Source: a virus (Duplodnaviria; Caudoviricetes). From it: a stretch of 27,960 nucleotides of DNA. The position numbers and the translations under genes are program-made. The notes below the pieces were generated by a model. That model ran no database searches and was not told the origin of the DNA. It saw only the letters and a list, made by a program, of their open reading frames with translations. Of this stretch, positions 1-27,960 are shown one piece after another. The stretch is from positions 1-27,960 of IMG/VR virus record IMGVR_UViG_3300013132_000201. One strand, written 5' to 3'. The first letter of the stretch is position 1. Each line of letters begins with the position of its first letter.

Positions 1-2
1 GT

Positions 3-3000
3 TAGGGCTTGTGTTGCAGAAACAATTTGTCCATTATTGTTCATATATACGTCTTCAACATTACTTACCCTAAAGACACCTGGCTTAATTCCAGGGACAT
101 TTGTTTCTGTACTAATAACAATTGGTACAGAATCTCCAGATTGTCTTAATGTTCTTAATTCTGAAACTATTGTATTAAAATCTTCTGGCGTTCTTGCAAT
201 AAATCTTCTTTGACTATTAACATCTAGATCTGCCAATTCTAGTTGTCTATCTATATTTATAGACCTTCCAGTTTCTTCTGCTTGTTTTCTTATTGCAGCT
301 TTTCTTCCTTCTGCTAATTTAATTTTTCTTTCTAATGCTATGTTTTCACGTTCTAAAATTAAATTAAGAGCATTAGGATCAAATGGGTCATCATATAATC
401 CTCTACTTACTGTTTCCCCTGCCTTACCAATATTTCCATATGATAATCCATATCTTTCACGAAGTTGATCAATAAGTTCTCTTTCTCTTTTTGCTCCAGC
501 ATTATTAGCTGCATGTGCTGCAGCCATTCCTTGATTTCCTGTATACCCACCAGTTGGCAACATAAATTCTTGTCCTGGGGCAAGTGATCCAGCTCTAATT
601 GCAGCTCTTAATTCTGTGTCAAGTCCAGGGTATGAAGCAGTAAGTCCTCTATGCATTACACCAGAATGTGGGGTAGCAAGTCCTCTAATTAATGTTTGTT
701 CTTCAGCATTTAATTTTTGCCATCCCGTATTTTGATATTTTTGAATTGCAGCCATAACTTGTGGATTTTTTTGAGCAGCACCAATCATTGATGCTGCATA
801 ACGAGCAAGACCACCTGGATTTGGACCACCGAAATATTGAACTCCAGGAATTAGTCCACCCTTATTCATTATAAGCGAGTCTGCTTTTTTAGCCTTTCCA
901 GTTACCAAATTAAATGGATCATCATATAATGATGTATATTGTTGAACTTCTTCACTTTTATCATATCTAAATTTTGCTAGTCCCGATAAAAGTGATATAT
1001 CTGCATCATTGTATGTGCCATCAAATACTGAAGAATATCTTTTATCCTTTCTTAATGCCATAAGTAATTTATCAAGTTGTTCATATTCTCTTAGTGTTGT
1101 AGGATGTCTGCCATTCATTAAAGAATTATAAAATTTTAATAAATTATTATTTTGTGCAACATCTCGCATTAATTTCTTTTTTTCTTCAGACGCATTTTTA
1201 AATAATTGATTTAATATATGATTTTCTGCTGCGGAAGTAAATCTAATATTTCCTAATCTCCAAAACTTTAAACCATTTCTTTTTTCTTCATTAACATGTG
1301 CTGTAGCAATTCTTCTATAAAAGGCTGGCATCAAGGGGCGTCCTCGATGACCTCCAAGTCTTTGTGCATCTGCTAAAATTCTTTCATCTATTTCCGTACC
1401 TAAACGAGATTTAAGCGTTCTAAATTCTGAAGGAGCATTTCTTGTTGTTGAAGTTATTCCTTTAATCATTTTTTCTTTTGCTTTTTGTGCTACTTTGAAA
1501 ACTGTTCCAGCCACTGAAAAATACTGAACTCCAGGAATTTTTCCACCCATATTCAAATATGGAATAGATTCGCTTGCATGAATAAGAGTGGGGTTTTCCA
1601 TGCCAAATATTCCAGTCTTAGGTATTCTTTGATATGAATATCCAAAACCAGGAATATTTCTTGTATACCCTGGTTCAATAAGAAGTGGATTAGTTGTTCC
1701 TAACAACCCTTCTGGCATTAAATAAGCATTTCTTGGGTTTCCAGGTCTACCAACATCAATAATTGTTGGAGTCATTCCAGTTCGTTGTTGAAGTAATGCT
1801 GCTGTTGGGGGAACACCCTGTCCTCTTAATGTTGCAAGTAAATCTGCGGGAAGACTAAATCTTATTGAACCTTGCTCTCTTCTTATTGCATCATATAAAG
1901 TAGTAAGTCCAGCACTTTCAAATGCAGTCCTTGTTGCATCATATAGTTGTGGATCAGAAGTTCCTCTAATACCAGATCTTACTGCCCCTGGCAATCTGGC
2001 AGCAATTAAATCTGCTGCTGTTGAAGCATTTATTCCAATTCTTGCTAATTCTACTTGTGCTGCTGGAACATTTTGGAAAGTTGAAAGGAAAAAATCTCTT
2101 GAACCAGTCATTGCTCTTACGTCAGAAATATCTGCAATACCTCTTCTTAGATCTTCATTAATCTTCCTTGGTCCAATACCAACAAGAGATGTTGGTCGTT
2201 GAACCGCTCCAACACCAAGTAGTTCATTTAATGCAATTCTTTGCTCATGTGTAAGATCACTAATTCTTGTAACTGGGCCAATAGATCCTAATGTAGAGAC
2301 ATTTCTAGCTTGTGATGGACCAGATAAAAGATTTCTCATTCTTGTACTTGATTCCATTAATTGTTGAAGTGTTGGTGGTTGATTTGGAATATTTGGTACT
2401 GGATATTTATATAAAGCATAGTATCCAACACCTGGCATTCTTCCACCCTTATTTGCTCCTTGAATTTTTCCACCATTATTAATAGTTTGAAGTAATCCAA
2501 GATTTTTTGAAGTAGCTTCCTTATTTACAACAAATTCTCCAGGAGTCAACATTGCTGGAACGGTGTCGGTATTTCCAAATCCTGGAACAGTTGTTCCTGA
2601 TCCATCATTGTAATATGGAATATTGCCACCACGATTTCTTCTTATTGGTGCTCTCATTCTTGTTCTAACAGGTCTTTCTTGTGCTGTTGCTCCAGCCATA
2701 GCTGCTGGACCAAACATTTGAGGACTCATTTCTGCAATTTGAATTTGTTTTTGAATAACAATGTCGTATGCTTCTGTTAATCTTGCAAGTGCTACAGATG
2801 TTGCATTTGCTGCACCAACCTGTGACATTAATGCTTCATTTGCAATGCCAGTTGAAACTCCAAGTTGTCTTGCAGCATTTGCTGCATCTATTTCTTCAAG
2901 AGACATGTATCTAAGAGATTGAGAAACTGCTTGAACTGCTCCAGCAAATCCACCCTTACCAAATCCTTTAACAGCAACGCCAATAATGTGTCCAAATTTT

Positions 3001-4685
3001 GTAAGTGTTCCAGCTAAGTTCATAAGTAAACCAAGGAACATGGTGCCAGCAGGAACAACGACACCAACGAGAATGGTTCCAATAGCAGCAATATTTTTTA
3101 CACCGTCTGGAAGCTGATTAAACTTATCTAATATTGAAGTAAAGAAATTAAGAATTGGAGTAGCAACCTTCATAAACATTTCGCCAATTGGAGCAATGGC
3201 AAGTTTAAATTTTTCTATAGCTGCAGTAAATTTAGTTGAAGTTGCTTCAGAAATTACACTTAATTCTTTTTCAGCAGATTTTGCCATTTGTTCTGCTGAT
3301 AAACCAGTTAGCTGTAAAACTTTAGATGCCTGAGTTCCATCTTTAATAATATTGTCAAAAAGTGCCCCAAGTCTTGCATACTGATATTTACCAAAAAGTT
3401 CTTCTAGAGCTTGTTGACGAGTAAACGTATCAAGTCTTGATAACGCTCGTCCAAAATCTTGAACAGTTCCCATAAGATCGCCACGATTAGCTTGAACTAT
3501 TCCCTTAATATTTACTCCCATTTTTGCTAATGATTCTGCAGCCTTATCTGTTGGATTAATAAGTGATCCAAGACCAGACTTTAGAGCATTTGCACCTTGT
3601 GCAGCACTTACTCCACCTTCTTCCATTGCTGCCATAAATGCAGCAAGATCCCTAACATTTCCACCCAAACCAACAATTACGGGTGCCACTCTTGGAATAG
3701 CTTCTGTTAAATCTTGAAGAGTAACAACGGTTTGATTTTCTACCATATTTAGAAAGTCAATTTCTTTAGTTAGATCTGATGCGGATAATTTAAAAGCATT
3801 TTGAAGAGCAATGGTTGCCGTTAATGCTTCTTGTTGATCTAACTGTCCAAGGGTTGCAAGTCTTGTTGCTTCCGTTGTTGCAGAAATAAGTTTTTCATTT
3901 TGTGCTCCAGATGCTGCTGCTTCTGCAGCAAGGCCAATAGTATCTTTAACAGCAATACCATATTTTGTAAATTCTGCAGCTAAACCTTTAATTGCTTGAG
4001 TATTTTTATCTAATTCTGCTGGTGTTGTAAATGCATCACCGTATACTTTTCTAAATCTAACAAGTGCCTGATCAATATCAGCAAATGCTTTACCAGCGGC
4101 TGTAGCAAAAATTGTTAAGGGTACAGTAAAACCAACCATGAGCTGGCGGCCAGCCCATTGAGTATTCTTACCAAAGTTAATCATAGACGTTGTAGCTTGA
4201 CGAAGCATTGCTCTATGAATAGCAAGTCTTTCATTAGATACTGCTGCTTCTGCATTAAATGCTGCTAGGGGACGAATAGCAATAGCATCTTTAAATCCAC
4301 CAACAGATTGCCCAGCAGAAATAAAACTTGTTTGTAATGCTTGTACTCTTGAATGAGCTAATGAAAGAACTTCTGCTGCTGCTGCACTATCTTTAATAAA
4401 TCTAGCACTAAAGAATTGACCAAGAGTTCCCTTTCCTTTAGAAAGTGTTTGATCAAGTCTGCGTGCAGAAGTCTCCATCTTAACTTGTTGTGCAGTAAAC
4501 ATTTGACTCATATTTACTGCATTCATCAAGTCTGATGAAAGAGCACGCATAGCATCAGACTGAACAACACTATTTTTATTTAGTGTTAAATTAAATGCAT
4601 TGATTTGACTTTGAAGTTGTCGAAGTCCTGCAGCCGCACCAGCGGTATTAATATCAATATTAATTACTGCTCTTGCATCAGCCAT
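3..4685 (-). CDS. Tail tape measure protein (TP901-like core) with modular C-terminal cargo cassettes; 3' end truncated by the window edge (>1560 aa)
   Basis: Not in the ORF track. ATG at 4685-4683 overlaps the upstream stop (TAATG). Starts MADARAVINIDINTAGAAAGLRQ; has the TMP core GKNTQWAGRQLMVGFTVPL...AAMEEGGVSAAQGANALKSG and DTVPAMLTPGEFVVNK. Codon-by-codon translation of 2700->3 shows no stop. Lies directly after the tail chaperone genes. Confidence 0.95.
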   Translation of the reverse strand, partial: MADARAVINIDINTAGAAAGLRQLQSQINAFNLTLNKNSVVQSDAMRALSSDLMNAVNMSQMFTAQQVKMETSARRLDQTLSKGKGTLGQFFSARFIKDSAAAAEVLSLAHSRVQALQTSFISAGQSVGGFKDAIAIRPLAAFNAEAAVSNERLAIHRAMLRQATTSMINFGKNTQWAGRQLMVGFTVPLTIFATAAGKAFADIDQALVRFRKVYGDAFTTPAELDKNTQAIKGLAAEFTKYGIAVKDTIGLAAEAAASGAQNEKLISATTEATRLATLGQLDQQEALTATIALQNAFKLSASDLTKEIDFLNMVENQTVVTLQDLTEAIPRVAPVIVGLGGNVRDLAAFMAAMEEGGVSAAQGANALKSGLGSLINPTDKAAESLAKMGVNIKGIVQANRGDLMGTVQDFGRALSRLDTFTRQQALEELFGKYQYARLGALFDNIIKDGTQASKVLQLTGLSAEQMAKSAEKELSVISEATSTKFTAAIEKFKLAIAPIGEMFMKVATPILNFFTSILDKFNQLPDGVKNIAAIGTILVGVVVPAGTMFLGLLMNLAGTLTKFGHIIGVAVKGFGKGGFAGAVQAVSQSLRYMSLEEIDAANAARQLGVSTGIANEALMSQVGAANATSVALARLTEAYDIVIQKQIQIAEMSPQMFGPAAMAGATAQERPVRTRMRAPIRRNRGGNIPYYNDGSGTTVPGFGNTDTVPAMLTPGEFVVNKEATSKNLGLLQTINNGGKIQGANKGGRMPGVGYYALYKYPVPNIPNQPPTLQQLMESSTRMRNLLSGPSQARNVSTLGSIGPVTRISDLTHEQRIALNELLGVGAVQRPTSLVGIGPRKINEDLRRGIADISDVRAMTGSRDFFLSTFQNVPAAQVELARIGINASTAADLIAARLPGAVRSGIRGTSDPQLYDATRTAFESAGLTTLYDAIRREQGSIRFSLPADLLATLRGQGVPPTAALLQQRTGMTPTIIDVGRPGNPRNAYLMPEGLLGTTNPLLIEPGYTRNIPGFGYSYQRIPKTGIFGMENPTLIHASESIPYLNMGGKIPGVQYFSVAGTVFKVAQKAKEKMIKGITSTTRNAPSEFRTLKSRLGTEIDERILADAQRLGGHRGRPLMPAFYRRIATAHVNEEKRNGLKFWRLGNIRFTSAAENHILNQLFKNASEEKKKLMRDVAQNNNLLKFYNSLMNGRHPTTLREYEQLDKLLMALRKDKRYSSVFDGTYNDADISLLSGLAKFRYDKSEEVQQYTSLYDDPFNLVTGKAKKADSLIMNKGGLIPGVQYFGGPNPGGLARYAASMIGAAQKNPQVMAAIQKYQNTGWQKLNAEEQTLIRGLATPHSGVMHRGLTASYPGLDTELRAAIRAGSLAPGQEFMLPTGGYTGNQGMAAAHAANNAGAKRERELIDQLRERYGLSYGNIGKAGETVSRGLYDDPFDPNALNLILERENIALERKIKLAEGRKAAIRKQAEETGRSINIDRQLELADLDVNSQRRFIARTPEDFNTIVSELRTLRQSGDSVPIVISTETNVPGIKPGVFRVSNVEDVYMNNNGQIVSATQAL
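832..2635 (-). repeat. Dispersed linker repeats in the TMP, consensus N-x-G-G-x-(I/M)-P-G-V-x-Y
   Basis: MNKGGLIPGVQYF (832-868), LNMGGKIPGVQYF (1519-1555), ANKGGRMPGVGYY (~2418-2456), partial INNGGKIQG (~2460-2483) and RNRGGNIPYY (~2610-2636). The first two copies are 33/37 nt identical. Confidence 0.85.
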
Positions 4686-5056
4686 TACTTCTTCACCTCG
4701 TAATCAAGACCTTCACCGATTCCAAATCCAGCTCTTTGTGCTGCATATCCTTGAAGAGAAAGAATGTCATGGGGATCGGAAGTTTGACCACCACTAAATG
4801 CCCTGGCTTTCATAGCTTCCCAAGGATTGATTTCTTGAGTTTGTTCATCAAGATTGATTCCCTTGAGTGCTGCAAAGAATTTTTTATTTTCATAATCTTC
4901 TTTATTCTTTGCTTCTAGTATAGCTACCAATTCTGGCATTGATAGGTTGTCCTCCAATTCTTGGTAATCCTTCCACTTTCCTATAAGGAATACCTGTGAT
5001 TCTAGGGCGACTAAATCTAGTTCGTTCCAGCTAGAGCCGCCGCTAGTGCGTTTGGG
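4685..5056 (-). CDS. C-terminal part of the tail assembly chaperone frameshift product (gpT-like); the -1 frame is open from the slippery site
   Basis: The frame of ORF 4685..4957 stays open upstream (PKRTSGGSSWNELDLVALESQVFLIGKWKDYQELEDNLSMPEL...) to 5056, where a TGA immediately precedes CCCAAAC. Predicted fusion is about 222 aa. Confidence 0.85.
   Translation of the reverse strand, partial: PKRTSGGSSWNELDLVALESQVFLIGKWKDYQELEDNLSMPELVAILEAKNKEDYENKKFFAALKGINLDEQTQEINPWEAMKARAFSGGQTSDPHDILSLQGYAAQRAGFGIGEGLDYEVKK
5002..5056 (-). other. Programmed -1 ribosomal frameshift signal: C CCA AAC heptamer plus downstream hairpin
   Basis: X XXY YYZ heptamer at 5056-5050 in the correct phase. Downstream stem CUAG-C-GGCGGCU-CUAG / CUAG-AUUU-AGUCGCC-CUAG spans 5046-5002. 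Canonical position between tail tube and TMP genes. Confidence 0.85.
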
Positions 5057-5352
5057 TCATTCAGCTTGATCCCTGCTGCTATTTCAATAATTTTATAGAC
5101 AGTTGGTAGATCAATTAGTTCTTCCATTTGTTCTTTTGTTGCAAGTTCTGCGTTATATTGCTTCATTGCGATAACTGCACAATCAAGAAGTAAGTTCATT
5201 GACTTGATATTATCTTCTGCAATTTTCTCATCGCTAATCTTTTGAAATTCTTTCATAAAATCACGAAGTAGTGAGATCTTGAGTGGACGAAGACTTACTA
5301 CCGTTCCATCAAGAAGCTCTACATCTACTATGTCGTACACTTGTGTTGCCAT
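5017..5352 (-). CDS. Tail assembly chaperone (gpG-like)
   Basis: 111 aa, AGGAGG RBS, located between tail tube and TMP genes, slippery site near its 3' end. Confidence 0.85.
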   Translation of the reverse strand: MATQVYDIVDVELLDGTVVSLRPLKISLLRDFMKEFQKISDEKIAEDNIKSMNLLLDCAVIAMKQYNAELATKEQMEELIDLPTVYKIIEIAAGIKLNDPNALAAALAGTN

Positions 5353-5377
5353 TAATATCCTCCTAGACTATAAATAA

Positions 5378-5386
5378 ATTATAACA
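5378..5386 (-). promoter_or_regulatory. Extended -10 promoter (TGTTATAAT) for the chaperone-TMP unit
   Basis: Exact TGnTATAAT just downstream of the terminator and upstream of the RBS. Confidence 0.7.
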
Positions 5387-5394
5387 TAGGGGGT

Positions 5395-5431
5395 AAAAAG
5401 ATTTAGCCCACCCCTTTCAGAGTGGGCCAAA
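5395..5431 (-). terminator. Intrinsic terminator after the tail tube gene
   Basis: UUUGGCCCACUCU-GAAA-GGGGUGGGCUAAA hairpin followed by UCUUUUU. Confidence 0.85.
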
Positions 5432-5446
5432 CCAATTATTTAATTA

Positions 5447-6142
5447 TTAGACTGCACCTGTGTAAGATACAACTCTGTCAACGATTTTTCCGTAAGAACC
5501 GTTAGAAGCTGGCATTAGACGGAATGTTACCTCAAATGTAGAGGGAGCATCACGTTTTGCTGTAGCTGAAACGTTCTGGATAGATAGAACACGAAGAGCT
5601 GCATATACACGTTGTACTGCACTATTGCCTGTTGCTGCTGGATCACCTGTGCCTGGGCCTACGGCGATTAGAGCTCTTTCTAGTGGAACCTCTCCAAGAT
5701 TGCCAGACTGTACGTTTAGAGCCTGACGAGAAGATGAACCAGTGCCAGTAAGATCTGCTGTAGCACCAGCAATTGCAATAAGTAGGTTGTCTAGAGTACC
5801 CTCTGCGAATCCTGTTACGAGGTTAACCTGCATACCTTGCTTGTACATACGAGCAACGTCTAGTAGCTGATCAACTGCAACCTCACCAAAGTTTGGTTGG
5901 AATTGAACTTCAAGGCCATTCATTGTGTAACCAACGTTTGTCCATGTAGCTGAAGAGCTAGCTAGTGTATCTTCGTATCTTGTATTTCCAACGAATGCTG
6001 GAATACCGCTTGTTGTTTCACCTGAGAATACATATGTGGCAGAAGCTGCTGTACCTGAGTAGTATTCAAGTGGGCCTCCGTTAGCTACAAAGACCTGAGC
6101 TGCACCAACAATAATATTCTTAGCGTCACCTAGTGTTGCCAT
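5447..6142 (-). CDS. Major tail (tube) protein
   Basis: 231 aa; NIIVGAAQVFV, VGYTMNGLE..F.P.FGEV.VDQL and FEVTFRL motifs typical of siphovirus tail tube proteins; followed by its own terminator and the chaperone gene. Confidence 0.88.
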   Translation of the reverse strand: MATLGDAKNIIVGAAQVFVANGGPLEYYSGTAASATYVFSGETTSGIPAFVGNTRYEDTLASSSATWTNVGYTMNGLEVQFQPNFGEVAVDQLLDVARMYKQGMQVNLVTGFAEGTLDNLLIAIAGATADLTGTGSSSRQALNVQSGNLGEVPLERALIAVGPGTGDPAATGNSAVQRVYAALRVLSIQNVSATAKRDAPSTFEVTFRLMPASNGSYGKIVDRVVSYTGAV

Positions 6143-6201
6143 TTACTTTCACCCCTTATTTTTTATAGGATATTTTTGGCGTGGGGCGTTTCCTCATAAT
6201 A

Positions 6202-6207
6202 ATTATA
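6202..6207 (-). promoter_or_regulatory. -10 element (TATAAT) for the tail tube gene; predicted TSS about 6196
   Basis: Consensus TATAAT in the 74-nt gap; SD AAGGGGTG at 6157-6150. Confidence 0.6.
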
Positions 6208-6216
6208 TACGAGTAT

Positions 6217-6717
6217 TTAACCATTATTATACATATTTGATATATGATAATCGTATCGAATAACAAGTTCTGTTGAGAACATTTTGTTTGTTCCACTTTG
6301 TTGACTTGTTGGGCCAATATATTTTAATTGAGTAACATTAATGCATTGAATAAATATATTATCATTGCTTAGTGTTGTACCCGCATATTCATTAATATCA
6401 TTAGCTGCAGCATCTTCTCTATCTAGTACATTCATAATAAAGTCTCGCCATTCAAAAACCTCTGATATTGATCCCTTAATTGAGTACATCATCTGCGTAG
6501 ACTTAACGGGATAAAAATATTTATTAATTGATCTTGGACGAATAAAAGAATCATAAACAATATATGGTTTATTTCCCCATGCAGTATCGCCAGCTTTTAC
6601 ATCAGAGACTGGGAAGAATGGAACAATAGAACTATATTTATTATAAGTAGTTGGTTTTGCTATTTGAAACTGTCTCCATACATATTTATTAATTAGTACC
6701 TCTGAATATTCACTCAT
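6217..6717 (-). CDS. Probable tail terminator protein
   Basis: 166 aa, PYIVY motif, immediately upstream of the tail tube gene (synteny-based). Confidence 0.6.
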   Translation of the reverse strand: MSEYSEVLINKYVWRQFQIAKPTTYNKYSSIVPFFPVSDVKAGDTAWGNKPYIVYDSFIRPRSINKYFYPVKSTQMMYSIKGSISEVFEWRDFIMNVLDREDAAANDINEYAGTTLSNDNIFIQCINVTQLKYIGPTSQQSGTNKMFSTELVIRYDYHISNMYNNG

Positions 6718-7406
6718 TACATTTCACCTACAGGCATGTTCATAACCCATGACAAGGCTGTTTTTCTACCAATTCCTCGTGGATCTGATGACTTTATAGC
6801 AGATGAAAAATTTTGCTCGTATGGTTTTGCATCCATAAAGTATTGATAATATCTTATTGCTCTAAGATAAACTTCTTCAAAATAACGACCATAAAACTCT
6901 TCAAATGCTTTAACAAAGGATCCACGAACTTCTGGTCCACCAGGATTTTCTACAATAATTGGACCTGTTCTAAAATATTCTGTTCCATCAACTTCAAAGA
7001 AAAGTGCCTCTGCTTCTACTTCTTGAATGCTAACAGTTATTCCATCTTCCATAATTCTTGCCTTATCATAAAATACTTGATCAGAAGTATTGGTTGGAGT
7101 TTCAGATTGAAGAAAATCTGCTTCAATAACTGCAGTCTTTTTGCCAAGTGCTCTTTTTAATTGGAATAGTCTTGAGTTAGGATCACCTACTCTACCCCAC
7201 TCATATACATGATGCAACATACCTGGATTTACTCGTGCAAGCTGATCCATATAATCATAAAATTCATCAACGCTAGCTTTAGATAATCTTGCCATAATCA
7301 TTGATTCCTGAGCCTTTGTTTCTGTAATAAATCCATCAGTATATTCCACCAAAGACTTTAACATTTTTTTTGCTTCTCTGCCGTCCATTTTTACTTTATA
7401 CATCAT
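6717..7406 (-). CDS. Probable neck/tail completion protein
   Basis: 229 aa, LHHVYEW...G.P..RLF motif, translationally coupled within the head-tail block (synteny-based). Confidence 0.55.
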   Translation of the reverse strand: MMYKVKMDGREAKKMLKSLVEYTDGFITETKAQESMIMARLSKASVDEFYDYMDQLARVNPGMLHHVYEWGRVGDPNSRLFQLKRALGKKTAVIEADFLQSETPTNTSDQVFYDKARIMEDGITVSIQEVEAEALFFEVDGTEYFRTGPIIVENPGGPEVRGSFVKAFEEFYGRYFEEVYLRAIRYYQYFMDAKPYEQNFSSAIKSSDPRGIGRKTALSWVMNMPVGEM

Positions 7407-7837
7407 ATGTCCTGATTATCCGACCTAATAAGAGCTATTCTATAACCTTCAAGAACGCTAAACATATTAAACATTGGTTCAACATTTCGTATTTCAAATA
7501 CTGTTGATTCATCTGCAGATTCTTTCCAAACCAATTTGCCAGAATTATCTTTAATATCACGAACAAGTATGTCAGTTATTCTGTATGATGATTCGTCTGA
7601 TGATTTAAGAATATCTTCATTTGTACGCATTGTTATAAATAAATCATATTCAATAAATTTTTCTGGATCTAAAGCTACAGCAATTCTAGAGTCTGTATTT
7701 CTTTTAATAGCAGAACATGCAATAGTTCTATCTTTTGACCAAGTTTTTGTTACTTCTCCCATGTCATTTTGTGTTTGAGTGGAATAATAAATATCTGCCG
7801 TCATTGGATAAAAAATTTCATCTAAGCTTTTTAACAT
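7403..7837 (-). CDS. Probable head-closure (stopper) protein
   Basis: 144 aa, beta-rich, Q(N)DMGEV.K.W motif typical of SPP1 gp16-like proteins; follows the adaptor gene. Confidence 0.65.
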   Translation of the reverse strand: MLKSLDEIFYPMTADIYYSTQTQNDMGEVTKTWSKDRTIACSAIKRNTDSRIAVALDPEKFIEYDLFITMRTNEDILKSSDESSYRITDILVRDIKDNSGKLVWKESADESTVFEIRNVEPMFNMFSVLEGYRIALIRSDNQDI

Positions 7838-8703
7838 TAGATCACTCCAGGAATTATTCTGTTCTTATACTTTGATAAAATTTTATCTACAGTAAAATTT
7901 CCTGTTCCCGATGCAAATGAGTTTGCAAACTGTACTTTGAATTCATTATTGTCAAATGATTGAATATATTTTCCAATATACATATTATTTCCAGAGACAA
8001 CATCTGACATTAATGACTCACAAGCAAGTTGAATATCTGCTGGAACTACTCTATACCCAAAGTCTCCATCAATCAGGTAGTCATAATTTACAGCAAAGTT
8101 TGCAGAGAGGTATCTATCCTCCCATACAACTTTATATTCCATTTTATCTTCAAGGCTATCTGATGGAATAATAGATGACTTATCAACACTAATTTTATAA
8201 TCATTAAGATCTGCATCACTAGAATCGTGGATAAGAACTCCATTTTCATACATCTTATAAAGTGTTTGAATTCTTTCATTAATTGGAAGGTAGTCAAGAC
8301 CCATGCCTGTAACTTCTTTATTCTTTCTTATAAAATAAAATTGTCCAGCTTCTGATTCAATAAGGAATCTTGCAGCCTGCTCATATTGTATTGCCTGAGC
8401 TGTTGTAATATTAAGTTTTTCTTTAACTTCAGTAATATTACAGTATGGGCGAACAATATTTATATCTGTTGAATAAACAAGATTTGTTGATTGATATACA
8501 GATGCTTCAAGAACTCCGCTATAAGTAAGATAATAATTATCTAAAGTAAATGTTACTGCTTTTGCAGAGGTAGAAGTTGCAGATGCAGAATATGATGTTC
8601 CTGTAATAAGATCTTCATACTCAATTGTATATAGGGTATTAGCAGAGCTGACATTAAATTTGGCCTGAATACTTGTAGTTTCAGGAAGTCTTAAAATTTC
8701 CAT
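7837..8703 (-). CDS. Probable head-tail adaptor/connector with N-terminal beta extension
   Basis: 288 aa; RPYC...AR..IE, GY..VP.DI..A and TGN..VD.IL..Y motifs of gp6/gp15-type adaptors; downstream of the MCP gene. Confidence 0.7.
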   Translation of the reverse strand: MEILRLPETTSIQAKFNVSSANTLYTIEYEDLITGTSYSASATSTSAKAVTFTLDNYYLTYSGVLEASVYQSTNLVYSTDINIVRPYCNITEVKEKLNITTAQAIQYEQAARFLIESEAGQFYFIRKNKEVTGMGLDYLPINERIQTLYKMYENGVLIHDSSDADLNDYKISVDKSSIIPSDSLEDKMEYKVVWEDRYLSANFAVNYDYLIDGDFGYRVVPADIQLACESLMSDVVSGNNMYIGKYIQSFDNNEFKVQFANSFASGTGNFTVDKILSKYKNRIIPGVI

Positions 8704-8880
8704 TTATACCCCATATGCAGTAGCAACTTCTTGTGGATTAGCAATTCTTACCTTATTGGTAATATGCATCCATGCTTCTGCTTCTTCAATAGTGATGATA
8801 TTATATCCTTGACTTAATCTGCCCAACTTGCTATCAAATAAACCATTTTCAACATGAACAGCAATTCGTGTTGATGACAC
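8704..8880 (-). CDS. Small hypothetical protein (58 aa) missed by the ORF track
   Basis: GGAGG RBS, GTG start, MSSTRIAVHVENGLFDSKLGRLSQGYNIITIEEAEAWMHITNKVRIANPQEVATAYGV*. The stop abuts the next ATG and the ORF fills the gap exactly. Confidence 0.85.
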   Translation of the reverse strand: MSSTRIAVHVENGLFDSKLGRLSQGYNIITIEEAEAWMHITNKVRIANPQEVATAYGV

Positions 8881-8898
8881 AATATCCTCCTGATTTAA

Positions 8899-8907
8899 AT
8901 TATATCA
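8899..8907 (-). promoter_or_regulatory. Extended -10 promoter (TGATATAAT) for the head-tail block
   Basis: Exact TGnTATAAT just downstream of the MCP terminator. Confidence 0.7.
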
Positions 8908-8911
8908 TTAT

Positions 8912-8940
8912 AAAGAAAGAAGGGAGGCTTTCGCCTCCCT
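8912..8940 (-). terminator. Intrinsic terminator after the major capsid gene
   Basis: AGGGAGGC-GAAA-GCCUCCCU followed by UCUUUCUUU. Confidence 0.9.
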
Positions 8941-8960
8941 CCCATCATATTTAGTTATGA

Positions 8961-9959
8961 TCACTTTTCGCCATAAGCTAGAGCGTCTGTTTCTTCGATT
9001 TGTACACCAAAACGAACGAATACTGTATATTCTACTGTATCCTTCTTTGGCTTGAACTCGCGGTGGACTGTAACATCTCTCTGGAATCCCCAAATTCTAT
9101 TTTCTGGGAATGTTAGTGAGACATAATCATCTGGCATGTAAGGAACTTCCATGATGGGTAGTCCGAGAACACGATACTGTAGTGGTGCGCCAACAATCTG
9201 TGGTACTGTTCCATCGACAATTCTTTCTACGATTCTTTCAGAATTGTAGTTTCCTGTCTGAGCAAGGTTGTTTAGTAGGCTGGAGATAGTTGGGCTACCA
9301 GCATAGAACTTCATTGCTGAACGTGAACCACGGTACTTGCGTGGCATTGCTAGGATGATCTGCTGAAGATCCTGTACGGTCCAGTTGCTACCGCTAGAAG
9401 CAACTGAAGTTGCCTCATTACCGCTAGCTTCCTTAGCATAGAATCCTTCCATGATCTTTAGGAAGTTGTTTGTTCCTGATCCAACACCATTGATAGCAAG
9501 ATCCTCTAGGTCGTTAGCAAATGCACGAGTCATTGTACGAACTAGGTGATCCTCTAGTGCAGTACCCTCAAGGTTGTCCTCTAGGGCTTCAGTTGAAACC
9601 TCCCAATCTAGTCTAATCTTCTTTGTTGTGACTTCGACCTTTGTGAAGGCAACTGCTGCATTTGTGTATGTGTCATCAGCTTGGTTAGCTGCACGAATAA
9701 CTCTTTCACCAACATTTAGTTTTTCAAGCTCTGCTGTGTTTGAACGCATTGTTACTCTGCGACCATCCTGTGCGAGAACCTGTTGCTCCCAAATGTATTC
9801 GATGAACTGGCGAGACTGCTCAGGATTGAGAATACCGCCGTCGTCAGTTGTGCTGCCAACTACACCAAGGTCAAAAGCTGCTGGATTAGTGATTGCACCA
9901 ATTCCACCAGAAACTATTGCCCCTGTTGCGGCTGCTTTTTCTAGAATTTCATCTGACAT
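8961..9959 (-). CDS. Major capsid protein (HK97 fold)
   Basis: 332 aa; GGIL.PEQ...FI, EVSTEALEDNLEG, DLEDLAING and VLGLPIMEVP motifs; strong SD AGGAGGTG; follows the protease gene. Confidence 0.93.
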   Translation of the reverse strand: MSDEILEKAAATGAIVSGGIGAITNPAAFDLGVVGSTTDDGGILNPEQSRQFIEYIWEQQVLAQDGRRVTMRSNTAELEKLNVGERVIRAANQADDTYTNAAVAFTKVEVTTKKIRLDWEVSTEALEDNLEGTALEDHLVRTMTRAFANDLEDLAINGVGSGTNNFLKIMEGFYAKEASGNEATSVASSGSNWTVQDLQQIILAMPRKYRGSRSAMKFYAGSPTISSLLNNLAQTGNYNSERIVERIVDGTVPQIVGAPLQYRVLGLPIMEVPYMPDDYVSLTFPENRIWGFQRDVTVHREFKPKKDTVEYTVFVRFGVQIEETDALAYGEK

Positions 9960-9980
9960 TTTTTTTCACCTCCTGGATTA

Positions 9981-11342
9981 TTACCGATATAGGTCAGCGG
10001 AACTGAGGAAACGACCGCCCCACATCGACTTATTTACTCTTTCTTCCTGAACGATCCCGCCAAGATCGCCAGACTTGCGAACAGCGGTGTCGGCTTCGAC
10101 TTCATCAATACGCTGTCCAAACTCACTAATATTGCCCTTAACTTCTGTTACGCTACCTTTTACAACTTCAACTTCGCTTGATACGGAGTCAAGTGACTTC
10201 TTTAGGCTTGCGATTTCCATTGCTAGGGACTTGATTGTTGTAGAAAATTCTCCTAGAACATCTGTAAGAGAAACCTTAATCTCATCAACAGATTTAGCCA
10301 AGTCTTCATCTTTGCTTTCATCTGCAGGAGTGGTGGATTTTTCAATAGCCTCTTCTACAATTTCTTCAGCAGCCTCTTCTGACTTCTCAATGTCATCAGT
10401 GTCAGCTACTTCTTCAACTGCTGGTTCATCAGCAAGTTTTTCAACAACCTCTTCAATAACCTCTGCCTCTTCCACAGCCTCTGACTTTGCAATCTCTTCT
10501 GTTTCTTCGACTTCAGTTATACGTTTGGTTCTTGCCATGCTAATCCCCTCCTTTTCAATATTTTCAGCAATTGACTTGGCTACTTCGTCAATCGCTTCTT
10601 CATTATCAGATTGTTCATCTGAACTCTTTGTCATGTTATTAATAAGCTCCATTACAACATCAGACTTGTTTACATCATTGCTTTCAACAAATCCAATGTT
10701 TGTCATCGTCTTATTGCATTGTGGACATGAATATTGATTTGATGTGCTTAGGATCACCATATCGTTAGATCCACACCAGTAAACATTTTCTAGGTAATTT
10801 TTTTCAAATACCTCTGCATTATCAGCAAGCTTTTGAATAGAAACAAAGTTTGCATTTGGATTAGCTGGATTGTCAACAAGTGATAGCTCATCAAGTTCGT
10901 ACTCTTTAATAAGTCTAACGGGACCATCAGATGACTTTGTATACATATCTTCTGAGTCCTTAATTCTTCCACCAATAGAAAAGCCTGAGAGGATTCCCTC
11001 TGTTACCTTGTGCCAGGTATCTTGTGCTCCCTTTGATACGTATACATCAACAAAAATTCCATTATGAGATTCACCAGTTGCCTTGTCAAAATATTTATCT
11101 TGTTTAAAGGAAACCATTTTGCCAACAGCAAGTGGGGTATGTTGTTCACGAATATTCCCACGGAATCTTTTGAAAGCCTCAACAGATGCATCAATAGCTA
11201 CTACATCACCCTGCTTGTCAAGGGTATCAAGTGTGGCCCATCCAGATACAATTCTTTTTTCCTTATCAATTTTCTGAATTGGCATTGACAGTCGTATGCT
11301 GTCTCCATCTGTAGCCCAAAAAGCTTTTGATAAAATACTCAT
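9981..11342 (-). CDS. Prohead maturation protease (HK97-type) fused to a Cys-rich knuckle and an acidic scaffold/coiled-coil
   Basis: D.QGD, IREQH, GFSIGG and ELSLVDNPANP motifs; WC...CPQC segment; Glu-rich C-terminal half. Confidence 0.92.
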   Translation of the reverse strand: MSILSKAFWATDGDSIRLSMPIQKIDKEKRIVSGWATLDTLDKQGDVVAIDASVEAFKRFRGNIREQHTPLAVGKMVSFKQDKYFDKATGESHNGIFVDVYVSKGAQDTWHKVTEGILSGFSIGGRIKDSEDMYTKSSDGPVRLIKEYELDELSLVDNPANPNANFVSIQKLADNAEVFEKNYLENVYWCGSNDMVILSTSNQYSCPQCNKTMTNIGFVESNDVNKSDVVMELINNMTKSSDEQSDNEEAIDEVAKSIAENIEKEGISMARTKRITEVEETEEIAKSEAVEEAEVIEEVVEKLADEPAVEEVADTDDIEKSEEAAEEIVEEAIEKSTTPADESKDEDLAKSVDEIKVSLTDVLGEFSTTIKSLAMEIASLKKSLDSVSSEVEVVKGSVTEVKGNISEFGQRIDEVEADTAVRKSGDLGGIVQEERVNKSMWGGRFLSSADLYR

Positions 11343-11366
11343 ATCGTATCTATTATATATTATATT

Positions 11367-11390
11367 TATAACATTTATTCAAATGTTATA
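11367..11390. repeat. Perfect 10-bp AT-rich inverted repeat between portal and protease genes
   Basis: TATAACATTT-attc-AAATGTTATA; a minus-strand TATAAT at 11357-11352 lies 9 nt before the protease ATG. Confidence 0.6.
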
Positions 11391-12944
11391 TTATTGTGCT
11401 GCTCTTCCTTCTCCACCAGGATTTCTACCAGTTGGTGTTGATGGAGAATCTGTTGCATTATTTTGCCTATTTACATCTCTTTGTCTTGTACCCATTGTTT
11501 GAGCAACCATTTCTGCTCTTTGTTGTGCCCCAATAACTACTGCATTTTGTCCATCAGCATTTAGTGGAAGCCCAAGTCTTGATCTTACTTCATTTGGAAC
11601 AATAACTTGCATCTTAAGGTATCGTTCATCAATTTGACTTTGAGTATTTTCATCAGTAAGAGTAAGTTCATTAAGTTTAAAGTTAAACATATCTGTTTTT
11701 TCTTTAATAATCTTATTAAGAACCTTTTCTAGATTTCTTTGTGATGGTCTAGCTACCTGTTCTTTAAAGGTTCTATCTGATGCAAGTGCAGCAGCAATTG
11801 ACATTCCTTGAACTGCACCAACTTTTGATATTGGCATTTGATGAGACATAAGAATGTCTTCACGATTTGATTTACGATACTTCTCAAAAGATCCATCTTG
11901 AATACCATTTTCAATGGGTTCCATTTTAAATTCAACTTTATTATCTGGACTATCACCAGGAAGTGGGAGGAATAGTGTTCTATGATTTTGTCCTCTTAAA
12001 CCAGACTGTAGGAATCTAAATAATTTTTCTTCTGACTCAGAACTTAACTTGCCGCCCTTAAGTGTAACAATATATCTTGGAACAGCTTTATTTTCAAAGT
12101 AATCAACATTGAATCTTGCTGCAAGCTGATCTCCAACAACAGATGTTGCGGCAGAAAGAATATCTGGAACACCATAGTAACTATTCTTTGGAGTATATTT
12201 CTTAAGGTGAATCAACTCGTTTGGACGAGGATCTGAGGTAACAGGATTTACAGTTTTTTGATCCTGAAAGTTTCTAAAGAATACAACTCTCTCATTAACT
12301 ATTTGGATATATCCATCCCGAAGGCGGCGAACACGAATAGTAGTACTAGGAATGTGACCAATATAGCCAATCTCTCCTGTAACAGTGCGTCCGATTTCAA
12401 TGTATCCGTTGCCCGTTGCTTCATAGTCAGTATATGCTTTTTCAAGGATATGGGTAAATGGATCTTCATCATTCCTACCTTCAAGCCATTCTGTTAAAGC
12501 AGATTTTGCACGATCAACTTTTCTATATGCACGAATAAGTTGATCATCTGATCCCGCTTCTTCTAGTGCTGTTCTTGTATTATCAGACATATCAAAATGA
12601 TAACCAAGACCAACAATGTTGGCTACTTTTGCGTTAATTGATGCATGATTTGCAAATGAACTTTCATAGAATGATGCAAGTTCATCAAGATTATACGGTG
12701 GAACTACAACATCAAATAGTCCATATGCTGTTGCAATTGCTTGCTCTGGAATAAGTTGTTTTGATCCAGTATCATCTTTTCCCGTCCAAACTTTTGTTAG
12801 TTGGCGAGATATTTTTCTTTTAAAGTTTGGATTAAATCCACTATAACCCTTAACTATTTCAGAGTCTGTAGCAAATATATCAGTAGTTTTCTTTTCTACT
12901 TTAACTGGATTATCAATTCTTGCTCTAAGATCATCCTGATCCAT
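11391..12944 (-). CDS. Portal protein (PBSX/HK97-like)
   Basis: 517 aa; D...TGNGYIE, NELIH.K...P...YYGVPD, YFEN.AVP and PNEVR..LGL motifs. Confidence 0.93.
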   Translation of the reverse strand: MDQDDLRARIDNPVKVEKKTTDIFATDSEIVKGYSGFNPNFKRKISRQLTKVWTGKDDTGSKQLIPEQAIATAYGLFDVVVPPYNLDELASFYESSFANHASINAKVANIVGLGYHFDMSDNTRTALEEAGSDDQLIRAYRKVDRAKSALTEWLEGRNDEDPFTHILEKAYTDYEATGNGYIEIGRTVTGEIGYIGHIPSTTIRVRRLRDGYIQIVNERVVFFRNFQDQKTVNPVTSDPRPNELIHLKKYTPKNSYYGVPDILSAATSVVGDQLAARFNVDYFENKAVPRYIVTLKGGKLSSESEEKLFRFLQSGLRGQNHRTLFLPLPGDSPDNKVEFKMEPIENGIQDGSFEKYRKSNREDILMSHQMPISKVGAVQGMSIAAALASDRTFKEQVARPSQRNLEKVLNKIIKEKTDMFNFKLNELTLTDENTQSQIDERYLKMQVIVPNEVRSRLGLPLNADGQNAVVIGAQQRAEMVAQTMGTRQRDVNRQNNATDSPSTPTGRNPGGEGRAAQ

Positions 12945-13278
12945 AGCGACCTATTCCTTTAGCTGCATCCATCCAGGCACCAAGGTCTGTATCGCTAGGG
13001 ATATATCCTTCTTTCATTCTGTTAATTTGTTCAGAATGTTCTTCGTCAGTTATTCTTCTTACCCCTGGCATAAATTCTGGTTTACCATCTGGAAATCCAT
13101 AATAGGCTGCAGCTTTTGTTATTTTAGACATTGCTTCAATATCGCCATGACGAGCTGGGATATTCATTGTATTTCCATTGCTATCTTTTACAATTTTCCC
13201 ATCTGGCAATCTCCAGACATAAATACCATCAATTCTGTTCTTCTGAATGACAGTTAGCTTTGGAGTATTGCTTGCCAT
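12931..13278 (-). CDS. Hypothetical protein upstream of portal; probably leaderless, starting at ATG 13278 rather than GTG 13284
   Basis: TGGTACAAT (13294-13286) ends 7 nt before the ATG and no SD is present; ORF overlaps the portal start. Confidence 0.75.
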   Translation of the reverse strand: MASNTPKLTVIQKNRIDGIYVWRLPDGKIVKDSNGNTMNIPARHGDIEAMSKITKAAAYYGFPDGKPEFMPGVRRITDEEHSEQINRMKEGYIPSDTDLGAWMDAAKGIGRYGSG

Positions 13279-13296
13279 GTACACAATTGTACCATA

Positions 13297-16200
13297 TTAC
13301 ACTGGTTTACCACTAAAAAGTGACCACGTTATACCAGTATAGAGTTTTGTACTATCAGATGTTACCGTTAATGTTGACGAATCTTGTGCAACAATATTTG
13401 ATAAACCTAGGTGTGATTCAAAAATATCATCAACTTTTTTAATAATGCTTTGATTATAAATAGAAACATTATTAAAAAGTATTTTTGGATGAATTTCAAG
13501 TCTTCCAATGTAGTTGTCCATTGATAAAGGATCAGTAAATGAAAATGTAATAAACGACCACGACATTGGATATAGATGCTGATTATCTAATAAGATTCCG
13601 TTTTGATAATAATTGATATTTGTATATTCAACATCTCCAGATAATGTTTTACGATATGCCACAAGTTTTGCACGTTTATTATTATCTTGTGGAATCAGGT
13701 AAAAGTTAAATGTTTCTGTTTCAGATAACAATGTTAATATTTTTATATTTTCAGAAAACTCTCTTGACTCGTTATAACATAACCAAAAATTCATTCCATG
13801 CAAATCATATTCTGTATTTTTAAATTGATTTATAGGAATAGAAATTCCTCTATTATAAGAAAGACTATTATTATCAATAAATGAGTATGGAAGTGATGTA
13901 ATGCCAGACTCTGCCGTTAAAAATAAATATGGCATAGAATCTTTATATATTACAAATGGATTCTTTATTTTTGTTGAATAAGATCTTCCTTGTCTAGAAA
14001 ATGGATAAATTTTATTACCATTAATTGTATTAACTGCATATAAACTTCTTTCATCAAATGAAAGAGACGCCATTGACATTCTTTTAAGAACTAGTGGATT
14101 TGTATTTATAGCATTAGTTTTTATTTCAATATGAATTGTTATATATGCATCGTTAAATGATATTAATTCTTTTGGAGTAAAAATAACTGTTCCATCTATA
14201 ATTTCAAATTTTGTTATATCAATATCTGTTGTAACTTGATCAAAGTCAATGATTCTTTCTTCTTCCAGATCCTTTGTTATTGTATATGTAGAATATCCAA
14301 CATCACCAACATCTTGTGAAGACTTTAATGTTACATAGCAGTACATATTTCTTTCGGTGTCATTATTTAAATTATCGCTAATAAATCCAGAGGATGGAAA
14401 ATCAATATTGAACTGTATCATATCTAAGTCTGAATCAGTTATGTCACCACGACCATTTCTTACATATGAGGCAAAATATGATAGTGGAATGGAGTCTTCC
14501 CAATAACCACATAAACCTATATCCATGATCATGCTTTCATTTGTTTTTATAAAATTAAGCGTATAATTTCCTATATATTTAACAATGTTTGATGATAAAG
14601 ATATTTCTGGACTATTTGATATTACAAATATTCCATCATTATTAAAATAATCATCTAAATCTTTATCTGTAAAAAATTTATTATTAAATGTTACAGAATA
14701 TATTTTTCCTGTAAACATATTTTTTTGATTACCACCAACTGTAAAATTTATGTTTTGTGGATTTGCAAAAAAATTCTTTATAATTGCAGAATATTCTTCA
14801 GTTAATTTATCAAATTTTAATCCTGCAACAAATACATTATCATTAGCAGTTATTGAAAGGGTGTATTCATAAATAGTTGTTGAAGACGTAGTTGATTGAT
14901 ACTTATATATTAGTTTTTGAGATGTTGGATTTATATAGATTTTGAATGATTCACCTGTAGCATTATTAAGAAAATGCATTAGTGTTAATTCACTTATATT
15001 TGCATCACTAATAGCTTTATTTATTTCATCTGTATTTATGCTAAAAACACCGAACACAGAAGATACCCTATCATTTAAAACATTAAAACCTTTAAATGAA
15101 AGAAATCCATATATATTTTCATAAGATAAATTTGGTCTAAATTTTATAAACTTATTTTGTTTTGTATCATCTTGTATTGAATTATTATCTGTTAAAGTAT
15201 TTACAGTAAATGTTGCACTGGCTGAATTGCCAACATACAAAATTTCTGGTTTTGAATAAGTTGTTGGTAAAGATATAGATTTTGAATTAACTTGTAAGTT
15301 TGAATAAATAGCATCTGACCATCTATTTATATCTGGATATATAAGATTTGTTGTATAGTCACTATAAGCAAAATCAATGTTTGTTAAATTGCCACCAAAC
15401 TTTTTAACAATATCATCAGACTTACCAACACCCTGACCAAATACAAACTTTCTTTTTGCTAGTTGTTCTGGAACAATGTATGGATATATTGCAATACAGT
15501 CAATTTCAAATGGATAAATATCTGATGAAGAATAAAAACCGAGCCAATCGTTATTGTAACTTAGGTCGTCAACAAATGATATTTGTGTTGGATCCATAGT
15601 TATACTAATAACTATTTCTCCATTAATCATTACTGTTGCATAATTTGGAGTGTATGTAATATCTATAAGAACTGGTCTGTACCACTTGGGCATAAAATAT
15701 GATTGTTCATAAGGACCAATTTTAAGTGTTAAAAAGTTTCTATTTACATATAGCCCGTCTAAACTATCTAATGGTCCAAATATTCTAAACGATTCTTTTT
15801 TATTTACATTTATTCTTAACCAGAACTCTGTTGTCAATTGCTTATATTTACCATTATTGTGTAAAAATCCTTTACCTGGAATAACTAATGATGGTCCATC
15901 ATACGTTGATGCATAAATCTCTGTTATGTTTCCAGACCCATATACCATTGGTAACTTTGAATTTAGTGCAAGCATTTTATTATTTTCAATAAAATAATAG
16001 CCATTATCAGTATCAGAAAGACTATATGAATCAATTTCAACAGTTTTAACTAATGATGGTGTACTTAAATATGGACTACCAATGCTAGATATTATTCCAC
16101 CAGAAGCACTTAGTGATGTAAATGGAACCGTTAGAGATCCCTCTGTATCTGCATTATATTGTTCTGACCATTGACCAACAGCAAATCTACTAATTGAAAA

Positions 16201-16752
16201 CTTCTGATTTTTAGGAAGAATATTAAAATTAATTTTTATATAAGGATATATATTTATTGCGCTTGCAGATAATACAGATGATGCTGATATGGGCATAGTA
16301 TGATTAATTTTTAACCAGTCTTGTTGAGTAGGAAGATTATATGTTTTATAACTAGTCACCACACTTGAACTTACTGGATCAGTGTACTCAAAACCTATTT
16401 CAATACTGTCTATGTCATCTTGATATGGATATATAAATGTGCTTACACATACACTATTCTTATCAGTATCTAATTCAGTCTTGCTAAGAAATGATTGAGA
16501 TTTCATTGTGGTAGCACTTGATGATCCTACAAATGTTGAATAAACAATATCAGCATCTGCTGTTCCAACTGTTTCGCCTGGTTTTGTTTTTGGCCCCACT
16601 GCTACGCTTGCAGAAGATCCATTAGTAATTGTCCAAATAGGACTTGCAGCAACTAATGACAAATAAGAAAAATCATCATCAAGATTCCAAAGAGCAATTG
16701 GATGATCACCAAAAATTGCAGCGGAATACAGATTGAAGATATTTTGTGGCAT
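13297..16752 (-). CDS. Large beta-rich protein, probably virion-associated, with possible ConA/LamG-like domains
   Basis: 1151 aa; N-terminal DHPIALWNLDD and T.EFWLR patterns resemble LamG-like folds; AGGAG RBS; promoter TGTTAGAAT at 16780-16772. Confidence 0.55.
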   Translation of the reverse strand: MPQNIFNLYSAAIFGDHPIALWNLDDDFSYLSLVAASPIWTITNGSSASVAVGPKTKPGETVGTADADIVYSTFVGSSSATTMKSQSFLSKTELDTDKNSVCVSTFIYPYQDDIDSIEIGFEYTDPVSSSVVTSYKTYNLPTQQDWLKINHTMPISASSVLSASAINIYPYIKINFNILPKNQKFSISRFAVGQWSEQYNADTEGSLTVPFTSLSASGGIISSIGSPYLSTPSLVKTVEIDSYSLSDTDNGYYFIENNKMLALNSKLPMVYGSGNITEIYASTYDGPSLVIPGKGFLHNNGKYKQLTTEFWLRINVNKKESFRIFGPLDSLDGLYVNRNFLTLKIGPYEQSYFMPKWYRPVLIDITYTPNYATVMINGEIVISITMDPTQISFVDDLSYNNDWLGFYSSSDIYPFEIDCIAIYPYIVPEQLAKRKFVFGQGVGKSDDIVKKFGGNLTNIDFAYSDYTTNLIYPDINRWSDAIYSNLQVNSKSISLPTTYSKPEILYVGNSASATFTVNTLTDNNSIQDDTKQNKFIKFRPNLSYENIYGFLSFKGFNVLNDRVSSVFGVFSINTDEINKAISDANISELTLMHFLNNATGESFKIYINPTSQKLIYKYQSTTSSTTIYEYTLSITANDNVFVAGLKFDKLTEEYSAIIKNFFANPQNINFTVGGNQKNMFTGKIYSVTFNNKFFTDKDLDDYFNNDGIFVISNSPEISLSSNIVKYIGNYTLNFIKTNESMIMDIGLCGYWEDSIPLSYFASYVRNGRGDITDSDLDMIQFNIDFPSSGFISDNLNNDTERNMYCYVTLKSSQDVGDVGYSTYTITKDLEEERIIDFDQVTTDIDITKFEIIDGTVIFTPKELISFNDAYITIHIEIKTNAINTNPLVLKRMSMASLSFDERSLYAVNTINGNKIYPFSRQGRSYSTKIKNPFVIYKDSMPYLFLTAESGITSLPYSFIDNNSLSYNRGISIPINQFKNTEYDLHGMNFWLCYNESREFSENIKILTLLSETETFNFYLIPQDNNKRAKLVAYRKTLSGDVEYTNINYYQNGILLDNQHLYPMSWSFITFSFTDPLSMDNYIGRLEIHPKILFNNVSIYNQSIIKKVDDIFESHLGLSNIVAQDSSTLTVTSDSTKLYTGITWSLFSGKPV

Positions 16753-16788
16753 ACAGTGCTCCTATGTTACTATTCTAACATAGTAGCC

Positions 16789-18738
16789 TTATTTTGCTAC
16801 AACACTAGAACCAATATCAACAATATCGCAAGCCCCTGCAGTACAAGAAAGTTCTTGTGATCCTGTTGTATTATCTTCAATCTCATACAGTGGCAAAGAC
16901 TCCCAGGGAATTTCCTTTGGCATTTTTAGTAGCCACTCTTCATATTCTTCCTTGGTTATCTCTTGGTATGGAGCCTGCTTGTATGAATGCTCTGAATATG
17001 GAAGAAATGCTACTCCACCAATGTCATCAAAGTTATCATAAACCCATGCACCAACTCTAATCCATTCATCTTCCTTAACATTGATTGTCACAGATGGATT
17101 GTGCTCTGTCCAATGCTTTCTATATGTCTTCCATATTTCAAGGTGATCAATAGCGGATAGATCTTTTGTTACCACTGCACCATCTGGAGCTTTGATTGGA
17201 AAATAAAATACGGTTGTATCATTTGGCTTCATAACATCTGGCTCATTAGGTACACCAAAATCCTTAAGGAAAATTGTTAAAGGATCCTTGTTGTCTCCAC
17301 GAACAGAGCGAAGGTAGTATGATGAATACCAGGGGTGAATGCCACTAGATACCCCAGTTAGCTGTGATACGGTCCCTGAAGGCTTAACACAGGTAATTGA
17401 TGCTGAGGGATTGATTCCTAGTTTTTCGGCCTCCATTTTATTTACTTCAACTGAGTGCTCTCTCATCTTGTCCAAAAGCATTGCTAGACCATCAGTATTT
17501 GTTGAGGTAAGAGTGTTTCCAAAAATTCCTGTAAGTGACACTCCTAGAAGTCTTTCCTCCTCACAGTTATCCTTCCATGACTTACGAATGTACTTAAAGT
17601 TTGTAAGAGTTGACTGCCATGTTCCAAGAATTGTTGCAAGCTTGATCTTGTTCATAATATCTTTAGCAGTATCATTCGCTCCAACAACTACCTCTGTTAG
17701 ATTACAGAACTCATTAGGACGAAGAAGAATCTCCCCACAAGGATTTGTGCCTGCAACCTTAGATGAGTCTCTTCTACCAAACTTATCAATATGCTTTCTA
17801 ACGGAATCCATATTGTAAATACCACGTTCCCCTGACTTTGACTCATACAGATTGCGCCACTCTCTAAGGAACTGTGCTACGTTTGGCTTAGTATTATAAA
17901 TGGCAGAATTATTTGCTAGTGCTCGTTGTGCATCATTCTCCCACCAATTACCATTCTTTGCCTTTGCCATTTCAAAATCATCAAGGTTAGAAAGTGAAAT
18001 CAATGCAGAACGACGGACACCACCAACAACAACTATCTCGCCAATCTTGCACATGATGTCATGTGCTTCAATGGGCTTAAGTCTACGTCCAGCAGCATTC
18101 TTGAAAATATCAACGGTAAATCTAAAAAGGGCATCAAGTGGTTCTGGTCCAGATGCACGACCACCAAATGTCTTGAGTCTTGCTCCAGCAGGACGAACCT
18201 TAGACATATCCCACTTTGGCATTTGACCTTGATTTAAAAGGGCAATGAGTTCTTTATATGACTTTGCCCATCCAAGTTTGGAATCATCAACAACAATAAC
18301 AGTATCTGTTGGGTAAAATGATTCAGCATTTACAGGAAGCTGATCAATGTATTTATGCTCAACAGAGAAGCCAACACCAGTACCATTCATCAAAATATAC
18401 ATTGCTTCATCAAATGCACGAAGACTATCAACGGCGGTGAATGAGCAGTTATAGGAAGCAATGTTGTCACGCTCTAGTGCAACTCCAGCAGTCATCAGGG
18501 CACGCATAGATGGCATAATATGATGATTGAGAATAGCATCACGAATTGAACCGTATGTCTTATCATCTACATCATAGTTATAGTTTGCAGATAGATGACT
18601 TCTCATAAAACTCATGTATCTATTTACTGTTTCAACCCATGTTTCCCTTCTTCCATCGGTGTCTATCCATCTTGCGTATCTGCTTACATGGATGAAATTT
18701 CTGTATGGGTCTTTTATAGATCCTGAGTTTGTTAACAT
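16789..18738 (-). CDS. nrdJ: Class II (adenosylcobalamin-dependent) ribonucleotide reductase
   Basis: SRYARW, RRETW.ETV.RY, YNCS, GGVRRSALI, TNPCGEI, CVKPSGTVS and C-terminal CTAGAC; 649 aa; no nrdB nearby; no intein evident. Confidence 0.93.
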   Translation of the reverse strand: MLTNSGSIKDPYRNFIHVSRYARWIDTDGRRETWVETVNRYMSFMRSHLSANYNYDVDDKTYGSIRDAILNHHIMPSMRALMTAGVALERDNIASYNCSFTAVDSLRAFDEAMYILMNGTGVGFSVEHKYIDQLPVNAESFYPTDTVIVVDDSKLGWAKSYKELIALLNQGQMPKWDMSKVRPAGARLKTFGGRASGPEPLDALFRFTVDIFKNAAGRRLKPIEAHDIMCKIGEIVVVGGVRRSALISLSNLDDFEMAKAKNGNWWENDAQRALANNSAIYNTKPNVAQFLREWRNLYESKSGERGIYNMDSVRKHIDKFGRRDSSKVAGTNPCGEILLRPNEFCNLTEVVVGANDTAKDIMNKIKLATILGTWQSTLTNFKYIRKSWKDNCEEERLLGVSLTGIFGNTLTSTNTDGLAMLLDKMREHSVEVNKMEAEKLGINPSASITCVKPSGTVSQLTGVSSGIHPWYSSYYLRSVRGDNKDPLTIFLKDFGVPNEPDVMKPNDTTVFYFPIKAPDGAVVTKDLSAIDHLEIWKTYRKHWTEHNPSVTINVKEDEWIRVGAWVYDNFDDIGGVAFLPYSEHSYKQAPYQEITKEEYEEWLLKMPKEIPWESLPLYEIEDNTTGSQELSCTAGACDIVDIGSSVVAK

Positions 18739-18757
18739 TGATTACAACACTTCCTTT

Positions 18758-18790
18758 TGATAGAATTAGGGGATAAGGTATATTTTACCA
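18758..18790. promoter_or_regulatory. Face-to-face extended -10 promoters
   Basis: Plus-strand TGATAGAAT at 18758-18766 and minus-strand TGGTAAAAT at 18790-18782. Confidence 0.55.
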
Positions 18791-18810
18791 GAGCATTGAA
18801 GGGACTAACA

Positions 18811-19047
18811 ATGGATATAACGATCCAAGAAGTAAATACTTATTACAATATGGTAAAGAATGGGGAGGCACCAAATCTTTACTTCCCAGGCATTGACAAT
18901 CGTGAAGGTGGAAACCTTATAATACCAAAGGTAGACATGAATGACAATGTTTATCTCTTTGATATTGTTTCTCAAACCAAGATCTCTCTTGGCCTAGATG
19001 TTATAGAAAAGATAAGATTCTATATTGCCAAGAAGAAGAACGCATGA
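18811..19047 (+). CDS. Hypothetical protein (78 aa; likely start ATG 18811)
   Basis: GAAGGGA SD-like sequence before the ATG; the longer TTG start in the ORF track overlaps the predicted promoter. Confidence 0.7.
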   Translation: MDITIQEVNTYYNMVKNGEAPNLYFPGIDNREGGNLIIPKVDMNDNVYLFDIVSQTKISLGLDVIEKIRFYIAKKKNA

Positions 19048-19173
19048 TAAAATTGAGGGTGGATTGGGTGGGGAAGTTACATATATTATAAATAATAATA
19101 AATATATTTATATATATTATATAAAGAGTTGAAAACGATTTATAAATAATCCTATTACTTCCTACTTCTTTAT

Positions 19174-19202
19174 TTGACACATCTGTAGCAATTTGTTAGA
19201 CT
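19174..19202 (+). promoter_or_regulatory. Canonical housekeeping-sigma promoter TTGACA-N17-TAGACT (with TG extension)
   Basis: Perfect -35, 17-nt spacer, TG-T-TAGACT; predicted TSS about 19209. Confidence 0.8.
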
Positions 19203-19234
19203 AGACGAATGTCTTGCCGCCGCAAGGAGGAATA

Positions 19235-19795
19235 ATGACGAAAATAAAACTGCTAGGAGGTGTGTTAGTAATGGCAATGGTTATTACAGGATCTACCGTT
19301 GCCCTTGCACAAACACGCACCGAACAGGTGTATGCTAAGTCTGCACCTACTGCGACGGAGATGCCGCTTCCCGACAAATCCGTTATTGTAAAAAGATCTG
19401 CTGGGAAAGCGGTATCTGAGGATATGCCAGCTCAATGTGATAATTGGCTCGTAAAAGTTCTTAGAAATGCTGGTTTCCGTGGCGACAACCTGAGACAGGC
19501 ATGGGCAATTGTTATGCGTGAATCAGGGGGAAGAGAAGATGCTATATCTGCTACAGGAGATTATGGCATGTTTCAATTTAATAAAGTAGCATGGGGAGGA
19601 AAGGATTGGTGGGATACCAAACTTCTTCTTACCCGTGACTATAATGCTTCCATTGCTTTTATGATTAGTGATGGTGGCAGAACTTGGTATCCCTGGGATA
19701 TCGATGGTAAAGGAAATCACAAAGGTAACTATACATCTACGGGTGTTTATAATAAGTATCTTAAATGGTACAACGATTATCCTTGCGTAGTTTAA
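19235..19795 (+). CDS. Secreted lysozyme-fold lytic transglycosylase (SLT/Rpf-like), 186 aa
   Basis: AGGAGG RBS then MTKIKLLGG...ALA|Q signal peptide; catalytic AIVMRESGG and GDYGMFQFN motifs; W.PW near the C-terminus. Confidence 0.85.
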   Translation: MTKIKLLGGVLVMAMVITGSTVALAQTRTEQVYAKSAPTATEMPLPDKSVIVKRSAGKAVSEDMPAQCDNWLVKVLRNAGFRGDNLRQAWAIVMRESGGREDAISATGDYGMFQFNKVAWGGKDWWDTKLLLTRDYNASIAFMISDGGRTWYPWDIDGKGNHKGNYTSTGVYNKYLKWYNDYPCVV

Positions 19796-19796
19796 T

Positions 19797-19857
19797 AAGG
19801 AACCCCCTGCTAAATACAACCTTAATTTGGTGGTAAGACATGGCAGGGGGTTTCCTT
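19797..19857. terminator. Long hairpin between convergent genes, probable bidirectional terminator
   Basis: AAGGAA-CCCCCTGCTA ... TGGCAGGGGGTTTCCTT with an unusually large loop of about 28 nt. Confidence 0.7.
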
Positions 19858-19859
19858 TA

Positions 19860-20951
19860 TTACAAATCTCGTATTTGATGCATGACTGTGCTCCAGTCAC
19901 TTCCTCTTATTTCCATTGTTTGAGTTGCCTTGAGATTTTCAAAATTTCTTTTTGCTTCTTCTTTTCTAATTTTTGGATCTTCTAATTCTGATAAATGAGA
20001 AATCCATTCTTGTGGTGTATAGGCTACCCTACCTACCCCTTCCTTCTCTAGAAGCTCATATTCGGGGCTGTAGGAGGCAATAAATGGAACTCCAGCAGCA
20101 GCATACTCAAGACCCTTGATAGTTGACTTAGCATGATTGAACTCAATGTTATTCAATGGGACAATTCCTACGTCAATCTTTTTAAAAAGCTCTGGATATT
20201 TTGTAATGGGTTTCATAGGCTCAAATGTTGTTTTTACACTTGCTGGAAGATTAAGTTGATCCGATGCTTTATTTGCATTTTTAATATTTCCAGAATGATG
20301 AAATGAAAGTCTTCTTGATGCCATATATTCACCAAGGAACGGATCAAGTGTTTCAAGATCCATAGATCTCCAAGGTGTTGCTCCTACCCATCCAACTGTA
20401 GGAAGCCAGCCAGCATGATCATTACGTTGTCTCCATCGATCAATATCAACACCGTTTCTAACCATGAATACATTTTTTATCTTTTTTACATTTTTATAGA
20501 AATCATAAAGAAACGGAGTAGATGTAATAATTGCATCAGCATTATTGATAATAAACATATAATGATCTCTGTTGTTATCCTTATTCTTTTCTGGATCAGT
20601 CATTTTATGAGCAAGATTAGTTTCTGCTAAACCTTCAAACCAGTCATCAATATCAACAACAATTTTTTGCCCACCCTTTTTTGCATCAAGTACTTTTTCA
20701 GCAACAGAGCGAAGCATAATAAGTTTCATTACGATAATATCCCAGCCATGAATAGCTTTATCATCGGGAATTAAAAGACCAAATCCATGATCTTCATTAT
20801 AAGCAGGGAATCCTATTCCTACTCCCCACCCATGTTTTTCTAGCTCCTTCATAGGAAGGTAGCATCGATACCATGCACACCCGTTTGGCTCTAAAGGATC
20901 TGTTCCCCACGCCCAGTCGAATGTCAGGAATGATACTGTTGGATCTGACAC
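19860..20951 (-). CDS. Glycosyltransferase (GT-B, GT4-like)
   Basis: GCAWYRCYLP, KIVVDIDD, ADAIITSTP.L, VGWVG and DVGIVPL...FN..KS.IKGLEYAAAGVPFIAS motifs; promoter TGATACAAT at 20990-20982. Confidence 0.9.
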   Translation of the reverse strand: MSDPTVSFLTFDWAWGTDPLEPNGCAWYRCYLPMKELEKHGWGVGIGFPAYNEDHGFGLLIPDDKAIHGWDIIVMKLIMLRSVAEKVLDAKKGGQKIVVDIDDWFEGLAETNLAHKMTDPEKNKDNNRDHYMFIINNADAIITSTPFLYDFYKNVKKIKNVFMVRNGVDIDRWRQRNDHAGWLPTVGWVGATPWRSMDLETLDPFLGEYMASRRLSFHHSGNIKNANKASDQLNLPASVKTTFEPMKPITKYPELFKKIDVGIVPLNNIEFNHAKSTIKGLEYAAAGVPFIASYSPEYELLEKEGVGRVAYTPQEWISHLSELEDPKIRKEEAKRNFENLKATQTMEIRGSDWSTVMHQIRDL

Positions 20952-21001
20952 TGCATTCTCTCAATCTATAGTAGAAAAACTATTGTATCAAAATATTTAG
21001 A

Positions 21002-21038
21002 AAAAGAAAAGGGACTCCTAAGAGTCCCATTTTCTTTT
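21002..21038. terminator. Intrinsic terminator after the holin gene (bidirectional form)
   Basis: AAAAGAAAA-GGGACTC-ctaa-GAGTCCC-a-TTTTCTTTT. Confidence 0.85.
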
Positions 21039-21046
21039 ATGCTATA

Positions 21047-21316
21047 TTAACCACCACGCTTTGTTTTCTTAACTGGCACAGGTTCTGGTTCAGGCTCTGA
21101 TACTAAACTTGGTGTTCCAGTCTTTCCTACCTTGTAAGATAGAATTGATGTTGCATATGAAAGAATGGTGCCTCCAAGTGATAGACCAATAATAGTCTGC
21201 CAATCTGCTGTGAAAACATTAAATGCACCTGCGGTAACAAGTGCAAGAAAGAACTGGGCAAAAGTCTTGAGTGCTCTTTCGCTTGATTCTAACCAAAATG
21301 CTTTATTTGTTAACAT
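21047..21316 (-). CDS. Holin, r1t-like
   Basis: FW....ERA.KTFAQ signature, two hydrophobic segments, TPSLV and a basic tail; AGGAGG RBS. Confidence 0.85.
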   Translation of the reverse strand: MLTNKAFWLESSERALKTFAQFFLALVTAGAFNVFTADWQTIIGLSLGGTILSYATSILSYKVGKTGTPSLVSEPEPEPVPVKKTKRGG

Positions 21317-21325
21317 GTTTCCTCC

Positions 21326-21616
21326 TTATTCTTCTACTTTATCTTCTACTGGTGTTATAGGTTGTGCATTCCACATTTTAATATCCTGATATGTAGCACC
21401 ACCAATATATGCTGCAACAATGGCACCCATTAAACCAAAGGCACCAAGGGCAAGTGTTTCAGAAATTCCATTATCTTCAAGTTTAAATGTTACATAAGAA
21501 ATAATAGTTGCAGCGAATATTAGTGATCCAAATACTGCCCTTCTTCTAAATTTCCAAGAGGGCATAGCAGCAAGATTTTCTATTTGATAATCTGGCTTTT
21601 TCTTTTTTCCAGACAT
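21326..21616 (-). CDS. Two-TM membrane protein (holin-like or lysis accessory), probably leaderless
   Basis: W..RRR followed by two TM helices and YIGGAT..D; TGATATAAT (21631-21623) ends 6 nt before the ATG; no SD. Confidence 0.65.
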   Translation of the reverse strand: MSGKKKKPDYQIENLAAMPSWKFRRRAVFGSLIFAATIISYVTFKLEDNGISETLALGAFGLMGAIVAAYIGGATYQDIKMWNAQPITPVEDKVEE

Positions 21617-21633
21617 ATTTAAATTATATCAGG

Positions 21634-22596
21634 TTATTCTCGTACCCTGAGAATTACTACTCCAGAGCCACCACTACCTGGATTTGTTCCACCAGACGTT
21701 GTACCAGCACCGCCACCACCACCACCGCCGCCAGTAAAAGCAGTTCCAGACGTTGCACTTGATGTTGAAACATTTCCCGCTCCACCCCCACCTAATCCCC
21801 CAGATGATCTAGCAGAACTTGTATATGATGCACCACCACCTCCACCAGCAAAATAAACATCTGTTCCAGAAACCTGTCCAACAGATGCTGATGTAGCAAT
21901 AGTTGATGTAATTATTTTTGTAATAATTCCATTTCCACCAGTTCCTCCAACACCAGTTCTACCATTAGCTGTAAATCCTTGTTGTCCAGCTCCTCCTCCT
22001 CCTCCACCATTGGTCATTGTACTAGCTACTGATATACCAAAGCCACCATCATTTCCTGTAGTTGTTGTGCAAATTCCAACCTGAGTTGGACCTGTTGTAC
22101 CTGTTCCACCACCACCACCACCAGAACCTGAAGCAATTGTAGTTCCCATATCGGGTGGTAAACTAAGGGAGGATGAGCCACCACCACCCCCACCTGGAGC
22201 ATAATAGTTTCCTATTCTAGAAGGTCTACCATGATGACCACTAAAAGTCATAGGAACATTTTGTTCCCATGTTGTTCCGCCAGATCCAACTAAAACAGTT
22301 ACACTTCCACTATTAAAAAAAACATTTTTTACAGATAATGCGCCACCACCACCGCCACCACCACCAAATCCTGCTGCCCCACTACCACCACCACCAACAA
22401 CTAAGATATCTGCAAATCCAGATGTATTACAAACAATGGTGTTATTTGTTTTAAAAATCCAATATCTCCAGTTAATATTATCATTATCTGTAAATGTTGC
22501 CGTTACAACTGCAGATGAACTTGCAGGGTTTTGAAAAGCTGCTGGTGGATATATAAAAAAAGGTCTATTACTATTAGAAATTTTTGATAATGCCAT
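21634..22596 (-). CDS. Glycine-rich domain virion protein (polyglycine sandwich type), paralog 2
   Basis: DILVVGGGG...GGGGG...GGSGVVILR architecture. Confidence 0.8.
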   Translation of the reverse strand: MALSKISNSNRPFFIYPPAAFQNPASSSAVVTATFTDNDNINWRYWIFKTNNTIVCNTSGFADILVVGGGGSGAAGFGGGGGGGGALSVKNVFFNSGSVTVLVGSGGTTWEQNVPMTFSGHHGRPSRIGNYYAPGGGGGGSSSLSLPPDMGTTIASGSGGGGGGTGTTGPTQVGICTTTTGNDGGFGISVASTMTNGGGGGGAGQQGFTANGRTGVGGTGGNGIITKIITSTIATSASVGQVSGTDVYFAGGGGGASYTSSARSSGGLGGGGAGNVSTSSATSGTAFTGGGGGGGGAGTTSGGTNPGSGGSGVVILRVRE

Positions 22597-23498
22597 TATA
22601 TTCTCACCCTCAATATGACTATTCCAGATCCACCATTGCCCGCTGCATTTGAAAATGCAGTTCCCCTACTAGCTCCACCACCGCCTCCAGTAAATGCAGT
22701 TCCATTAGTTGCATTAGTAGTGCTAGCGGCACCTCCACCACCTAATCCACCACTACCTTGTGTGCTTGACCCACATGCTCCTCCACCACCACCAAAATAA
22801 AGATTTGCACTAGATACTTGTCCAACTGAAGCAGACGTAGCTATTGTAGTTGTAATAATAGTTGATATTATTCCAACTCCTCCACTTGCTCCAACACCAG
22901 ATGACCCGTTTGATCCTGCAGCTCCTGCTCCACCGCCTCCGCCGCCGCCAGTAGTATTTGGTGTTCCACCAGAATTTCCTTGTCCAGTTGTTCCAGAAGT
23001 TGCTGCTTGAGTAAAGCCATCACTACCTGAACCACCGCCACCAGATCCACCAAATGTTGCTGGTACACTTGAAGTATATCTTCCTGCTCCCCCTCCACCT
23101 CCTATAGCAATATATGGACCTATTTGTGAAGATCCACCACATCCACCACCACCGGTACTAAATGGACCAGATCCACCACGACCAACTAAAATTTCATGAA
23201 TATCAATATCAAAAAAAACATTTTGTAAATTTAAAACTCCTCCAGCACCTCCACCACCAGGACTTTCAGCATTAAAGAATCCTCCACCTCCACCACCAGC
23301 TACAACTAATATATCTGCAAAACCAGGCTCAATACATCTTATTTTTGTATTTCCTTTAAATATCCAGTATTTCCACAAAATACTATTAGTATCGGTAAAA
23401 GTATTAGTTATAGCGGGTGCAGATATAGGATCTTCAAAGATAGCAAAACCTGGAAGGCTTTCTGTTTTTTGTAATGTTGAAAGCTTATTAACAGCCAT
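22596..23498 (-). CDS. Glycine-rich domain virion protein, paralog 1
   Basis: Same architecture; shares FTD.N.I.W.YWIFK, GFADILVV, IATSASVGQVS and GTAFTGGGGG with its neighbour. Confidence 0.8.
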   Translation of the reverse strand: MAVNKLSTLQKTESLPGFAIFEDPISAPAITNTFTDTNSILWKYWIFKGNTKIRCIEPGFADILVVAGGGGGGFFNAESPGGGGAGGVLNLQNVFFDIDIHEILVGRGGSGPFSTGGGGCGGSSQIGPYIAIGGGGGAGRYTSSVPATFGGSGGGGSGSDGFTQAATSGTTGQGNSGGTPNTTGGGGGGGAGAAGSNGSSGVGASGGVGIISTIITTTIATSASVGQVSSANLYFGGGGGACGSSTQGSGGLGGGGAASTTNATNGTAFTGGGGGASRGTAFSNAAGNGGSGIVILRVRI

Positions 23499-23836
23499 TA
23501 TGATACCTCTGCTACAAATGCATTAAAACAAACGCTGGCAGATGATGCTGAAACTCTTACATATGTACCAGTTGCTATTGCTGCTCCAATACTGATAAAT
23601 ACACTATCATTTGGGGAAATTGTTGAACCAAAGACAAGATGATCAGCAGAGGTAGGATCAGATGCACTACCCGAAGATAATCCAATTCTATAGGTTTGTG
23701 CTGATGCAGTTGTATTGCATACTGAAATTGTTGAAATTACAGATGCAGAGGCTGATGTGGGTACAAAATATAGATTACTATATGTACCTATTGCTCCATT
23801 AGCAGCAATTCCTGATCTTTTATATGTATTAGCCAT
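23498..23836 (-). CDS. Small beta-sandwich virion accessory protein
   Basis: 112 aa, LY.VP....VISTISVCN...F..E.S pattern; GAGGTG RBS; promoter TGATATAAT at 23861-23853. Confidence 0.6.
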   Translation of the reverse strand: MANTYKRSGIAANGAIGTYSNLYFVPTSASASVISTISVCNTTASAQTYRIGLSSGSASDPTSADHLVFGSTISPNDSVFISIGAAIATGTYVRVSASSASVCFNAFVAEVS

Positions 23837-23873
23837 ATTTCACCTCTTTAAAATTATATCACAGGACTTTTAA

Positions 23874-25019
23874 TTAAATACATCCAAGGAAAAATGCTGT
23901 TTCAATACCGCCACTGCCACCAAGTTGATCATAGTTTGTTCCATTATTTGTAAATTCCCATGAGCCTGTTGATTCGTTCCATCGAATAGCGACATCTGTT
24001 GAGGATCCTCGTTCAACAATTATTGATACATTTGCTGTTGGAGATCCAGATTCTAATGCATTAAGAGTAACTGTACTTGCTGATACATTCATTGATTGCA
24101 AGTCTCCAGAAAGTACTGCAGATGATCCATTATTTAAAAATCTTACTTTACCCTGGTATGTATCAAGAACCATGTATGGATATGATCCAGCACCATTAAG
24201 TTTTATTTCTCCACCTTCATTTGTTCCATCCTGAGCACTTACTGTAAGATATGATGCAGTTGCATTTCCAATATTTGGAGTAGTTAATGTGGGCGATGTA
24301 GAAAGAACAACATTTCCTGCTCCAGTAGAGGTTGTCGTTCCTGTTCCACCATTTGCAACAGGAAGAGTTCCAGATACATGTGTTGTAAGACCTATTTTTC
24401 CCCAGGATGGTGGAGAACCAACTCCTCCAGCAATAAGTGCATTACCCGTTGCTACGTCTGCAAGTTTTCCAAGAGTTGTTGAGCTTGTAGCATAAAGAAG
24501 ATCTCCAATGGTGTATGAGGACTGTCCTGTTCCACCATATGCTGCATTGATAGTATTAGCATTCCATGTACCAATAGTTACTGTTCCCAAAGCTGTAGGA
24601 AGCGATCCAGATGATGCAAGATAAGCATCAACAATCCCTGCAATTTGAGGTGATGCAGAATTTGCTATTTCTTGTAGTACTTGAGTATTTTCTGAAAAGA
24701 AAAGGTCCATTGTGTCAATAAGATTTAAAATTGATTCCCATTGATCCCCACCTGGACTATTGCTATATGAATAAAATGTTCCATATGATGTACCAGAATC
24801 TGTTCTCAAAAATACATCATTATATTTTGGTGTTTCTCCAGTATTAATAGCAAATTGTGCTAAAGAAATAGAGTTTGGATTATATTCTCCAGTAAAAATT
24901 TGACTGCCACGTTCACCTTCAGGACCAATATCTATAGCAACAGTGATATCTGTTGGCGCAGCAGCTACATCAAGGTCATCTTCTGTAAGAACAACTTCAA
25001 ATGAACTATTAATTGGCAT
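23874..25019 (-). CDS. Fibre-like structural protein
   Basis: GP.G.RGS collagen-like stub, YGGTGQSSY..GDLLYA, GTLPVANGGTG and VERG...RWNE motifs. Confidence 0.7.
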   Translation of the reverse strand: MPINSSFEVVLTEDDLDVAAAPTDITVAIDIGPEGERGSQIFTGEYNPNSISLAQFAINTGETPKYNDVFLRTDSGTSYGTFYSYSNSPGGDQWESILNLIDTMDLFFSENTQVLQEIANSASPQIAGIVDAYLASSGSLPTALGTVTIGTWNANTINAAYGGTGQSSYTIGDLLYATSSTTLGKLADVATGNALIAGGVGSPPSWGKIGLTTHVSGTLPVANGGTGTTTSTGAGNVVLSTSPTLTTPNIGNATASYLTVSAQDGTNEGGEIKLNGAGSYPYMVLDTYQGKVRFLNNGSSAVLSGDLQSMNVSASTVTLNALESGSPTANVSIIVERGSSTDVAIRWNESTGSWEFTNNGTNYDQLGGSGGIETAFFLGCI

Positions 25020-25390
25020 TATGTTCCACCATAAGTATTTGTGATATCTCTAGTTACATTTATTGTTCCTGTAACAAGCGTATAAACATTTGATCCACCA
25101 CCGCTTGCACTTGCAGAAATCTCAACATCATAGACATATGATGCACCAGTTAAAGTTCTTCCAAATGAAGGTTGAATTATACATGTTACTTTTCCAGAAT
25201 TGGCATTTACACTAGCAGATATTGGTGATCCAACTACTGCACTAGCATTTCCTCTTTGTGTTGCAACAGTAAATAATCCAGAATATCCTGTAAGATCAAA
25301 GGTTGATCCATCACTTGCCTTTGGATTTATAACAAATTGATAACGATCACCTTGATAATATGAAATATTATTAGTTCCAGGAAAAGCCAT
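25019..25390 (-). CDS. Small beta-sandwich adaptor protein (BppU-N-like), paralog
   Basis: YYQGD..F, DLTGYS and YVYDVEI...TL..G.I.V motifs; promoter TGTTATAAT at 25416-25408. Confidence 0.65.
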   Translation of the reverse strand: MAFPGTNNISYYQGDRYQFVINPKASDGSTFDLTGYSGLFTVATQRGNASAVVGSPISASVNANSGKVTCIIQPSFGRTLTGASYVYDVEISASASGGGSNVYTLVTGTINVTRDITNTYGGT

Positions 25391-25419
25391 ATATTATCAC
25401 CACATTAATTATAACAGAG

Positions 25420-25770
25420 TTAAGATCTTTTAATGTCTTGTAAAGTGTTAATATTACCATTTAATAGTGTATATCTATTTTCACTATTTCCATTATCAGT
25501 AATTTCAACGTCATAAACATATGATGCACCAGTTAATAGCCTACCGTTTGTTGGAGATATTGTGCATAATATTTTATATGGAGTTGAGGCACTTATTTGA
25601 CAACTAGCAGAAAATATTTGTATACCAGAGTTACCGGATGATGTAGCAACACTAAACAGTGCAGAATAATTTGAAATATTCATAGACTCTCCATCTTCTT
25701 TTGGATATAAAAGAAACTGTAGAGTGTCACCTACATAATAATTGAAGTTATATTGATATGGAAATGCCAT
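25420..25770 (-). CDS. Small beta-sandwich adaptor protein (BppU-N-like), paralog
   Basis: Shares MAFP..N..YY.GD..QF and GR.LTGASYVYDVEI with its neighbour. Confidence 0.65.
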   Translation of the reverse strand: MAFPYQYNFNYYVGDTLQFLLYPKEDGESMNISNYSALFSVATSSGNSGIQIFSASCQISASTPYKILCTISPTNGRLLTGASYVYDVEITDNGNSENRYTLLNGNINTLQDIKRS

Positions 25771-25776
25771 AATTCC

Positions 25777-26313
25777 TCACAAACATCCAATAAAGAACGG
25801 GTCAAGACCAGCATCTGCAGCAGCAGTTGAAGCAATAGTAATTGCTCCAGAACTATTAGTAATACTAATATTTGTTCCAGCAGTTAATGTTGCTAATGTA
25901 TACCCCGTTCCATTTCCTATAAGAAGTTGACCATTAGTAGGAGTAGAAGTTAATCCTGTGCCACCACGACCTATTACTAATGTTCCAGAATCCATGTTTC
26001 CAACATTTGTATAATAAGATCCATGTTGACCATCAAGCAAGTCTGCATCTATATTAGAACCAGGGCCATCAACTTCTGCAATGGCGGTAGCAAGATTTTG
26101 GTTTACCCACATTGTTGATGCAGAATTATATGAAAGAATATCATTATCAGAAGGGCTACTAGAACTAGCTGATACTACATCTATCCATGCCCCATTAGAA
26201 TAAAGACGAACCTTATCTGTTACTGTGTTGTAATAAAGTTCTCCCTCGCTACCTGTTGCTGGATCTGATGCAAGATTAACTAGTCTTAATCCAGTTAAAA
26301 AGTTTCTTGCCAC
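25777..26313 (-). CDS. Fibre-like structural protein
   Basis: GELYYNT, DG.GS..DADLLDGQHGSYY, GGTG and NGQLLIGNGTGYTLATLTAG fibre motifs; AAGGAGG RBS with GTG start. Confidence 0.7.
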   Translation of the reverse strand: MARNFLTGLRLVNLASDPATGSEGELYYNTVTDKVRLYSNGAWIDVVSASSSSPSDNDILSYNSASTMWVNQNLATAIAEVDGPGSNIDADLLDGQHGSYYTNVGNMDSGTLVIGRGGTGLTSTPTNGQLLIGNGTGYTLATLTAGTNISITNSSGAITIASTAAADAGLDPFFIGCL

Positions 26314-26327
26314 AAATCCTCCTTAGA

Positions 26328-27584
26328 TTATCCTGTTACAACAACACGATAGGCATTGCTAGATGGAGCAGTTGCAAATGTAATGGTAACAACGCTTGTG
26401 CTAGTTCTAACTACATCTACCTCTACTGTTTCATATGTTGCGTTATCATAAACTTGAACAAGAACATCTCTTGTGTCAAGATTGTGAGTAACAGTAAATT
26501 GTGTGCTAGCTGAGTTACCTACATCTACAGTAAACTTTCTTACAATGTTGTGATAGTTGGTTCCGTTGTTGGTGAGCGTCCAGGCATCACTTGTTTCATT
26601 CCAAAGGAGCGATACATTTGTATCATCTCCACGCTCAACTTCAATGCCAGCATTTTGACTTGCAGAACCAGTAGCATTTGAATTTAAGATAATTGTGTTA
26701 TCTGCTAACTCAATAATTTCTGTATTTATATACGTTGCAGATCCACTAACAGTTAATGCTCCAGTAACATTAAGTGTTCCAATAGTTACACTATCTGGAA
26801 GTCCAATAGTTACTGCTGCACTTTCTCCAGATCCAGATACTTCAATTTCATTTGCTGTACCACTAATTGATGCTACATAGTTTCCTGTTGTATCTGTTCC
26901 AAGAGCTACTGAGTTAGCTGCTACAGCATTTGCTGTCCCTGCTGTTGTTGCATATGTTGCAGAAGCAGCATTTCCATTAAGATTAGCATTAATTGTTGCA
27001 GGAAGACTAATAGTAACTGCCCCTACAGATGCTGAAACATCAACCTCATTTGCTGTACCAGTTATGGATGTTACACCGTTATTAGAAATTGTTACTGATG
27101 CATTTTCTCCACCAGACCCACTTACTCCAATTCCAGTTCCAGCAGTAATTCCTGATACATAGTCCCCTGTAGTATCTGTTCCTAAAGCAACAGAGTTTGC
27201 TCCAATTGTTACAGAAATATTTGCGTCTGCAGTTCCATTAAAACTAGCACTACCACTTACATCACCACTAAGAATAATATTTCTTGATGTTGTAAGTGAT
27301 GCAGCACTTCCAGTTGTATTAGCATTAATTGTGTCAGGAAGACTGATGGTATATGTTGATCCAGATGCGGATACAACTATCTCATTTTCTGTGCCATTGA
27401 TTGTAATAGATGATGAAGCAATATCTGCCCATGATCCATTAGCATAAATTCTAAGTTTGTCGCTTCCTGTATTATAATAAATTTGACCTTCTGCACCAGA
27501 TGGGTCTGTTCCAAGATTCTGGATAACAGCATTTCTAAGTTCCAACTGATTAAGGTCTATTGGTGTAAGAAATTTTCTCGCCAT
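26328..27584 (-). CDS. Fibre-like structural protein with internal repeats
   Basis: 2x NSVALGTDTTG(D/N)YV, 3x I.GT.NE..VS...TI.LP, AGIEVERG module, C-terminal THNL.TRDV.VQVYD domain. Confidence 0.75.
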   Translation of the reverse strand: MARKFLTPIDLNQLELRNAVIQNLGTDPSGAEGQIYYNTGSDKLRIYANGSWADIASSSITINGTENEIVVSASGSTYTISLPDTINANTTGSAASLTTSRNIILSGDVSGSASFNGTADANISVTIGANSVALGTDTTGDYVSGITAGTGIGVSGSGGENASVTISNNGVTSITGTANEVDVSASVGAVTISLPATINANLNGNAASATYATTAGTANAVAANSVALGTDTTGNYVASISGTANEIEVSGSGESAAVTIGLPDSVTIGTLNVTGALTVSGSATYINTEIIELADNTIILNSNATGSASQNAGIEVERGDDTNVSLLWNETSDAWTLTNNGTNYHNIVRKFTVDVGNSASTQFTVTHNLDTRDVLVQVYDNATYETVEVDVVRTSTSVVTITFATAPSSNAYRVVVTG

Positions 27585-27596
27585 AGTTCTCTCTCC

Positions 27597-27938
27597 TTAT
27601 GATAGATATGCCTTTCCAGAAAATGCGTTAGAAAAAGATAATACAACTGAATTTGCATTGGGATAGTTATATGATCCTTCTACTACTGTTCCAGCAGAAT
27701 CAACTACCGTTATATTTGGTATAAAATTTAAACCATGAGTAATTGACCAAGATGATGATGGTGTTGTTTGTTCATGTACATAGCTAACATCTGCTGCCGA
27801 TACGGTTCCCGCTGGTCCTTGTGGACCAGTTATTCCAAGTTCAACAACTACAACTTCTTCTGTAAGATCAACAGATACATTACTATTACTTACTGTTACA
27901 GTTACTGGATTTTCAATAATCTCTACAACAGTAGCCAT
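27597..27938 (-). CDS. Small virion protein with a short collagen-like segment
   Basis: GITGPQGPAG followed by a YVHEQ..PSSSW.ITHGL...P..TVVDS...FSGKAYL domain. Confidence 0.65.
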   Translation of the reverse strand: MATVVEIIENPVTVTVSNSNVSVDLTEEVVVVELGITGPQGPAGTVSAADVSYVHEQTTPSSSWSITHGLNFIPNITVVDSAGTVVEGSYNYPNANSVVLSFSNAFSGKAYLS

Positions 27939-27960
27939 TATCTTGTTACCTCTGGACTTA
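27938..27960 (-). CDS. 3' end of an upstream CDS (...SPEVTR*), probably another small adaptor protein
   Basis: TAATG stop/start overlap at 27940-27936; the C-terminus loosely resembles VTRDIT/TLQDIK near the ends of the two adaptor paralogs. Confidence 0.5.

Follow-up and report, generated by a model that had tools for sequence, protein, structure and literature searches.

To our knowledge, few functional mRNA-mRNA pairs are known in bacteria. In tailed phages, whose heads and tails are built in separate assembly pathways, the matching of head and tail numbers is an old question, for which we know of little mechanism beyond promoter and ribosome-site strength. RNA-OUT of IS10 is a non-coding antisense RNA made from the opposite strand of the same DNA, and it represses translation. 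In a toehold riboregulator the 5' end is left unpaired as a toehold, and the sequence after it masks the ribosome site until a trigger RNA displaces it. Docking in the IS10 RNA-IN/RNA-OUT pair is described as starting with about the first seven mRNA bases, which contact the hairpin loop of the partner before pairing extends, and synthetic crRNA/taRNA riboregulators are described in the same source (PMC4737173). Among mRNA pairs, the hly mRNA of Listeria is reported to bind the extreme 5' end of prsA2 and to block RNase J1 (PMC8722363), and the Streptococcus mutans irvA-gbpC pair, in which the 5' UTR of one mRNA pairs in trans with the coding region of another, is cited there. On the phage side, lambda-lambda chimeras between coding sequences on Hfq are reported as phage mRNA-mRNA contacts detected during infection (10.1101/2024.10.31.621285). 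Neither a head-tail mRNA pair nor any other functional mRNA pair between phage structural genes was found in our literature search, which covered few subscription papers.

The window is the whole 27,960-nt stretch of phage DNA that was analysed. Its head and tail-tube genes are read from the minus strand, with the following features:

5400..5433, minus strand: intrinsic-terminator-like hairpin at the end of the tail-tube transcript
5447..6142, minus strand: major tail (tube) protein gene, 231 aa (phrog_2175; homologue annotation and gene order)
6150..6155, minus strand: tail-tube Shine-Dalgarno (SD) site, which leader bases 6188-6183 are predicted to cover
6181..6195, minus strand: predicted tail-tube mRNA 5' end, +1 predicted from spacing
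6202..6207, minus strand: -10-like hexamer TATAAT of the tail-tube promoter
8918..8943, minus strand: intrinsic-terminator-like hairpin 3' of the capsid gene, between the head and tail transcripts
8961..9959, minus strand: major capsid protein gene, 332 aa (PF05065, phrog_1623, phrog_10)
9966..9974, minus strand: capsid SD site, which the target is not predicted to cover
9981..10538, minus strand: in-frame ORF (185 aa) nested in the protease gene and served by a strong SD of its own, likely a scaffolding protein
9981..11342, minus strand: head maturation protease gene (phrog_9427, PF04586), near-leaderless
9984..10028, minus strand: hairpin predicted within the final codons of the protease/scaffold frame, whose 14-nt loop (10014-10001) holds the seed target
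10005..10023, minus strand: target of the tail-tube 5' end, with a 9-nt seed match (10013-10005), a 4-nt bulge and a second helix of 6 nt (10023-10018)

The tail-tube protein is 37-40% identical to annotated major tail proteins of Streptomyces phages, and its gene precedes chaperone-sized genes and the tape measure gene; it is from this homologue annotation and gene order that the protein is identified. The capsid is about 40% identical to Stanwilliamsviridae capsids, and the protease gene has a TATAAT (11357-11352) 9 nt upstream of its start codon. At the gathering score, Rfam gave no match over the whole window, the one sub-threshold hit (E 0.38) being a chance match.

The original prediction had the tail-tube mRNA 5' end pairing with the protease 3' end as 10 bp, a 4-nt bulge and 6 bp. 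The strings it quoted are all in place (TATAAT 6207-6202, leader 6196-6181, tail SD 6155-6150, target 10023-10004, capsid SD 9974-9969), as is the terminator-like hairpin (8943-8918), and the layout holds, but the first helix is 9 bp long because the predicted +1 is G6195. The supposed tenth pair, 6196/10004, sits at column -1, which is paired in 100/142 loci across relatives, against about 97 expected, that is, at chance level. For the first 18 nt of the leader, the target is the best of 2,793 coding-strand windows in the 28 kb (-27.3 vs -24.3 kcal/mol for the next), and on the plus strand the leader's own antisense alone outscores it. This margin is modest in a single genome, and the comparative evidence is the strong part. 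The two sites lie 3.8 kb apart on the same strand, and their duplex is bulged.

When distinct loci of related phages were scanned blind, 147 of 147 showed the same complementarity; its presence in relatives, which the original prediction had singled out as a check, is borne out. The observed pairing beats four controls in 140/147, 134/137, 146/146 and 147/147 loci, and both controls in 25 of 26 held-out loci; in the single miss the site lies just beyond the scanned range. At the level of sequence the head-tail complementarity is confirmed, far more strongly than the single-genome view allowed. Columns +1 to +8 are paired in 128-142 of 142 loci, while columns -6 to -1 stay near chance, and a TAnnnT box is present in 137/142, lying 6-7 nt upstream of the first paired base in 96 of these 137. 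Cultured Streptomyces phages (Stanwilliamsviridae) have the pairing, and in the Rhodococcus phages Trina and Francesca it persists although the letters differ, with the seed 3' of the stop codon. The outgroups Peregrin and Weasels2 (related head genes, another tail module) and Zuko have no leader-to-target pair. Duplexes are short, usually interrupted by a bulge after 8-10 bp, and insertions and deletions alter the gap that separates their two helices. The seed ends 42-81 nt upstream of the capsid start across representatives (about 110 nt in locus L324, where the site stays with the protease C-terminal codons), and the predicted +1 lies 39-93 nt upstream of the tail start.

The paired letters change together. 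Computed without circular anchoring over 114 loci, column +7 is paired in 109 (0.73 expected) and column +8 in 96 (0.66 expected), and 11 of the 13 changes at column +7 are two-sided on the capsid tree, as a covariation check proposed with the original prediction would have it. Constraint at synonymous sites, also proposed there, is seen at both paired codons: the Phe codon is TTC in 41/45 (36% elsewhere) and the Leu codon CTC in 38/43 (8% elsewhere). All four codons are in use at the unpaired Gly, and the seed lies 3' of the stop codon in 3/54 representatives; the pairing is thus not driven by the protein. These comparisons support selection for RNA-RNA pairing of the tail-tube 5' end with the protease 3' end. 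It is exceedingly improbable that the sites form instead a DNA inverted repeat, serving as two sites for one protein or as recombination sites. Although a change in protein specificity could yield two-sided changes, and the G.U versus A.C counts (7 to 5) do not tell RNA from DNA, the variable helix spacing, the wholly replaced letters in Trina, Francesca and loci L238 and L291, the lack of a third full copy of the paired sequence in the window, and the lack of any inverted arrangement among 292 and 90 loci all stand against it, as does the antisense side, where the protease end has no -10 box at the right spacing.

The original prediction also held that pairing would occur mostly in trans, and this is most likely the case, with a terminator-like element predicted 3' of the capsid gene in 49/55 representatives; another follows the tail-tube gene in 50/51. 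Since the two sites share a strand at 3.0-7.6 kb from each other, and the post-capsid hairpin is without a good U run in 6/55, they could in principle pair in cis as a long-range structure of a protease-to-tail-tube read-through transcript. This is very unlikely given the 49 terminator-like elements, the more than twofold variation in spacing, and a -10 box positioned for pairing to begin at +1.

On the head side, the target hairpin of the window folds at -16.9 kcal/mol (z -1.77; 13/200 shuffles equally good), and its loop bases are predicted to be 0.70-0.81 unpaired over 54 representatives. The named 16-pair stem is 61.3% paired vs 60.3% when shuffled (68/500 shuffles), slid registers reaching 33-44%, and for cells with a two-sided change the same stem gives 3/500 shuffles. 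Consensus folding of 48 sequences yields no real structure because the stem registers slide. The internal SD and start of the nested ORF are at the same alignment position in 42/46 representatives, and its Pfam matches are weak and of coiled-coil type only; it probably encodes the scaffold. The target falls within the last 14 codons of this ORF, inside a frame having a strong SD in 51/54 representatives, and frequent stripping of the duplex by ribosomes is therefore expected. Two features of the target had been overlooked in the original prediction: its place in the loop of a predicted hairpin, and its overlap with the final codons of a nested frame that probably encodes the scaffold. Three further candidates were rejected: a TTGACA-type site (11089-11061) as promoter is not conserved, pairing between the capsid start codon and the hairpin 3' strand can be seen by eye in two clades and fails in others, and read-through of the stop into the capsid gene would meet more in-frame stops. 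No internal capsid promoter is conserved in the protease 3' half among 46 representatives.

The target was originally read as an anti-SD for the capsid gene, so that the duplex would free both ribosome sites. The capsid half of this reading is not supported: the target is predicted to fold locally, as a hairpin of its own, instead of pairing with the capsid SD, and upon binding the capsid site is predicted to open in 1/55 representatives, close in 12/55 and stay unchanged in 42/55. In a 142-locus calculation it is more closed in 46 and opened in 4. The loop letters, moreover, track the tail leader and not the capsid SD, which leaves a symmetric release of both sites extremely unlikely, even though its tail side coincides with the explanation that we prefer and a loop-to-SD pseudoknot on the head side would be beyond what folding programs model. 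The closings would suit an action of the tail-tube 5' end on the head mRNA like that of a small RNA, opening the hairpin so that the released strand, or cleavage, lowers capsid or scaffold synthesis. Such tail-to-head feedback would account for a seed end kept 42-81 nt upstream of the capsid start, and loop invasion likewise needs a free 5' end, but with the capsid site mostly unchanged, and with the L324 site remaining at the protease codons far from the capsid start, we consider it unlikely.

On the tail side, bases +1 to +7 of the leader in the window are predicted to form an unpaired seed, and the segment after them has a dual use, since it can pair with either its own SD or the head mRNA. 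The SD covered by the leader is found in both the minimum-energy and the centroid fold (pairing probability 0.84), and the native leader is more closed than shuffles in 35/55 representatives. When the head mRNA binds, the tail ribosome site is predicted to open in 31/55, to stay unchanged in 18/55 and to close in 6/55. The tail anti-SD proposed in the original prediction is thus partly supported, by the fold and the predicted opening, but its covariation is weak and the six closings run the other way. The leader pairs about equally with the capsid SD and its own (-6.62 vs -6.76); the anti-SD is perhaps a by-product, because a leader that pairs the G-rich Trp-Gly codons also complements a G-rich SD. 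The site is predicted to close in Tomas, one of the six, and likewise in NootNoot. In these two phages and in Wofford, a U-rich segment is available for pairing with the 5' end, and once released it would cover the SD. The head mRNA might then lower tail-tube output, through a freed internal anti-SD or an RNase III substrate, and hold tails back while it is abundant, much as IS10 RNA-OUT represses with the same loop-to-5'-end geometry (PMC4737173). With so few closings, and duplexes this short and bulged, repression of this kind is quite improbable.

The matching two-sided changes make it likely that the head message binds the tail message. We put at about an even chance the fuller proposal, drawn from sequence comparison, that the separately made head and tail mRNAs pair in trans and that the head mRNA raises tail-tube output. 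The free 5' seed (+1 to +8) would dock onto the exposed hairpin loop, and pairing would then spread into the 5' strand of the hairpin. The clamped 5' end would be shielded from pyrophosphatase and from 5'-dependent RNase J/E attack, the sole consequence open to all members, and in just over half of them invasion would also detach the leader from the ribosome site that it covers. Output of the most abundant tail protein would then keep pace with the head mRNA. Most leaders are predicted to begin with GA, and mycobacterial RppH is described as most active on unstructured 5' ends starting with GA, with mixed effects on decay in vivo (PMC12988327). These mixed effects and the variable ribosome-site outcome count against the explanation, as do the expected stripping of the duplex by ribosomes, an anti-SD that could be a by-product, and a hairpin stem whose covariation does not exceed that of shuffles. 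A duplex acting as a tether, which brings synthesis of head and tail proteins together in one place and changes their amounts little, would explain universal pairing despite ribosome-site effects of varying sign, but it leaves the start of pairing at the predicted +1 unexplained and siphophage heads and tails are generally known to assemble independently, which makes it very improbable.

In a broader view, to which we hold only tentatively, direct contact between mRNAs is how this whole family of actinobacterial siphophages keeps heads and tails, which assemble separately, in balance. The head mRNA would be both a toehold-switch trigger and a 5'-end shield for the tail-tube mRNA, and ribosome traffic over the scaffold frame would gate the contact, so that tail output would follow the progress of head assembly with no regulatory protein or small RNA involved. 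The pairing would represent a specific RNA contact, kept throughout the family, that joins the two structural mRNAs of highest abundance, and its covariation is unusually deep. Direct tests are possible, since the pairing occurs in cultured Streptomyces and Rhodococcus phages and synonymous and leader mutations can disrupt the seed and then restore it.

Compared with these phage mRNAs, the lambda chimeras are uncharacterised and in bulk, with no head-tail pair among them as the main text presents them, where the word "capsid" occurs 0 times (10.1101/2024.10.31.621285). In IS10 as described in PMC4737173 an mRNA 5' end docks on a partner's hairpin loop, as is proposed for the phage pair. The phage partners, however, are imperfectly complementary mRNAs read from one strand at loci that lie kilobases from each other, not fully complementary products of opposite strands. 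Nor does the phage duplex lie over a ribosome site, the seed end being 42-81 nt from the capsid start and +1 39-93 nt from the tail start. The predicted tail leader of the window resembles crRNA/taRNA and toehold designs, with an unpaired 5' seed followed by an SD-covering segment, but the system is natural, a translated mRNA would serve as its trigger, and ribosome-site opening is predicted in only about half of members. As cited in PMC8722363, irvA-gbpC pairs a 5' UTR with a coding region in trans, as is proposed for the phages; there the 5' UTR protects its coding-region partner from RNase J2, in a bacterium and not a phage, which matches tail-to-head feedback in direction but not in sign. 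In hly-prsA2 as reported in the same paper, the partner is a 3' UTR, the setting is a virulence regulon of a bacterium, and RNase J1 was measured to be held off; in the phages, the partner is coding sequence in the head operon (51/54) and the pairing covaries across a phage family. Conserved complementarity between two mRNAs is found in the phages as in hly-prsA2, and the proposed clamp of the head mRNA on the tail-tube 5' end would, like hly on prsA2, shield its partner against decay.

The minus strand of the window carries a phage virion module, as judged from gene calls and family searches, laid out as follows.

12944-11391, minus strand: portal
11342-9981, minus strand: protease
9959-8961, minus strand: major capsid
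between capsid and tail tube, minus strand: neck genes
6142-5447, minus strand: tail tube, whose homolog in cultured relatives is annotated as major tail protein
beyond the tail tube, minus strand: chaperone-sized genes, then the tape measure

Among cultured phages, the nearest are Rhodococcus phages and the Stanwilliamsviridae of Streptomyces, whose capsid protein shares about 40% identity, and the host is thus presumably actinobacterial. Family searches recognised no terminase gene within the window. Near the head module lies a class II (B12-dependent) ribonucleotide reductase (18738-16789, minus strand), and upstream of the portal module a 1151-aa ORF (16752-13297, minus strand) in a low-GC stretch (25-30%), with no family in PHROG or Pfam. 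The protease gene is near-leaderless, as in many relatives, with a -10-like box 6-9 nt ahead of its start codon (11357-11342, minus strand). Directly past the capsid terminator, a 58-aa ORF (8880-8704, minus strand; no Pfam match) has a GTG start, a strong Shine-Dalgarno (SD) site and its own -10-like box (8904-8899). Two small ORFs (5352-4685, minus strand) separate tail tube from tape measure; the annotation of Yaboi and Francesca gives their counterparts as one joined tail assembly chaperone. Among the genes scanned, the sole plus-strand gene with a family assignment encodes a lysozyme-like SLT protein (19214-19795).

The original prediction paired the leader of the tail-tube mRNA with a target near the protease 3' end (10023-10004, minus strand), and every string it quoted is present where it was placed. 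Spacing from TATAAT at 6207-6202 puts the predicted first base (+1) at G6195, so that the duplex has a first helix of 9 bp and a second of 6 bp on either side of a 4-nt bulge; bulge and second helix stand as proposed, and the first helix is one pair shorter than the 10 bp claimed. Of 2,793 coding-strand windows, the target is the one that pairs best with the leader's first 18 nt (-27.3 kcal/mol, against -24.3 for the next, at 20920-20891 on the minus strand, near a glycosyltransferase gene start). The same ranking in eight other loci places the target first in seven and third in one (L291).

Complementarity was expected in related phages, and it is found there. The 292 sequences compared (291 loci and the window) include 201 with both genes, never in inverted arrangement, and yield 147 distinct pairs. 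Blind scanning, which matched 95 nt ahead of the tail SD to 85 nt ahead of the capsid SD, returned the same two sites in all 147, as judged by eye, with L258 a few bases off. Mean pairing energy is -23.8, compared with -12.8 to -16.6 in four controls, which the observed energy surpasses in 140/147, 134/137, 146/146 and 147/147 pairs. A held-out set of 90 later-fetched loci, 31 of them with both genes, gave 26 new distinct pairs, 25 of which are ahead of both controls. The exception, L324, has a weak 12-bp match (-15.4, four G.U pairs) about 110 nt upstream of the capsid start, beyond the scanned range. No comparable pair was found in Peregrin, Weasels2 and Zuko, which carry other tail modules. 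The pairing persists, with most of its letters changed, in the Rhodococcus phages Trina and Francesca and in loci L238 and L291.

The predicted covariation of the leader with the protease 3' codons is also seen. Once five pairs in which the register rule failed (L003, L014, L144, L182 and L247) are dropped, pairing in columns +1 through +8 occurs in 128-142 of 142, and in columns -6 through -1 it is close to chance. Since this register was partly chosen by pairing, the count was repeated on the 114 of 147 pairs that could be anchored solely on shared hexamers: +7 is paired in 109 (0.73 expected) and +8 in 96 (0.66 expected), with +9 and +10 at chance. By parsimony on a FastTree capsid tree, 11 of the 13 changes at +7 are two-sided and one is a wobble; the 26 at +8 include 8 two-sided, 5 wobble and 9 breaks. 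When partners were swapped among 24 representatives with distinct targets (six loci with offset registers excluded), cognate pairs averaged -20.9 and swapped pairs -12.7, and none of 100,000 permutations was as good, a figure that overstates significance because relatives are not independent; counting changes on the tree gives the fairer estimate. The sole feature common to all members is an 8-bp helix starting at the predicted first base. A selected RNA-RNA pairing between leader and target very probably exists.

Synonymous constraint at the protease 3' end, likewise anticipated, appears in 46 representatives: the target's Phe codon is TTC in 41/45 (36% elsewhere in the gene) and its Leu codon CTC in 38/43 (8% elsewhere), and the Gly codon inside the bulge uses all four codons. 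In 3/54 the seed lies past the protease stop codon (Trina, Francesca and L291; L124:4200-4215, L126 and L291). Judged by this codon bias and these displaced seeds, conservation of the target is not a protein effect. In the window the target is predicted to fold as a hairpin (10028-9984, minus strand) whose 14-nt loop contains the seed match, although 13/200 shuffles fold equally well. Across relatives, a 16-pair stem is paired about as often as in shuffled controls (61.3% against 60.3%; 68 of 500 shuffles as good). Across 54 representatives, the bases facing +1 to +4 are predicted to be 0.70-0.81 unpaired between paired flanks, and codons of the hairpin's 3' strand are biased (Asp GAC 22/27, Leu CTA 28/35).

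A strong internal SD with an in-frame start occurs at one shared position in 42/46 proteases (10538 in the window), so that the target occupies the last codons of a nested frame (10538-9981, minus strand), probably the scaffolding-protein gene, which lacks annotation in the cultured phage records examined. No conserved internal promoter was found in the 3' half of the protease gene in 46 representatives. Terminator-like elements follow the capsid gene in 49/55 and the tail-tube gene in 50/51, which points to two separate mRNAs for head and tail.

The duplex had been proposed to free both ribosome sites. Predicted opening costs in 55 representatives below 85% capsid identity (threshold >1 kcal/mol) bear this out for the tail site in about half of the family (31 easier, 18 unchanged, 6 harder upon binding) and speak against it for the capsid site (1, 42 and 12). 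Over all 142 pairs the corresponding predictions are 88/42/12 and 4/92/46, and in the window the cost goes from 11.0 to 9.0 for the tail and from 5.0 to 5.7 for the capsid. The native leader is predicted to close its own site more than shuffles do in 35/55. Its anti-SD segment, which matches its own SD and the capsid SD about equally and shows weak covariation, may therefore be partly a by-product. The opposite switch direction is predicted for Tomas and NootNoot. In three Streptomyces phages (L115, L116 and L122) a U-rich segment immediately ahead of the SD can pair with the start of the leader, so that head mRNA binding, unlike in most relatives, is predicted to close the tail site.

Beyond complementarity, every step is one that we infer. 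The free 5' end of tail mRNA would be needed to invade the target loop, and once paired would resist 5'-dependent decay. IS10 requires a free end for loop invasion (PMC4737173), which fits a helix beginning at the leader's predicted first base, and prsA2 bound by hly has its paired end protected from 5'-dependent decay (PMC8722363), which fits the leader's paired 5' end. Mycobacterial RppH is reported to be most active on unstructured ends starting GA, with mixed effects of its loss in vivo (PMC12988327). We put at about even the chance that head mRNA raises tail-tube output by such shielding, often also by ribosome-site opening.

No Rfam family matches the window at its gathering score, the one weaker match (E 0.38) being attributable to chance, and no phage head-tail mRNA pair was found in the literature searched, mostly papers outside subscription together with main-text passages of two phage RIL-seq preprints. 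Since control of one mRNA by another in trans is already known from a few bacterial cases, the phage pairing would extend a known type of control, as a new instance of it rather than a new principle.
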